Below are positions 1 to 64,000 of a DNA stretch of 64,000 nucleotides, piece by piece. Source of the stretch: an uncultured delta proteobacterium (GTDB lineage: Bacteria > Myxococcota_A > Polyangia > Polyangiales > B10-G4). Numbering within the stretch: position 1 is the stretch's first letter; the number at the start of each line of letters is the position of its first letter. The notes beneath the pieces were generated by a model. It was not told the DNA's origin, searched no databases, and worked only from the letters and a program-made list of their open reading frames with translations. The DNA is taken from positions 288,001 through 352,000 of the forward strand of contig CAVSGI010000008.1 in NCBI GenBank assembly GCA_963727445.1. The letters are read 5' to 3'. The translations under genes were made by a program, and so were the position numbers.

Positions 1-482
1 TGCTCCCAGAGGTAGGGATCCATCGAGGCGAAGATGCGGTTGTTCTCGATGCCGCCGCAGGAGGTCCCGTCGACGCCCCCGCCGAGAACGGCGTAGAGCC
101 GCTCGAGGTGCGACAGGACGCTGCGCCCATCGGGCGTCTTCGAGAGGAAGAGGCGATGGGAGATCGTGTCGAAGACCGCCCGCGCGCTCGCGGAGAGGGC
201 GCTCCAGTCGGTGCAGGCATCGTCGGAGAGCGTCGAGAAGAGGCGGGCGCGCTGCGCCGCGAGGGTGTCCTCGATCCCGCCAGCGTCGGAGGCGGAGCCG
301 TCCGCGACCGCGGCGTCGGTGGCGCCATCGCCGGCCGCGCCGTCACCCGGTGGACGCGCGCTATCCGGCGGCGCCCCGTCGGCGTCCGCCGGGGCCGCTC
401 CGTCGACGGAGCCGTCCGGCGCGTCAGCGGAGGATCCACAGCCGAGGATCAGTACGAGTGTCAGCGAGAGGCACCAGGGCAC
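1..482 (-). CDS. Putative lipoprotein, partial (runs off the left edge)
   Basis: Manual translation from GTG at 482: VPWCLSLTLVLILGCGSSADAPDGSVDG... It has a lipobox-like ILGC, an Asp/Ala-rich linker and then a globular region, and stays open to base 1. Not in the ORF track. Confidence 0.7.
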   Translation of the reverse strand, partial: MPWCLSLTLVLILGCGSSADAPDGSVDGAAPADADGAPPDSARPPGDGAAGDGATDAAVADGSASDAGGIEDTLAAQRARLFSTLSDDACTDWSALSASARAVFDTISHRLFLSKTPDGRSVLSHLERLYAVLGGGVDGTSCGGIENNRIFASMDPYLWE

Positions 483-576
483 ACCCCTGATTACCGCTCC
501 TCGGGGTCGCAGTCGATGGGCGACGGGCCCATCTCGACGCGCTTGACCGCGGGCAGTCCTGATAGAGTTCGGCGCC

Positions 577-1671
577 GTGACCTCGGACGTTGGGCGAAGC
601 GTCGGCGGATACGCGCTGATCCGGTCCCTCGGACGCGGGGGGATGGGGACGGTGTACCTCGCAGAGGACGAGGCCAAGCGCCGCGCGGTGGTGAAGCTCC
701 TCCTCGAAGAGCTGGTCGATCAGGACGCCACGCGCGCGATGTTCGCCCACGAGGCCCGGCTCGGTGCCCAGCTCGAGCATCCGAACATCGCGCGGATCAT
801 CGACGTCGGGCTCGATGACGGCGTGCCGTACATCGTGATGGAATACATCGAGGGCCCTTCCCTGGCGCAGGCGCAGGCGGCCATCGGGAGCCCGACTCCC
901 GCGGTGGCCCTCCGCGTCGTCTCGGAGGTCGCGGCCGCCCTGGCCTACGCGCACGATGCCCGCGGCCACGACGGCAAGCCGATGGGCATCGTCCATCGCG
1001 ACGTCTCACCGCACAACATCCTCTTGTCGACGGACGGGGACGTGAAGCTGATCGATTTCGGCGTGGCCCGCTCGGTGCAGCAGCGACACCGCACCATGAC
1101 CGGCGTGCTGAAGGGCAAGCTGACCTACATGGCGCCCGAGCAGTTCAAGGGCGAGGTGGACCGCCGAAGCGATCTCTTCACGCTGGGCGTGGTGCTCTAC
1201 GAGCTCCTCGCGGGCGAGAAGCTCTTTCAGGGGCGGAACGAGATCGAGGTGATGACGCAGATCATGTTCGACGAGCCCCCGGCGCTCCATCTGCCCCCGA
1301 CCCTGGCGCGCGCCATCGAGCCCATCGTGCGGCGCGCGCTCAGCCGCAACCCGGACGAGCGGCAGCAGAACGCCGACCAGCTACGCTACGAGCTCGAGCA
1401 CGCGGCGGGGATCCTGGGCCTCGAGAGCAGTCGTCGCGACGTGGCGGAGCTGGTGGCCCAGGTCGCGAAGGAGCGGGCCGACCAGGGCAGCGCCACCGCC
1501 GAAGCCCCCGAGTGGACCATGGGCGCCTTGGACGGCGCCGATACCCGGCCCTTCGTCGCCGAAGACGACGAGAAGACCGCCATCGACACCCGTGTCCCCG
1601 AAGACGCCACCACCATCCGCCGCGCGAACCCACCGCTCCGCCCGAAGGACCGCGACTTCGACGACGACTGA
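577..1671 (+). CDS. Serine/threonine protein kinase (Hanks-type)
   Basis: GRGGMGTVY, VVK, HRDVSPHN, DFG and APE motifs. Confidence 0.95.
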   Translation: MTSDVGRSVGGYALIRSLGRGGMGTVYLAEDEAKRRAVVKLLLEELVDQDATRAMFAHEARLGAQLEHPNIARIIDVGLDDGVPYIVMEYIEGPSLAQAQAAIGSPTPAVALRVVSEVAAALAYAHDARGHDGKPMGIVHRDVSPHNILLSTDGDVKLIDFGVARSVQQRHRTMTGVLKGKLTYMAPEQFKGEVDRRSDLFTLGVVLYELLAGEKLFQGRNEIEVMTQIMFDEPPALHLPPTLARAIEPIVRRALSRNPDERQQNADQLRYELEHAAGILGLESSRRDVAELVAQVAKERADQGSATAEAPEWTMGALDGADTRPFVAEDDEKTAIDTRVPEDATTIRRANPPLRPKDRDFDDD

Positions 1672-1680
1672 AGGCGCGCC

Positions 1681-3117
1681 TCAGAGACTGAGGGGGACGC
1701 GTGCGCTGACCAGACCCCCGCCCTGTAGGGGCACGAGGTCGACGCGCGCCGAGGCGGCCGCATCGATGCTCTCGTCGTCGGGCGCGGTGAGCCAGAGGAC
1801 CAGCCCGGTGAGCAGGCTGGCGGCGCCCGTCAGCGAGATGGCCCAGCCGACGATCTCGAAGGTGGCCTCACGGTCGCGCTCGGCGTTGAGCTCCCTCAGC
1901 CGCTCCTCGACGTCTGGACAGGACCCGGCCGCCATGCACCCCATGGCATGGAAGGTCGCGTTTTCCGCGTTGATGGCGGTGTTGGTCTCCGAGATGGCCG
2001 CGTAGTTCCAGCCCATCACGCTGACGCCGCCTGCCAGGAGCGCGACCCCCCCGATGGTGAGCCCGATCCCAAAGGTGCGCCGGAAGCTCGCCGCATCCTG
2101 GCGCTCCTGACGCGCCGCCGGCTCCCACTCGAGCGCGGGGCGAAGATTCGTGGTCTGACCCGCGTCGATGTCGACGGTGTCCCGGTAGGGCACGCGCTCG
2201 TCGACCTCGAGCTCGATGCGATGACGCCCGATGGGCAGCGTCGTCAGCGCCGAGGCGCCCACCGGCTCGTCGTCGATCCGCGCCACCCAGGTCGCCCCGT
2301 CGGGCAGGGCGAGCGCGAGATGCCCGAGCACGTCGTCTCCCGCGAAGTCGTCGCGCACCATCTCGAGGTGCACATCCGCTTCGGCCCGCCGGTCGATGCG
2401 GATGGTCCGCTCGAAGGTCTGATAGCCCGGCCGTCGCGCGACCAGCCGGTGCTCGCCCACCTCGAGGGTCACCGTCGCGTCGAAGGGCGTCCGGCCGACC
2501 GGCTCTCCATCGACCTCCACCTGCACTTCGGGGATCACGGAGGAGATTCGGAGGATCCCCGGTTGGTTCGCCTCCACCATCTCGATCTCCACGCGCTCGA
2601 TCACCCCGCCGGCCACGCGGAGCCGCCGCCGCACCGACTCGTGGTTCGCCGCCCTCACCTCGAGCTCCACTTCACCGGCGGTCACTTCGATCGGCGTGCG
2701 GAGCGGGCTCGTGGCCACGTCGTCGCCGTCGATGGCGATGGTCGCGCCGTCCATGGAGACGCGAACATCGAGGCGCCCGATGCGCGCGTTCTGCACCTCG
2801 AGGGCCTCCTCCACCTCGTGGCGCCGCGCGGCGGAGATCTCGTGGCCGCCTTCGTCGAGATAGCGCTCGTAGGCGTGCGCGGCTTCCACCGCGTTGCCGA
2901 GGGCGGCGTGCACCTTCGCGATGTTGTAGAGGACCTGATGGGCGGGCGCGATGTCGTAGGCCTGCTGAAACTCCGCGAGCGCCGCGTCGTAGCTGCCCTC
3001 GTTGAAATGCTCGATGCCGCGGAGGAAGTGGCCACGCGCGTCCGGCCCCTGCGCCGCGGTGACCGAGGCGAACGAGAGCAGGCAGGTGACGACGATGAGG
3101 GAGGCGGTGGCTCTCAC
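1681..3117 (-). CDS. TPR + PEGA domain-containing exported/membrane protein
   Basis: Signal peptide, TPR-like segment (ARGHFLRGIEHFNEGSYDAALAEFQQAY), repeated PEGA-like segments (VEVDGEPVGRTP...GEHRLVARRPGY) and C-terminal hydrophobic helices. Confidence 0.85.
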   Translation of the reverse strand: MRATASLIVVTCLLSFASVTAAQGPDARGHFLRGIEHFNEGSYDAALAEFQQAYDIAPAHQVLYNIAKVHAALGNAVEAAHAYERYLDEGGHEISAARRHEVEEALEVQNARIGRLDVRVSMDGATIAIDGDDVATSPLRTPIEVTAGEVELEVRAANHESVRRRLRVAGGVIERVEIEMVEANQPGILRISSVIPEVQVEVDGEPVGRTPFDATVTLEVGEHRLVARRPGYQTFERTIRIDRRAEADVHLEMVRDDFAGDDVLGHLALALPDGATWVARIDDEPVGASALTTLPIGRHRIELEVDERVPYRDTVDIDAGQTTNLRPALEWEPAARQERQDAASFRRTFGIGLTIGGVALLAGGVSVMGWNYAAISETNTAINAENATFHAMGCMAAGSCPDVEERLRELNAERDREATFEIVGWAISLTGAASLLTGLVLWLTAPDDESIDAAASARVDLVPLQGGGLVSARVPLSL

Positions 3118-4727
3118 GGTGCGTAGGGGTCGGTCTCGAGGCCGGCGGCCTCGGCGGGGGTCTGCATGGTACCCATCCCCGGCCCGCGCATCATCGTCGG
3201 ATGTGAGCGCGCGTCGCGGTCGCCGTCGGCCTCCATCGAGGAGTCCGGCTCCGTGTCCGGGGCGGTGACCTCCTGGACCTCGTCGACCTCCGGCTCCTCG
3301 ACCTCCGGCTCCTCGGCCTGGGGGTCGACCTCCACCTCTTCGACGGAAGGTGTCTGCTCGCCCCCACCGGCGGCGGTGACGACCGGCGTGGGGTCACGAT
3401 CGTCCCCGCGGCCGAAGCCGCCCACCCCGACGATTGTGATGGCGACCACGGCGGCGATGATGGCCGCAACCGTGGTGGTCCCGAGCCACGGGGGCACCCG
3501 GCCGCCCGCCGCCCGCTCCTCGCCGTCCGCGTGGTCGATCTCGCCCGAGACGTCCTCGCCCGGCGGGGTGCTCTCGGCGCTGGCCGAGACCTCGGGGAGG
3601 GGAGCCGGCGTGTCGAGGGCCTCGGTCGGCGCGTCACGCGAGATGGGGCGCGAAGAGGGGCTCGCCGCTTCTGCGGCCTCGGTCTGCGCAGCCTCCTGCG
3701 AAGAAGCGCGGACCTGAATCTGCTGGCTGTGTGCGACGCCGATGCTCTCGGCGTCCATGGTCTCGAGAGACTCGCTTTCGGGAGCGACACCCGGGCTGGT
3801 GCGGGGCCGCGGCCGATCGCTCTCGTAATCGGCGGTCGGCCGCCGCGCCTTCCTCTTGACCGGCCCGTCGGCGTAGGGAGCGAGCGCTTCGGAGAGCTCC
3901 CGCGTCGTGGCGAAACGCTTTTGGGGATTGCGATGAAAGGCGCGCTCGACGATCTCCGCAAACTCCGCGTCGATGTCGCGACGCCGGTGGCGGAGAGGCA
4001 GATACTCGCCGGTCCCAATCTTGATGAAGAGCGCGCCGGTGGTCTCGGCGATGAACGGCAGTCGCCCGGTGAGCATCTCGTAGAGGATGACGCCCAGCGC
4101 GTAGACGTCGGCGCGCTCGTCCACGTCCTTGCCGGACGCCTGCTCCGGAGACATGTAATACGGCGTCCCGATGATCGTGCCCTCGGTGGTGAGCCGTGTC
4201 GCGGGTCCGTCCTGGTCCTGCTTCTGGAAGTGCGAGATGCCGAAGTCGATGATCTTCACCGTCTCTTCGCCGTCGGGCCCTTCCTGGATCAGGATGTTCT
4301 CCGGTTTGAGATCGCGGTGGATGATCCCCGCGTCATGGGCCTTGGCCATCCCACGGCAGACCTGGCGGACGATGCGAACCGTGCGCGCGACGTCGAGGGG
4401 CGCCTCGTTCTCGACCAGGTCGAGGAGCGCGCGGCCGGTGAGGAGCTCCATCAGCACGTAGGGGGAGCCGTCTTCGAGCATCCCCGCGTCCACGGTCTCG
4501 ACCACGTGCGGGGTATCGAGGCGACCGGCCACGGACGCTTCACGAAGCAGGCGCTCGACGTGTCGCCGGTTCAACGCTTCTGACTTGTGGAGGATCTTCA
4601 GGGCGCGGCGATGTTTGGTGAGCTTGTGCTCGACCTCGTACACCGCGCCCATGCCTCCGCCAGCGATCTTGCGGATGACCTCGAGCTTTCCTGCGACGAC
4701 GTCGCCTGGTCGGAGCTCCTCGGACAC
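3114..4727 (-). CDS. Membrane-anchored serine/threonine protein kinase
   Basis: GGGMGAVY, ALKIL, HRDLKPEN, DFG and GTPYYMSPE motifs plus a TM helix near the C-terminus. Start trimmed to GTG at 4727 because the longer ORF overlaps the upstream kinase. Confidence 0.92.
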   Translation of the reverse strand: MSEELRPGDVVAGKLEVIRKIAGGGMGAVYEVEHKLTKHRRALKILHKSEALNRRHVERLLREASVAGRLDTPHVVETVDAGMLEDGSPYVLMELLTGRALLDLVENEAPLDVARTVRIVRQVCRGMAKAHDAGIIHRDLKPENILIQEGPDGEETVKIIDFGISHFQKQDQDGPATRLTTEGTIIGTPYYMSPEQASGKDVDERADVYALGVILYEMLTGRLPFIAETTGALFIKIGTGEYLPLRHRRRDIDAEFAEIVERAFHRNPQKRFATTRELSEALAPYADGPVKRKARRPTADYESDRPRPRTSPGVAPESESLETMDAESIGVAHSQQIQVRASSQEAAQTEAAEAASPSSRPISRDAPTEALDTPAPLPEVSASAESTPPGEDVSGEIDHADGEERAAGGRVPPWLGTTTVAAIIAAVVAITIVGVGGFGRGDDRDPTPVVTAAGGGEQTPSVEEVEVDPQAEEPEVEEPEVDEVQEVTAPDTEPDSSMEADGDRDARSHPTMMRGPGMGTMQTPAEAAGLETDPYAP

Positions 4728-4780
4728 GGCGACAATTGCTAGATCAGCCCCGGAGCGAGGGCACCTTCGCCGCCGACGCC

Positions 4781-6799
4781 TCAGCTCCCGATGGGCCGGA
4801 GGGCGCCGATTGCCGCGAGAACCAGGAACGAGGCCCGCGCGCGCTCCCCGTCTCCAGCCTGTCTCTCGAGGTCGGCGAGGGTCCGCGGCTGAGAGAGCGC
4901 GAAGAGAACGGCGCGAAGGTGCGCGGGCATCAGCGGCAGCTCTCCCTCGTTGGCGATCCGCTCCACCCCGGCCTCGGCCCGCGTGAGGAGCGCCTGATCC
5001 ATCCCCGCCTGAAGGCGGCGCTTGGCCCCTGCTTCGAGGATCGACCAGGCCTCGAGGCCGAGATTGAAGACGCTCTGCGGCGCAGCGGCCTGCCGGTAGA
5101 AGGACACGGTGCCCTCCTTCCACGCGAAGACGTCGAGGAGCTGCTTCCTGGACTTGTTGGCGATGTGCCGGACCAGAAGCAGCGGCTCCACCAGACCGAG
5201 GGCGATGAGGGTGTCGCCGAGGCGGCCGTCGAAGCGGGGCATCACCGCGAGCGCCAGGTCGAGCTCCGCGCGATCGATCACGCCGACGCGCACCAGATAC
5301 TCACCGAGGAGCTCGCTGGTCTGGTTCGAGGTCACGTAGACCGGCTCGCCGTCGGAGACGTAGACCTCCTTGCGCACCGCGGCCTGCTCGCAGAGGTAGA
5401 GCCCGGTCTCCTTCTCCACGAAGGCCCGGGCGAGGACGTGGAGCAATCCGAAGCTGGGGCTCAGCGAGAACGATTCGCTGGTGGACGCCATCCGGCCGCG
5501 CTGCTCCTCGGTGGGCGTTCGCGACGACGGCGGGAGGTGACGCGAGAGCTCGGGGTGGGCGTCGAGGATCAGCGGCTCCTCGCCGTCCTTCGCCACCCGG
5601 TGCACCGGCCGGAAGCGGCCCTGCACGATCCCCTGCACCACCTGCGCGTAGGAGAGCGGTCCGATCTCGTCGTCATCGACGAGCACGACGTAGCTCGGGC
5701 CGACCGTGAGCGGATTCGGCGTCGGCGGCCTCGAATCCGCGGGGGTGAGCGGCGGGGTGATCAGGTCCGCCACCTTTGGATCGACCCCCGGCTGGCTGGC
5801 CTCCACGGTGCGGGCGAGGGAGGTGCGGTCGTAGCTGCCAGCCGCCTGCTCCCCCGAGTCGAGCACCTCGGTCACCAGCGCGCCGAGATTGTCGCGCAGC
5901 CGTTCGCGCGCCCCCATCGCGAAGGGCATCAGCTCCTCGCGGAGCTCCCTGGCCGACGCGGTGCGCTCGCCGGGCACCTTCTCGAGCGCATTGCGGAGCG
6001 CTGCGACCAGCCCGCGCGGCAAGCCGAGCGCGTGCCGCTCGAAGCGGGTGAGGTCGCAGTCCCGAATCGCCAGGAGCACCGCCAGCTCCGTGCCTCCGGT
6101 GAAGAGCGGCTGTCCCATGAGCAGCTCCGCCGTGACCACGGCCGCGGCGAAGACGTCGGCGCGCTGGTCGACGTCGGTCTTGCCGGCGACCTGCTCGGGA
6201 GCGAGATAACCGAGCTTGCCCTTGGCGCGAAGCGAGCGCCGGCCCGGGCGCTGATTTTCGCGCACCAGCGGCCGCGCGATGCCGAGGTCGCCGAGCTTCA
6301 CGTCGCCGTGCACCGACAAGAAGATGTTCGACGGGCTCACGTCGCGATGCACCGCCATCAGCGGATTGCCCTCTTTGTCTCGAACGTCGTGGACCGCTTC
6401 GAGGCCCGCGAGGAGCTCAGTCGCGATGTAGACCGCGAGGGGCACGTCGAGGCGCCGTCGATTGCGGACCAGCCAACGGCCGAGCTGCCAGAGGTCGACG
6501 CCGAAGACGTACTCCAGCACGAGGTACGGCGCGCCCTCGAACTCACCGCTGTCGAGGACCTCGACCACGTTGGGGCTGTCGATCAGCAGCCCCAGCCGCG
6601 ACTCCTCCTCGAACATCGAGAGGTACTCCTCATCCGTCAGCAGACTGGGCAGAAGCCGTTTGATCACCACCGAGCGATCGCCACCGTGCGCCTGGGCCAC
6701 GAGCGCGCGATACACCTCGGCCATGCCGCCCACCGCGATGCGATGCAGTGGCCGATAGACACCTATCTGTTCAGGCAACTCCTCCGAGCCGGCGCCCAC
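4781..6799 (-). CDS. Serine/threonine protein kinase with C-terminal DUF4388-like region
   Basis: GGMAEVY, VIKRL, HRDVSPSN, DLG and APE motifs. The C-terminus (ETGLY...KEVYVSDGEPVYVTSN...LGEYLVRVG...RLGDTLIALG...VFAWKEG) is typical of myxobacterial DUF4388-type modules. Confidence 0.9.
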   Translation of the reverse strand: MGAGSEELPEQIGVYRPLHRIAVGGMAEVYRALVAQAHGGDRSVVIKRLLPSLLTDEEYLSMFEEESRLGLLIDSPNVVEVLDSGEFEGAPYLVLEYVFGVDLWQLGRWLVRNRRRLDVPLAVYIATELLAGLEAVHDVRDKEGNPLMAVHRDVSPSNIFLSVHGDVKLGDLGIARPLVRENQRPGRRSLRAKGKLGYLAPEQVAGKTDVDQRADVFAAAVVTAELLMGQPLFTGGTELAVLLAIRDCDLTRFERHALGLPRGLVAALRNALEKVPGERTASARELREELMPFAMGARERLRDNLGALVTEVLDSGEQAAGSYDRTSLARTVEASQPGVDPKVADLITPPLTPADSRPPTPNPLTVGPSYVVLVDDDEIGPLSYAQVVQGIVQGRFRPVHRVAKDGEEPLILDAHPELSRHLPPSSRTPTEEQRGRMASTSESFSLSPSFGLLHVLARAFVEKETGLYLCEQAAVRKEVYVSDGEPVYVTSNQTSELLGEYLVRVGVIDRAELDLALAVMPRFDGRLGDTLIALGLVEPLLLVRHIANKSRKQLLDVFAWKEGTVSFYRQAAAPQSVFNLGLEAWSILEAGAKRRLQAGMDQALLTRAEAGVERIANEGELPLMPAHLRAVLFALSQPRTLADLERQAGDGERARASFLVLAAIGALRPIGS

Positions 6800-6819
6800 G
6801 CGCGGAGTCTAATCCGTGT

Positions 6820-7374
6820 TCAGGGTAGCTCGCAGATATTCGACCGGCAGACCCGCGGTGCCGTGCAATCGCGATCCGCCTCACATTCCACCTGGCAGGT
6901 TCCGTCGAAGGCGCAGACGTAGGGATAGGGCATGTCGGGGCAGTCGCTGTCGTAGATGCAGAGCTCGTCGAGGGGCTCGTTGCAGCCGTAGACCCCGGTG
7001 CCCATGCCGTCGACGATCTCCTCGCGGCAGACCGATCCGGGCACCGGGCAGTCGACGTCGCTGGCGCAGGTCAAGGTGCAGGTGGCGTGAACACAGCTGA
7101 AGCCTTCCGGGCATTCGGAGTTGAGGACGCAGGTCGCCTCCTCGGGGAGCTGGCAGCCGCCGCTGTTCTGCCCGGGCTCGATCAAACAGCGGAGCCCGGC
7201 GCCGCAGTCGCGCGACCGGACGCAGATCCGCCGGCAGACGCCGATCGCGCAGCCGAGCGGCGCGGCGCATTCCGAGTTGAGGGTGCAGGGCTCGGAGATG
7301 AGCTTCGGAGGCCGGGCCGCGCAGCTCGCGAAGAGCAGCAGCCCGAGGAGCGTCGCAAAGATCCTCGCTTTCAT
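6820..7374 (-). CDS. Cys-rich lipoprotein
   Basis: MKARIFATLLGLLLFASC lipobox and repeated CxxxxxC...C motifs. The ATG overlaps the upstream TGA (TGATG). Confidence 0.8.
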   Translation of the reverse strand: MKARIFATLLGLLLFASCAARPPKLISEPCTLNSECAAPLGCAIGVCRRICVRSRDCGAGLRCLIEPGQNSGGCQLPEEATCVLNSECPEGFSCVHATCTLTCASDVDCPVPGSVCREEIVDGMGTGVYGCNEPLDELCIYDSDCPDMPYPYVCAFDGTCQVECEADRDCTAPRVCRSNICELP

Positions 7375-9194
7375 CACCACATCACCATCGTCGGCACGTC
7401 CGCCATGTCCATCGTGGTCCCGTCTCCATATGCAGCCTGGGCGTTGTTGCCCACACACCACGCCCTCCCGCCTCCATAGTGGGCACAGGTGTGGTCGGAG
7501 CCGGCACCGACCGAGATCGCGCCCGAGGGGAGCGCCGATGCGGCCGGTGTGTACTGATACGGGGGAAAGGTCGACGGTATGCCGAGGCGACCGAAGCTGG
7601 TCGAGCCCCAACAGTAGATCGCACCGGAAGAGAGCAGCGCACAGGTGTGCAAGTAGCCAGCCGAGATATGCGCGGCGGGCCCGGGCAGACCACCGACCAC
7701 CGTGGGATCGGGGACTGGCGTCGGCGTCGACCCGATTCCGATCTGTCCGGAGCCGTTGTCCCCGAAGCAGCGCGCGGTCCCGTCCGAGTGAACCGTGCAG
7801 GTGTGCCGGCGCCCGACGGCGACGTCGATCACGTCGGACAGCCCTGGGACCATCGTCGGCACCACGCGACTGGTGGTCGTTCCGTCTCCCAGCTCTCCGC
7901 TGTCGTTGCGGCCCCAGCAGAAGAGCGTCCGATCCACGCCGATGGCGCAGGTGTGTTGCTCGCCCGCCACAACCCGCGCCGGGGCCACACCGAGGGACGC
8001 GATCACGGGGCTCACGGAATCGACGCCGACGCTCGCCGGATCGGCGCCGAGCTGCCCCCGCGTGTTGCTCCCCCAGCAGTAGACGTCGGTGGGGCTCCAC
8101 GCGCAGCTGTGGTTGACGCCGAGAGCGAGCCCCACGGCGGTCGGGACCGCTGTGTCGATGGGCGTGGGCGTGGGATCGCCCATCGTCGTGATCGGGCGCC
8201 CCAGCTGCCCGTGGTCGTTCAACCCCCAGCAGTAGATCTGATCGGTGAGCGCGCAGCCATGATAGCCGCCGAAGGCATACGCGGTGATCGTTCCTCCTGG
8301 GATCACGATCACCGTCGGGCCATGCGGGACGAACATGCTGTCGAGCACGCCCACCTCTCCCTCGGTGGACCCGCCCCAGACCCAGAGGCTCGTTCCGTCG
8401 AAGTACGAGCCGTTTTGCACGAAGCCTCGCGCATAGGCCGGGGGATCCACGATGCCGACGCCGCCGTCCGTCCCCGTGTCCACGAGCACGTCGGTAGCGG
8501 CGTCCATGGTCCCGTCGGCGATGGCGTCCGTCGTCGCGTCCATGCCCGCATCCATCCCTGCGTCCATCCCCGCGTCCGTGAGCATGTCCGGAGGAACGCA
8601 CGAGGGCGTCGCGGCCATCGTGTCGCAGACGTTTCCGTCACGGCAGTCACGATTCGTGATGCACTCCACCCGGCAGCGAAAGTCGCGCGCGCAGACGTGC
8701 AAGGGGTTGGTGCAATCGCTGTTGAGGCGACACTCCTCCTGAGTCGGGTCGCGGCATGCACGCTCCTCGCCCTCCACGACGTCGCAGACCAACCCGGTGA
8801 TGCAGTCGCGGTCCTTCTCACACGCGATGGTGCAGGTGTTGAAGCGACAGATCAGGCCGGCCTGACAATCGCTCGTGAGGTCACACTCTCTTTCGTTGGG
8901 GAGCTGGCAGACGCCGAAGTTGCCGTCCTTCACGCAGAGCAGTCCCGCACGACAGTCGCGCGCTTCTCGACACTCCTCGCGGCACCGGCCGAAGTGGCAG
9001 ACGAAGGGGGCCGCGCACTCTGTGCTCAGCTCGCAGGGCTCGCCGTGGGCGATGGGGGGACGCTCGGCGCAACTCGTCGCGACGAGCAGAGCGAGGAGCC
9101 CACAGGCTCCGAAAAGAGCCGGCTCCCCTGGTGCAGACGTGTCGCGGCCTCCTCCTGGCACTGATCCAGGGTAGCAACCGGGGGTCGGCGCCAT
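7374..9194 (-). CDS. Cys-rich lipoprotein with C-terminal RCC1-repeat beta-propeller
   Basis: ATSC lipobox, Cys-rich N-terminal half, DAG linker and RCC1-like repeats (HTCA...CWGxNxxGQLG). The true start is uncertain. Confidence 0.85.
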   Translation of the reverse strand: MAPTPGCYPGSVPGGGRDTSAPGEPALFGACGLLALLVATSCAERPPIAHGEPCELSTECAAPFVCHFGRCREECREARDCRAGLLCVKDGNFGVCQLPNERECDLTSDCQAGLICRFNTCTIACEKDRDCITGLVCDVVEGEERACRDPTQEECRLNSDCTNPLHVCARDFRCRVECITNRDCRDGNVCDTMAATPSCVPPDMLTDAGMDAGMDAGMDATTDAIADGTMDAATDVLVDTGTDGGVGIVDPPAYARGFVQNGSYFDGTSLWVWGGSTEGEVGVLDSMFVPHGPTVIVIPGGTITAYAFGGYHGCALTDQIYCWGLNDHGQLGRPITTMGDPTPTPIDTAVPTAVGLALGVNHSCAWSPTDVYCWGSNTRGQLGADPASVGVDSVSPVIASLGVAPARVVAGEQHTCAIGVDRTLFCWGRNDSGELGDGTTTSRVVPTMVPGLSDVIDVAVGRRHTCTVHSDGTARCFGDNGSGQIGIGSTPTPVPDPTVVGGLPGPAAHISAGYLHTCALLSSGAIYCWGSTSFGRLGIPSTFPPYQYTPAASALPSGAISVGAGSDHTCAHYGGGRAWCVGNNAQAAYGDGTTMDMADVPTMVMW

Positions 9195-9311
9195 GGAGGG
9201 GAATTCCTGGCGTTCGAGCGCGTAGGTCAGAGGGAAGCGGTGTACGAAGACTGCGCAACAGGCCTTTTCGTGCTTGAAATCACTGCAAAATTAGAAAAGA
9301 CATTTCAGGCC

Positions 9312-9340
9312 TTGACGGGGGTGTACGAAGCTTGCACAGT
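9312..9340 (+). promoter_or_regulatory. Putative sigma70-type promoter of the 9374 gene
   Basis: TTGACG (9312-9317), 17 nt, CACAGT (9335-9340), preceded by an AT-rich tract (9275-9305). Confidence 0.45.
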
Positions 9341-9373
9341 TTAGTCATCCGCTCTCACGGGATTGAGGGGTCC

Positions 9374-10012
9374 ATGAGAAGTATCTTCATCGCAGTGGTC
9401 GTGCTCTTCGCGTTCGGTTGTACGAACGAACAGGTGGGCAGCGTCAGCGCGGCCGAGACGAGCATCCAGTGCCAGGTGGATGCCGATGGCTCCTTCCCGA
9501 CGGGCGAGGAGTTCGAAGGCCACGCGAGTGACGTCGATGGGATCGAATCGATCGATTGGCGACACGTCACCGCGGACGACCTGATCTTCCTCAGTCACGC
9601 GGCGACCATCAGCTGCAACATCGATGATAGTGGGCTCAACGCCGACTTCTTCGGGTCTGGGACGGCGACCTTCGACGGAAACCCCGACTACAGTTACATC
9701 ATCTACGTCCAGGACAACCGCCCCGCGACGCAGGAGTGCACCTGCGAGGGCGACGCCGACCGCGGCCACGGTAATGACGAGGATTGCACCGACGAGGACA
9801 ACCCTGGGAGCTCCACCGGCTGCCACCGAAGCGACGAGGGTGCGGCGCACGCGAACACCCACCCGGACGAGTGCACCTGCGTGTGGATCCCCGACCCGGG
9901 GTTGCCGGCCGACGTGTACCAGATCGAGATCTTCGCTCCGGATGGCAGCCCGGCCTACTCCTTCTCCGGTAGCGTCGAGACTGGTGACGTCTCCATCGTC
10001 GAGGTGCTCTGA
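9374..10012 (+). CDS. Acidic lipoprotein, unknown function
   Basis: GAGGGG RBS before ATG 9374, MRSIFIAVVVLFAFGC lipobox, and a Cys-bracketed insert containing RGHGNDEDCTDEDNPG. Confidence 0.75.
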   Translation: MRSIFIAVVVLFAFGCTNEQVGSVSAAETSIQCQVDADGSFPTGEEFEGHASDVDGIESIDWRHVTADDLIFLSHAATISCNIDDSGLNADFFGSGTATFDGNPDYSYIIYVQDNRPATQECTCEGDADRGHGNDEDCTDEDNPGSSTGCHRSDEGAAHANTHPDECTCVWIPDPGLPADVYQIEIFAPDGSPAYSFSGSVETGDVSIVEVL

Positions 10013-10049
10013 AGCGTCGGTCTCCCCCGAACCCCTCCCCCGATCCCCC

Positions 10050-10083
10050 CATCGGCCCGCCACTCGGCGGGCCGATGTCTTTT
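10050..10083 (+). terminator. Rho-independent terminator
   Basis: Perfect 12-bp stem CATCGGCCCGCC / GGCGGGCCGATG with a 4-nt loop, followed by TCTTTT, just after the 10012 stop. Confidence 0.8.
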
Positions 10084-10129
10084 CGTCCGTGCGACCCAAG
10101 AAGGCTTTCGCCCTCTGAGTCGAGCCTGC

Positions 10130-10816
10130 ATGGGTTACCGGGACGACTTGGGGGCGAAGCAGCAGGAGGCCGAACGAATCGCGCGCGAGCTGCGTGATGT
10201 TCGGCGTCAGATGAACGACATCGTGTCGCTCAGCGAGCGCGAGCGGGCGCTCGAGGGTGCACTCGAGGCGGCCTCGGTGGCGGTGGGCCGAGCGCGGGCG
10301 AAGGTCGGCCTCCCGGTCCTGTCGAAGCTCCGTGTGGCGAGCCCCTGCCACGAGCGCTGGGAGGAGATGACGGGCGACGAGCGCGTCCGGCACTGCGGGC
10401 GCTGCGACAAGGACGTCTACGACCTGTCGGCGATGACCGCCGAGGCGGCGGAGGCGCTCCTCGCGAGTCGCGGGCAGAAGCTCTGCGTGCGCTTCTACCG
10501 GCGGGCGGACGGCACGGTGATGACGGCCGACTGTCCGGTGGGAGCGCGCAAGAAGCGCATCCGGAACACTGTGCTCGGCGTTGGCGCCGCGGCGATGAGC
10601 GCCTTCGCGGGCGTGGCGGGTCTCGGCGCCGTGAGCATGGGCGAGCCCATCCCCGAACCCCTGATGGGTGAGTACGTCGCCACGCCTGACGAGATGAACG
10701 GCCCCTCCGCCCTCGCACCCACACCCACAGGTGCAGACACCGAGACCGATCCCACACTGGACCTGGCAGCCGACACGCCGAGCCCAGCGATCGACGAGCC
10801 TCGAGACGGACTTTGA
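10130..10816 (+). CDS. Membrane protein with Cys-cluster domain
   Basis: Coiled-coil-like N-terminus, PCHERWEEMTGDERVRHCGRCDKDVYDLS...LCVRFY...DCP, then a TM segment. Confidence 0.75.
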   Translation: MGYRDDLGAKQQEAERIARELRDVRRQMNDIVSLSERERALEGALEAASVAVGRARAKVGLPVLSKLRVASPCHERWEEMTGDERVRHCGRCDKDVYDLSAMTAEAAEALLASRGQKLCVRFYRRADGTVMTADCPVGARKKRIRNTVLGVGAAAMSAFAGVAGLGAVSMGEPIPEPLMGEYVATPDEMNGPSALAPTPTGADTETDPTLDLAADTPSPAIDEPRDGL

Positions 10817-10863
10817 GCCGGCGCCCTCCGATCCGTCGGCCGGGTGCTGTATCCTGTGCGTAG

Positions 10864-12663
10864 ATGCGGCTCAGCCTTCTTTTTCTCTCCTCCTTCTTCG
10901 TCATCCTCACGGCCTGCGCCAGCGGCAGCCGGCCCCCGGTCGGAGACGGAGGAAGTGGTCGAGTCTGCGGCACGGGCGAGACGATGTGCGCCGACGGATC
11001 CTGCGCGTCCACCGCGAGCGACCCCGCCAACTGCGGCGCTTGCGGAAACGCGTGCGGCGCGGGCCAGGTATGTAGCGCGGGGACGTGTGAGACCGCATGC
11101 GGCCCGGATCTGATGGCGTGTGACGGCGCCTGCCGTGACACCCGCTACGACCCCGCGAACTGCGGCAGCTGCGGCAACGCCTGCGCCGACGGCGAGCTCT
11201 GCAACATGGGCACCTGCGGCAGCAGCTGCTCGCCGCCGCTCACCGACTGCGACGGCGAGTGCGTCAGCCTCACCTCGAACCCGGCGCACTGCACCGAGTG
11301 CGGCATGGCGTGCGGCGCGGGCGAGGTCTGCACCGCCGACGGCTGTCAGGTCGGCTGCCCTTCGGGGCAGGCGGAGTGCGGCGGCGCCTGCCGCGACCTG
11401 CTGGTCGACCGCAACAACTGCGGCGCTTGCGGCAACTCGTGCGCAGCGGGCGAGCTGTGCAGCGGGGGGAGCTGCGCCGTGGCGTGCGGTGGTGGGCTCA
11501 TGGACTGCATGGGTGTCTGTCGCGACCTCACGGTCGACAACGCCAACTGCGGCGCCTGCGGCAACGCCTGCGGCATGGGTGAGGTGTGCAGCGGCAGCAC
11601 CTGCACCGTGTCCTGCGGCGGCGGGCTCACCAACTGCGGCGGCGTGTGCCGCGACCTCACCTCGGATCGCAACCACTGCGGCGGCTGCGGCATGGTCTGC
11701 GGGATGGGAGAGGTCTGCACCGACGGCGCGTGCATGGTCTCCTGCGGGCCGGGGCTCACGGACTGCGGCGGCCTCTGCCGCGATCTGATGGTCGACGGCA
11801 ACAACTGCGGCGCGTGTGGAACGGTCTGCCCGCCCGGCCAGGTCTGTGCCTCCGGCACCTGCACCGTCTCCTGCGCCTCGGGGCTCACGAACTGCAGCGG
11901 CGTCTGCCGCGATCCGACGGACGACGAGATGAACTGCGGCGGTTGCGGCATGGGCTGTGCGTCGGGTGAGACCTGCGTGAGCGGGGCCTGCACCATCGTC
12001 TGCGCGCCCGGTCAGACGCTCTGCGGGACGACCTGCACCAACACGAACAACGACCCGGCCAACTGCGGCTCCTGCGCGACCGCCTGCGGCATGAGCGAAG
12101 CGTGCGTGATGGGCTCCTGTATTCCCCTGGTCAGCTGCATGGACGTCGAGACCTTCGACACCGGCACCTGGCCCACCGCACCGTGGGTGGTCCAGTCCAC
12201 CGCCGGCGGCACAGTGGACGCCGCCTACGCCCACGACGGCGCGCGCGGGATCCGCGACCCCACGTGGTACTACCGCACCGACGTCAGCGTCGCCGCCGGG
12301 ACGCGCATCAGCATGTGGGTGCGCGGGGGCACGGGCCGCTTCTATCTGGGCTTCGACGCCACGTCGGCCGGCGCCAAGAGCTTCGTGGTCGCTTTCAACA
12401 CCAGCGACATCCGCTTCCAGAACAACGCGGGCTACGGCTACACCGAGCTCACGACCGTGTCCCAGACCTACACGACGGGACAGTGGTATCGCATGGAGAT
12501 CGAGCTGATGGCCGGCGGCATCGCCGTGGGCCGACTCTACGACCAGGATGGGACGACGCTGCTCAACAGCGTCACCCACGACTTCGGCTCCTTCGGCAGC
12601 GGCGGCATCGCGATTCGCGCCTTCAGCGGCGTCGACGGCGACACCATCAACGTCTGTCCCTGA
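10864..12663 (+). CDS. MXAN_6577-like Cys-rich repeat lipoprotein
   Basis: LTAC lipobox, about ten tandem ~39-aa repeats (CxGxCRDLxxDxxNCGACGxxCxxGEVCxxGxC) and a C-terminal beta-rich domain. Confidence 0.9.
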   Translation: MRLSLLFLSSFFVILTACASGSRPPVGDGGSGRVCGTGETMCADGSCASTASDPANCGACGNACGAGQVCSAGTCETACGPDLMACDGACRDTRYDPANCGSCGNACADGELCNMGTCGSSCSPPLTDCDGECVSLTSNPAHCTECGMACGAGEVCTADGCQVGCPSGQAECGGACRDLLVDRNNCGACGNSCAAGELCSGGSCAVACGGGLMDCMGVCRDLTVDNANCGACGNACGMGEVCSGSTCTVSCGGGLTNCGGVCRDLTSDRNHCGGCGMVCGMGEVCTDGACMVSCGPGLTDCGGLCRDLMVDGNNCGACGTVCPPGQVCASGTCTVSCASGLTNCSGVCRDPTDDEMNCGGCGMGCASGETCVSGACTIVCAPGQTLCGTTCTNTNNDPANCGSCATACGMSEACVMGSCIPLVSCMDVETFDTGTWPTAPWVVQSTAGGTVDAAYAHDGARGIRDPTWYYRTDVSVAAGTRISMWVRGGTGRFYLGFDATSAGAKSFVVAFNTSDIRFQNNAGYGYTELTTVSQTYTTGQWYRMEIELMAGGIAVGRLYDQDGTTLLNSVTHDFGSFGSGGIAIRAFSGVDGDTINVCP

Positions 12664-12721
12664 GGCAGGATCTCGGGGGTTTTGGTGGCGTGAGGGCGGC
12701 GCTCGGGCTAGCCCTCTCGCC

Positions 12722-13540
12722 ATGTCGTCTCGCTTCGAAGGGAAGGTCGCGTGGATCACCGGCGGGGGCAGTGGCATCGGCAAGGCCCTCGCCCTCGAGC
12801 TCGCACGTCAGGGTGCGGACGTCGCCGTCAGCGGTCGGCGCGAGGCGCGTCTGGAGGAGGTCGCGGAGGAGATCCGCGCCCTCGGCCGGCGCGCCATCGC
12901 CGTCCCGTGTGACGTCACCGACGAGGAATCGATCGCCGACGCCGTGGAGCGTGTGGATCTCGACCTGGGCGGCATCGACGTCGCGGTGGCGAACGCCGGC
13001 TGGGCGGTCAACGGACGCATCAGCGAGATGACCGCGGACCAGTGGCGCCGTCAGCTCGACGTCAACGTGGTGGGCGTGGCGCTGACCGCCAAGCACGCCA
13101 TCCCCTACCTCGAGAAGAGCCGCGGCCGTCTCGCTCTCGTGGGGAGCATCGCCGCGTTCTTGGGGCTCGCCCAGAATGGCGCCTACGCGGCGAGCAAATG
13201 GGCGGTGCGGGCGATCGGCCAGACCCTCAGCATCGAGCTGGCTGGCACGGGAGTGAGCTGCACCACGATCCATCCCGGTTTCGTCGAGAGCGAGATCGCC
13301 CAGGTGGACAACGAGGGCGTCTACCGGGAGAAGCGAAAGGATCGCCGGCCGCAGCAGCTGATGTGGACCGCCGACGCAGCCGCCAGGACGATGGCGTCGG
13401 CCATCTACCGCCGCAAGCGCGAGCACGTCTTCACCGGCCACGGCAAGCTCGGCGCCTTCATGGGCCAACACTTTCCGGGCATCGCGGTCTTCGCGATGGG
13501 CCGAGCGAACAAGCCGAAGAAGTCACTGCCGAAGAGCTGA
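12722..13540 (+). CDS. Short-chain dehydrogenase/reductase (SDR)
   Basis: TGGGSGIG, NAG and YAASK motifs. Start set at ATG 12722. Confidence 0.92.
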   Translation: MSSRFEGKVAWITGGGSGIGKALALELARQGADVAVSGRREARLEEVAEEIRALGRRAIAVPCDVTDEESIADAVERVDLDLGGIDVAVANAGWAVNGRISEMTADQWRRQLDVNVVGVALTAKHAIPYLEKSRGRLALVGSIAAFLGLAQNGAYAASKWAVRAIGQTLSIELAGTGVSCTTIHPGFVESEIAQVDNEGVYREKRKDRRPQQLMWTADAAARTMASAIYRRKREHVFTGHGKLGAFMGQHFPGIAVFAMGRANKPKKSLPKS

Positions 13541-13597
13541 GGACGGCGTATTCTGCGCTGGGCTTGTCGCTCGAGCGGGCGGGCTTACGTCATCACC

Positions 13598-14083
13598 ATG
13601 AAGAACGTCCTGGTCGTCTATGCGAGCCGACACGGCTCGACCAAAGAGATCGCCGAGCGCATCGCGCTTCGGCTCTCCGACCACGGGCACGAGGTCACGA
13701 GCGTTCCGATCGAGGACGACCCGACACCGAGCGGCTTCGACGCGATCGTGCTGGGGAGCGCGATCTACATGGGTCACTGGCTCAAGAGCGCACGCCACTA
13801 CCTCGACGAGCACGTGGTGGAGCTTGCCCAGCGCCCCCTCTACATCTTCTCGAGCGGCCCGGTGGTCGAGGACGACGAGGCCCACGAGCCGACGGAGGTC
13901 GCCAAGCTGATCGCGACCCTCGGACCGATCGAGCACGTGCTCTTCGGCGGCAAGCTCGACACCCACCAGCTCACCTTCGGAGAGAAGCTGGTCGTGAAGT
14001 TGGTGGGCGGCCACGACGGGGACCTGCGCAGCTTCGAGATGATCGACGAGTGGGCCGACGCGGTCGCGCACGCCCTCGGTTGA
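13598..14083 (+). CDS. Flavodoxin-domain protein (HemG/Flavodoxin_5-like)
   Basis: VYASRHGSTKEIAERIA, DAIVLGSAIYMGHW and FGGKLD motifs. Confidence 0.85.
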   Translation: MKNVLVVYASRHGSTKEIAERIALRLSDHGHEVTSVPIEDDPTPSGFDAIVLGSAIYMGHWLKSARHYLDEHVVELAQRPLYIFSSGPVVEDDEAHEPTEVAKLIATLGPIEHVLFGGKLDTHQLTFGEKLVVKLVGGHDGDLRSFEMIDEWADAVAHALG

Positions 14084-14105
14084 TCACCTCTGATATCATC
14101 GTGGG

Positions 14106-16148
14106 GTGTTCCTCCTCTCGAGCGTCCTCTGGGCTCTCGTCGTCGGCTGTGGTGACGACACGACGGTCTCGGATGGAGGGACGGACGGCGACTCGGCGGT
14201 CGTCGCCGACGCCATGCCGGTGATGGTGGAGCCGCCCGAGCTGCCGGCGCCCGTCGTCCTCACCCCGTGCCCCGAAGGCTGGATGGAGGTGGGGGACGAC
14301 CCGCCCCTGACCTGCGAGCCGTGGGCCGTCGAGGATTCTCCCACCTGCACCGGAGCCACCGCCCGCTTCGTCGGCGCCGCCGGGTGCGAACGGTTGGGCT
14401 CGGAATGTCCGAGCGACGGGTTTCCCGCCGCGGCGCCGCCGGAGGCGCTCTTCGTCTCGGCGGACGCAGCGACTGGGGGCGACGGATCGCGGGCCGCGCC
14501 GTTTTCGACAATCACCGACGCGCTCGCCGCGGCCGCATCGGGCGATGTCGTCGCCATCGCCGTCGGACAATACGACGAAGCTCTCGACGTGCCGGGCGGA
14601 GTCACGCTCCTCGGCGCCTGTACCGAGGGCACCCGTTTGTCGTCGAGCGGGGGTCGCATCGACCGCGGGGTGATCACGGTGACCGGCAGCGACGTGGTGG
14701 TCAAAGACCTCCGGATCGAGAGCAGCGAGCAGGGAGGCATCTGGGTCGTCGGCATGGACCAGAGCGCACGGCTCGAAGACGTGCTCATCGAAGATGTCCG
14801 GGTGGCGGGCATCGACGCGGAGAACGGGGCGTCGATCGAGGGCTCGCGGATCGTCGTTCGCCGGTCGCGCCCCACCGTGTTCGGCTCCTTCGGGCGTGGC
14901 CTGACCCTCGAGACCGGCTCCAGCACCGTGATCGATCACCTGGTGGTGGAGGACTGCATCGAGTTCGGTGTCCTGAGCTACGGCGACGGAACCACCGTCG
15001 AGCTCTCGGACGCCGCCGTCCTTCGAATCGGCGCCCTCCCCGACGGCAGCGCCGGCCCCGGACTGGTCGCGACCAACGGCGGGACGCTCACCGCCGAGCG
15101 CACCCTCGTCGAGAACACGACCGACTTCGGCGTGGCCTCGCTGGCCGAAGGGGCCCTGACGCTCCGCGACTCCCTCGTGCGCGAAACCCGAAGCCGCGTG
15201 ATGGGAACCGATCGGGGCTATGGGATCAGCGCGCAGACAGACGCGTTCCTCGACATCGAGCGAACGACCATCACGACGGCCCGCGGCGTCGGGGTGTTCC
15301 TGAACCAGGCCGTCGGCACGATGCGCGACGTCGTGATTCAAGACACGCGGACGCGCGAGAACGATTCGGCGCTCGGCCGCGGCCTGTCGGTGCAGGATCT
15401 GGCCATGATCGACGCCGAGAGGGTTCACATCCGGCGCGTTCGGGAGACGGCTGTGATCATCGGAGGGGTGTTGCCCAGCTTCGGGACGCTGAGCGACGTC
15501 ACCATCGCGGACGTCGCCCCCGATGAGATCACGCAGCGCTTCGGCCGCGGGGTGACCGTCCAGGCCCGAAGCGACATCACCTTCGATCGCACGCTCATCG
15601 AGCGCGCGGTGGAGTCGGGGATCTCGAACGCGGCGCACCTCAGGATGAACGACCTCACGGTGCGCGAGGTGGCCCCCGCGCCGAACGCCTTGCCCCCGGG
15701 TGGGTTCGGCGTGACGACGTTCGCGGGAGGAGAGACGACTCTTCGACGCGTCTTCATCGAGGACACCGTCACGGCCGGGATCCTGGTGTCCGGCGCATCT
15801 CGCGTGGACGCGAGCGAGGTGCGAATCGAAGGGGTCTCGAGCGTCGACTGCACCGAGATGGTGATCTGCGCACCCGGGGGCCACGCCTTCGCGGCCTATT
15901 TCGACGCCGAGGCGACGATCAATCATTTCGCGTTCGAAACGGCCGAGGTGTGCGGCATCCACGTCGCCAATGGCGGAGACATCATCGCGACAAATGGCTC
16001 GGTGACCAACAGCGGCATCGGCGCCTGCGTGCAGAGCGATGCCCAGTCGGTCGACGATCTGCAATCCAACGTCCTCTACTACGACAACGGCACGCCGCTC
16101 GAAGCGACGATGCTGCCGGTGCCGATGGTGGGGAGCGGCGACCTCTGA
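14106..16148 (+). CDS. Lipoprotein with right-handed beta-helix repeats
   Basis: VVGC lipobox, GDGSRAAPFSTITDALAAA motif and repetitive beta-helix-like strands. Confidence 0.75.
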   Translation: MFLLSSVLWALVVGCGDDTTVSDGGTDGDSAVVADAMPVMVEPPELPAPVVLTPCPEGWMEVGDDPPLTCEPWAVEDSPTCTGATARFVGAAGCERLGSECPSDGFPAAAPPEALFVSADAATGGDGSRAAPFSTITDALAAAASGDVVAIAVGQYDEALDVPGGVTLLGACTEGTRLSSSGGRIDRGVITVTGSDVVVKDLRIESSEQGGIWVVGMDQSARLEDVLIEDVRVAGIDAENGASIEGSRIVVRRSRPTVFGSFGRGLTLETGSSTVIDHLVVEDCIEFGVLSYGDGTTVELSDAAVLRIGALPDGSAGPGLVATNGGTLTAERTLVENTTDFGVASLAEGALTLRDSLVRETRSRVMGTDRGYGISAQTDAFLDIERTTITTARGVGVFLNQAVGTMRDVVIQDTRTRENDSALGRGLSVQDLAMIDAERVHIRRVRETAVIIGGVLPSFGTLSDVTIADVAPDEITQRFGRGVTVQARSDITFDRTLIERAVESGISNAAHLRMNDLTVREVAPAPNALPPGGFGVTTFAGGETTLRRVFIEDTVTAGILVSGASRVDASEVRIEGVSSVDCTEMVICAPGGHAFAAYFDAEATINHFAFETAEVCGIHVANGGDIIATNGSVTNSGIGACVQSDAQSVDDLQSNVLYYDNGTPLEATMLPVPMVGSGDL

Positions 16149-16155
16149 GGGCCTC

Positions 16156-17331
16156 TTGGCGACCCCACGACTCCACTACGACGACCCGCTCGCGCTCGAA
16201 GCCGAAGCTCGCGTCGTGGCGCACGCCGAGCGCGAAGGCCGAAGGTCGCTGGTCCTGAGCGACACCATCTTCTATCCCGAGTCGGGAGGGCAGCTCGGCG
16301 ATCACGGGCTCATCGGCAGCGCCCGGATCGACGATGTCGTCCTGGACGCGGAAGGCGTCGTCCATCACCTGGTCGGCGAGGGCGACCTCCCGCCGGTGGG
16401 TGAGGTGGTCACCTGTCGGGTGGACGAAGCGCGGCGCCGGCAGCACATGGCGTTGCACACCGCACAGCACGTGCTCTCCCGCGCCTTGCTCGATCTTCAC
16501 GACGCCGTCACCGTGAGCTCGCGCCTCGGTGCCTCGGGCGCCACCATCGACGTCGACCGGAGCCGGCTCGGCCTGATGGCGCTCGCCGACGTCGAGGCGC
16601 TCGCGAACGCGGTGGTGGACGAAGACCGCCCGGTGAGGCAGTTCTTTCCGACGGATCGCGAGCTCGCCGCGCTCCATCTCCGCAAGCCCCCGCCCGACGT
16701 GGAAGGCCGGGTTCGCGTCGTGGACGTGGGCGGCTTCGATCGCACCCCCTGCGGCGGCACCCACGTCACGCACACGGCGCAGATCGAGCTCGTCTTTCTC
16801 CGCTCGGCCGAACGGTACAAGGGCGGCACGCGCATCACCTTCGAAGCCGGGCCCCGCGCACGCGCGGCCCTTTTTGCCCATCGCGACGCGGTGCGCGAGG
16901 CCGCCGCCGCGCTCGAGTGCGCACCTCACGAGCTGGTGCAGGCGACGCACAGGCAGCTGTCACGCCTCGCCGATGCCCGAAGCGAGATCGCGGCACTTCG
17001 AGGCGACCTCGCCAATCGCTGGGCCACCGAGCTCGACGCTTCCGGCGACACCATCGTCGCAACGCTCCTGGGCGCTGACGCGAAGCTGCTGAGCGCCGTG
17101 GCGGCGCGCCTCACGACCGGTGCCCGCCGCGTCGCGCTCGGGGCCCCTTCGGCCGACGGCATCGCGGTGCTGATCGCGCGCGGCCCCGAGAGCGAGCTCC
17201 ACGCCGGCGACGCGATGCGAGCGCTCGCGAAGGAGGCCGGCGGCCGCGGCGGTGGTCGGGCGGAGCACGCGCAGGGACGTCTGCCGGCAGGCGCAGCCTT
17301 CGAGGCGCTGGCCACGGAGATCTTGAAGTAA
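16156..17331 (+). CDS. Alanyl-tRNA editing protein (AlaX-like) with C-terminal DHHA1-like domain
   Basis: TIFYPESGGQLGD, HTAQH and CGGTH zinc motifs and GGRGGG...AQG. Start set at TTG 16156 (uncertain). Confidence 0.9.
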   Translation: MATPRLHYDDPLALEAEARVVAHAEREGRRSLVLSDTIFYPESGGQLGDHGLIGSARIDDVVLDAEGVVHHLVGEGDLPPVGEVVTCRVDEARRRQHMALHTAQHVLSRALLDLHDAVTVSSRLGASGATIDVDRSRLGLMALADVEALANAVVDEDRPVRQFFPTDRELAALHLRKPPPDVEGRVRVVDVGGFDRTPCGGTHVTHTAQIELVFLRSAERYKGGTRITFEAGPRARAALFAHRDAVREAAAALECAPHELVQATHRQLSRLADARSEIAALRGDLANRWATELDASGDTIVATLLGADAKLLSAVAARLTTGARRVALGAPSADGIAVLIARGPESELHAGDAMRALAKEAGGRGGGRAEHAQGRLPAGAAFEALATEILK

Positions 17332-17382
17332 GCGGCGTCATCGAGGGTTTCGGCGCGGCGGGGCATTCGCTATCCTCGCTCG

Positions 17383-18435
17383 GTGCGGAAGCTCGTGCTC
17401 CTCCCCGCCGCCCTCGCGCTCCTGGTCGCTGGCATTTCCTTCGATCGCGCGCGGCCCGCGGCCGCCCAGGGCGGTGGTGGCTACGTTCTGGTGAAGCGCG
17501 ACGCCTTCCTCTACGCCGCGCCCGACGCGTCCTCGGAAAAGGTGCGCGATCCCTGGCGCCGGCGTCATCACGTTCGTCTCGGTCCCTGGTGGGTCATGCG
17601 TCAGCGCGGTGTGCAAGACGGCTGGGTGGAGCTGCGCACCATCCCCACCTTCCGCGCGACCTCCCATTGCTATCCGACCGTGGCCGGCCTCGGCAATCTC
17701 AATCTCACGCTCTACGCCCGGCAGGACGCGCTGGCGCAGGTCACCACCGCGCCCCTCACTCATCGCTTCGACGACGGCAGCAGCGTTCGGCTGACCGCGG
17801 GCGTGGGCGTGAGCCACCGGGGGGGCGCCCGCTACGACGCCATCGTCCCCGGCGCGACGATTCGGCTCCGGATGCGCGACGGCGAGCTCGGCACCAGCTA
17901 CGGCGGTGCGCGGACCTTCCCCACCTCCCGCGACGCGGTGGGCTTCCTCGCCCCGGGCGGGCGTCTCGACTTCCTCGAAGGTCGCTTGACGGCCGAGAGC
18001 GGCTCGCGACGCGAGCGAAGCTCCGGAACCGTGAGCTTCAGCGTGGCCGACACCCGAAGCAGCGGCGGCGGGGGACCGGCGCGGGCCCTGCTCGCGGTCG
18101 AGACCACCGGGCGCCGCGGGCGCATCGACGCGACCGTGCGGGCACCCTGCGCCGAGGTGAGCGGACGGATCGACGGCCGCGACGTGAGCCGTGAGCGTCC
18201 GCCCCGCGCAATCCACACGCTCGACGAGCATCACGGTACCCGCGTGCGCGCGGGCGCCCTCCTCTACTGGCCCGACGGCTCGCGCGCCGGCCGCGCCGCG
18301 AGTGACACGGCGCTCGACGGTCGCGTCAGCACCTCCGGCATGCGCCGGTGCTTCCAGCATCGCCTGCGCGTGGGCAGCGGCGGCAGCGCAGACGAGACCC
18401 TCGCCCTCTGCGTCGACGCCACGAACGTGCTCTAG
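17383..18435 (+). CDS. Hypothetical exported protein
   Basis: N-terminal signal peptide (AAA|Q) and TATCCT 6 nt upstream of the GTG. No family recognised. Confidence 0.65.
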   Translation: MRKLVLLPAALALLVAGISFDRARPAAAQGGGGYVLVKRDAFLYAAPDASSEKVRDPWRRRHHVRLGPWWVMRQRGVQDGWVELRTIPTFRATSHCYPTVAGLGNLNLTLYARQDALAQVTTAPLTHRFDDGSSVRLTAGVGVSHRGGARYDAIVPGATIRLRMRDGELGTSYGGARTFPTSRDAVGFLAPGGRLDFLEGRLTAESGSRRERSSGTVSFSVADTRSSGGGGPARALLAVETTGRRGRIDATVRAPCAEVSGRIDGRDVSRERPPRAIHTLDEHHGTRVRAGALLYWPDGSRAGRAASDTALDGRVSTSGMRRCFQHRLRVGSGGSADETLALCVDATNVL

Positions 18436-18442
18436 GCACTCG

Positions 18443-21400
18443 CTACAGCACCGGTCGGCGCTCCTCGTCGGCGCGGGCGCCGAGGTTGCCATAGCGGTGG
18501 TAGTCGTCACTGATCGATTGCTCGGTGAGGTACCAGAGCAGCTCGATGCGACCTTCGGCGAGGACAGGCGCGTCGGCGATGTAGATGCCGCTGTCGCCGA
18601 TGGCCTTTCGGATGGCGAGGGGCACGCGCTCGGGGCTGGCATAGCGGATGCGGTCGGCCTGATGCCGCGCGATCACCCCCAGCAGCTGCTCGTCCGTCTC
18701 CCAGACGAACTCGATGGACGCCGCCCAGGCCTCGGTGAGCTCGTCGAGGAGGGCCACCGCCTCCGAGCGGAGCCCCGGTGGCGTGCTCACCGTCACGCGA
18801 CAGCCGGCGGTGCGAGCCGCGGCCACCCGGGCGAAGATCTCGAACGCATCGTCGTCCGCGTGGACGCGCACGCGGAGGGCCGGCACCGCGCGATAGCGCC
18901 GGAAGTTGTCCTGCCCCACGAGCCGGAAGTGATCGTGGGCGCGTCCGAACTCCTCGGCGAAGCGCAGGTCGTAGCTCCGCATGGCCCGCTTCAGCCGGGC
19001 GATCACCTCGGCGCCGAGGACGCCTTCGGCGGCGGCGTGCGTGTTGATGGCCTCGCAGAGCTGCACCAGGGCCTCGCTCTGCAGCGCTCCCTTCGGGGCC
19101 GGTGCGTCCCGGCGGTCGCGGAAGTGCATGAGCTGCGCGACGTAGTTCGGGCCCCCCGCCTTGATCCCCGGCCCGAAGGCGCTCTTGCCGACGCCCCCGA
19201 AGGGTTGCCGGAGCACGACGGCGCCGGTGGTCACGCGGTTCACGTAGAGATTGCCCGCACGAATCCCCTCGAGCCACTCCCGCTGCTCGCGCTCGTCCAG
19301 GCTCTCGAGACCCGAGGTGAGGCCGTAGCCGGTCTGATTGACGATCTCGATCGCATGGTGGATGTCCTTGGCGCGCATCACCGCCAGCACCGGACCGAAG
19401 AACTCGGTCATGTGCGTGTAGCTGCCGGGCCTGACGCCCCACTTCACACCGGGCGACCAGAGGCACGGATTGTCGTCGCGGTTCTCCGGTAGGACGGCCC
19501 AGCTCTCTCCCTCTTCGAGCTCCTTGAGCCCGTTTTCGAGGTCGCCGCTCGGCGGGGTGATCACCGGCCCCATCTTCGTCGACAGGTCCCACGCCGATCC
19601 CACCCTCAGGCTGCGCACCGCGTCGCAGAGGGTCGCCTTGAACTTGGGATCGTCGTAGACCTCCGCCTCGAGCACCAGGAGGCTGGTGGCCGAGCACTTC
19701 TGGCCGGAGTGGCTGAAAGCCGAATGCAGGACGTGCTTGATCGCCTGCTCGCGGTCGCTCATCGCCGTGACGACGGTGCCGTTCTTGCCGCCGGTCTCGG
19801 CCAACAGCCGCATGTCCGGCTTCGCCTCGAGCATGCGAAGCGCGGTGTCGGTGCCCCCGGTGAGGATCACCGCGTCCACGTCCTCCGACGAGACCAGGCG
19901 CGCGCCGCCGGTGGCCCCCGAGCAGGGGACGAACTGCAGCGCCTCCTTCGGAACCCCGGCGCGCCAGAACGCCTGACAGAGCTCCCACGCGACAAGCACC
20001 GTGTTGGAGGCGGGCTTGAGGATCACCGTGTTGCCGGCCGCGAGGGACGCGCTCACCCCGCCGCAGGGGATGGCGATGGGGAAGTTCCACGGCGGGACCA
20101 CCACCACCACCCCGATGGGCTCGGACTCCACGGTGTTGAGCGAGGCCAGCGCCCGCGCCGACGCGGCGTAGAACACTACGAAGTCGATCGCCTCGGACAC
20201 CTCGGGGTCGGATTCGGTCAACAGCTTGCCGCCGTTCGCCATCGCCGCGCCCATGAGGTCGCCTCGGGCCCGCCGCAGCTCGTGGGCCGCGCGCGCCAGG
20301 AGCGCCCCGCGCTCCTCGTGGCTCATGGCCCGCCAGCCGCTCGGGTCCTTCCGCGCGCACGCGAGCGCGCGGTCGATGTCGTCGTCATTGGCCTGACGGT
20401 AGCGACCGACGACGACACCCGGACGCGAGGGGTCCTTGCAGCTGCGTTCGTCGCGCCCGTCGCGCAGCTCCTCACCGGCCACGACCAGCGGGATGTCGAC
20501 CGCGTCGTCGCCGGTTCGGGCCTTCCACGTTTCGACGACGCCCTCGGCCCAGGTGAGGTTCTGCGGCAGAGAGAAATCGGTGTCGGGCTCGTTGTCGAAG
20601 TGTTCGAGCGCGACGGGCCCCGGCGCGGCGCCCAGCGGCGCGTTTCGATCCTGGGTGCGGCGGGGCGACTCGGGCAGCGACTCGATGCGCTCGAAGCTCT
20701 CGACGAAGCCGCGCTCGAGGTCGTTCCAGTCGTCGCTCCCCACCTCCAGCTTGAATGCGTGGCGCAGGAAGTTGTCGGGCCCCGTGTTCTCGTCCATTCG
20801 GCGGATCAGGTAACCGACTGCGTTGATGAACTCCTCCTGCTTGGTGGCGGGCGCGTAGAGCAGGATGTCCTCGGCGAGCTCGGAGAGCGCGCGCCGCTGG
20901 TGGTTGGCCATCCCCTCCAGCATCTCGAATTGCATCGAGGCGATGGCGCCGCGCTCGGCGCCGAGCACCAGGGCATACGCCGCTTCGAAGAGGTTGTGGG
21001 TCGCCACGCCGATGCGCACCGCGGGCACGTTCTCGGGCCTGAGCGCCTCGTGCAGCATCCGCTTGTAGTTGGCGTCGGTGTCGGCCTTGCTCGAAAAGGG
21101 CGCCTGCGGCCAACCGTGAATCGAAGCCTCGACCCGCTCCGCCTCCATGTTCGCGCCCTTCACCAGGCGGATGGTCAGCGGAGAGCCGCCCCCGTCCACC
21201 CGCTCACGCGCAAAGGCGTTGATCCGCTTCTGCGCCGCGAAGGAGTCGGGGATGTAGGCCTGAAGGGCGATCCCCGCTTTGACCTTTTCGAGGCCGGGAC
21301 GCCGCAGGGTCTGGATGAAGGCGTCCACCGTGATCTCGAGATCGCGGTACTCCTCCATGTCCAGGTAGACGAACTTCGAGGACTCGCTTCCGTCGTTGCG

Positions 21401-22108
21401 CCGATAGCGCGCCTTCTCCGCGGCCCGGTAGAGCAGCTCCATCCGGTCGCAGAGCACCCTCACGGGCATGACGCCGCGAGATGGGCGTGATCTGCGAATA
21501 GATGGTGGTGGCCTTGACGCTGATCACCTCGATCGTCCGGCTCCTGGAGCGCCGCCAGGTAGGATTCGAGACGTCCCCGCGCGTCGTCTTCGCCGAGCAA
21601 CGCCTCGCCGAGGAAGTTCACGTTCATGCGCACGCCCTGCTCGCGGCGCGCTTCGAGGTGCTTCCTCAAGCAGATCGATCTCGCCGGGCAGAATGACGTT
21701 CGCCGTCTCCTCGCGCATCTTGTCCTTCACCAGCGGGACCGACGACGCCCGGGCAGGTAGCCGCCGAAGGACTGAAAGCCCTTGAGCAGCGTGCGGTCCA
21801 TGCGCGCTGAAGAAGCGCGGCACGCCCTGGACGTCGAGGATGTGCGTGAGCTGGTCGGCCGACGCGCTGCGGGGTCTTGGCGCGGAACGCCTGGTCGGTC
21901 ATCTGGGTGAGCGTCGCGCTTGTCGCTCGCGCTCTGGAGCATGCGCTCGAGCTCCGCCTGCTGGCGCTTCTCCTCGCGGCGTCTGGAGCGCGGCGGCGCG
22001 GGTCTGCAGGTGGCGGGCGAGCAAGACCGCCTTGTCGACGGTCGAGCCGTCGGCGGCGTCGAGGAAGCTCTGAAGGGTGGGTGTGGGGCTGGGTCCAGAC
22101 GCTGGCAT
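18443..22108 (-). CDS. putA: Bifunctional proline dehydrogenase / glutamate-5-semialdehyde dehydrogenase; 5' part broken by several frameshifts
   Basis: LDMEEY, RLVKGA, ATHN, ETGGKN, SGQKCSA and EFFGP motifs in ORF 18443-21469. N-terminal pieces (LTQMTDQAFR, MREETANVILPGE, MNVNFLGEALLG, ISVKATTIYSQI) are scattered across frames up to ATG 22108. Confidence 0.9.
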
Positions 22109-22125
22109 GGCCAGCGGAGGCTAAC

Positions 22126-24110
22126 TCAGCGCCTCCTTCGCAGCGACCCGAAGCAGAGCGCGAAGAGCAGGAGCGCCAGGGAGAGGTTTGCGGGCGCGGA
22201 GGCAGCGCTGCAGCCGCCGCATCCGTCGTCCTGTTCGGCAGCCGCGGGGGCGGGCGGGCCCTCGGCTTCGGGCTCCTGGGCCTCCGCCTCATCGGTGGCC
22301 CCCGTCACCTGAGACAGACCGAGCTCGGGCAAGGGGTTCATCAGGACCGAAGCGAGCTGGATCTGCCCGCGCGCTTGCGTGCCGAGCTTCGGGGCCGACA
22401 CCGCCTCGCGACGGTCGGCGAGCTCGGGCGGCGGTCCACCCCAGATGCCGCGCTGGGGACTCTCACACTCGACGGCTCCCTCCCAGGGGTGGCGGATGAT
22501 GTAGCGACCCTGGAAGTTGTTCGCAGGTGCTTCGGTGGCGCCGGTGGGGAGCTCGTTCGCCGGGCCGACGCCACGGCCCCCTTCCACCGCAGGAGCCGGC
22601 CGGAGCACCAGATCCTCTCCCAGAATCGCCTTTGCCGTAGCGATAGTGGAGACGCGTCAGGACGAACTGCTGCATCGGATTCGTCTGCCCGTAATAGCCC
22701 AGCCCGCCCCCGTACATCCCGCGGTTGCTCGGCGCTGCGTCGAAGTGCACCGGCATGGAGGCATGAACCGTCTCTGCGCCCTGGGGCGCCGGAAAGCGCC
22801 ACCTTCGTACCGCGGCGGTCATGCAGTCCCTGAGACCGTCGTGTCCCGGCGCAGTCGCTCGCACGTCGGTCGTCGCGCCCGAGGAGTCGATGGTCAGCTC
22901 AATCGTCGCCTCGACCTCCGCCTCGTTCGCCGGCCGGCCCGCGAGGCGCGACTGGTGGCAGAATCTCAGCTGGTTCGCGTGGCGTCGCGCGATACGCTGG
23001 ATCACTTCGCCGGGCAGACCGGCGCCGGCATCGGCCGAACCGAGTCGCACCCGGGTCGACCAGAGCATCGACGTCGCGGCAGGCTCGGAATCCGCTTCGT
23101 CTCCCTCCGCGGCCGTCGCGACGTCGGCGCCGAGGGTCATGAGGTCTGCCTCCGAGAGCACCGGGCCCGGACACGGGTCGCAGTTGGTGGCCTGCCACGC
23201 ATACTCCGTCACCACGGCGCGCGGGTGCGCCTCGATGACCTCGTCGAAGAGCGCTGCGTAGAAGGCGCCGAAGTCCTCGCGCACCGCGTCGTTCACCTCG
23301 AGGTTCGTCGGAACGAATGTGTTGTCGTAGCTCGCCGCTTCGTAGCGCGTGTTCCGGGCGAGGACGTGGACGATCAAGTCCTGCGTCCCCGCGGAGTTGA
23401 GCATCCCGAGCCGAATGGGCAGCGTGAAGTCGGGCGTCTGATAGTGGACACGGAGGGGCGAAAGGAGCGCGCGGCCGTCCTCGAAGGTGACCTTCTCGAC
23501 GTCCACCTTGGCGACGAAGAACTTCATCCCCCCCTGCACGTAGGGAGAGAGCGCTTCATCCGCGCCGTCGGGGATGTGGTAGTCGTGCTGGCGCAGCCAG
23601 GTCTCGAGATCACCGGAGTCCTCGGCGCTGAGGATGACGATCTCGATACTCGCCCACCGCAAACTCCGCCTCGACCCGCACTCTGAGGCCACGGCCGTAA
23701 CCCGAGCCGCTCCCGCCGCCATGGCCGATGGTGCCGATGTTGCCGAGACCGATGGTCCCCTCCCCCGTTGCTCCCGCCATGCACGGGTCCTGCTCCCAGT
23801 ACTCGACCAGCCGCGGCGCGGCCAGCCGGTCGACGCGATCGAAGACCTCCTTCTCGAGCGTCTTCACGTTGTCCTCGGAGAGGATCACCGGCACCGGCAC
23901 CACCATCGCGAAGTCCTCCACCGGCCCGCGATAGTCGTTCTGCATGGAGAGCACCGTGGTGTTCCCCTCGCGCATCATCACAACCATCGTCGCGTCGGCG
24001 AAGAGATCGGTCTCCGCCCCCGCGACGTAGAAACCGCAGAACGCCGCAGCGGTCGCGCTGGCCATCAGCGTCGCGCCGAAGGTGAGCAGAAAGGTCAGTG
24101 CTCGCTTCAT
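22126..24110 (-). CDS. DUF2330-family protein with inserted AgmX/PglI-like domain and MYXO-CTERM; two apparent frameshifts (~23645, ~22625)
   Basis: AFCGFYV...MQNDYRGPVEDFAMVVPVP, LPIRLG, VTEYAW, LTRLHYRY, NNFQGRYIIRHPW, and C-terminal GCGGCS...LALLLFALCFGSLRRRR. Confidence 0.85.
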
Positions 24111-24139
24111 CGATGTCCCCCCTTCGAGAGGGCCCGATG

Positions 24140-25516
24140 CTAGCAGGAGGGGACGCAATCGGGATCGGCGCAATCCACGAGGCCGTCGCAATCGTTGTCC
24201 TCGAGGTCGTCGCAGTCCTCGCGGAAGCACTCGCCACAGGTCTCGAAGTCTCGGCAATCGGCGTCGCGGCAGTCCACGGTCCCGTCGCAATCGTTGTCCA
24301 GCCCGTCGTCGCAGAGCTCGAAGGAGCACTCCCCGCAGAGCGGTGAGTCGAGGCAGTCGATGTCGAGGCAGTCCACCCACCCGTCGTCGTCGTCGTCCAC
24401 CAGGTTCCCGCAGTCCTCGCGAATGGGCCGAGGGCAGTCGGGGAACCAGAGGCAATCGGGATCGTTGCAGTCGACGAAGATGTCGCCGTCGTCGTCCCGA
24501 CCGTTGTCGCAGATCTCCCGAATGCACTCCTCGGCCGCGCGACAATCGAAGTCGGCGCAGTCGGCCTGACAATCGCAGTCGTCATCGATCCGGTTACCGC
24601 AGTCCGTCTCGCGGAGTGGCCGATCCTCGGCACAGCACAACAGAAAGCAGCTGCAATCCCGATCTTCGCAGTCGATGTCTCCGTCACGGTCGTCGTCGCG
24701 TCCGTTGTCGCAGAGCTCGCTCCGCGGTCGCCCCGACGCACAGCTGCGGTCGTCCGCGCAGTCACTGTCTGCGCAATCGCGCCGGCAGTCGAAGTCGTCG
24801 TCGATGCCGTTGTCGCAGATCTCCATGGGTCGGCAGACGTCGGCCGCGGCGCACTCCATGTCGTCACAGTCGACGGCGAGATCGCAGTCGTTGTCGACCA
24901 TGTCGTCGCAGACCTCGGGGCTCGGCGTGCAGGTGCCGCAGGCCGGTGCGCCGGCGCAGTCCGGGTCCGCGCACTGGAAGAGGCAGTCGCAGTCGGCGTC
25001 GTTCGGAGCGCCGCAGTTCTCGGTGGCGGCGCAATCGCGGCACGACGGATCGCCCGCGCAGTCCTCGTCGCGACAATCGAAGAGACCGTCTCCATCGTCG
25101 TCTTCGCAGTTGCCGCACATCTCCGGCGCGAGGGCACAGATGGGGCGCGAGGCGCAATCCTCGTCGAAGCAGTCGACGCGGCAGTCGCAATCGTCGTCGC
25201 GACCGTTGTCACAGCGCTCCATGGTGCAACCGCCGAAGTCGCACTCGCGCTCACCCGCGCAGTCGTCGACGTCCGAGCAGTCGAAGAGACCGTCACAGTC
25301 GTTGTCGATCTCGTCGGTGCACACCTCGAAGCCGGTCGGGACGCAGGGGCCCGCGTCGCTGGTGTCGCTCGTCGCATCCCCGGGCGCCGAATCCCCGAGG
25401 GAGGCGTCCATGCCCCCGCGCCAGCGCCTGCCCACCTCGAGCTGGCTCTTGGAGCCGCACGCCGAGAGCACCAACAGAGGCACGAGGACGAGCGCTGCCG
25501 GCCTCAGAACCGACAC
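24140..25516 (-). CDS. Lipoprotein with tandem Cys/Asp-rich putative metal-binding repeats
   Basis: LSAC lipobox and about eleven ExCDNGxDDDxDxxxDCxDxDC repeats. Confidence 0.88.
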   Translation of the reverse strand: MSVLRPAALVLVPLLVLSACGSKSQLEVGRRWRGGMDASLGDSAPGDATSDTSDAGPCVPTGFEVCTDEIDNDCDGLFDCSDVDDCAGERECDFGGCTMERCDNGRDDDCDCRVDCFDEDCASRPICALAPEMCGNCEDDDGDGLFDCRDEDCAGDPSCRDCAATENCGAPNDADCDCLFQCADPDCAGAPACGTCTPSPEVCDDMVDNDCDLAVDCDDMECAAADVCRPMEICDNGIDDDFDCRRDCADSDCADDRSCASGRPRSELCDNGRDDDRDGDIDCEDRDCSCFLLCCAEDRPLRETDCGNRIDDDCDCQADCADFDCRAAEECIREICDNGRDDDGDIFVDCNDPDCLWFPDCPRPIREDCGNLVDDDDDGWVDCLDIDCLDSPLCGECSFELCDDGLDNDCDGTVDCRDADCRDFETCGECFREDCDDLEDNDCDGLVDCADPDCVPSC

Positions 25517-26272
25517 GTCGTCCTACCCATGTTGCAGATCTCGGGGAGCGTGGTGATGCAGAGGCGACAGTCGATGGCCTCGTCCTGGCCGCTGTAACAG
25601 CTGGGTGTCGCCGTCCCCCCGCCGCAGCAGTCGGGGCCTGGGAGCGCCGGGTCGTCGGTCCCGGCGGGGAACTCGACCAGACAGCCGAGGCAGAGCTGGA
25701 TGTCGTACCTGTACTCCGGGCCGATGATCTCGCGACCGCCGGCATCGCCGATGAGCTGCACCGTGGTGGTCAGAAAGAACTCGGGCGGCCTCCGTCCGAT
25801 GCTGACGGCCTGGTCCATCATGGACTGGAAGTAGCCCGTCACCGCCCGCGGGAGCGCGGGCACGTCGAAGGAGGCGGTGCTGCCAGCGGGCACGACGGGG
25901 CAGGTCGGATTCGGTCTCGTCAGCGCAGGTTTCGAGGTCCCACTCGTCGCACCCGCCCGTGGTGCAGGTGAAGCGAAGCGGCATCGCCCCTTCGTCGGTG
26001 TTCCACACCACGTCGACCCGGGAGCGGGTCACGACGATGTCCTCAGGGCCTGGATTCTCCACGACCGGCGTCAGGACGTAGGTCGAGCGATCGCCCAGAG
26101 CCAGGTCGAAGACGCCGCTCTCGATCGTCGCAGAGGCGCCTACCTGGCTCAAGGTGCAGCCGGGCTCCGGCCGCTGGTTGCGGGTGATGGAGAGCTCTAC
26201 CGGCGCCTCACCCGAACACCCAACGACGGCCAGCAGTGACACCGCGAGCCCCCATGCCCAGATCCCCCGCAC
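25504..26272 (-). CDS. Lipoprotein, one apparent frameshift (~25910)
   Basis: AAAGGAGG RBS and VVGC lipobox. The C-terminal half continues in ORF 25504-25893 (...IQLCLGCL...CYSGQDEAIDCRLC). Confidence 0.7.
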
Positions 26273-26357
26273 CCTCCTTTTGTACCACAGGCGGCGGGCA
26301 GGAGCGCATCCGGCGGAGCGACGCCGGCGCGCCGCTCCCCCAAAGTCCGAGCGAAGC

Positions 26358-27095
26358 TCAGTTGGTGCAGCCCTGGATCACGCCATCGTTGATGGCGGCG
26401 ACACCGAGGCAGTTGTCCGCGGCGTCCTCGAGCATCGACTGCGTCGGCAGGTAGCAGTTGCCGTCGGCGTCGGTCTGGCTGATCCACTTGATCAGGTACC
26501 ACTCCCAGGCCCACAGAACCGCTCCGTCGGCCTCGCCCTCGGAGTGCAGGTTCGAATAGTCGTCGTTCCAGTTGAAGAAGCGACCTTCCCAGGTGGTCTC
26601 GGCGAGGAGGCGTCGCACGTTGGCGGGCGGGTCCTCCATGATGGCGGCGTAGCGAAGCGCGCTCGCGACCGAGCAGCGCATGCCCATGTCGGAGGCCTCG
26701 TCCGACTCGTAGGTCGGGTTCAGACCACCGGGCCACTTCTGCCACCACTCCCAGCCATTCATGTTGAAGGGATCCGGGATGCCGGGGAAGAGATCCATGT
26801 AGTCGGGACGGGGCGTATCGGCGGGGATCGTGATGAACTCGCGCTCGACGTCACACGCTTCGATGTAACCCGGTCCGACCCGATCGCAGATCTCCGCGGT
26901 CGACGGAGGGATCATGTCGCGCACGGACGGCGCCGCGGTGTCGGGCTCGGCCATCGCGTCGGGCTCGGCCACGCCTCCGTCCGGCACGGTGGTGGTGCCG
27001 GTGTCGGCGGTCATCATCGTCGTATCCGGTCCACGATCCCGCTCGCCGCATGCGAGCACGAGGATGCAAAGGACAGGAATGTAAGCGTACTTCAT
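26358..27095 (-). CDS. Lipoprotein, unknown function
   Basis: MKYAYIPVLCILVLAC lipobox and an aromatic-rich domain (FFNWNDDY, LWAWEWYLIKW). Confidence 0.75.
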   Translation of the reverse strand: MKYAYIPVLCILVLACGERDRGPDTTMMTADTGTTTVPDGGVAEPDAMAEPDTAAPSVRDMIPPSTAEICDRVGPGYIEACDVEREFITIPADTPRPDYMDLFPGIPDPFNMNGWEWWQKWPGGLNPTYESDEASDMGMRCSVASALRYAAIMEDPPANVRRLLAETTWEGRFFNWNDDYSNLHSEGEADGAVLWAWEWYLIKWISQTDADGNCYLPTQSMLEDAADNCLGVAAINDGVIQGCTN

Positions 27096-27252
27096 CGGTC
27101 AGTCCCCTCCGCGCGCGGTCCCTGTTTACCCGCGCGTCTGAGCTGCGCTGTTTAGCGGAGAACGGTGCCGAGTCAATCCTGATTAAGGTGTGCAAGGGAC
27201 GTACGCCGAGGGTCCTCGCCTTCCGCTCCCCAACTGCTAATTAGCCCTCAGC

Positions 27253-28872
27253 ATGTCTCGCGCGCCTCGCCTCGGTGCTCTTCTGGCTCTGTCCCTCTTC
27301 TGTGCGTGCGGCGACGACGCCGCTCCACCAGGCGATTCCGGCGTGGACGACGGCGCTGCCGACGCGGCTGGCGACGCCGATGGCGAAGCACCGCCACCGC
27401 CCGTGGTGGAGACGCCCTCGGGCCCAGTGCAGGGCGAACAGGGTCTCGGCTACCTCCAGTTCCTCGGCATCCCCTACGCCGAGCCCCCAGTGGGCGATTC
27501 CCGCTGGGCGCCACCCGTCGCGCACGCCCCCTGGACCGAGCCCGTGGTGTCACAGCGACCGAGCTCGTGCCCCCAGGCGGCTTTCGGTCTCAACAGCGGC
27601 GCCGAGGATTGCCTCTACGTCAACGTCCACACCCCGGACCCGATGCCCGAGAACGCGCCGGTGATGGTGTGGATCCACGGAGGCGCGTACATCTTCGGCG
27701 AAGGCCTCCAGACCGACCTCGGTACCCGCGGCGACCTCCTCGCCAAGAACCACGGAGTGGTGGTGGTGAGCATGAACTACCGCCTCGGCGCTTTCGGCTT
27801 CTTCGTCCACGGTGACGAGGTCACCGGGAACTTCGGCATCCAGGACCAGCGCCTGGCCCTCGAGTGGGTGCAGTCGCACATCGCGTCCTTCGGCGGCGAC
27901 CCCGACAACGTCACCGTCTTCGGCGAGTCGGCCGGCGGGCAGAGCGTGTGCCTGCATCTGATGAGCCCCGACAGCCGCGGTCTCTTCGCCCGCGCCATCA
28001 GCGAGAGCGGCTTCTGTGCCCAGGCCCTGCCGACGATCGAGGAGATGCGCGCCATCAGCGATCCGCTGGTCGCGGCGCTCGGCTGCGACACGGAGGCCGA
28101 TCCTCTCGCTTGCATGCGGACGAAGACCCGCGACGAGATCATCGACGCGGACATCGCGCCGACCGGGATGAGCGCGCTGACAGCCGCCGGCAGCTGGTGG
28201 CCCAACGTCGACGGCACGGTGATCCCCGATCAGTTCGACGCATTGGTGGCGGCAGACGCGATCGCCGACGTGCCGACCGTCATCGGCTGGAACGCGAACG
28301 AGGGCACGCTCTTCGTGATGTTGGCGGAGCAGGCCGGCCTGGTCGTCGACGAGGCGGCCTACTCGGCGCAGATCGCCGGGCTCGCGTCGCGGACCGGTGT
28401 AGCGGCAGCCGACATCGAGGCGCAGTACCCACTGTCGGACTACCCCGACCCCGGAGCGGCCCTCGCTGCCGCGACCGGCGACGCCGCCATCGCCTGCCCC
28501 AGCCACCGCGCGGCGCGCTTGCTCGCGGACCGCGTCGAGACGCGGGTGTACCACTTCGAGTTTCCGGACGCGCCCTTCCAGCTGGGCGCCACCCGCGAGC
28601 TCGGGGCGTTCCACTCGGCCGAGATTCAGTACGTCTTCGGTCACCCGGCCCAGCTCGGTCTCACCGCCCACAGTGGAGACGACCTGACGCTCTTCGAAAC
28701 CATGAGCGGCTACTGGACGCGCTACGCGAAGACCGGCGATCCCAATGGCGCGGACGCCCCGATCGACTGGCCTCCATGGGACCTCACGAGCGAGCCCTAC
28801 CTCGCCCTCGACGTGTCGCCGACCACGGGCGAAGGCCCCGACCGCGACGCTTGCGTTCTGTGGAACCCCTAG
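27253..28872 (+). CDS. Type-B carboxylesterase family lipoprotein
   Basis: FLGIPYAEPP, EDCLYVNV, WIHGG, GESAG nucleophile, NANE and FHSAE motifs. Confidence 0.93.
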   Translation: MSRAPRLGALLALSLFCACGDDAAPPGDSGVDDGAADAAGDADGEAPPPPVVETPSGPVQGEQGLGYLQFLGIPYAEPPVGDSRWAPPVAHAPWTEPVVSQRPSSCPQAAFGLNSGAEDCLYVNVHTPDPMPENAPVMVWIHGGAYIFGEGLQTDLGTRGDLLAKNHGVVVVSMNYRLGAFGFFVHGDEVTGNFGIQDQRLALEWVQSHIASFGGDPDNVTVFGESAGGQSVCLHLMSPDSRGLFARAISESGFCAQALPTIEEMRAISDPLVAALGCDTEADPLACMRTKTRDEIIDADIAPTGMSALTAAGSWWPNVDGTVIPDQFDALVAADAIADVPTVIGWNANEGTLFVMLAEQAGLVVDEAAYSAQIAGLASRTGVAAADIEAQYPLSDYPDPGAALAAATGDAAIACPSHRAARLLADRVETRVYHFEFPDAPFQLGATRELGAFHSAEIQYVFGHPAQLGLTAHSGDDLTLFETMSGYWTRYAKTGDPNGADAPIDWPPWDLTSEPYLALDVSPTTGEGPDRDACVLWNP

Positions 28873-28888
28873 TGCCTGGTCCAATGAC
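28867..28888 (+). repeat. 22-bp dispersed repeat, copy 1
   Basis: CCCTAGTGCCTGGTCCAATGAC, identical to 54309-54330. It begins at the TAG stop of the esterase. Confidence 0.85.
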
Positions 28889-29065
28889 GTAGAAGGGTTC
28901 TCGCTCGTTCGTCGGCCGCCTCGCGGCGTCGGGAAACCTCGAATGTGCGCTAGCCTCTTCGAGGTTGCCAGCAAAGCGCGGTACGGACATCATGGCCCCG
29001 ATCGGCGAGGCACCTCTTTTGGGGTAGTCTCGCGGGCCGTGACTCCTGGGGGGGGCGCTGACCCC

Positions 29066-30862
<1,797 letters not shown>

Positions 30863-30866
<4 letters not shown>

Positions 30867-31228
30867 CGCACAAGATCCTCATCGTCGACGACAACGACCT
30901 GAACCTCGAGCTGGCAACCCAGCTCCTCGAGGACGACTACGAAGTCCAGACGGCGACGAATGGACAGGAGGCGCTGGACGTGGCGGCGGAGTTCCGCCCC
31001 GACCTCGTCCTGATGGACCTCTCGATGCCGGTGATGGACGGCTGGGAAGCGACCACACGCCTCCGGGGCAATCCGGTTCACAAGGACCTGAAGATCCTGG
31101 CGCTCACCGCGCACGCCGTGCAGTCGGAAATCGAGCGGGCTCTGGCGTGTGGCTGCGACGGCTACGTCACCAAGCCCATCGACGATGACCTCCTGTTACG
31201 AGAAATCGGTACTCTCTTGAGTCAGTGA
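30863..31228 (+). CDS. Single-domain response regulator
   Basis: IVDDN, LMDLSMPVMDG, ALTA and TKP motifs. ATGA overlap with the kinase. Confidence 0.93.
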
Positions 31229-32172
31229 TGGCCTCCGGCAGCACCCGACCTCCTGACGATGCCCCCGCCAAGATCCTCGTAGTCGACGATGTCGAGGCGA
31301 ACCGCGAGCTCGTCGCCCAGGATCTCGAAGAGGTCGGCTACGAAGTCCGCACCTGTGCCAGCGGAAAGGAATGTCTCGAGATCGGGAAGTCCTGGCGGCC
31401 CGAGGTGATCCTCCTCGACATCCAGATGCCGGTGATGGACGGGATCGAGACCTGCCGGGCGCTCAAAGCGGACCCCAAGACCCGCGACATCCCGGTCCTC
31501 TTCCTGACGGCCACGCGCACGGACGAGGAGTCCGTGGTCGAAGGCCTGACGGTCGGAGCCAACGACTACATCCCGAAGCCCTATGCGGTGCCGATCCTCA
31601 ATGCGCGGGTTTCGACCCAGGTGACCATCGCGAGGCAGACGCGCCGCCTGTCGGAGATGGCGATGCGCGACGAGCTGACCGGCCTCTTCAGCCGGCGTTT
31701 CCTCTTCACGTCGATGGAGCGGATCTTTCACACCCAGACGCGGGGGACCTCGCGATCGCTGGCAGCGCTCATCGTGGACGTCGACCATTTCAAGAAGGTC
31801 AACGACAGCCTGGGACACCTCGAAGGTGATCGGGTCTTGAAGGCGGTCGCTTCCGCCATCACCTCCGCGACGCGCGACGCCGACGTGGTCGCGCGTTACG
31901 GCGGCGAAGAGTTCGTGGTGGTGCTGCCGCAAACCGACGCCGGTGGCGCGGCGGTGGTGGGCGAGCACGTGCGCAAAGCCATCGAAGAGCGATGCGCTCC
32001 GGTCACGGCCAGCGTGGGCGCCGCGGCAGCCACCATGATCTCCGACGACGGGACCGGCTGGCGCAACCCTCGAGAGGTGATCGTCGAGGCCCTCGGGCGG
32101 GCGGACGAGGCGCTCTACGAAGCGAAAGCGAGCGGGCGCAACAAAGTCGTCCTGCATTCGCGCGACGCGTAG
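31228..32172 (+). CDS. Response regulator diguanylate cyclase (REC-GGDEF)
   Basis: REC domain, DELTGL, DVDHFKKVND, RDAD I-site and GGEEF active site. Confidence 0.95.
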   Translation: MASGSTRPPDDAPAKILVVDDVEANRELVAQDLEEVGYEVRTCASGKECLEIGKSWRPEVILLDIQMPVMDGIETCRALKADPKTRDIPVLFLTATRTDEESVVEGLTVGANDYIPKPYAVPILNARVSTQVTIARQTRRLSEMAMRDELTGLFSRRFLFTSMERIFHTQTRGTSRSLAALIVDVDHFKKVNDSLGHLEGDRVLKAVASAITSATRDADVVARYGGEEFVVVLPQTDAGGAAVVGEHVRKAIEERCAPVTASVGAAAATMISDDGTGWRNPREVIVEALGRADEALYEAKASGRNKVVLHSRDA

Positions 32173-32189
32173 AAAGAAAACGCCCGACG

Positions 32190-34047
32190 GAAAAGCAGAG
32201 GGGCGACCCTTTCGGATCGCCCCTCTTGGAAAGTCGTCGTTGGTGCATGTCGTCTTTCGAACGACTGGGACCGTTTTTCGCGGCCCGCGCACCATGTGGA
32301 TGCGAGTTACGTCGCACCCACGGTGACCGTCATCATGTGGGCTCACCGCTTCTTGCCGCCGTCGGTTGGAGCTCCTCTCGAAGCTTCCTCCCTGTTTGAC
32401 CAGTTCGCGCTGGTGGCGTGCGCGGGGGATGGGGCTATTCGCCGTCACCCGCTTCGATCGTCTCCAGTGATGACCCCACGAGAGGAGCGCATTCGAAAAT
32501 AAACTCTTCGCGGTCTGTGGCCCCCCTCCGTTGCTCTGCGCCACGGTGACTTCTCAGTCCCGTTGCACCTCGAGGTAGCCTTGTCCATCACGGCCCGATC
32601 TCTGACGTTTCATGTCGCTCCGCAGGTGCCGTGTACGAGCTTCTCGCGCCCGCACCCGATCTCCGTTCACCCCGCATCCCCGAAGGGTGCGTCGGCCGTC
32701 GGACCTGCTTCGCCAGACACGGTCGTCACCCGCCCTTGTTTAAGGGGCGAGCGCGTCGCCGCGCCGAAACGCCTTCCGTCGTCCATCGGTCCTTCGAGCG
32801 TAGCTCGAAGTGCAGCTTCGACTTTCTCCTGGCCTGGAGAAACATCGGAGCTCCCGCACCCGTTTCACATCGAAGACTCACCCGCGACCGCGTCGAACGT
32901 TTCGCGAGCTCTCTTCGCTGCTAGCGCATCCCGACCACACGACCCTTTCGAGCCGCCCGGAGGATGTGCAAGGGGCACGTCGTGGCGACGTTTGCAGCCC
33001 ACATTCTTCAGTTTTCAACGACGCTCATCCACGTCTCGTGCAGCTACCGTTTCGCTCGGGGACCGAAATCCCTCTGCTCTCCGGTCGAGCGTACCGTTCA
33101 CGGCGGAACGCTCGGCTTCGGCGGACCGGTCGTAGCGGTGAAGCCTTTTCGACTCCGTTTTCCCGCCCGTTTCCGGCCGAACCTCTGACGCCCCGTCGTC
33201 TCCGCCTCGGATCGGGCGCCCTTTCGGGACCTTCTCCTTCGCTTCGACCTAGCCCGCTTCTACCGCCTCCCCGTGAGGGCGACGGCTTGTTCCCGGACCG
33301 GGACGCCTCCACCGACAAGACCTCCGAAGAGGTGCTTTCGAAGCGACGCCTCTCGACGCCTCTCGATGACCCGATGCTCTTCACCTTGGATCCTTCGGAC
33401 CCTCCGCTAGACGGTTTCACGTTCGCGACTCTCGCCGCTCTCGCTCCCCCGCCAGGCATCGCCTGTCGGCTTGTGCAGCTTTTCAAAGACACGACCCGCG
33501 GACAAATCCGCGATTCCGATCCCCGTGTCCGGTGTTTCGGACGTTGGGTGACGTGCTCCGGGACGAGCCCGAAACCGCCAGCCGAGTGTCGCCTCGCGAG
33601 GAGCGCCAGCCTCCGCCAGCACCTAGCCCCGCTCGCCGACTTTCCCGAGCATCCGTGTCGCCTCCCCGAATCCCGAGGGCCGAGAAGGTCCCTCGTACCA
33701 TCGAAAAGGCCAAGGCCCCGCTTTGCAACGCGCCCCGCGAAGGGCGCATCTAGGCTGCGGACCGGATGCCTTCCACCATCGACCCTCGGGTGCGTCCGAG
33801 CCCCTTTTCAGAGCCCGCCCGCGTCACTCCCGAATCGTCCTTCCCGTGACTGTTGCCACCCACGAGACGGCGATGCCTCTTGTGCCTCCCAGAGCCGCCC
33901 ACCTTCGACGGGCATCACGACCTCGGAAGACTCGACCGACCCATCAGAGCGCGAGAGCCTCGCTACCCCTCTGAACCGCCCGCAGCATCTCGACAGCTTC
34001 TGCGACCGTGGAATCTCGCGAACTCACGTACCGCGACCTTCCGAGAG
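32190..34047 (-). ncRNA. Candidate large (~1.85 kb) structured non-coding RNA or RNA operon, family not recognised
   Basis: No ORF with host-like composition. Dense hairpins with minus-strand C(UUCG)G and GNRA loops, internal homologous modules, a flanking promoter-like element and a terminator. Boundaries are approximate. Confidence 0.65.
32191..32226 (-). terminator. Rho-independent terminator on the minus strand
   Basis: Minus strand reads AGAGGGGCGATCC-GAAA-GGGTCGCCCCTCT (13-bp stem with one U.G wobble) then GCTTTT. On the plus strand the wobble becomes a C/A mismatch and no T-tract follows. Confidence 0.8.
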
Positions 34048-34049
34048 TC

Positions 34050-34078
34050 TTTATGCCGGAACCGCCAACTCTCTGCAA
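34050..34078 (-). promoter_or_regulatory. Putative sigma70-type promoter for the candidate RNA
   Basis: Minus strand TTGCAG (34078-34073), 17 nt, CATAAA (34055-34050), with A/T tracts upstream (34080-34110). The -10 match is imperfect. Confidence 0.45.
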
Positions 34079-34106
34079 CAAGAAAATGCGCCTCAATGCT
34101 CTTTTT

Positions 34107-34159
34107 TTATCCACAGCGGCACCCCTGAACTATCCACAGCTATCCACAGCCACTCCACA
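34107..34159 (+). promoter_or_regulatory. Cluster of DnaA-box-like sites
   Basis: TTATCCACA (34107-34115, perfect consensus), CTATCCACA (34130-34138 and 34140-34148) and degenerate CACTCCACA (34151-34159), all co-oriented. Confidence 0.7.
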
Positions 34160-34378
34160 AAGGGGCTATCACTAGGGGTTTTTGAGCGGAACACCAACGC
34201 CGACCGCTGTGCAGACCTCGGACATTGGCGTGCTTGATACCAATCTTCTCCAATTGTTTTTCGCCCGTGAATAGCGTTTGAGTCGTGCACGCAACCGGAG
34301 CCTCGGAGCGGTCGCTCAGCCCTGAAAGCCGTGGGTTTTCGCTACGCACGGGGGCGTGGCTTTCGTTTCGGCAAAGGG

Positions 34379-35803
34379 TCAACGCCCTCGGCGTCGAAGC
34401 ACCAAGAGCACGGCTAGGAGCAATGCGCCGCGAGGCAACGCCCCCACGGGCTCCGCAGCGAGAGTAGAGGTGTCGCAGCCGCTGCTCCGTTCCGCATGCG
34501 TCGGTGTCGCCGGCACGACCGCCGCCGCCTCGGCGTCAGGGACGTGTTCGGCCTCGGGGGTCGTCGTTTCCGGCCCGGGCGGTGGCTCGGGGCGCCGGAT
34601 CAGCGACTCCGGGAGCCAGCCTTCGCGCCCGAAGAGGTCGCGCACCCGGACCATGTCGCCGCGCGTCTCGAGCTCGCGCAGCAGGAACCCGCCCTTGATG
34701 GTGCCGAGGCTCTCGGCGCTTTCCTCCAGGGATGCGCGCAGCTCGCCCTCGCCCTCGGCGCGCAGCTGAAAGTGGCTGAGCAGCACGTCGTTCTCGCGCC
34801 GCTTGGTGATGATCACGTTCGAGATCAGCTGTTGCATCGCGAACGCACCCGCGACGTGGCCCACGCGCACATCGTCGAGACCGCGACCCCGAAGCTCTTC
34901 CACGTCGTCGTCGCTCAGGCCGAGGTCGCGCGCGAAGGCGCTGCCCCGCGCGCGGTCGCGCGCCGAGGCGAGGCGCGACTGCTGTAGGTAGAAGTGACTG
35001 GTGGTGTGCAGCACCCGGCCCTCCCCTTCCACGAAGGTCACGGCGATGGCCGCCTGACCGTAGCGACGCCGCATCTCGTCGCTGGTCAGCAGCACCTCCA
35101 CGCGGCGCGGGTCGAGCACGCGGATCGGATAGCTCGAAGACTCGAGCCACCAGCGGAGCTCGTCGCTGGTCCCCTGCACGTTGTCCATGAAGGGATGGTC
35201 CTGGTCGAGCACCTCGACGGTGACGACGTCGTTGCCGGTGTCGCGCCCGCCGCGGCGGATCGTCTCGGGGAAGGCGCGCGTCGCGAGGCGCAAGGCCCAG
35301 TCGGTGGTCACCAGGAAGCCCCCCGTCTCCACGAAGCGCCGGAGCTTGTCCACGCCGGCCCGGCTCATGTTCCCCGGGCAGTTCACCATCACCGTCTGGG
35401 TGCTCATCAGCGGCAGCTGCGCCACCAGGCGGGGCGGGAGCACCACGTGGTCCGTCTCCAGCGCCGTCAGAACGTCCTGGACCCGATCGAAGGTGCCGCG
35501 GACGACGATCACCTCGGCCTGGCGTGCGTTTTCGAGGAGCTCGAGATCGTGGGGCCGCGACGAGCGCAAGCGCCGGCGCACCAGTTGAGACGCGACCGAG
35601 TTCGCCTGGCGCATCTCCTCTGAACCGAGCGTCCCCGTGGCGTTGCCGTCAGTCGCCTGACGCCGCGCCCGCGCCGGCATCGCCTGGTAGGCGTTGTCCA
35701 TGAAGTACTGCTCTTCGGCGGCCTGAGCCCCCACCAGCGCCGGCGCCGCGCCCCACAAGAGGCTCGTCGCGACGGCGCACCCCACCAGGTGTCGCATCGT
35801 CAT
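34379..35803 (-). CDS. Exported protein with MYXO-CTERM-like sorting signal
   Basis: Signal peptide from ATG 35803, a GATase-like-fold segment (LRRFVETGGFLVTTDWAL), and C-terminal SSGC...ALLLAVLLVLRRRGR. Confidence 0.75.
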   Translation of the reverse strand: MTMRHLVGCAVATSLLWGAAPALVGAQAAEEQYFMDNAYQAMPARARRQATDGNATGTLGSEEMRQANSVASQLVRRRLRSSRPHDLELLENARQAEVIVVRGTFDRVQDVLTALETDHVVLPPRLVAQLPLMSTQTVMVNCPGNMSRAGVDKLRRFVETGGFLVTTDWALRLATRAFPETIRRGGRDTGNDVVTVEVLDQDHPFMDNVQGTSDELRWWLESSSYPIRVLDPRRVEVLLTSDEMRRRYGQAAIAVTFVEGEGRVLHTTSHFYLQQSRLASARDRARGSAFARDLGLSDDDVEELRGRGLDDVRVGHVAGAFAMQQLISNVIITKRRENDVLLSHFQLRAEGEGELRASLEESAESLGTIKGGFLLRELETRGDMVRVRDLFGREGWLPESLIRRPEPPPGPETTTPEAEHVPDAEAAAVVPATPTHAERSSGCDTSTLAAEPVGALPRGALLLAVLLVLRRRGR

Positions 35804-35845
35804 GGGGGGTGCGACGGGTGGGATCCGCCGAGGATCTAGAGGAAG

Positions 35846-36670
35846 ATGCCGGCCATGAGTGAAGGAAGAGCTGGCCAGGGAGAGGGCCAGAGAATTGCCC
35901 TGGTGACGGGCGGAACCGGCGCCATCGGGGAGGCCATCGTGCGCGGGCTCTGTGCGCGGGGGTTTTCGGTCATCACCACCGCCCGCAGCGAGGCCAAAGG
36001 AGCGGCGACGACCAAACGCATCCAAGAAGCCGTTCCGGGCGCCGAGGTTCGCGCGCTCCAGGGAGACGTGAGCACGGCGGCGGGCGTGACCGACCTCCGC
36101 GCCCACGTCGACGGTCCCCTCCACGTCCTCGTCAACAACGCCGCCGAGTGCCCGAAGCGTCGCGAAGAGACCGAGGAGGGCGTCGAGCGCCAATGGGCCA
36201 CGAACGTCCTCGGCTACTACCGGATGATCCTCGCCTTCGAGGACCTGCTCGCGGCGTCCGCGCCCGCGCGGGTGGTGAACGTGGCGAGCTACTGGGCGGG
36301 CGGCCTCGACCTCGACGATCCCGAGTTCGTGGAGCGGCGCTACGACAACGACAGCGCCTACCGGCAGAGCAAACAGGCAGATCGCATGATCACCGCGGGG
36401 CTCGCCGAGCGCCTCGCGACGAAGGGGATCACCATCAACGCCTGTCACCCCGGCGACGTCCCCAGCAAGCTCGCGCGCGATCTCGGCTTCGGCGGCTCCT
36501 CCACCCCAGAGCAGGGGGCGGCGACGCCCCTCTTCCTCGCCGCCGACGCGAGCGTGGAGGGCGAGACCGGCGGGTACTATGCGCGCTCGCGTCGCGAGGA
36601 CGATCCCTTCACTCGCGATCCCGCAGAGGTCGAGCGGCTCCTGCTACTCTGCGCCTCCTACGCTCGATGA
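35846..36670 (+). CDS. SDR family oxidoreductase (retinol dehydrogenase-like)
   Basis: TGGTGAIG, NNA, VVNVAS, YRQSK and HPG motifs. Confidence 0.9.
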   Translation: MPAMSEGRAGQGEGQRIALVTGGTGAIGEAIVRGLCARGFSVITTARSEAKGAATTKRIQEAVPGAEVRALQGDVSTAAGVTDLRAHVDGPLHVLVNNAAECPKRREETEEGVERQWATNVLGYYRMILAFEDLLAASAPARVVNVASYWAGGLDLDDPEFVERRYDNDSAYRQSKQADRMITAGLAERLATKGITINACHPGDVPSKLARDLGFGGSSTPEQGAATPLFLAADASVEGETGGYYARSRREDDPFTRDPAEVERLLLLCASYAR

Positions 36671-38286
36671 TTCGGCTCGACTCGGTCTCCAAACAACACG
36701 GCTCCCAGATCCTCTTCCTCGAGGCGTCGATGAGCGTCTTCAAGGGCGAGAAGGTCGGCCTCGTCGGCCCGAACGGCGCCGGCAAGTCCACCATCTTCCG
36801 CATGATGGTCGGCGAGGAGCAGCCCGACGCGGGCCGCGTCGTCCGCGAGAAGAACCTGACGATCGGCTACTTCGACCAGAACGTGGGCGAGATGAGCGGG
36901 CGTTCGGTGGTGGCCGAGACCATCGCCGGCGCAGGCGAGGTCGCCGAGCTCATGGCCGAGCTCCGCACCCTCGAAGCCAGGATGGCCGACCCTTCCCACG
37001 CCGACGAGCTCGAAAGGGCGATCGAACGATTCGGCGAAGTCCAGGCGCGCTTCGACGAGCTCGATGGCTACGGGCTCGAAGCCCGCGCGCGCGAGATCCT
37101 CGCCGGCCTCGCCTTCCCCGAAGCGCGGGTCGACCGCGACGTCGGCGAGCTCTCGGGCGGCTGGAAGATGCGCGTCGCGCTGGCGCGCATCCTGTTGATG
37201 CGGCCCGACGTGCTCCTGCTCGACGAGCCGACGAACCACCTCGACATCGAGTCGATCGTCTGGCTCGAAGGCTTCCTGCGCGACTTCGAGGGCGCGTTGG
37301 TCATCACCTCCCACGACCGCGATTTCTTGAACCGACTGGTCACGAAGATCGTGGAGATCGACGGCGGCGAGCTCACCACCTACAGCGGCGACTACGACTT
37401 CTACGAGCAGCAGCGCGCGCTCGCGGACGCGCAGCAGGAGGCGCAGTTCGCACGCCAGCAGGCGATGCTCGCCAAGGAGAAGGCCTTCATCGCGCGCTTC
37501 AAGGCGCGCGCCAGCCACGCGGCGCAGGTGCAGTCACGAGTGAAGAAGCTCGACAAGATCGACAAGATCGAGCCGCCCAAGCGGCGCAAGGTGGTCCAGT
37601 TCGAGTTCCGCGAGCCGCCGCGCTCGGGTGACGACGTCGTCCAGCTCGACCACGTGCACAAGGCCTACGGCGACCACGTGATCTACGACGACTTCGATTT
37701 CCTGATCCGGCGCCGCGAGCGCTGGTGCGTGATGGGCGTCAACGGCGCCGGCAAGTCGACGCTGCTCAAGCTGGTCGCGGGCGCTACCGAGCCGGACACG
37801 GGTGAGGTGGTGGTCGGGGCCAGCGTGAAGATGGGCTACTTCGCGCAGCACGCGATGGAGGTCCTCGATCCCCAGAAGACCGTCTTCGAGTCCCTCCTCG
37901 ATGAGCACCCGCGCGCCTCCATCGGTCAGCTCCGCACCCTCGCGGGCGCCTTCGGCTTCAGCGGAGACGAGGCCGACAAGCCCTGCCGCGTGCTGTCCGG
38001 CGGCGAGAAGGCGCGCCTGGTCCTCGCCCGCATGCTCTACGACCCGCCGAACTTCCTCGTCCTCGACGAGCCCACCAACCACCTGGATCTCGCGACCAAG
38101 GAGATGCTGGTGGAGGCGCTCCGCGACTTTCAGGGGACGATGCTCTTCGTCTCCCACGACCGCGAGTTCCTCCGCGGGCTCGGCACGCGCGTCCTCGAGC
38201 TCACGCCCGAGGGCGTGCATCGCTACGAGGGCAGCTACGCCGAATACGTCGAGCAGACCGGACACGAGGCCCCCGGGATCGGCTGA
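36667..38286 (+). CDS. ABC-F family ATPase
   Basis: Two ABC domains (GPNGAGKST, LSGGW, DEPTNHLD; GVNGAGKST, LSGGE, DEPTNHLD) and no TM segments. ATG 36667 overlaps the SDR stop. Confidence 0.95.
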   Translation: MIRLDSVSKQHGSQILFLEASMSVFKGEKVGLVGPNGAGKSTIFRMMVGEEQPDAGRVVREKNLTIGYFDQNVGEMSGRSVVAETIAGAGEVAELMAELRTLEARMADPSHADELERAIERFGEVQARFDELDGYGLEARAREILAGLAFPEARVDRDVGELSGGWKMRVALARILLMRPDVLLLDEPTNHLDIESIVWLEGFLRDFEGALVITSHDRDFLNRLVTKIVEIDGGELTTYSGDYDFYEQQRALADAQQEAQFARQQAMLAKEKAFIARFKARASHAAQVQSRVKKLDKIDKIEPPKRRKVVQFEFREPPRSGDDVVQLDHVHKAYGDHVIYDDFDFLIRRRERWCVMGVNGAGKSTLLKLVAGATEPDTGEVVVGASVKMGYFAQHAMEVLDPQKTVFESLLDEHPRASIGQLRTLAGAFGFSGDEADKPCRVLSGGEKARLVLARMLYDPPNFLVLDEPTNHLDLATKEMLVEALRDFQGTMLFVSHDREFLRGLGTRVLELTPEGVHRYEGSYAEYVEQTGHEAPGIG

Positions 38287-38350
38287 AATTATCGCGATCT
38301 TCACCCAACGGGAGAGCTTTTCGGGGTTCTGCCCGTATGAAGGGAAGTCG

Positions 38351-39247
38351 GTGGAGAGGAAGGACGAGGCTTCTGAGCGGAAGCGGCGCTGGCCCGCGCC
38401 AGGCGTGGTCGGCCTCCTCGCGCTCTTCGCGTCCACCGGCCTGCACGTCGTCGTCTTCCTGTTCTTCGTCGGGAGCGCTCGGCTCCCAGCCCCCGACATG
38501 AGCTCGGCGACCGCGGAGCTGCTCGTGGACGTGACCGTGCCCGGGCTCGGACCTCCCGGCGCGCCGGCAGGTGATCTCGCCAACGTCCAGGAGGCCGACC
38601 CCCTCGCCGAAGAGCTGGACGCACCGGTGATGCCGCCCCCGCGGGCGGAGCGCCCCTCGACGGTCGACGCCACCGAGACCGCACCCACCGAGCTCTCCCC
38701 GGAGGGGGAGCCAGCCGAAGTCGCGGAGACGGCGTCTGAGGCCGGTGCGGTCGATGGTGACGCCTTCATCGACTCGCTCATCGCCCGCCCGCGGGCCGGC
38801 ACCGGCGCCGGCGCCGGCGGCAATGGCGGCGCGGGATGCGAGGATCCGATCGAGGGCGTCTGGCACGTGCGCAAGTACCGCTCCGGCGAGGGATGGTGGA
38901 CCACCTTCACCCTGCACATCGAGCGGGACGGCGACGAGCTCCGCGGACGCGTTGTGCAGCACGGATGGAACGGCAACGCGGACGACCAATCGCCGCCGGC
39001 CTGCACGCCCGGCATGTTCGAGCATCGCGTGGAGATGTTCGGCGAAGGGTTCGTGCACGGCGACCAGGTGCGCTTCGACGCCGTGGGCCCGCCCCGGCGC
39101 ACGGTGCTCTGCCGCGGCCTGCCCCTCGGCTACAATCTCGATCACTTCACGGGCACCGTGCGTGGCAACCGGCTCCTCGCGGTGAACAACGACGGCGGCC
39201 GCGACGTGAACGCGCCTTACGTCTTTCGTCGCACGAGTTGCCGTTGA
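38351..39247 (+). CDS. Membrane-anchored hypothetical protein
   Basis: N-terminal TM helix (STGLHVVVFLFF), Pro/Glu linker and a C-terminal beta domain (CEDPIEGVW...YNLDHFTG...YVFRRTSC). Start set at GTG 38351. Confidence 0.7.
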   Translation: MERKDEASERKRRWPAPGVVGLLALFASTGLHVVVFLFFVGSARLPAPDMSSATAELLVDVTVPGLGPPGAPAGDLANVQEADPLAEELDAPVMPPPRAERPSTVDATETAPTELSPEGEPAEVAETASEAGAVDGDAFIDSLIARPRAGTGAGAGGNGGAGCEDPIEGVWHVRKYRSGEGWWTTFTLHIERDGDELRGRVVQHGWNGNADDQSPPACTPGMFEHRVEMFGEGFVHGDQVRFDAVGPPRRTVLCRGLPLGYNLDHFTGTVRGNRLLAVNNDGGRDVNAPYVFRRTSCR

Positions 39248-39321
39248 GGGTTGGGCACGGCGAAGGACTTTTGCAAGCCGGAGCTCCGTCGTTCGTGTTT
39301 TCATTCCGAGCAGAGCGCTGC

Positions 39322-40116
39322 ATGTCCATGCCGACCCGTCATCATCCCGCCTCTCCACTGCTTCGGATCTGTGTTGCCGCCGTGATCGCGCAGGTCGGAT
39401 GCGGTGCGCCGTCGACGGAGCGGGAGACGGCGGGACCGGCGACGCCCGCCGCTCGTCGCGAGCCAGCGCCCGCTCCCCCACGGGACGCTCCCGCACAGGA
39501 CACGCGCGCCGATGACGAGGGAGCGCCGGCCCCGAACGAGGACGTCGACGGCGCACCAGAAGCCGACGCGCCCCCCGAGAGCTCACCGGCGCTGCCCGAG
39601 CCCGTGTGCTTCGATCCTGGGAGCTGCGAAGGGCTGGCGTGCGTCGTAGAGGACGGCGCGGCGGCGTGCGCCGACCGGGAGTGCTGCGGTGACGATGCGT
39701 GTGCTCAGCGATGCCGCAGCCCCGGAGACTGCCCGCGCTGCCGTCCGAGCTGCGAGGAAGACGGGTCGGTGAGCGTGTGCGCCGAGGTCGCGCCCTCGGC
39801 GGCGGCCGCGGAGTGTCGGCGCGACGCGGAGTGCATCCTCGTCGACCGCCCACTGCCGTGCCAGGTCTGCGGTTCCTGCCCTTCCGTCCCGCAGGTGTGG
39901 ACGCGCCGCGAGTGGAATCGAGCGCTACGAGAGGCCCGTGCCCAATGCGGACGACGACGCGGTCGCGGCCACCCGCGCTGCTCGCCGTGCCGTCCCCTCC
40001 CCTCCGAGCGCTACGTCCCGGAGGAAGCGATCTGCGTCGACGGTCGCTGCGTGCCGCACGGTGGAGGGATCATCTCCACCAGCGCCGATCCGCTCGAATC
40101 CCTGGATACGATCTGA
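39322..40116 (+). CDS. Cys-rich putative lipoprotein
   Basis: Hydrophobic leader ending QVGC, Pro/Ala linker and Cys-rich domains. Start uncertain. Confidence 0.6.
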   Translation: MSMPTRHHPASPLLRICVAAVIAQVGCGAPSTERETAGPATPAARREPAPAPPRDAPAQDTRADDEGAPAPNEDVDGAPEADAPPESSPALPEPVCFDPGSCEGLACVVEDGAAACADRECCGDDACAQRCRSPGDCPRCRPSCEEDGSVSVCAEVAPSAAAAECRRDAECILVDRPLPCQVCGSCPSVPQVWTRREWNRALREARAQCGRRRGRGHPRCSPCRPLPSERYVPEEAICVDGRCVPHGGGIISTSADPLESLDTI

Positions 40117-40140
40117 CAGCGGGGACGTTCTGCCTTCCCC

Positions 40141-40719
40141 TCAGGGGCAAACGCTCACGGTCACATCGCCCATGAGCGAAGCGCCGCCGATGCCGACATC
40201 CAATGTGCAGCTCAGCGAAGCCGCCGTCGGATCGATGGGATCGCACACGGCTGCTGTCGCGTCGCCCGACCGATCGGCGCCGACTTGGAACACCCCATCT
40301 TGAATGGTGAAGATGACGTTGTCGCTTGCGTTGGTTTCGCCGTTCAGGGTGATCCCCAGGGTCGCCCCGTCGTTGTCGAGACCGGGGCTGATGCCCACGT
40401 CCAGGTCCGTTCCGCACGAGACGACGAGAGAGCTCACGACCAGAAGGTAGTTCTCGCCGAAGAGACCGCTGAGGGTCGTTCCCATGACCACGTCCCCATC
40501 CTGGACGTGGGCGAGAAATCCGTACCTCATCTCGAATGGATAGGTGTCACCGCGGTCCGTCGCGACCCCATCGAGAGGACCCGACTCCAAGAGCACGCCG
40601 GCCCCCATGGAGCTCGCATCAGAACCAGGACCTCGGGTCCTGGAGTCGCCACACCCACCGAGCACGAGCCCGAGCAGAGCCGCCACCAGCACGAGAATCA
40701 GAGTCGTCGAACGCTTCAT
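40141..40719 (-). CDS. Lipoprotein, unknown function
   Basis: GGAGGG RBS and MKRSTTLILVLVAALLGLVLGGC lipobox. Confidence 0.75.
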   Translation of the reverse strand: MKRSTTLILVLVAALLGLVLGGCGDSRTRGPGSDASSMGAGVLLESGPLDGVATDRGDTYPFEMRYGFLAHVQDGDVVMGTTLSGLFGENYLLVVSSLVVSCGTDLDVGISPGLDNDGATLGITLNGETNASDNVIFTIQDGVFQVGADRSGDATAAVCDPIDPTAASLSCTLDVGIGGASLMGDVTVSVCP

Positions 40720-40756
40720 GATTACCCCTCCGCTCCATCCTATCGTCGATACGACA

Positions 40757-41015
40757 TCACGGGGCCGGCGGCCCTTTCGTGCCTTCGACGCCTTCGGGGA
40801 CGAGCGCGGCTCCCTCGGCGTCGAGCGTCAGGGGGTTAGAAGGTGTGAGCGACGCGAAGCCATTGGGCGGCGGTAGAGAGGTGGATGAAACCCTCGCTGT
40901 CGAGGCTCGGGACGCGATAGTCGCCGACGGCTTCTGCGGCGCGCCACGCGGCGGCCTCGGTGATGTGGAAGAGTAGCCTCGCGTCCTGCGGAACACCTTT
41001 CGGTCGCTTGGGCAC
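40757..41015 (-). pseudogene. DUF952-family gene remnant with internal deletion
   Basis: From GTG 41015: ...LLFHITEAAAWRAAEAVGDYRVPSLDSEGFIHLSTAAQWLRVAHTF* (TAA 40838-40836). A C-terminal-like tail (PLTLDAEGAALVPEGVEG) follows immediately in another frame, and the central FPHxYG segment is absent. Confidence 0.7.
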
Positions 41016-41039
41016 GGCGCGCTACTCTAACAAGTTCCG

Positions 41040-41453
41040 ATGGGCGAAAGCGAAGCAGACGATGGGGCGGCGCTCATCGCACAGGGCCGCGGCATCTTCT
41101 CCCTCGGCGCGGGACTGATCATCACGATCAACCTCGCAGCGGCGCTCGTGCGCTTCTCGATCACGGGCAATCCGCTCGGCTTCGGACGCGTGGCGCTGAT
41201 CGCCATCTTTCTCTTCGCTGTGTACCGCGGCGCGCCGTGGGCGCGCTTCGTCGTCACGGCGCTCCTCTTCGTGGGCGCGCTACTGTCCTTCATCGGGGCG
41301 GCGATCGCCCGTGAAGTCGCGATGCAGCTCATCTTCCTCGGCAACGGAGGGATCGATCTGGCCTTCGCCGGCGCGCTGATCTGGTCGAAGCCGCTGCGCC
41401 GCTTCCTCGACGCGCAAGCCCTCGCTCGCGAGGTACGTCCCCCCGAGGACTGA
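41040..41453 (+). CDS. Small integral membrane protein
   Basis: About four hydrophobic helices and a YRGAPWAR motif. Confidence 0.7.
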   Translation: MGESEADDGAALIAQGRGIFSLGAGLIITINLAAALVRFSITGNPLGFGRVALIAIFLFAVYRGAPWARFVVTALLFVGALLSFIGAAIAREVAMQLIFLGNGGIDLAFAGALIWSKPLRRFLDAQALAREVRPPED

Positions 41454-42354
41454 TCAGCCGAAGGCCTCGAGCGCGGCGCGCGCGACCACCTCGCCCTGCT
41501 CCTGAACGAAATGCCCCGCTTCGGGGAGCACCAGCGGCTCGGGGCAACCCTTCAGGATCATCTGCATCATCTTCATCACCGGCGGGCCGAGCACCGGGTC
41601 CTTCTCGCCGACGGCCATGAAGATCTTGCCGTCCCACTCGCCGCTCCAGAACGCGCCGGCGCGCTTGCCCACGTCGGCGCCTTCCATCTCGGGTGTGATC
41701 GGCACGAGCGCGGGAAAGGTGCGCACGCCCGCCTTGTAGCGATCGTCCGGGAACGGCGCGGCGTAGGCCGCGGCTTCGGCGTCCGTGAGGCCATCGCACG
41801 AGCGTTTCATGAGCCGCGCCACGTCGAAGCCTGGCGTGTTCGCGACGTAGTCGCGCCACTCGAGGAAGCCCTTCGAGACCGGCATGTCGCCGGTGACGAT
41901 GGCGGTGTTCATCACGATCAACCGATCGAAGCGCCCCGGCATGTCCATCGGCAACGTCAGCCCGAGGATCCCGCCCCAGTCCTGACAGACGAGGGTCACG
42001 CCGCGCAGATCGAGGCGCGTGACGAAGCGCATCAACGCGCCGCGATGGAAGCCGAAGGTGTAGACGGCGTCGTCGACGGGCTTGTCGGAGCGGCCGAAGC
42101 CGAAGAAGTCGGGCGCCACCACGCGATGACCCGCCGCGACGAAGACCGGGATCATCTTGCGGTAGAGGTACGCCCACGTCGGCTCGCCATGCAGGCACAA
42201 GAAGACGTGCTCCGCGTCGGCGGGCCCCTCGTCGAATCCAGTGCATCCGGAGGCCTTCGTACCCTTCGAGGTCGTCGACGTAGTGCGGCGCGTAGGAAAA
42301 GCCGTCGAGATCGGCGAATCGCTCGTCGGGGGTGCGAAGGGCTGGGGTGCTCAT
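41454..42354 (-). CDS. Haloalkane dehalogenase; apparent +1 frameshift ~42235
   Basis: LRTPDERF, LRMHW/DEG, CLHGEPTWAYLY, GFGRSDKP, QDWGG nucleophile and GHFVQE motifs. Confidence 0.9.
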
Positions 42355-42377
42355 GGCGGGGACGCTACCATCGTCCG

Positions 42378-43556
42378 ATGCACCGCACATGGGCTCTGAC
42401 CGCCTCTCTTCCGCTGCTGCTCGCGCTCTCGGCCTGCGGCGACGACTCCGCGCCCGCGGACACGGGAGTCGACACCGGCACCGTGATGGACACCGGAACC
42501 ACGATGGACACGGGTACGGTGACCGATACCGGCACCACCAGCGACAGCTCCGCGGACAGCGCCGTCGCGGACACCCTCGCGCCGGCCCGCGACCGACTCA
42601 TGTATGTGAGCACGGGCCAGTCCCGCCTCGCCGTCGTCACCCTCGCCGCCGATGGAACGATGAGCGCCGTCAGCGACTTCGAGCTGACGCTGCCCAATGG
42701 CTCGGGGGCGATGACCTACGCGCGCTCGGCCCAGCGCCTCTACCTCGGCGTGGGCGGCGACATCGCCACCGTCGACCTCGACACCGACGGCCGCCCCAGC
42801 CTGGCCGGCGTCACCTCGGGAACGGGCACCCCGGTGTACCTGCAGCCAAACGCCGACGAGAGCGTGCTGGTCAGCGCGTATTTCGGCGACGATCTCTTGC
42901 GCACGAGCGACGTGACGGGCGCGCCCCCCCATCCCGAGCTCGATACGGCGATGACACCCGACGAGCCCCACATGGCCACCTTCGGCCCGAACGGCATGCT
43001 CTACGTGCCTCACCGCAATGGTGAGGTCGTGGAGTGGTACGACGTGGGCGCCGACGGAACGCTGGCGCGCCAGGGGAGCCTCGACTCGGAGGCCGGCGCC
43101 GGCCCCCGCCACGCCGCCTTCACCCCCGACGGCGCCTTCGCTTACGTGATCAACGAGTTCGCGGACAGCGTCAGCGCGCACACCGTCGCGGCCGACGGGT
43201 CGCTCACCCGCATCCAGACCCTCACCACCCTCCCCGCTGGCTTCGACGGCGACATGAACACCTGCGCCGATGTGCACGTCACCCCCGATGGACGCTTCGT
43301 CTACGGCAGCAATCGCGGTCACGACTCGATCGCCATGTTCGAGATCCAGTCGGACGGGATGCTCTCGCCGCTGGGCACCGTGAGCACCGAAGCGACGCCG
43401 CGGGAGTTCGACGTCAGTCCCGACGGCCGCTTCGTCGTGGCCGCCGGCCAGGGCAACGGATTCCTCCAGAGCTACGTCGTCGAGTCCGATGGGACGCTCA
43501 CCAGCGTCAATCGGCTGATGGTGGGCGGGAGCCTCCGCTGGGTCATCATCGACTGA
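42378..43556 (+). CDS. Lactonase-family (6-phosphogluconolactonase-like) beta-propeller lipoprotein
   Basis: LSAC lipobox, DTG-repeat linker, and GAGPRH, YVINE, YGSNRGHDSI and TPREF motifs. Confidence 0.88.
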   Translation: MHRTWALTASLPLLLALSACGDDSAPADTGVDTGTVMDTGTTMDTGTVTDTGTTSDSSADSAVADTLAPARDRLMYVSTGQSRLAVVTLAADGTMSAVSDFELTLPNGSGAMTYARSAQRLYLGVGGDIATVDLDTDGRPSLAGVTSGTGTPVYLQPNADESVLVSAYFGDDLLRTSDVTGAPPHPELDTAMTPDEPHMATFGPNGMLYVPHRNGEVVEWYDVGADGTLARQGSLDSEAGAGPRHAAFTPDGAFAYVINEFADSVSAHTVAADGSLTRIQTLTTLPAGFDGDMNTCADVHVTPDGRFVYGSNRGHDSIAMFEIQSDGMLSPLGTVSTEATPREFDVSPDGRFVVAAGQGNGFLQSYVVESDGTLTSVNRLMVGGSLRWVIID

Positions 43557-43573
43557 AGTGATACCCTCGGCGG

Positions 43574-43897
43574 ATGGCGGTGAAACGACGCAAGCTTCGC
43601 GGAAAGCGGCTCCTGATCGTGGCCGGCACCCTGGCCGGCGCGACGCTGATCGGGTGTGGGGACGACGGGAGCCCGATGGATGCTCCAGTGGCCAACCTGC
43701 TCCCGCCGATCGACTCGGCGGTGGACGCCCCGGCGGACAGCGCCGCCGATAGCGCCACCGACGCCCCGCCCAGCGACAGCTCGATGGACGCCACCACGGA
43801 CGGCGCTACCGACGCTGCCAGCGACACGTTGATGCCCATCGACGCCCCGGTCGCCAATCTTCTGCCACCCCCCGATTCCAGCGCCGACGGGGCATGA
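43574..43897 (+). CDS. Small lipoprotein-like peptide with two DAPVANLLPP repeats (candidate modified-peptide precursor)
   Basis: Basic leader KRRKLRGKRLLIV, LIGC lipobox and Asp/Ala/Ser/Thr spacers. Paralog of the next gene. Confidence 0.8.
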   Translation: MAVKRRKLRGKRLLIVAGTLAGATLIGCGDDGSPMDAPVANLLPPIDSAVDAPADSAADSATDAPPSDSSMDATTDGATDAASDTLMPIDAPVANLLPPPDSSADGA

Positions 43898-43909
43898 TAC
43901 GCTCCCCCC

Positions 43910-44209
43910 ATGGCCAAGCGTAGACGTCTCAGGGGAAAGAAGTTGCTCATCGTCAGCGGTGCGATCGCGGGCGCGAGTTTCATCGGGTGTGGGGATGACG
44001 CCACCGCGAATCTGATCGCGCCGCCCGACACCGGCGCGATGGACTCGTCGGCGGACGCCGCGGACACCGGCGCCACCGACACTGGGATGCCTTTCGACGC
44101 GGTCGCGAACCTACTCCCGCCGCCCGACAGCAGCGTGGACGCGACCCCCGACGCGAGCGGTGACGGAAGCGCGGACGGCAGCACCGACGGCAGCGCCGAC
44201 GGCGGCTGA
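43910..44209 (+). CDS. Small lipoprotein-like peptide with TANLIAPP and VANLLPPP motifs (candidate modified-peptide precursor)
   Basis: Leader KRRRLRGKKLLIV and FIGC lipobox. Paralog of 43574-43897. Confidence 0.8.
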   Translation: MAKRRRLRGKKLLIVSGAIAGASFIGCGDDATANLIAPPDTGAMDSSADAADTGATDTGMPFDAVANLLPPPDSSVDATPDASGDGSADGSTDGSADGG

Positions 44210-44212
44210 TCG

Positions 44213-45097
44213 ATGGCCACGCCCGAGCTCTTCGAGCTGGAGATGCTGGGCGGGCCGATGGAGCGGCGCTACCGTCGCCAGCGGCCCGAGGTCGAGGCCA
44301 TGCCCTGGGGCACCCTCGACGCGTCCGAGTATCCCGACAACCTCGTCTTCGCGGCGCGCAAGTCGTGGACCCGCGCGGCCTTTCAGGAGTACCGCACCGG
44401 CACCGCCTGCGCGCTGACCGTCAAAGCGCTCTACGAGGCGCGCGCGCCGCTGGACCTCACCGCCCTCGCCACGCGCTTCCCCCTCGACGAGCTGGTGCAC
44501 GTCGAGCTGACCTCGCGCATGGCGATGGAGCTCGGCGGGGGCGTGCCCGTCTACATGGATCCGGACAACATGATCGTCCGGCCCATCGACGAGAGCCCGG
44601 TGCTCCGCTGCTCGGATCTCGTGGTCCGCTTCTTCTGCGTGGGCGAGGCGCTGTCGATCCCCATGCTCCGCGGAACGTGGAAAGCAGCGGTTCATCCGCT
44701 GTCGAAGGCGGTGCTCGGGCGCATCGTCCGGGACGAAGCCGCGCACGGGTCTTTTGGTTGGGTCTACCTCGACTGGGCGCTGCCGCTCCTCGACGAAGAG
44801 GAAGGGCCGCGCGCGCGAGAGGTGCTGGCCCAGGCCGCGGACGCCACCATCGAGCGGGTGAAGGCGAACTGGGAGCACATCCGCAACCAGCCCTCGGGGC
44901 CGGACAGCGCGATCCACGCCCTCGGCTGGCTCTCCACCGACGCCTACCTGAAGCTCGCCAAGCTGAGCCTCGAGCGCAACGTGCTGCGCCCGCTTCGAAA
45001 GCGGGGCATCCCGATCACCAGCACCGCCGAAGACGTGCCGCTCCGCAACGAGGACGAGATGGCCGTCGAAGCGGCCGACCCCGTCGGCACTACCTGA
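44213..45097 (+). CDS. Ferritin-like diiron-carboxylate protein
   Basis: E...ExxH...E...ExxH pattern (QEYRT, DELVH, VGEALS, DEAAH). Starts 3 nt after the second peptide gene. Confidence 0.8.
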   Translation: MATPELFELEMLGGPMERRYRRQRPEVEAMPWGTLDASEYPDNLVFAARKSWTRAAFQEYRTGTACALTVKALYEARAPLDLTALATRFPLDELVHVELTSRMAMELGGGVPVYMDPDNMIVRPIDESPVLRCSDLVVRFFCVGEALSIPMLRGTWKAAVHPLSKAVLGRIVRDEAAHGSFGWVYLDWALPLLDEEEGPRAREVLAQAADATIERVKANWEHIRNQPSGPDSAIHALGWLSTDAYLKLAKLSLERNVLRPLRKRGIPITSTAEDVPLRNEDEMAVEAADPVGTT

Positions 45098-46467
45098 GCG
45101 GGATCTCGGCGAGCAGCTCCCGCGACAGCGGCGGATCGTTCGCCTCCTCGGGCACCGTGGAGACGTAGAGCTTGTAGAAGCGGACGGCGCGCGCGTCCTC
45201 GCTCGCCTCGGAGAGGGGCCCAGACGCGCTCACCCGGCGAAAGAACGCTTCGAAGCGTCGCGTGTCTGCGCGCGCGCGCTCGTGCGAGCCGAGGAGGCTC
45301 CAGGACAGTGCCCACCAGCGCTGGGAGAGCCCGTCCGGGCTCATCCACTCGACCGGCACCGTCTCGGTGCGCCCGTCGCCGTGCACGAGCTCCACCTCCA
45401 TCACGGGCAGGCGCGCGGCCACCGTGCGATGGAACTTCGGGTAGCAGGCGAAGGGCCACCCGTCGCTGATCCCGAGCGCGCCGAAGACGAGGTTGCCGGC
45501 GACGAGGATGGCGCCGACCACGTAGACGGCGCGCCCGGCCGCGCGCTTCGCGCCCTGTGCGGCGGGGCGCGCGACCGGGCGTACCGATCTTCGCGCGCAC
45601 CCAGCGGTAGGCGTCGGTCCACGGCACGAAGGCGACGTAGGTGAGCCAGAGCGCGGGGAAGTGCAGCCCCATGAAGTACGCCGTGAGCTGGTGGAAGAGG
45701 AGCGCGCCGATGACCGCGATGAGCCGGGTCCGCCGGAAGAGCACCAGCACCACGAAGCTCAGCTCGAGGATGACCACCGAGAGCGCGCCGAGGCGCAAGA
45801 GCGTGGGGTAGTGGTCGATGCGAAAGAGCGGCTCGAGCCCCGGGATCTGAAACCACTTGGCGTACATCTGGTTCTGCAGGTTGTCGCTCCAGATCCAGCC
45901 CCAGCCGCTCTCGAGGAGCTTCCACAGGCCGGGGAAGAAGAAGACGATCCCGATGAGGATCCAGACGAAGCGCAGCGGCACGCCATGGGCGAGATCGGCG
46001 ACATTCGGCACGGAGCGCCCGCGGCGCCGCGCGATGAGCGCGTCGATGGAGAGCGCGTCACCCGAGGGGCTCGCCGCGAGCAGGGCCGCAAACCAGATCA
46101 GGTGGTGATAGTGGAACGCCGAGCCCGCGAACTGGGGGATACCGAGGAGGTAGAGGCCGACCACGGTCACCACGAGCCAGCTCGTTCGGGAGAAGAGGCC
46201 GACCGTGCCCGAGACGATCGCCACCAGCATCACCCAGTAGGCGACCCGGGCCAGAGGAACTGTCATCGGGATGGTGCCGATGACCCAGGCCAGACCGATC
46301 GGCGGAGTTCGAACGGCGTCCGAGAGGGCGGCCCAGCGAACCGCGGCGTGGAGGTCGGGGAGCCGGAGCAGGACCAGGCCGACGACGACGCGGAACACGG
46401 CGAGATCCACGGCCGGGCTCTCGGCCCAGCGGGAGAGGCGCTCGATCACCCTCTTTCGCGCCGTCAC
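45090..46467 (-). CDS. HTTM-domain-like multi-pass membrane protein; apparent frameshift ~45560
   Basis: DLAVFRVVVG, ALSID, FFFPGLWKL...W, ILELSF and LFHQLTAYFMG segments. The C-terminal part (WPFACYPKF) is in ORF 45090-45521. Confidence 0.72.
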
Positions 46468-46565
46468 GGGCGAACCCTAACCCCGGAAGGGGCCGGTCAA
46501 AAACAGCACGTGAAGGCCCCCGTTTCGGGCTATTCTCCCGCGCGCGGGGGACCTGAGGAGCCACA

Positions 46566-46940
46566 GTGCAGCGGATCACCGTCAATCTCGTCGTCGATTC
46601 CATCGAGGCCTGCCTTCCCTTCTGGGAGGGGCGCCTGGGGTTCGACCGCGCGGTAGAAGCCCCGGAAGGCGACGTTCTCGGCTTCGTCGTCCTCGAGAAG
46701 GACGGCCTCGAGATCAACATGCAGACCCCGCAGAGTCTGGCGAACGACATCGTCGAGCTCTCCGGCGATCGCTATCGCAGCTTCATCTACATCCACGTGG
46801 ATGACCTCGAGCCGATCCGCGGAGCCCTCGTCGACCACGCCAAGGTCATCCCGGAGCGAGAGACCTTCGACGGCGTCAAAGAGCTGGTCGTCCGCGACCC
46901 CGCCGGCAACGTGGTGATCTTCGCACAACAAGTGGATTGA
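46566..46940 (+). CDS. VOC/glyoxalase family protein
   Basis: GAGGAG RBS; LVVDSIE..LPFW..RLGF, YIHVDDL and VRDPAGNVVIF motifs. Confidence 0.88.
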   Translation: MQRITVNLVVDSIEACLPFWEGRLGFDRAVEAPEGDVLGFVVLEKDGLEINMQTPQSLANDIVELSGDRYRSFIYIHVDDLEPIRGALVDHAKVIPERETFDGVKELVVRDPAGNVVIFAQQVD

Positions 46941-47902
46941 TGCGGGGAGCGGGGGGCCTACTCGCCCTGCTCGCGCTCGCGGGCGGGTGCGGGAGTGAGC
47001 GGCAGAGAGAGCCGCCGTTAGCGGAGACCCGCGAGCGCCCCGAGCAAGGCGCGGAGGAGACCTCGGACGAGGCCTCGTCCGACGAGACGCCCGAGGCGGA
47101 GGCGCGGCTGGCGGCGCCCACGTGTGAAGAACGTCGCGCCGAGATGGACGCATCGATCGCCGCCGTGGTCGCTGCGCATGCGGAGTGCACCTACGACGTC
47201 GAGTGCGTCGCGGCGCCGGGCGGTGGCGATTGCGCGACCGGTTGCGACGTCGCGGTCCATCCACGGGGCGTCGGCGCGGTCCACGAGGCGGTGCGACGGA
47301 TCTCCGACGCGCTCTGCCCACCCTTTCTCGAAGCCGGGTGCGAGGCGCCCCCCGCCGAGTGTGCGCGGAGCACGGCCCGATGCGCGTCGGGGCGCTGCGC
47401 GATGGAAGAGGGCGAGGCGCCGCTCCGCGAGCTGGCGGTGCCGGCGGAGAACGAAGCCCGCCGAAGCGAAGATCCGCCGCCGCGCCCGTCCCCTGGAGAC
47501 GCGGAAGAGGAGCGGGCCCGGCGCCTCTTCGACGCCGTGGTCCACGACGAGCCCGAGCGCGCTTCCGACTTCTTCTTCCCACGCGAAGCCTTCGCCGTGG
47601 TCAAGGCCATCGCCGACCCCGACGGCTACTGGAAGCGGCTCCATGGCCGCTACGTGCGGGACATCCACGCCCTCCACGCCGAGCTCGGCGACCTGTCGGA
47701 CGCGGAGTTTCAGCGCCTCGAGATCATCCGTCGTGGGGGCTGGGTCCAGGTCGGGGAGGAGGGCAACGCCCTGCCCTACTGGGTCGCGCGCCACAACCGC
47801 CTCTACTACAGGGTCGGCGGCGAGGAACGGAGCTTCGAGGTGCGCGTGGTGATCACCTGGGGCGATCGCTGGTACATCACCCACCTGAGCGAGTTCCACT
47901 GA
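46937..47902 (+). CDS. Lipoprotein, unknown function
   Basis: AGGC lipobox, a Cys-rich small domain and a C-terminal domain (FFFPREAF..VK...WY). Confidence 0.75.
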   Translation: MMRGAGGLLALLALAGGCGSERQREPPLAETRERPEQGAEETSDEASSDETPEAEARLAAPTCEERRAEMDASIAAVVAAHAECTYDVECVAAPGGGDCATGCDVAVHPRGVGAVHEAVRRISDALCPPFLEAGCEAPPAECARSTARCASGRCAMEEGEAPLRELAVPAENEARRSEDPPPRPSPGDAEEERARRLFDAVVHDEPERASDFFFPREAFAVVKAIADPDGYWKRLHGRYVRDIHALHAELGDLSDAEFQRLEIIRRGGWVQVGEEGNALPYWVARHNRLYYRVGGEERSFEVRVVITWGDRWYITHLSEFH

Positions 47903-47951
47903 GGCACGAGAGCATGGTCCCCCACAGGGCGCCTGTGGCATCCTCGGCGCG

Positions 47952-48851
47952 ATGAGGTTCATCGTCTCAGCGCTCCTCGCGATGCTGGCCCTCGCGGCCA
48001 CGGCGCCGAACGCCCGCGCGCAGGACGACGGCGAGGGCGACGGTCAGGAGCAGGACCAGGACCAGGGGCGCGGGATGACCGAGGCCGATCGCGAGTCCCG
48101 CATCCACTTCGAGGCCGGGCAGGCGCACTACGAGCGAGGCGATTACGAGAGCGCCGCGCGCGAGTTCGAAGCGGGCTACGCCCGCCAGCCGCTCAGCGCC
48201 TTTCTCTTCAACCTCTACTTGACCTACGAGCGCATGGGCGACTTCGCGGGCGCCGCCCAGCGCCTCGACGAGTACCTCCAAGCGGAACCGAACGTCGAAG
48301 GGCGAGACGTCCTGGACGATCGTCTACAGAACCTGCGCCGTCGCGCGGCCAATCAGGCGGGGACCGAGACGGAAGCGGGGACCGAGACGGAGACGGGGAC
48401 CGAGACCGGGACGGAGACGGAGACCGGGACAGTGACGGAGACGGAGACCGGGACGGTGCCGGTCGTGGACGCGGACACGGACTCCGCCGCGGAATCGGGC
48501 GGCTCCGACTTCACGGTCCCCGCGATCATCGGCTTCGCCGTCGGCGGCCTCGGGCTCGCGGCCTTCGGGGTCTTCGGGGCGCTGACCCTCGCCGAGGACT
48601 CGCGCCTCTCCGACGTGTGCGGGACCGACTACGGTATCGGGGGCGGCTACTGCACCTCCGACGAGGTCCAGGCGGAGCGCACCTTCGGCCTCATCGCGGA
48701 CATCGGCCTGGGCATCGGGCTCGCCGGCGCGATCGCGGGCACCATCCTGCTTCTGTTGAGCGGGGGAGAGGCGGAGGAGACGACCGCCCGCTTCAGACCC
48801 GTCGTCAGCGACACCGCCGTCGGCATGAACGCGGAGGTCGCGCTCCCATGA
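47952..48851 (+). CDS. TPR-containing exported/membrane protein with Thr-Glu-Gly low-complexity linker
   Basis: Signal peptide, HFEAGQAHYERGDYESAAREFEAGY TPR, TETG repeats and C-terminal TM helices. Confidence 0.82.
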   Translation: MRFIVSALLAMLALAATAPNARAQDDGEGDGQEQDQDQGRGMTEADRESRIHFEAGQAHYERGDYESAAREFEAGYARQPLSAFLFNLYLTYERMGDFAGAAQRLDEYLQAEPNVEGRDVLDDRLQNLRRRAANQAGTETEAGTETETGTETGTETETGTVTETETGTVPVVDADTDSAAESGGSDFTVPAIIGFAVGGLGLAAFGVFGALTLAEDSRLSDVCGTDYGIGGGYCTSDEVQAERTFGLIADIGLGIGLAGAIAGTILLLLSGGEAEETTARFRPVVSDTAVGMNAEVALP

Positions 48852-49552
48852 AGCGAGCGCTCATCCTGCTCTTCCCGGCGCTGCTCTCGTCGTGCAGCCT
48901 GGCGACCGATCCCGATCGCCACACCACTGGCGCGCCCGTCAGCGCCGAGAATTTCTGCGACGAATACGCGAACACCGTCTGCGCGGCCAACATCGCTTGC
49001 TGCGCCACGCCGACCGATGGATGCCTCACCGTTGTCCGGACCGTCTGCATGCTCTACGGACCCGCCATCCAGAGCGACCTCACGGGCTTCAACCCGCGTC
49101 GCGCCGGGCGGTACCTCGCCGACTATCGCGAGCGCGCTTCGACCTGCGATCCCTCGGTCTCCGAGGTTCTCGATATTCGTCACACGATGCGCGCGCTCTT
49201 CGATGGCACACGTGCGGCACACGAACGCTGCGACCCGACGGGCACTCTGGACGTCGTTCCTTTCGCCTCCTGCCTCGGCGACCTGGAGTGTCAGCTGACG
49301 ATCAGCAGAACCTTCGAGTGCGCAGAACCGGGCACGCAGGGAGATCCTTGCATTTCCTACCTGTCGTGTGCAGAAGGCCTGACCTGCCTCGACGCCGCCA
49401 CGGGATCTCCCGGCCACTGCGACCAGCCTCTGGGCGACGGCATGGCGTGCACCGACAACAACCAGTGCGCCAGCCTGCGCTGCAGCGCTTCGCACGGCAA
49501 CACGTGCCAGCCCCGCACCGTGGAGTCGGCGTACTGTTCCGCCGACCCCTGA
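48848..49552 (+). CDS. Cys-rich lipoprotein
   Basis: MKRALILLFPALLSSC lipobox, many Cys residues and an ATGA overlap with the upstream gene. Confidence 0.78.
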   Translation: MKRALILLFPALLSSCSLATDPDRHTTGAPVSAENFCDEYANTVCAANIACCATPTDGCLTVVRTVCMLYGPAIQSDLTGFNPRRAGRYLADYRERASTCDPSVSEVLDIRHTMRALFDGTRAAHERCDPTGTLDVVPFASCLGDLECQLTISRTFECAEPGTQGDPCISYLSCAEGLTCLDAATGSPGHCDQPLGDGMACTDNNQCASLRCSASHGNTCQPRTVESAYCSADP

Positions 49553-49562
49553 GCGCGAAGAT

Positions 49563-51314
49563 CTAGATCGAGATCGACCCCTCGCGGAACTTGCTCTTCG
49601 CGAGGTGCACGTTGATGAGCACCGGCTTGCCCTCGGCGGCGATGGACTTCGCCTCCTCCAGGGTCTCGTCCACCTTCGTCGGGTCGGTGAGCAAGAGGCC
49701 CTTGCCGCCGTAGCCCTCGGCCACGTCGTGGTAGGACGTGCGAAGGAGCGTGGTGCCGACCTCGTCACCGAGGATCACCACCTGGTCGCGGGCGATCTGT
49801 GCCCAGCTGGCGTCGGTCCCGACCACGCCGATCGGGGCGAGGCCGTGACGGGCGTAGGTGTCGAACTCGCTGATGCTGTAGGCGCAGGATCCGTCACCCC
49901 AGATGATCCAGACCTCCGAGCCCGGGCGCACGTAAGAAGCGCCCACCGCGAAGCCACCGCCGACGCCGAGGGTCCCGAAGACGCCCGGGTCCAACCAAGA
50001 GAGCGGCGAGCGCGGACGCAAGATGTAGGCAGCCGTCGCCACGAAGTCGCCGCCGTCCGCGACGATCACCGAGTCGTCGCTCATCTTCTGCTCGAGGCGC
50101 TGAAAGAAGTGGATCGGATCCACCAGCTCCGAGTCGCTACGGCCCTCGGCGGCGATCTCCGCGTCGCGGGCCGCCTCGCGCTCCACCAGCTTTTCGAACC
50201 AGTCGTCCCAGCGCCCCTCGCTGCGCCCTGCCTCGCGCGCCAGCGCGACGAGGAAGTCCGCGGCGTTGGTCTGGATCGCGATCTCCGGGCGCCGGTTCTT
50301 CCGCAGCTCCTCGGCGCTGAGGTTGACCGCCACCAGCGTCGCCTTCTTGCTGATCGAGAGCCCATACTTGAGCCGGAAATCGAAGGGGAAGCCGCAGACG
50401 ATCACCAGGTCGGCCTCCTTGAGGGCGCGACCGCGCTTGTGTCGAAACTGGATGTCGCTGTGGCGTCCGAGCAGGCCGCGGGCGGTTCCACCGAGCCAGG
50501 TCGGAACGCCCAACGTGTTGACCGCATCGGCGAGCGGGCGCGGGTCGGCGCAGTTCACCATCGTCTGGCTGCCGACCACCAGCGCGGGCCGGCGCGCCTT
50601 GCGCAGGAGCGAGGCCACCTTGCCGAGCTGGGCGTCGGCGAACGCGCGCTTGGGCAGATCGAGCCCCGGCATCGGGAGCTCCAGGCTCACGTGCGGCATG
50701 TGGAACTGCCGGTAGAGGTGGCCCTTCAGATAGAGGCCGAGGGCGCGCGCACCGATCCCCTTGGCGTCTTCGACGCCGGCCTCTTTCAGGTACCAGTCGC
50801 GCACCACGTGCTCCGGATAGAGGATGTCCACCGGCACTTCGATGAAGACAGGTCCTGGCACCCCACCCTTGGCGATCTCGAAGGCCCTCTCCACCGTCGG
50901 TCCCAGCTCGGCCACGGTGGAGACGCTGGTCGCCCACTTGGTGCAGGGACGCATCAGCGCCAGCTGGTCGATGTCCTGCAGCGATCCCCTGCCCTTCAGG
51001 ATCGTCGCCGTCGCGCCGCCGAAGAGCACCATCGGCGTCTGCGCCATCTGGGCGTTCTTGAGCGCGGTGATGGCGTTGGTCACGCCGGGTCCGGCGGTCA
51101 CCGCGGCGACACCCGGCCGCCCCGTCATGCGCGCGGTGGCGTCGGCCGCGAAGACCGCGTTCCGCTCGTCGCGACAGTCGACGACCTTGATGCCGCGCTC
51201 CTTGGCGCCGATCAGGATGGGGGAGATGTGTCCGCCGCAGAGGGTGTAGACGAAGGGCACCCCGTGACGGGAGAGAACCTCGCCGACGATCGCGCCGCCG
51301 TGGGACTTGGGCAT
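49563..51314 (-). CDS. Thiamine diphosphate-dependent enzyme, acetolactate-synthase-like (ILVBL/2-hydroxyacyl-CoA lyase type)
   Basis: [44 protein letters not shown] and C-terminal FREGSISI. Confidence 0.88.
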
Positions 51315-51448
51315 GTGGCCTCGCTTGTCGTTCTTTCTGCGGCGAATTCTGCCGCCGCGCGGGCCGTAATAGCGCCCACGGCTCCCCCCGTCGAGGGGCG
51401 GCGGAGCCCGGGCAGAAGCCGGGCGCACAAAGGGCTACTCTGCGCTCG

Positions 51449-52291
51449 ATGGACGTCGCTCTCGCCACCTGTCAGTCGCTTCCGGAGCCCGATCACGACG
51501 AGGCGCCCCTCCTCGCCGCCCTCGGCGCCCGCGGCCTCTCGGCGCGCCCCCTCGCCTGGGACGATCCCCGCTCGGACTTCTCCCAGGCGACGATTACGCT
51601 GCTTCGCTCCACCTGGAACTACTACCGCCGCATCGACGACTTTCTCGCCTGGGCCGCGCACACGGCGAAGGTGTCGACGCTCTTGAACGACCTCGAGGTC
51701 GTGCGATGGAACCACGACAAGCGCTACCTCCTCGAGCTCGAGTCGCGGGGCATCCCCATCGCGCCCACCGAACGGCTCCCGCGCGGGGACGCGCGCAGCC
51801 TCGAGCAGATCCTGGCCACTCGCGGCTGGCGGGACGCCGTGGTCAAGCCTGCTATCTCGGCGGCCTCCTTTCGGACGATCCGGGTTCAGGCCGAGGACAC
51901 CGCCGCGGGAGAAGCCCACCTGCGGGAGCTGCTCGAAGAGCGCGACGTGCTGGTCCAACGCTACCTGCCGTCCGTGGAAGGCCACGGAGAGCGGTCCCTC
52001 ATCTGGATCGACGGCGTGCTCACCCACGCGGTGCGCAAGACGCCCCGCTTCGGTGACGAAGACGAGCACGTCTCGGACGCGGTCGAGATCGCGGAGGACG
52101 AACGGGCGCTGGCCGCGCGCGTCATCGACGCCGCCCCGGTCTCCATCGTCTATGCCCGCATCGACATCGCTCGGGACGACGAAGGCGCGCCGGTCCTGAT
52201 GGAGCTCGAGCTGATGGAGCCCTCGCTCTACTTTCCCCAGAGCGAAGACGCGCTCGAACGCATGGCGACCGCGATCGCCGCGCGGCTCTGA
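51449..52291 (+). CDS. ATP-grasp ligase (RimK/glutathione synthetase-like)
   Basis: RSTWNY, WNHDKRYL, VVKPAIS, YARID and MELELMEPSLYF motifs. Confidence 0.85.
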   Translation: MDVALATCQSLPEPDHDEAPLLAALGARGLSARPLAWDDPRSDFSQATITLLRSTWNYYRRIDDFLAWAAHTAKVSTLLNDLEVVRWNHDKRYLLELESRGIPIAPTERLPRGDARSLEQILATRGWRDAVVKPAISAASFRTIRVQAEDTAAGEAHLRELLEERDVLVQRYLPSVEGHGERSLIWIDGVLTHAVRKTPRFGDEDEHVSDAVEIAEDERALAARVIDAAPVSIVYARIDIARDDEGAPVLMELELMEPSLYFPQSEDALERMATAIAARL

Positions 52292-52292
52292 G

Positions 52293-53366
52293 TCACTCCT
52301 CGGCGTCTTCGCCAGCGGCGCCTTCCTGGGCGCCCTCTTCGCGGTGTCGTCCACCGACGAGCACGGGCGTCGCGAAACGGACCAGGCGGCTCATCTGCAG
52401 CTGGGTGAGCGAGAGCTGCAGATGCAGCTCGCCGCCTTCCGCCTCGAACTCCGCTCCTTGGATGGCGGAGCTGAGACCGAGCAGCGAGAGCATCGGGTTG
52501 TCGGCGTACTCGAGTCGCCGCGAGTCCCAGAACGCACGCGCCTCCGCCGCTTCGGCCGGATCGTCGAAGGAGCCTTCCCAACGCGCCGTCACGTTCCCGT
52601 TCTCGTCGCCCCAGATGCGCACCTTGAAGCGATCGGGATAGTGCGGCCGCTCTTCTTCGCCGCCCATGATGCCGCGACCGGAGCCCATGAGCCCTGCGCC
52701 TTCGTCGACCACCGACCCCCCGTCCCAGGGCATGGGGAAGCCCGGCACCAGCTCGGTCCCCTGCGCCCGTGACAGCGCGATGAATCGCGCCACCTCGGCG
52801 CTCGGACCGAGGACCAGCCAGTTGTCTCGCGGCAGCGCCACCGACTGTTCGACCTCCGGCTCGCCTGGCCAATCAGCGGTCGGGATCCCCTGGTGCTCGC
52901 CCCACTCCACCGTGCGCCCCTGGCTCTGTGCGATGTCGATCACGAACTGCTTCACCTCGTCGACGGTGGAGTTGTGACGCGCCAGCATCACGTACTCCTT
53001 GCTGCCGCGACCCGGCGCAGCCGCGATGATGGAGTCGATGTCGTTGATCGGATCGAGGTCGCTGACCTCGAGGACCGCTCGCCACTGGGGGATCGCTTCG
53101 AGCAGCCGCCGGATCTCCGGCTCGAGAGGCGTGCCCCGCACCTGCGAGACGTCGCTGCGGATGATGTAGCGATACGGCTCGTCGAGGACGACGGAGGTGG
53201 AGCGCGAAGGGTCGGGCAGAGGGAGGAGGTCGTGGACCTCGGGCGCCTCGTCACCGGTGGTCGCCACCGTCTCGGTCCCGCCCGTCGCCTGGACGTCGGT
53301 CGCGCCTCCCCCGCATCCGGCGAGCACGAGGAGCAGGACGGCCGAACAGCAGGCGGGGGATCGCAT
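52293..53366 (-). CDS. Lipoprotein, unknown function
   Basis: LAGC lipobox and typical composition. Confidence 0.75.
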   Translation of the reverse strand: MRSPACCSAVLLLVLAGCGGGATDVQATGGTETVATTGDEAPEVHDLLPLPDPSRSTSVVLDEPYRYIIRSDVSQVRGTPLEPEIRRLLEAIPQWRAVLEVSDLDPINDIDSIIAAAPGRGSKEYVMLARHNSTVDEVKQFVIDIAQSQGRTVEWGEHQGIPTADWPGEPEVEQSVALPRDNWLVLGPSAEVARFIALSRAQGTELVPGFPMPWDGGSVVDEGAGLMGSGRGIMGGEEERPHYPDRFKVRIWGDENGNVTARWEGSFDDPAEAAEARAFWDSRRLEYADNPMLSLLGLSSAIQGAEFEAEGGELHLQLSLTQLQMSRLVRFATPVLVGGRHREEGAQEGAAGEDAEE

Positions 53367-53428
53367 GGGCGAAGCCTGCCACGGCCCCCGCCGGGTTGCA
53401 CGAGCCAGCGCTAGGCTATGATCGGGCC

Positions 53429-54314
53429 GTGGGACTCCTTCGCTTTTTCACCCTCTTCGTCCTCTCGGCCGTCTTGGCACTGGCCTGTGCCGCCGGCCGG
53501 CGCGGCTCGACGCCGACCACCGACAGCGGGACCACCGACGCCCGCATGGATACGGGGACGACGATGGACACGGGTGCCCCGCCGGATACGGGCGCTCGGA
53601 CCGACAGCGCGCCAATGGACACCGGGACCGGCGGCGACGCAGCCCCGGTCTGTGCGCCGGCGACCTCCGCCGAGAACACCAACGCGCTCTGCGGCAACGG
53701 CCTCGACGACGATGGCGACGGGCTCATCGATTGCGCGGACCGCTCCTGCTCGCGTCACCCGAGCGTCGACGTCTGCCAGGAGTCGAACTGCAGCAACGGT
53801 CTCGACGACGACGGAGACGGCTTCTACGACTGCGCCGATTTCGACTGCGCGGGCTCCGCGAGCTGCCCCCCGCCGAGCGAAGGCGGCGGCGCCTGTGACA
53901 ACATGCTGGACGACGACGGCGATGGATTCGTCGATTGCGCGGACTTCGACTGCAACGGGTTCTCCGGCTGCGCCGCGGAGACCAACTGCACGAACGCCTT
54001 CGACGACGACGGGGACGGGTTCACGGACTGCGACGACTTCGACTGCCAGCTCGGCGGCAGCTGCCCGGGCCTCGAGGTCACCAACGCCACATGCGACGAC
54101 GGCATGGACAACGACGGCAACGGTTTCACCGACTGCGACGATTCTCAGCTGCGCCCACAGCCCCGCGGTCACCATCTGCGAGGGCAACGCCGAGACCTGC
54201 TCCGACGGCATCGACAACGACTGCGACGGCTTCGTGGATTGTGAGGACTTCGGCTGTCGCGCTTGCGACACCCCTTACGCCGCCGCGACCTGCGAGCGCT
54301 GCCCCGCGCCCTAG
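53429..54314 (+). CDS. Lipoprotein with Cys/Asp-rich repeats; apparent +1 frameshift ~54143
   Basis: ALAC lipobox, DTG linker and CxNGxDDDGDGFxDCxDFDC repeats. The last repeat is in the frame ending at 54314. Confidence 0.82.
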
Positions 54315-54330
54315 TGCCTGGTCCAATGAC
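54309..54330 (+). repeat. 22-bp dispersed repeat, copy 2
   Basis: Identical to 28867-28888. It spans the whole spacer between two convergent TAG stops. Confidence 0.85.
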
Positions 54331-55277
54331 TAGCTCGGAGCGAGCCAGCCGCGACGATAGAACCAGCCGAGCATCCCGGTCGCGACCAGCGCCATCGCTC
54401 CGAGGCAGAGCGGATAGCCGTAGTGCTCGTGCAGCTCGGGCATCCAGGCGAAGTTCATGCCGTAGATGCCCGCCAAGAGCGACAGAGGCATGAAGACCGC
54501 GGAGATGACGGTGAGGATGCGGAGGCGGTCCTCGGTCCGCCGCTGGTAGAGCATCTGCAGCTGCCCCTCGAGCTGCCGCGCCCGCGTCTCGAGGCGATCG
54601 AAGGAGCGGTCGATGTAGCGCACCAGCCCGACGGTGGCCTGATGCGGCTCGATCGCCAGGGGGACCGCCTCCCGAACCGCAGGCGCCTCGGTCGACGCCA
54701 TGCAGTAGACCTGATCCTCGCAGATGTTCCCGCACGTCTGGATGTCGATCTTCAGCTGGAAGATGTCCGGATAGGAGACCGAGTCCGGGTCGTCGTGGAT
54801 TCGCGCCTCGACCTCGTCCACTTTGGCGCGGAGCTCTTGGAGCGCGAGCTCGTCGGCGCGCCCAGAGGCAAAGAGGATCTCGCCCATCGGTCCGGTGGCG
54901 CTGTCCATCCCGCGCTCCACCACACCCTGTCGGAGCTCCTCGAGATAGGGGATCGGACTCTCGGTCGCCGTGACGAGCGTTCGGCCCCGGATCACGTAGC
55001 GGAGGTACGTGCGCGTCCACTCGCCGGGGATCTGGAGCGGCAGGGTGCATACGAAGGCGCGCGCATTGACCATCGCGCCCGGATGAGGCGAGCGGCTAGA
55101 GGCCGTCTCCACGACAGCCGCCGAGACGCCGAGGCCTTCGAGCTCCCGTTCGAGCTCCCCCGGCTCCGGCGCCAGCACGTGTATCCACGCGAACTCCGTT
55201 CCGTCGTCGTCGACCGAGGGCGCGCTCTCACGCTCCTCGACGTTGTCGTCTCGCACCAGATAGTAGAAGGTCGCCAT
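54330..55277 (-). CDS. corA: CorA-family divalent cation transporter
   Basis: LTVISAVFMPLSLLAGIYGMNF..MPEL signature and two C-terminal TM helices. Confidence 0.9.
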   Translation of the reverse strand: MATFYYLVRDDNVEERESAPSVDDDGTEFAWIHVLAPEPGELERELEGLGVSAAVVETASSRSPHPGAMVNARAFVCTLPLQIPGEWTRTYLRYVIRGRTLVTATESPIPYLEELRQGVVERGMDSATGPMGEILFASGRADELALQELRAKVDEVEARIHDDPDSVSYPDIFQLKIDIQTCGNICEDQVYCMASTEAPAVREAVPLAIEPHQATVGLVRYIDRSFDRLETRARQLEGQLQMLYQRRTEDRLRILTVISAVFMPLSLLAGIYGMNFAWMPELHEHYGYPLCLGAMALVATGMLGWFYRRGWLAPS

Positions 55278-55354
55278 GGTCGCGAAGTCTACTCCGCCCT
55301 CGCGGGTCGGTTGGGTGGATCAGACCGGGCAGAAATCGCGCTATGCTCCGCGCC

Positions 55355-56128
<774 letters not shown>

Positions 56129-56143
56129 TCTCGGGACCCGGGC

Positions 56144-58615
56144 TCAGCCTTTGACGCCGCGCAGCGAGAGGAGCGCGGGCAAGGCGATGATCGCGGCGGC
56201 CACGCAGGTGATCTCGCTGATCGACATCGCGGCGCCGAAGCTGTTCAGCGCCTGGTTGCTGCTCGCGTAGAGCGAGATGTAGCCGAAGATGGTGGTCATC
56301 GAGCAGAGCACCACCGCGCCGCCTGTCGCTTCGATGGCGCGCCGCGCGGCGCCGCTGCCCTTCTCTTCTTCCTGGACGAAGCGCTGCATGTAATTGACGC
56401 CGTAGTCGACGCCGTTGCCGAAGGTGATCGGGAAGGCCAGGAAGTTGAGGAAGTTGATCTTGAGGCCGCTCAGGGCGATCAGCGCCGCCATCCACAGGAT
56501 GCCCACCAAGAGGCTCCCGAGCGTCAACAGGCGGTCGCGCCAACGGCGGAAGCCGATCATGAGCAGGATCGAGGTGAGCAGGAGCGCGAGCCCCACGGCC
56601 TTGGGCGCATCGACGAAGATCGCGTCGAGGAGGTCCGCGAAGACGCCGGCGTTGCCGGTCATGGGGGGGCGCTCGCCGCCCGGCAGGCGCACCTCGCGCA
56701 TCTGCTCGGCCCAGCGCAGCATGAACTTGCCGTCCCAGCTGTTCCCCGAAGGGTCGTGTCCCACGAAGACGATCCGCCCCAGCGTGCCGTCCTTTTCGGT
56801 GAAAGGTCGCGCCGCCGTCTCGGGGATGTCGGCCGCGGTCAGCGGCGTGATCTCCTCGGGGGGCGTGTGGGCGTCGATGTCCTCGAGCTGGTCGTCGTCC
56901 GCGTAACGGCGAATGTCGAGGAGGAGTGTGCGGATCTCGCCGAGGATCGCGATCTTGTCCTCTTGGCGCGACGGAAGGATGTCGTCGATGCTGGTGATGT
57001 CGCCGAGCACCCCGGGCCGCTCGGCCTCGATCTCCTTCAGCTGCGCAGTGACATCCGAGACCTCGTCCGCATCGGGGACCAGCATCACCATCGCGCTGCC
57101 GGTCATCGACTCGCTGACCAGCTCGCCCTGGCGATCGTTGACCCACTGAACGCGGCTCGCCGGATCGCGCTCGCTCTGGAGTTTGCGGAAGTCGTATTCC
57201 ATCGGGTCGGAGGCCACGTAGTCGTAGACCTTCCAAACCGACAGCGCCGTGATCACCGCCGCCAACACCACCACGAAGCGCGGGGCCTTGAGGGCCGCCC
57301 AGCGAAAGGCCACCCCGTAGATGTTGCGGCGCGCTGCCTCGCGGCGCTTGATGGGCCGGATGCGCTCGAAGAGAGAGGCGAGGGACGGGAGCACAAGGAT
57401 GCATCCCACCCAGCACGCGACCATTCCGAAGCCGCCGATGATCCCGAAGTCCCTGAAGCCGCGGAAGTCGGTGATGATGAGCGAGCCGTAGGCGAGCGCA
57501 GCGGCGAGCGAGGCGGTGAGCGTCGCAGCCCAGGTGCCCTTGTGGGTGTTCTCGATGGCGATGGGCACCGCCGTGCCCTCACGCCGCTCCTCGAAGTAGC
57601 GCGCGAGCCAGATCACGTTGGGGTTCACCCCGTTTCCGATGACGATGCTCGCCAAGAAGGCGGACGACGAGTTCAGGTAGTCCACCGTCAGCTCGGCGAA
57701 GCCGAAAGTCACCAGCACCGGGCACACCAGCGCGAGACCCAGGAGCGGGATCGATCGGTTGCTGAGGAAGAACAGATAGACGCTGAAGAGGACGAGGACG
57801 ACGGTGGCGATGGTGGCGATGGCCACCTCTCCGATCAGCGCCTCGGCCTCCTCGACGCTGTCCATCAGGTCCGAGCCGAGGTCCCATTTCACGTCGGACA
57901 GGCCCGTGTCGGTCGCGACCCGCCGCGCCCGCGCCTCCACGGCGTTGGCCAGGGCGCGTCCCTCGACGTGCTCGCCCATGCGGACGTCGGTGCGGATGAA
58001 GATGCCGATCAGCGGCGTCTCGGCGCTCTCGAAGAAGTCGGACTCGATGCTCGCCTGGCCGGCCTCCTCACCTTCGCGCAGACGGTCGATGAGCGACTCG
58101 AAGTCCGGCGGCTCTTCATCGTCGAGCTGGATGTAGAACGGGTTGCTCCGCGCCGCTTCGTACTCCTTGCGCTCCTTCAGGGCGTCCCGGATCTCCACCA
58201 GGTCGTCGTAGTCGGCGAAGAGGAAACGGTTGTCTTCGATGTAGTGGTCGAGCGCGCCTTCGTTCCAGTCGATGGCGACCACGTGCTCGGGCGAGTCGCT
58301 CTCGAGGTCGTTCACGAGCGCGCGTGCGAAGGTGCGTACATCCTCGCGGTCCTCGCCGTGGACGATGACGGTGAGCGTGGTGGCCTGACCGACGCGGTCC
58401 TGCATCTCTTCGAGGTCCACCACCGCCGGGGCGTTCTCCGGCAACAGCGCCGTGAGGTCGCCGCGCAGCTCGAGCTGCCCGATGAGCGGGAGCGAAAGTA
58501 CGGAGAGGATCACCGCTGGCATCACGTAGCGCAGCGGCCGCGATGCCTGATCCGGGGCGAGTCGCTCGAAGAAGCGGTCGACCTTCTGGCCGATCGCCAC
58601 GAGCCGGTCCTTCAC
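56144..58615 (-). CDS. MMPL/RND-family transporter
   Basis: Two TM bundles with large extracytoplasmic loops; IGNGVN, GNGVDY, TGGAV..CSMTT.FGY and FRGFRDFG motifs. Confidence 0.88.
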   Translation of the reverse strand: MKDRLVAIGQKVDRFFERLAPDQASRPLRYVMPAVILSVLSLPLIGQLELRGDLTALLPENAPAVVDLEEMQDRVGQATTLTVIVHGEDREDVRTFARALVNDLESDSPEHVVAIDWNEGALDHYIEDNRFLFADYDDLVEIRDALKERKEYEAARSNPFYIQLDDEEPPDFESLIDRLREGEEAGQASIESDFFESAETPLIGIFIRTDVRMGEHVEGRALANAVEARARRVATDTGLSDVKWDLGSDLMDSVEEAEALIGEVAIATIATVVLVLFSVYLFFLSNRSIPLLGLALVCPVLVTFGFAELTVDYLNSSSAFLASIVIGNGVNPNVIWLARYFEERREGTAVPIAIENTHKGTWAATLTASLAAALAYGSLIITDFRGFRDFGIIGGFGMVACWVGCILVLPSLASLFERIRPIKRREAARRNIYGVAFRWAALKAPRFVVVLAAVITALSVWKVYDYVASDPMEYDFRKLQSERDPASRVQWVNDRQGELVSESMTGSAMVMLVPDADEVSDVTAQLKEIEAERPGVLGDITSIDDILPSRQEDKIAILGEIRTLLLDIRRYADDDQLEDIDAHTPPEEITPLTAADIPETAARPFTEKDGTLGRIVFVGHDPSGNSWDGKFMLRWAEQMREVRLPGGERPPMTGNAGVFADLLDAIFVDAPKAVGLALLLTSILLMIGFRRWRDRLLTLGSLLVGILWMAALIALSGLKINFLNFLAFPITFGNGVDYGVNYMQRFVQEEEKGSGAARRAIEATGGAVVLCSMTTIFGYISLYASSNQALNSFGAAMSISEITCVAAAIIALPALLSLRGVKG

Positions 58616-59652
58616 GACGCCGGCTCCTCGCTGGGGGCCGCGGCTTCGACGGTCGCGGCAGAAGGTGCGGCTTCGGAAGCTTCGCCGCGGGCGGCGGCTC
58701 GGATGTCATCCACGCCGCCCCAGAGCGCGAGCCCGGTGAGCGACGAGGTCGCGATCACGATCTGAGAGATGCGAGCGAGCAGGGCGATGGACACGGCGCG
58801 TGCCGGATCGTCGGCGAAACCGAGCGCATCGGCAAAAAGGCGGTAGGCCCCCTCCACCACACCCACCTGATTGGGGATGAAGTCGCCGGCGAAGGCGCCG
58901 ACCAGGTGAACGCCCTGGGCCAGGAGCGCCCCGCCCACGGTGAAGGCCCCACCCACGGCTACCAGCGCGATCCCGTACTGCACCGTCTGGGAGACGCGGC
59001 CCAGGATGTTCACCCCGAGGGCCTTGAGCAGCGTCTTTCGCGGCACCCGAAGCGCCCCGTCCAGGTGGTCGCCGACGTGCATCATGCGACGGATTCGCTT
59101 CCCCAAGAAGCGACCGACCCGCAGTCGGCGGGCCACGATCAGGATCGCCCCGCCGCCGACGAGGGTGATCGTCGCGTTGACGGCCATGAGCCAGGTCAGC
59201 GCGTGATCGAAGCCGAGGACCGACCCGACCGAGATCAGGCACGGGATGCTGATGACTGTGTTCGCGAGGAGCGAGATCGCCTGAGCGTTCGTCGCGGCGG
59301 CCGCGGCGCGCCCGGCGCCGACGCGATCGTTGATCGCGGTCGCGCGCGCGACCTCGGCGCCGGCGCGCCCCGCGGGGACCAGCACCATGAACACGTAGGT
59401 GATGAGCTGGGCCCGGATGTACACCGGCCACGGGATCTTCTTGGCGTCCTCCTCGAGCAGGATGCGGTGGCTCGCCACCTCGCTGATGAACCACCCCGAG
59501 TCGAAGATGATGAGGAAGACCATGAAGGGGCCGGCCGCGAGCAGGGTCTCGAGGACCCGCCTGGGACCGACCTCGTTGATCAGATAGGCGACGACGGCGA
59601 TGCCGATGACGAGGGCGGCCCACTTGAGGGCGCGTTTCACCTTCGTCGACAC
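58612..59652 (-). CDS. Lysylphosphatidylglycerol-synthase-TM (flippase-like) membrane protein
   Basis: Multi-TM protein with PAGRAGAEVAR, IPNQVGVVEG and LLARI motifs. GTGA overlap with the MMPL gene. Confidence 0.78.
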   Translation of the reverse strand: MSTKVKRALKWAALVIGIAVVAYLINEVGPRRVLETLLAAGPFMVFLIIFDSGWFISEVASHRILLEEDAKKIPWPVYIRAQLITYVFMVLVPAGRAGAEVARATAINDRVGAGRAAAAATNAQAISLLANTVISIPCLISVGSVLGFDHALTWLMAVNATITLVGGGAILIVARRLRVGRFLGKRIRRMMHVGDHLDGALRVPRKTLLKALGVNILGRVSQTVQYGIALVAVGGAFTVGGALLAQGVHLVGAFAGDFIPNQVGVVEGAYRLFADALGFADDPARAVSIALLARISQIVIATSSLTGLALWGGVDDIRAAARGEASEAAPSAATVEAAAPSEEPAS

Positions 59653-59663
59653 GACCGCCTACC

Positions 59664-60951
59664 TCAAACCTGCCTCGCGCGGTCGGCGAGCTCGTGGCGC
59701 GCCGCCCACACCTCGGAGAAGATCTTCGCGTACTGCTCCACCGTCTCGCGGCTCTGCGCGATCAGGGGGCACGACTGAGAAAAGAGGACCAGCGACTCGG
59801 AGAGGAGCGCTCGCGCGACGGGATAGCGGGTGGGGTCGTAGTTGTCGGCGAGGCGCGAAAGGAGCGCTTCCGGCACGGGCCAGCCCTGGCCCCGGGCGAG
59901 CTTTTCGGCGAAGAGCGGATGGCCGGGGAGGATCTCGGTCTGCCAGTACACGACCTCGAGGCCCTCTTCACGGAGCGCCGCGACCAGCGCGTCGCGGAAA
60001 GCGATGGGCGAGACGCCTTCGAGGCCAGCGGCGGCCAGATCGAAGCGGACGCGATACTTGTGGTGCACGCTCTCGCGATCGCTCGGGACGACCGGGGGCA
60101 GGACGCCCTCGAGCTCGGCGAGCCGGGAGGAGAGCCAGGCGGCATTCTGCTGAGCGGCCTTCGTGCGCGCCGGGAGCTTCGCGAGCTGCGCCGAGGCGAA
60201 CGCGGCCATCATCTCGTTGCCGCGGTACATGCTGCCCACGAAAGACGAGACCAGGCGGGCCTCCGTCGAGAGGGCGGCCGAGGTCGAGCGTGCCGCCCGG
60301 CGCGCCGACGTTCTGGCCGAAGTTGCGGATGCGGTTCGCGTGGGCCCAGGCCTCGTCGTCGTTGGTGACGAAGACCCCGCCCTCCCCGCAGCCGAGGTTC
60401 TTGCTCGACTGGAGCGAGAAGCCCCCGGCCGCGCCCAGCGCGCCGACCGGCGCGCCCTCGTAGGTCGCGAGGTGCGCCTGGGCCGCGTCCTCCACCACGA
60501 CGAGGTCGCGGGCCCGCGCGAATTCGAGGATCGCCCCGAGGTCCGCCGGGCAGCCGTGAACGTGCACCGGCATGATGGCCTTGGTGCGCTCCGAGAGCGC
60601 CGCGCCCAGCAGGGCCGGGTCGAGGTTCCCGCTCTCGGGCAGGACGTCGACGAAGATCGGGATCGCGCCGCGGAGCAGTGGGGCCATCGCGGTCGCCACG
60701 AAGCTGTACGCCGGGATGATGACCTCGTCACCCGCCTCGACGCCGGCAGCCGCCAGAGCGACCTGGAGCGCGCTCGTCCCGCTGTGCGTCAGAAGCGCAT
60801 GCTCGGCGCCGACGCTCTCGGCGAACGCCTCTTCGAAGGCGCGGGCCGCGGGCGCGTTCGAACCGGAGAGGACGCCGCGGTCGAGGACCGCGAGGACCGC
60901 GCGGCGCTCCTCGTCCTCGACGATGGGCCAGAGCTGGTGCTGAAGCTTCAT
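59664..60951 (-). CDS. DegT/DnrJ/EryC1/StrS-family PLP aminotransferase; apparent frameshift ~60270
   Basis: HSGTSAL, SFVAT, MPVHVHG, EDAAQAH and FSLQSSKNL.CGEGG motifs. The C-terminal part (GSMYR.NE..AA) is in the frame ending at 59664. Confidence 0.88.
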
Positions 60952-61029
60952 TTCCCCATTCCCCGAACGACAGCGGCGCCACCGCCCGCGGGGAGCGATG
61001 ACGCCGTCGTCACAGTCGACATGGAAGCC

Positions 61030-62232
61030 TCAAAGGCCCTTGTCGATCCAGCTGTAGAGGTTGCGCTCCTGATTGAACAGGTCGTGCTCGGGCTTGCCGT
61101 CGCGGGTGTAGGGCGACTTGAAGAACATCGCCAACTGCTCCTGCGGGCCCTTCTCGCCGCGCGTCTTCGCGAGGTCGACGAGGCGGACGAGGTCCATGAC
61201 GAGCGGCGCCGCCAGCGCGGAGTCCTGGCAGAGGAAGTTGACCTTCATCTGCATCGGGATGTCCGCGAAGCCGGAGATGTCGATGTTGTCCCAAGCCTCC
61301 TTCGCGTCGCCGCGGGGCTTGTAGTAGTGGATGTGAACCTGGTGGTTCTCCACCGGGTAGCCGAGGATCGAATCGAGCACCGACTGCTTGCTCATGACCT
61401 TGGTCTTGTTGGAGTCGGGGGAGTCCAGGACCTTGCCGTCGCTGTTGCCGAGGAAGTTCGTCGAGTACCAGCCGTCGACGTTGAGACGGCGCGCGCGGAA
61501 CATCGAGGCCAGGGCGGTCTTGACCAGGGTCTGGCCCGTCTTGCCGTCCATGCCGGCATAGGGGTTCGCGTTCTTGTCGGCGTGCTCGATGAGCGCCGGA
61601 ATGTTGGCGAGGCTCGGGGCGAAGTTGACGTGGGGGATGCCCATCTCGTTCGCCGCGTAGAAGTAGCGCATGGTGGGCGAGACGGCGGGGTCATTGTCGT
61701 CGATCGCCTTCTCGAAGGCCGCGAGGGTGTCGTAGGCCGGGACGTGGTCGAGCCACTTCTCGGTGGACGCCAGGTTCACCAGCACCACGCGGTCGAGGCT
61801 GTTCTCCTTCTTGAAGACCTCGATGTGGTTCTTGATGGCGGCGATCTGCTCGCGGTGCGTGCCGGTGGTGACGTGCTCGCCTTCGAGGTTCTTCGCGTAC
61901 TCGCGATCGAAGATCGCGGGCCACGCCACCATCGACGCCAGCTCGTTCTTCACGGGCTCGACCTGGTCGGGGCGGAAGATGCCGTGACGCGAAACCGCGT
62001 CGTGCACGTTGTTCCGCTTGATGTCCCACCCGCCGAAGACGATGTTCTCGAGCTTGGGGAAGTCCACCTTGCCGTGGAGCCCACCGACGTCACCGTCCGC
62101 AGACTTCTCCGTGAGCATGCCGCGACGCGCGACCGCACCCTTGACCATGAGCCGCGTGGCGGCGATGAGCGTCGAGGAGACCGCGCCGTTGACGCCGACG
62201 ATCACCACTCCGAGACGATCCGTATTGCTCAT
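61030..62232 (-). CDS. ino1: Inositol-3-phosphate synthase
   Basis: GVNGAV, FGGWDI, NLASTE, DGKTGQT, NFLGNSDG, GDAKEAWD and DSALAAPL motifs. Confidence 0.93.
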   Translation of the reverse strand: MSNTDRLGVVIVGVNGAVSSTLIAATRLMVKGAVARRGMLTEKSADGDVGGLHGKVDFPKLENIVFGGWDIKRNNVHDAVSRHGIFRPDQVEPVKNELASMVAWPAIFDREYAKNLEGEHVTTGTHREQIAAIKNHIEVFKKENSLDRVVLVNLASTEKWLDHVPAYDTLAAFEKAIDDNDPAVSPTMRYFYAANEMGIPHVNFAPSLANIPALIEHADKNANPYAGMDGKTGQTLVKTALASMFRARRLNVDGWYSTNFLGNSDGKVLDSPDSNKTKVMSKQSVLDSILGYPVENHQVHIHYYKPRGDAKEAWDNIDISGFADIPMQMKVNFLCQDSALAAPLVMDLVRLVDLAKTRGEKGPQEQLAMFFKSPYTRDGKPEHDLFNQERNLYSWIDKGL

Positions 62233-62294
62233 TTCACTCGAACCTTTCTTCGCACACTGGGGAGGCTGACGAGCCGCCCCTCACTGCCCTCGGA

Positions 62295-63863
62295 TCACCC
62301 GGCGTAGCCGCGCAGTATCTGCTTGCGGCGGTCGTCGAGGATGCGGGGAAACTTGGTCTGGACGCTGCCCGAGCCGGCCTCTTGCATGAAGCGCTTCACC
62401 GAGCCGCTGGGCAGCAGAACCAGCTCGGGGGGAAGGATGGCGGTGTCTCCGGAGCGGTGCTCGCGGTAGACCCGGTTCTCGCGACAGAGGGCGTCGTCGA
62501 AGGCGCCGATGAAGGCGTCGACGTCGTTCGGGTGTTGGCCGCCGTCGAACTCGGCGAAGAGCACGTAGCGGCTCTTGGCGCTGTCGTCGATCCCGACATC
62601 GGCCCCGACGCCGTAATCGACCACGGTGCCCTTGGCCGCATTCAGGGCAGCGTCCATGGCGCGCTGGATCTCGACGTGGGTCGTGAGCTCCTGCGTGGTG
62701 GAGAGGCAACCGGAGAGACGGCCGGCGAATTCGACGACATGGGGAGCGGTCGAGGTGAAGCGAACCAGATCGCCCAGCTGGTAGCTGTACATGCCCGAGG
62801 CGTTGGTCACGACGATCGCGTAGTTGGTGTCGGTCTCGACTTCCCACAGCGGCACACGGCGCTGGCTCAGCTGGCCGTCGCTCGTGAGGGGCACGAACTC
62901 GAAGAAGACCCCGCGGTGCGGGATCATGAGCATGCCCTCCCTGCCCGACGCGAAGGCCGTCGAGGCGAAGACGCCGCCCTCGGTGGCGTTGTAGGTGTCG
63001 ATGAGCTCGATCTCGTGGCCCACGCGCTCGCGGATCACCGGCAGGTACGGCGCCGCCGCCACGCCGCCGCCCAGAAGGACGCGCAGGTTCGGCCAGAGCT
63101 CGCCCACGCTGGAGACCTTGCGTCCGCGCCGCTGCGCCGCCTCGAGGAGCTTGTCGAAGAGCAGGGAGAACCAGCAGGTGGTGCCGGTCACCATCCGCAC
63201 GTCGTAGTCGAGGTAGCGGTCGGCGATGCGGTCGAGCTTCGCGTCGTAGTCCGCGATGCACATCGTCGGACGATCGGGCAGGTACACCGGCTTGGTGAGC
63301 GCCGGCAGGTTCTTCGCCATGAGCGCCGGGTTGCAGGTGACCTTGATCGGCCCCTCCTGGCGCATGGTGAGCGGCGGAACCAGGTTCATCACGAACCCGT
63401 CGGTGAAGTCGCGGACGTCGCGCGCCACCAGGTAGCGCGAGAGCGCGTCACCGCCGTTGCCGCGCTGATAGGCGACCTGGCGATCGGTGATCGGCAGGTA
63501 CTTGACCTTGTGCTCGTTGGTGCTGCCGGAGGAGTTGCCGAAGTGCTCGACGAACTCGGGCACGAGGATGTTGCGCTCGCCGCGACGCATCCGGTCGAAG
63601 GAGACCGCGTACGTGTCGTAGTCGGCGACCGGGACGCGGCGACGGTAGTCGTCGTAGCTTCGGATCTCGGCGAAGCCATGGGCGCGCCCGAACTCCGTGT
63701 CCTTTGCGTGACGGAGGAGATCGAGGAGCTGTTTGGTCTGGGCAGCCTCGACGTTTTCGAGGGCCCGATCCCATGCGTGCGTCCGGACGTGAGCCACGGC
63801 CAAAAGGCCCAGCCCAGCGACCCTGGGCATGCCGCTCGAGACGAGCGTGCGGCCGCCCACCAT
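62295..63863 (-). CDS. GH3-family acyl-adenylating amido synthetase
   Basis: SSGST, YNATEG and YQLGD GH3 motifs. Start is ATG 63863 (AAGGA upstream) or ATG 63830. Confidence 0.88.
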   Translation of the reverse strand: MVGGRTLVSSGMPRVAGLGLLAVAHVRTHAWDRALENVEAAQTKQLLDLLRHAKDTEFGRAHGFAEIRSYDDYRRRVPVADYDTYAVSFDRMRRGERNILVPEFVEHFGNSSGSTNEHKVKYLPITDRQVAYQRGNGGDALSRYLVARDVRDFTDGFVMNLVPPLTMRQEGPIKVTCNPALMAKNLPALTKPVYLPDRPTMCIADYDAKLDRIADRYLDYDVRMVTGTTCWFSLLFDKLLEAAQRRGRKVSSVGELWPNLRVLLGGGVAAAPYLPVIRERVGHEIELIDTYNATEGGVFASTAFASGREGMLMIPHRGVFFEFVPLTSDGQLSQRRVPLWEVETDTNYAIVVTNASGMYSYQLGDLVRFTSTAPHVVEFAGRLSGCLSTTQELTTHVEIQRAMDAALNAAKGTVVDYGVGADVGIDDSAKSRYVLFAEFDGGQHPNDVDAFIGAFDDALCRENRVYREHRSGDTAILPPELVLLPSGSVKRFMQEAGSGSVQTKFPRILDDRRKQILRGYAG

Positions 63864-64000
63864 TACTTCCTTGGGTGAAAACACGGGATGAAGTCCCCTC
63901 CGATTCGCGGCACCCTTATACGCTTGAAAATTCGACGCGCAAGCAGCCGCCCGGAGCATGCCCTGGGCCCTCTGCGGAATCTCATGCGTAGCGAATTGCG

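Follow-up and report, generated by a model that had tools for sequence, protein, structure and literature searches.

A giant structured non-coding RNA gene behind a putative DnaA-box array in Polyangiales

Introduction

The largest structured non-ribosomal RNAs so far described in bacteria are well below 1 kb and have no known function: passages of PMC12286853 give 659 nt for a ROOL RNA and just over 800 nt for GOLLD. According to the same passages, ROOL can equal 16S rRNA in abundance.

The RNA described here lies on the minus strand of a 64-kb stretch of a Polyangiales genome, referred to below as the window. Like OLE, GOLLD and ROOL, it is a long, elaborately folded, non-coding bacterial RNA found by covariation, but neither its sequence nor its structure matches any Rfam model. 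At 1.8–2.9 kb in the family, its length is two to three times that of GOLLD and ROOL as given in those passages, and it is chromosomal and single-copy in Polyangiales, neither phage-borne nor near tRNA islands. A putative DnaA-box promoter and a boxA-like element also set it apart from OLE, GOLLD and ROOL.

With rRNA operon transcripts it shares a predicted strong promoter preceded by an A-tract, a hairpin and boxA-like sequence (12 nt of it identical to the 16S leader of the same genome), many UUCG and GNRA loops, domain-closing long-range helices and end-to-end pairing. It differs from them in having neither SSU or LSU matches nor tRNA genes, and its boxA-like element is found ~1,030 nt into the RNA and not in all members. 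The function and consensus sequences of boxA are given in passages of PMC13753749.

CsrB/RsmZ sponges have similar repeated purine-rich, GGA-containing motifs between hairpins, but the present RNA is about five times longer and its motifs form or flank covarying, domain-closing helices. A CsrA/Hfq sponge was rejected, as neither CsrA (PF02599) nor Hfq was found in the 85.63%-complete genome.

Clusters of DnaA boxes outside oriC include E. coli datA and DARS and DnaA-regulated promoters. The array upstream of the present RNA has the same layout, several 9-mers in one orientation ~11 bp apart just upstream of a promoter, but here it is fixed to one giant RNA gene across an order, and its binding of DnaA is putative.

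Results and Discussion

Extent and features of the gene

The locus is a gene of its own, encoding a giant structured non-coding RNA of ~1,850 nt here, which runs on the minus strand from ~34043 to a terminator at 32226–32191. The first-pass annotation had set its start at 34047 and its end at 32190, a few bases from the present estimates, and its reading of the region as a giant ncRNA agrees with the Rfam, coding, homologue, covariation and RNA-library checks reported below. The RNA consists of 37% G, 27% C, 20% A and 15% T. Folding energies, tetraloops, G.U pairs, promoter and terminator together indicate that the minus strand is probably the transcribed one. The features are, in the direction of transcription:

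34159–34151, minus strand: weaker box TGTGGAgTg (sequence).
34148–34107, minus strand: DnaA-box-like array of three sense 9-mers (sequence).
34148–34140, minus strand: box TGTGGATAg (sequence).
34138–34130, minus strand: box TGTGGATAg (sequence).
34115–34107, minus strand: perfect box TGTGGATAA (sequence).
34110–34050, minus strand: promoter region, conserved in 29 aligned family members.
34110–34102, minus strand: A-tract of the promoter region, followed by a T-tract.
34078–34073, minus strand: -35 element TTGCAG; T36, T37 and G38 are invariant in 29 aligned members.
34055–34050, minus strand: -10 element CATAAA after a 17-nt spacer (family conservation).
34045–34015, minus strand: conserved 5' leader (GGAAGGUCGCGG...); GAAG, C79–C81 and neighbouring columns are invariant in 29 sequences.
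34043–32191, minus strand: RNA body, ~1.85 kb, with the start placed from the -10 position.
34007–33992, minus strand: conserved block UCGCAGAAGCY (family alignment, block 2).
33779–33760, minus strand: junction of domains 2 and 3, with conserved block GGUGGAAGGCAC (29 sequences).
33307–33120, minus strand: repeat unit 1 (helices 32 and 39), in which GGCGUCC/GGGGCGUC close a domain; AGAGG, a helix and CCGAAGC come next.
33045–33007, minus strand: hairpin, then boxA-like element (GAGCGUCGUUGAAAACUGAA, 33026–33007), matching the 16S leader.
33003–32996, minus strand: UGUGGGCU after the boxA-like element, 5' strand of a long-range helix.
32773–32456, minus strand: repeat unit 2 (helices 57 and 67), in which GGCGUUUC/GAAACGUC close the first domain (32773–32604).
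32602–32456, minus strand: second part of repeat unit 2, with AGAG, a helix and UCGAAGC (consensus fold).
32343–32336, minus strand: AGCCCACA, 3' strand of the long-range helix with 33003–32996 (unrestricted consensus fold).
32240–32229, minus strand: partner of the 5' end in the terminal helix, adjoining the terminator on its upstream side.
32226–32187, minus strand: intrinsic terminator, a 13-pair stem (9 G-C) with a GAAA loop at 32226–32197.
32196–32187, minus strand: terminator tail GCUUUUCCGU (terminator scan).

Secondary structure and covariation

The RNA folds into at least a dozen helical domains whose stems alter by compensating substitutions. The consensus fold of a 5-sequence alignment of homologues, calculated with a pair span of 400 nt, contains 572 pairs in 86 helices, arranged in 13 top-level helical domains. 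In these pairs 88.9% of cells are paired, versus 40–44% with slid partners, a paired fraction that is inflated because the structure was predicted and scored on one alignment, and for which the antisense, shuffle and slid-partner controls compensate only partly. Changes on both sides occur in 203 pairs, versus 52–59 with slid partners, and this number was reached in none of 500 shuffles. The consensus energy is -1104.5 kcal/mol for the sense strand, -862.9 for the antisense strand and -773.6±13.3 for column shuffles (n = 12), and two-sided pairs number 200 versus 98.5±8.6 in column shuffles.

The two repeat units reflect an internal domain duplication: the model of the first domain of unit 2 also matches unit 1 in 5 of 32 sources. 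Model R2, built for the unit 2 domain from 5 sequences, was recovered at the matching place in 13 further loci. There, 88.7% of cells are paired versus 38–42% with slid partners, a fraction inflated by fitting the alignment to its own model. Across 25 sequences 54 of the 60 pairs are two-sided, versus 19–26 with slid partners. The covariation anticipated by the first-pass annotation is thus seen as compensating changes both in the 572-pair fold and in the R2 domain. Repeat unit 1 contains conserved blocks at 33192–33176 and 33125–33110, and the fixed junction sequences GGAAGGC, CGUCAGAG and CGAAGC are purine-rich.

The single-sequence folds point to the same strand. The minus-strand halves have energies of -443.8 and -428.3 kcal/mol (z -2.46 and -5.20), and the plus-strand halves -337.6 and -379.9 kcal/mol (z +0.34 and -3.30), which favours the minus strand as the structured one, as had been proposed. 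The richness in UUCG tetraloops that had been noted extends to the family: CUUCGG occurs 97 times in 22 representative members, versus 22.1 expected.

All the hairpins that had been listed from the single sequence are present in it and in the consensus fold of the five homologues. The stem at 33320–33333 is kept through the changes CCUC/GAGG, CCC/GGG, GCUC/GAGC and CCCC/GGGG. Hairpin 32674–32690 has UUCG or GAAA-type loops on varying stems, and hairpin 32296–32321 (helix 82) has 12 pairs, five of them altered on both sides, and a conserved GACGUA loop. The stems at 33497–33512, 32792–32810 and 32823–32842 are conserved; the CCC-GAAA-GGG hairpin (33218–33230) sits in a variable, indel-rich spot.

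Among five close homologues the loop of hairpin 32823–32842 is GGCC in three; the other two have GCGC and GGCA. The idea of a palindromic kissing loop was left as a lead, the hairpin being unalignable in distant members. For the leading 164 nt of 29 members RNAalifold returned only 11 pairs, as the variable inserts defeated the MAFFT alignment.

Ends of the RNA and long-range helices

The terminator scan finds the 13-pair stem within the minus-strand terminator that the first-pass annotation had placed at 32191–32226. Five pairs of its helix (helix 86) are altered on both sides. A terminator of -21 to -35 kcal/mol lies 1,760–2,890 nt past the leader in 29 of 31 loci; the two exceptions are one locus truncated by a contig end and one in which no terminator was found.

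In the unrestricted consensus fold, long-range helices close three large domains, and the terminal helix pairs 34042–34033 with 32240–32229. Pairing of the RNA's 5' end with the stretch that precedes the terminator would be a trait common to many stable RNAs. The partners of the terminal helix covary in the family (UCGAAGGUC/GACCUUCGA, AUGAAGUUC/GAACUUCAU and GGAAGUU/GACUUCC), and compensating changes are seen in the long-range and terminal helices alike; in the helix 33003–32996/32343–32336, a G-C pair is replaced by A-U in the C23 and G001 copies. In the short-range model the leader forms a local hairpin (helix 1), whereas in the unrestricted one it supplies the 5' strand of the terminal helix. 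The claim that an 8-bp repeat (34038–34045/33922–33929) closes a domain of ~125 nt was not supported: homologues do not conserve its 3' arm, and the 5' end pairs otherwise in the consensus folds, in a local hairpin with the 400-nt span and with the 3' end when the span is unlimited.

The boxA-like element and the evidence from RNA libraries

The boxA-like element is directly preceded by a hairpin, ACGAGAC..GCUCGU. The 12-mer TTGAAAACTGAA has only three occurrences in the genome, one in the 16S leader and one in each copy of the RNA. The 16S-23S spacer of the genome has GCTCTTTGAAAACAGAA (GCTCTTTGAAAAC), and the 16S leaders contain CCTTGAAAACTGA in all three of the other family-bearing genomes whose 16S was found. 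The small hairpin followed by a boxA-like sequence as in the genome's own rRNA leader and spacer is an rrn-type arrangement. By a simple regular expression, 17 of 29 members have the element, and the other 12 lack it or have a degenerate form. Its position, ~1,030 nt into the RNA, is mid-transcript and not near the start.

The hairpin and boxA-like element (UUGAAAAC), being the same as in the rRNA leader and spacer, probably load NusB/S10 antitermination factors, which would let the long untranslated transcript be completed. A NusB gene is present at C3:17613–17987, and binding of NusB/S10 to the element is putative. A search for Rho's RNA-binding domain found none in this genome, which is 85.6% complete, so that the need for antitermination is hypothetical.

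The 13 runs with the largest share of the RNA's sampled words are all metatranscriptomes (0.77–0.17); the four DNA runs listed have a word share of at most 0.17. Runs with a word share below 0.2 were left out of the contig comparison. Contigs at 99% identity or more, from four metatranscriptome runs of three studies, cover 32233–34037, and one contig of 1,714 nt (32337–34032, 11 differences) spans nearly the whole RNA. The libraries come from sediment, salt marsh and mangrove. The transcription that had been predicted is thus supported by RNA-library contigs that cover the transcript, although contigs tell neither strand nor ends nor how abundant the RNA is relative to other genes.

In three studies contigs stop at 34019–34037, and one contig stops at 32233, which is only consistent with the predicted ends; the loose ends at these stops resemble sequencing adapters. 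Word depth in the flanks (30200–32209 and 34220–36200) is 0–1.6, which is not evidence, since lack of coverage carries no weight in this comparison. Two runs gave fragmented contigs with depths that differ along the RNA, and the fragmentation coincides with strain variants.

These data bear on an improbable alternative, also raised by the first-pass annotation as a polycistronic precursor, that the 1.85-kb transcript is a precursor like that of an rRNA operon, cut into at least two stable RNAs, with the hairpin and boxA-like element marking the spacer. The mid-transcript position of the element recalls the 16S-23S spacer, the long-range helices around three large domains recall rRNA processing stems, and the modular organisation with a duplicated domain and the fragmented, unevenly deep contigs of two runs could be read in the same way. 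However, the 1,714-nt contig crosses all the domains and the boxA-like element, the pairing of the 5' and 3' ends fits one molecule, and the contig fragmentation goes with strain variants.

Promoter and DnaA-box array

The 9-mers of the array resemble TTATCCACA, the DnaA box; judged by this consensus, they probably bind DnaA. Perfect boxes number eight in the 9.47-Mb genome, three of them at the two copies of the RNA, and the array is one of only two genome clusters with at least three relaxed boxes. Allowing one mismatch, at least one box is present in 29 of 29 loci and at least two in 24, and 20 of the 29 have a perfect box. The boxes share their orientation across the family and are spaced ~10–12 bp apart; their density is 14.5 per kb in the array region versus 0.02 per kb elsewhere in the loci.

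The promoter that the first-pass annotation had assigned to the RNA was retained in part: its sigma-70-type elements are conserved in the family, but a strict sigma-70 consensus scan of 32000–34500 returned no sites. At the same distance, relatives have the better -10 hexamers TAGTAT and TAATAT. Transcription of the RNA would start from a strong promoter of sigma-70 type that includes an A-tract and lies behind helically phased DnaA boxes. Given the phased array before the promoter, DnaA probably sets the rate of transcription.

A DnaA-box cluster beside an A/T-rich region is also expected of an oriC, as are a skew turn, a single occurrence per chromosome and proximity to dnaA. The cumulative GC skew of contig C8 is negative on both sides of ~320 kb and does not turn there, dnaA is on contig C15 and not on the contig of the present locus, and the genome has two copies; an origin of replication was rejected on these three grounds. 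In a wider form of this alternative the functional unit is the DNA, a DnaA-binding locus such as a secondary origin or a datA/DARS-like titrating site, and the transcript is incidental or opens the DNA. The locus does hold the densest DnaA-box-like cluster of the genome, with boxes phased in one orientation in 29 of 29 loci, an A/T-rich stretch adjoins the array, and the G-rich transcript could form R-loops. This reading is very improbable: the skew, the position of dnaA and the two copies count against it as well, and it leaves the compensating changes over 1.8–2.9 kb, the sense-specific stability, the UUCG loops and the conserved terminator unexplained.

Comparison with known RNA families and possible role

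The RNA matches no described RNA family in Rfam 15. No family reached its gathering score anywhere in the window, as the first-pass annotation had expected. At E≤10 the region 31900–34600 gave only two unrelated sub-threshold matches, both outside the RNA body, and eight other family members gave nothing relevant at E≤1. The models searched include OLE, GOLLD, ROOL, group II introns, RNase P, tmRNA and 6S. SSU and LSU rRNA models have no match in the window, whereas RF00177 places the real 16S gene at C21:691464–693023. A search of the full text of open-access papers and bioRxiv found no description of the RNA.

A giant structured RNA gene, together with the proposed route of synthesis and a scaffold role, is likely to be the best overall explanation of the locus. 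Our best guess for its role is that of a stable scaffold, synthesised in the manner of rRNA. That it brings proteins, or several copies of the RNA, together in a large particle, and does not regulate neighbouring genes, is a tentative proposal and the weakest step of this explanation. Equally speculative is the fuller picture in which Polyangiales make a stable RNA of rRNA size and rRNA-like build (rrn-type promoter, boxA antitermination, pairing of the two ends, helices that close domains) as the core of a large RNP or RNA-only particle, with the DnaA array coupling its synthesis to the replication cycle; were this so, no larger structured RNA would be known in bacteria outside the ribosome.

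As a conserved, covarying family present in RNA libraries, at 1.8–2.9 kb versus <1 kb, it more than doubles the size range of structured non-ribosomal bacterial RNAs. The carriers are myxobacteria, which have unusually large genomes and complex lifestyles. The DnaA-box array at the promoter and the boxA-like element, common to rRNA operons and found here outside the operons where boxA is usually described, are testable handles. Reads from this RNA in sediment, salt-marsh and mangrove metatranscriptomes may currently go unassigned.

Distribution and genomic setting

Relatives exist in Myxococcota, as had been anticipated. They are 1.8–2.9 kb long and were found only in Polyangiales, so that the RNA appears from sequence matches to be conserved in one order of soil and sediment myxobacteria. 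The promoter/leader model matches 32 of 151 Polyangiales genomes, several of them near-complete, and none in the other orders sampled; the family is therefore not universal, or the model is too narrow. Besides the in-genome paralogue, full-length homologues are present in three further genomes. Trimmed from leader to terminator, 29 members measure 1,779–2,903 nt, and all have G>C and A>T.

A pattern scan of genome contigs gave at least 119 stretches, mostly chance matches in other phyla, as the pattern's information content predicted, and is uninformative on the total distribution. Among the matches listed, boxes and leader were present, by eye, only in Myxococcota loci. Loci L064, L071 and L149 also passed a cruder filter, as did the chance match L066.

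The flanking genes vary from locus to locus. Pfam searches of 29 flanking ORFs gave unrelated functions (FadL-like, MscS, ExbD, LigB, DprA, peptidase M24 and others). When 93 flanking ORFs of 29 loci were compared all against all, only genus-level synteny emerged, and a conserved partner or neighbour gene was rejected.

It is hardly credible that the RNA is part of a mobile element, be it a group II intron without an ORF, a retroelement RNA or an RNA of a phage or plasmid. Two copies, divergent from each other, do occur in the present genome, the spread within Polyangiales is patchy, and passages of PMC12286853 describe the giant RNAs GOLLD and ROOL as phage-borne. Against this, 31 of the 32 matched genomes have a single copy, and the RNA gene has its own promoter and terminator. 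No intron or other Rfam model matches, there are no tRNA or tmRNA genes at the locus, and blastn against 72,556 plasmid and 50,697 phage records gave no match. The neighbours are ordinary chromosomal genes, among which no integrase or reverse transcriptase was seen. The setting is thus not that of GOLLD- or ROOL-like RNAs, in a prophage, phage or plasmid and often near tRNA islands.

Lack of coding capacity

The gap 32173–34378 contains only short or unconserved ORFs, no ORF is common to the homologous loci, and none of the 15 ORFs of at least 60 aa inside or overlapping the gap has a Pfam family. In pairwise comparisons, 82 of 466 indels are divisible by 3, and mismatch rates are flat across the three codon phases, with no 3-base periodicity. 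The region had been read as non-coding, and the loss of GC3 signal, the absence of Pfam families and the absence of a conserved ORF uphold this; neither a protein-family match nor a conserved frame points to a frameshifted CDS. That the locus is a protein-coding gene, decayed or of an unusual kind, or the source of an mRNA for at least one small protein has next to no likelihood, since the 475-aa plus-strand ORF open at 32810–34237 and the minus-strand ORFs of up to 155 aa stand against the lack of conserved ORFs, codon-like indels, periodic substitutions, GC3 signal and Pfam matches. GC3 periodicity vanishes exactly in the gap and at the matching place of all 22 related loci plotted, where it is absent for 2–3 kb past the conserved leader. 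The same Pfam search identified the flanking ORF 31225–32169 as Response_reg+GGDEF.

A structured RNA read from the minus strand

The candidate RNA (about 1.85 kb, window ~34043-32191, minus strand) lies between two facing stop codons, in a gap of about 2.2 kb without a credible reading frame. The flanking genes are:

31225-32172, plus strand: response-regulator/GGDEF gene (Pfam Response_reg and GGDEF)
34379-36448, minus strand: hypothetical gene whose stop faces the RNA gap

Plus-strand GC skew is strongly negative over ~32300-34250, and the minus strand is therefore G-rich there. ARAGORN found no tRNA or tmRNA genes.

The locus encodes a structured RNA read from the minus strand. Folding energies of the minus-strand halves are -443.8 and -428.3 kcal/mol, those of the plus-strand halves -337.6 and -379.9 kcal/mol; compared with dinucleotide shuffles, the z scores are -2.46 and -5.20 for the minus strand and +0.34 and -3.30 for the plus strand. 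The RNAalifold consensus of five close homologues (71% column identity) comprises 572 pairs in 86 helices. Across the five, 88.9% of cells are paired, compared with 40-44% when partners are slid by 1-3 columns, and 203 pairs show two-sided changes, compared with 52-59 for slid partners; values this high did not arise in any of 500 shuffles.

Since structure prediction and scoring used one and the same alignment, extra controls were added. The consensus energy is -1104.5 kcal/mol for the sense alignment and -862.9 kcal/mol for its reverse complement, and twelve conservation-preserving column shuffles gave -773.6 ± 13.3 kcal/mol, with 98.5 ± 8.6 two-sided pairs against 200 in the real alignment. 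A single-domain covariance model (window 32789-32592, 60 pairs), built from the five sequences alone, recovers the whole domain from 13 further loci (E 2e-18 to 8e-6), each time at the corresponding position and on the sense strand. In the resulting 25-row alignment, which is fitted to the model and so favours structure, 88.7% of cells are paired versus 38-42% for slid partners, and 54/60 pairs are two-sided versus 19-26. CUUCGG is the most over-represented hexamer of the family (97 observed, 22.1 expected, 22 representatives). The hairpins described in the first-pass annotation are all present, most of them maintained through compensating changes; the 8-bp inverted repeat that it placed as a closing stem at the 5' end is not conserved.

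Three close homologues have GGCC in the loop of hairpin 32823-32842, another has GCGC and a fifth GGCA; in distant family members the hairpin is not alignable. Loops that switch between palindromes are a signature of kissing-loop homo-oligomers in OLE and GOLLD, according to the accessible part of PMC12286853.

Conservation without coding

The family is conserved, and not as a protein. The GC3 periodicity of the flanking genes vanishes for 2-3 kb straight after the conserved leader at all 22 loci plotted, and the sense strand is G-rich across this stretch at each of them. Homologous loci have no ORF in common. Pairwise comparison of the five closest sequences gives 466 indels, of which only 82 have a length divisible by three, and mismatches accumulate at the same rate in each of the three phases. 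Pfam assigned no family to any of the 15 ORFs of at least 60 aa in the region.

Architecture

With pair span limited to 400 nt, the consensus has 13 top-level domains. In an alignment of 29 members the stems vary and short purine-rich stretches at the domain borders are fixed:

Leader GAAGKUCGCGG; UCGYAGAAGCC; GGUGGAAGGCAC; ACGUCAGAG, twice; CCGAAGC, twice; ACGGAAGGCGUU

Several of these are paired strands of domain-closing helices, such as GGCGUUUC/GAAACGUC (helix 57). A unit consisting of a closed domain, AGAG, a helix and GAAGC is present twice (33307-33120 and 32773-32456), and the single-domain model matches a second site ~580 nt upstream in 5 of 32 sources; together these point to an internal duplication.

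Removing the span limit lowers the consensus energy to -1153 kcal/mol and long-range helices emerge. The 5' end (34042-34033) pairs with 32240-32229, immediately before the terminator, and UGUGGGCU (33003-32996) pairs with AGCCCACA (32343-32336), a helix in which G-C becomes A-U in two sequences. Leader and pre-terminator segment appear to covary across the 29 members in the predicted helices UCGAAGGUC/GACCUUCGA, AUGAAGUUC/GAACUUCAU and GGAAGUU/GACUUCC.

Promoter, DnaA-box-like array and terminator

The putative promoter, set by conservation, is TTGCNN, a 16-17 nt spacer and a -10 hexamer that is CATAAA here and TAGTAT or TAATAT in relatives; a scan for strict consensus promoters did not call it. 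Upstream of it lie:

34115-34107: perfect DnaA-box-like 9-mer, TGTGGATAA
34148-34140: DnaA-box-like 9-mer, one mismatch
34138-34130: DnaA-box-like 9-mer, one mismatch

The 9-mer TGTGGATAA is the DnaA box, and the copies here are candidate DnaA-binding sites. The source genome (G000; 9.47 Mb, 27 contigs, 85.6% complete; the window is positions 288001-352000 of its contig C8) holds only eight perfect 9-mers, three of them at its two RNA copies. Allowing up to one mismatch, each of the 29 family loci has one or more boxes and 24 have two or more; 20 have a perfect one. The family boxes are all sense-oriented, at about -64, -76, -87, -97, -108, -120 and -131, and their density is 14.5 per kb in the array versus 0.02 per kb in the rest of the loci. 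A replication origin at the locus was considered and rejected, because the GC skew of C8 has no turn, dnaA is on another contig (C15) and the RNA has two copies. At 29 of 31 loci the leader is followed, after 1,760-2,890 nt, by a strong intrinsic terminator (-21 to -35 kcal/mol).

Elsewhere in G000, the sole other cluster of three relaxed DnaA boxes is at C15:112860-112960, in mixed orientation and ~200 kb from dnaA (C15:317194). Outside the window, in C8:1-40000, GC skew flips from positive to negative near 40 kb, further perfect boxes occur at C8:5027 and C8:19540, and the DNA from 14 to 35 kb is A/T-rich in several places; possible explanations for this region are a terminus or origin of replication, a foreign island and a misjoin.

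A boxA-like element

A hairpin and, 3' of it, GAGCGUCGUUGAAAACUGAA lie about 1,030 nt into the RNA. G000 contains the 12-mer TTGAAAACTGAA three times: once in the 16S leader (C21:691298, sense) and once in each RNA copy. The 16S-23S spacer of G000 carries GCUCUUUGAAAACAGAA, and CCUUGAAAACUGA is found in the 16S leaders of all three other family-bearing genomes in which a 16S gene was found. A simple regular expression picks up the element in 17 of 29 members; in the others the element is degenerate or missing. As given in the accessible text of PMC13753749, the boxA consensus is UGCUCUUUAACA in E. coli and AUGAUCUUUGAAA in B. subtilis; boxA follows a small hairpin in rrn leaders, also sits upstream of 23S, and loads NusB:S10, so that an antitermination complex forms and blocks Rho. 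The 85.6%-complete G000 assembly has a NusB gene; no Rho RNA-binding domain was found in it.

A second element, UUUGAAAAGCUGCA (window 33474-33487), occurs in the two G000 copies only and is deleted in genomes G023, G001 and G005. Loci L043 and L047 carry similar UUGAAAA elements at about +780.

Copies and distribution

G000 has a second copy on contig C23, 65% identical to the window copy, and full-length relatives occur in three other genomes. By blastn, the first ~150 nt are matched in 36 of 401 genomes of the order. R1, a covariance model of promoter and leader built from 29 sequences, matches 32 of 151 genomes of the order, once each except for two matches in G000; among sampled genomes of other orders of the class it found none (5 of 151 genomes matched in that search, all from the same order). 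A pattern scan of named genomes gave, among the matches listed, family members from Myxococcota only (Labilithrix, Polyangiales, Polyangiaceae, Sandaracinaceae and 'Myxococcales' metagenome-assembled genomes), amid many expected chance matches. No match was found in 72,556 plasmid and 50,697 phage records.

The C23 copy (G000:C23:11979-13907, on a 34-kb contig) shares about 76% identity with that of the same-genus genome G001 and about 60% with the window copy (window 32186-34160). The window copy would thus be an old paralogue, a transfer, or part of a contig binned from a different organism.

Presence in RNA libraries

Ranked by how large a share of the stretch's sampled words they contain, the top 13 public runs are without exception metatranscriptomes, from sediment (0.77, 0.70, 0.61), salt marsh (0.54, 0.46, 0.35) and mangrove (0.30 and lower). 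None of the four listed DNA runs exceeds 0.17. Contigs from four runs of three studies were compared with window 30200-36200; such contigs give no strand, ends or relative level. At ≥99% identity they cover 32233-34037 (four runs, three studies), and one 1,714-nt contig covers 32337-34032 with 11 differences. The uncovered flanks are not counted as evidence, and the clustered contig stops (34019-34037, 32233) are no more than consistent with the predicted ends. Further contigs in these libraries show 90-95% identity across conserved blocks, which indicates related RNAs.

Identity and possible function

The first-pass annotation had proposed a giant non-coding RNA of a class it did not recognise. 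In agreement, Rfam 15 gave no match at gathering score over the whole window, and no known RNA family matching the RNA was found. Permissive thresholds over 31900-34600 gave two weak matches only, both outside the RNA body. One, to the Burkholderia sRNA ncS16 (34370-34451, minus strand; 24.2 bits, gathering score 48, E 0.087), is probably due to chance; it overlaps the upstream gene at that gene's 3' end. It is very probable that the locus specifies a giant structured RNA that is real and expressed and belongs to a new family. A full-text search of open-access papers and bioRxiv yielded no account of an RNA of this kind in Myxococcota.

Its closest counterparts are the large ornate RNAs OLE, GOLLD and ROOL, which measure 0.6-0.85 kb; GOLLD and ROOL are phage-borne, near tRNA islands (accessible part of PMC12286853). 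The present RNA has a chromosomal location and two to three times their length, and it gave no match to any of their models.

It has the traits of a stable RNA: its promoter and boxA are rRNA-style, its ends pair, tetraloops are dense, junctions stay fixed while stems vary, genomes carry a single copy (two in G000) and adjoining genes show no link to it. On these grounds we tentatively propose, as a possibility and not as the expected outcome, that it may be the scaffold on which a large assembly, of RNA and protein or of RNA only, is built, and that DnaA may set its synthesis. Neither CsrA nor Hfq was found in the 85.6%-complete G000.

Neighbouring genes

The genes flanking the RNA vary between loci, those in the window being ordinary chromosomal genes, and comparison of flanking genes between loci found no linked partner gene. 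In the window a run of signalling genes (28745-32172, plus strand: a hybrid histidine kinase, two single-domain response regulators and the response-regulator/GGDEF cyclase) extends convergently up to the RNA terminator. An ABC-F type ATPase (36148-38283, plus strand; two ABC_tran domains and ABC_tran_Xtn) is divergent, two genes upstream of the RNA, and was not seen beside it at other loci. ABC-F proteins often associate with ribosomes.

At five loci from two families (the C23 copy, G001, G115, G163 and G192; not the window copy) a membrane-anchored protein of ~170-205 aa is encoded divergently, immediately upstream of the DnaA-box array.

Positions of the membrane-anchored protein gene
L002, the C23 copy: G000:C23:14069-14530
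L006: 776-1402
L035: 5212-5823
L040: 2213-2830
L039: position as in L040

Pfam gave no match to this protein. It carries a D...(D/E)xK-like motif (PDFLV...YVADAKTG...TRRQLLEY...GVLLVD), which, judged by eye, suggests a PD-(D/E)xK nuclease fold.
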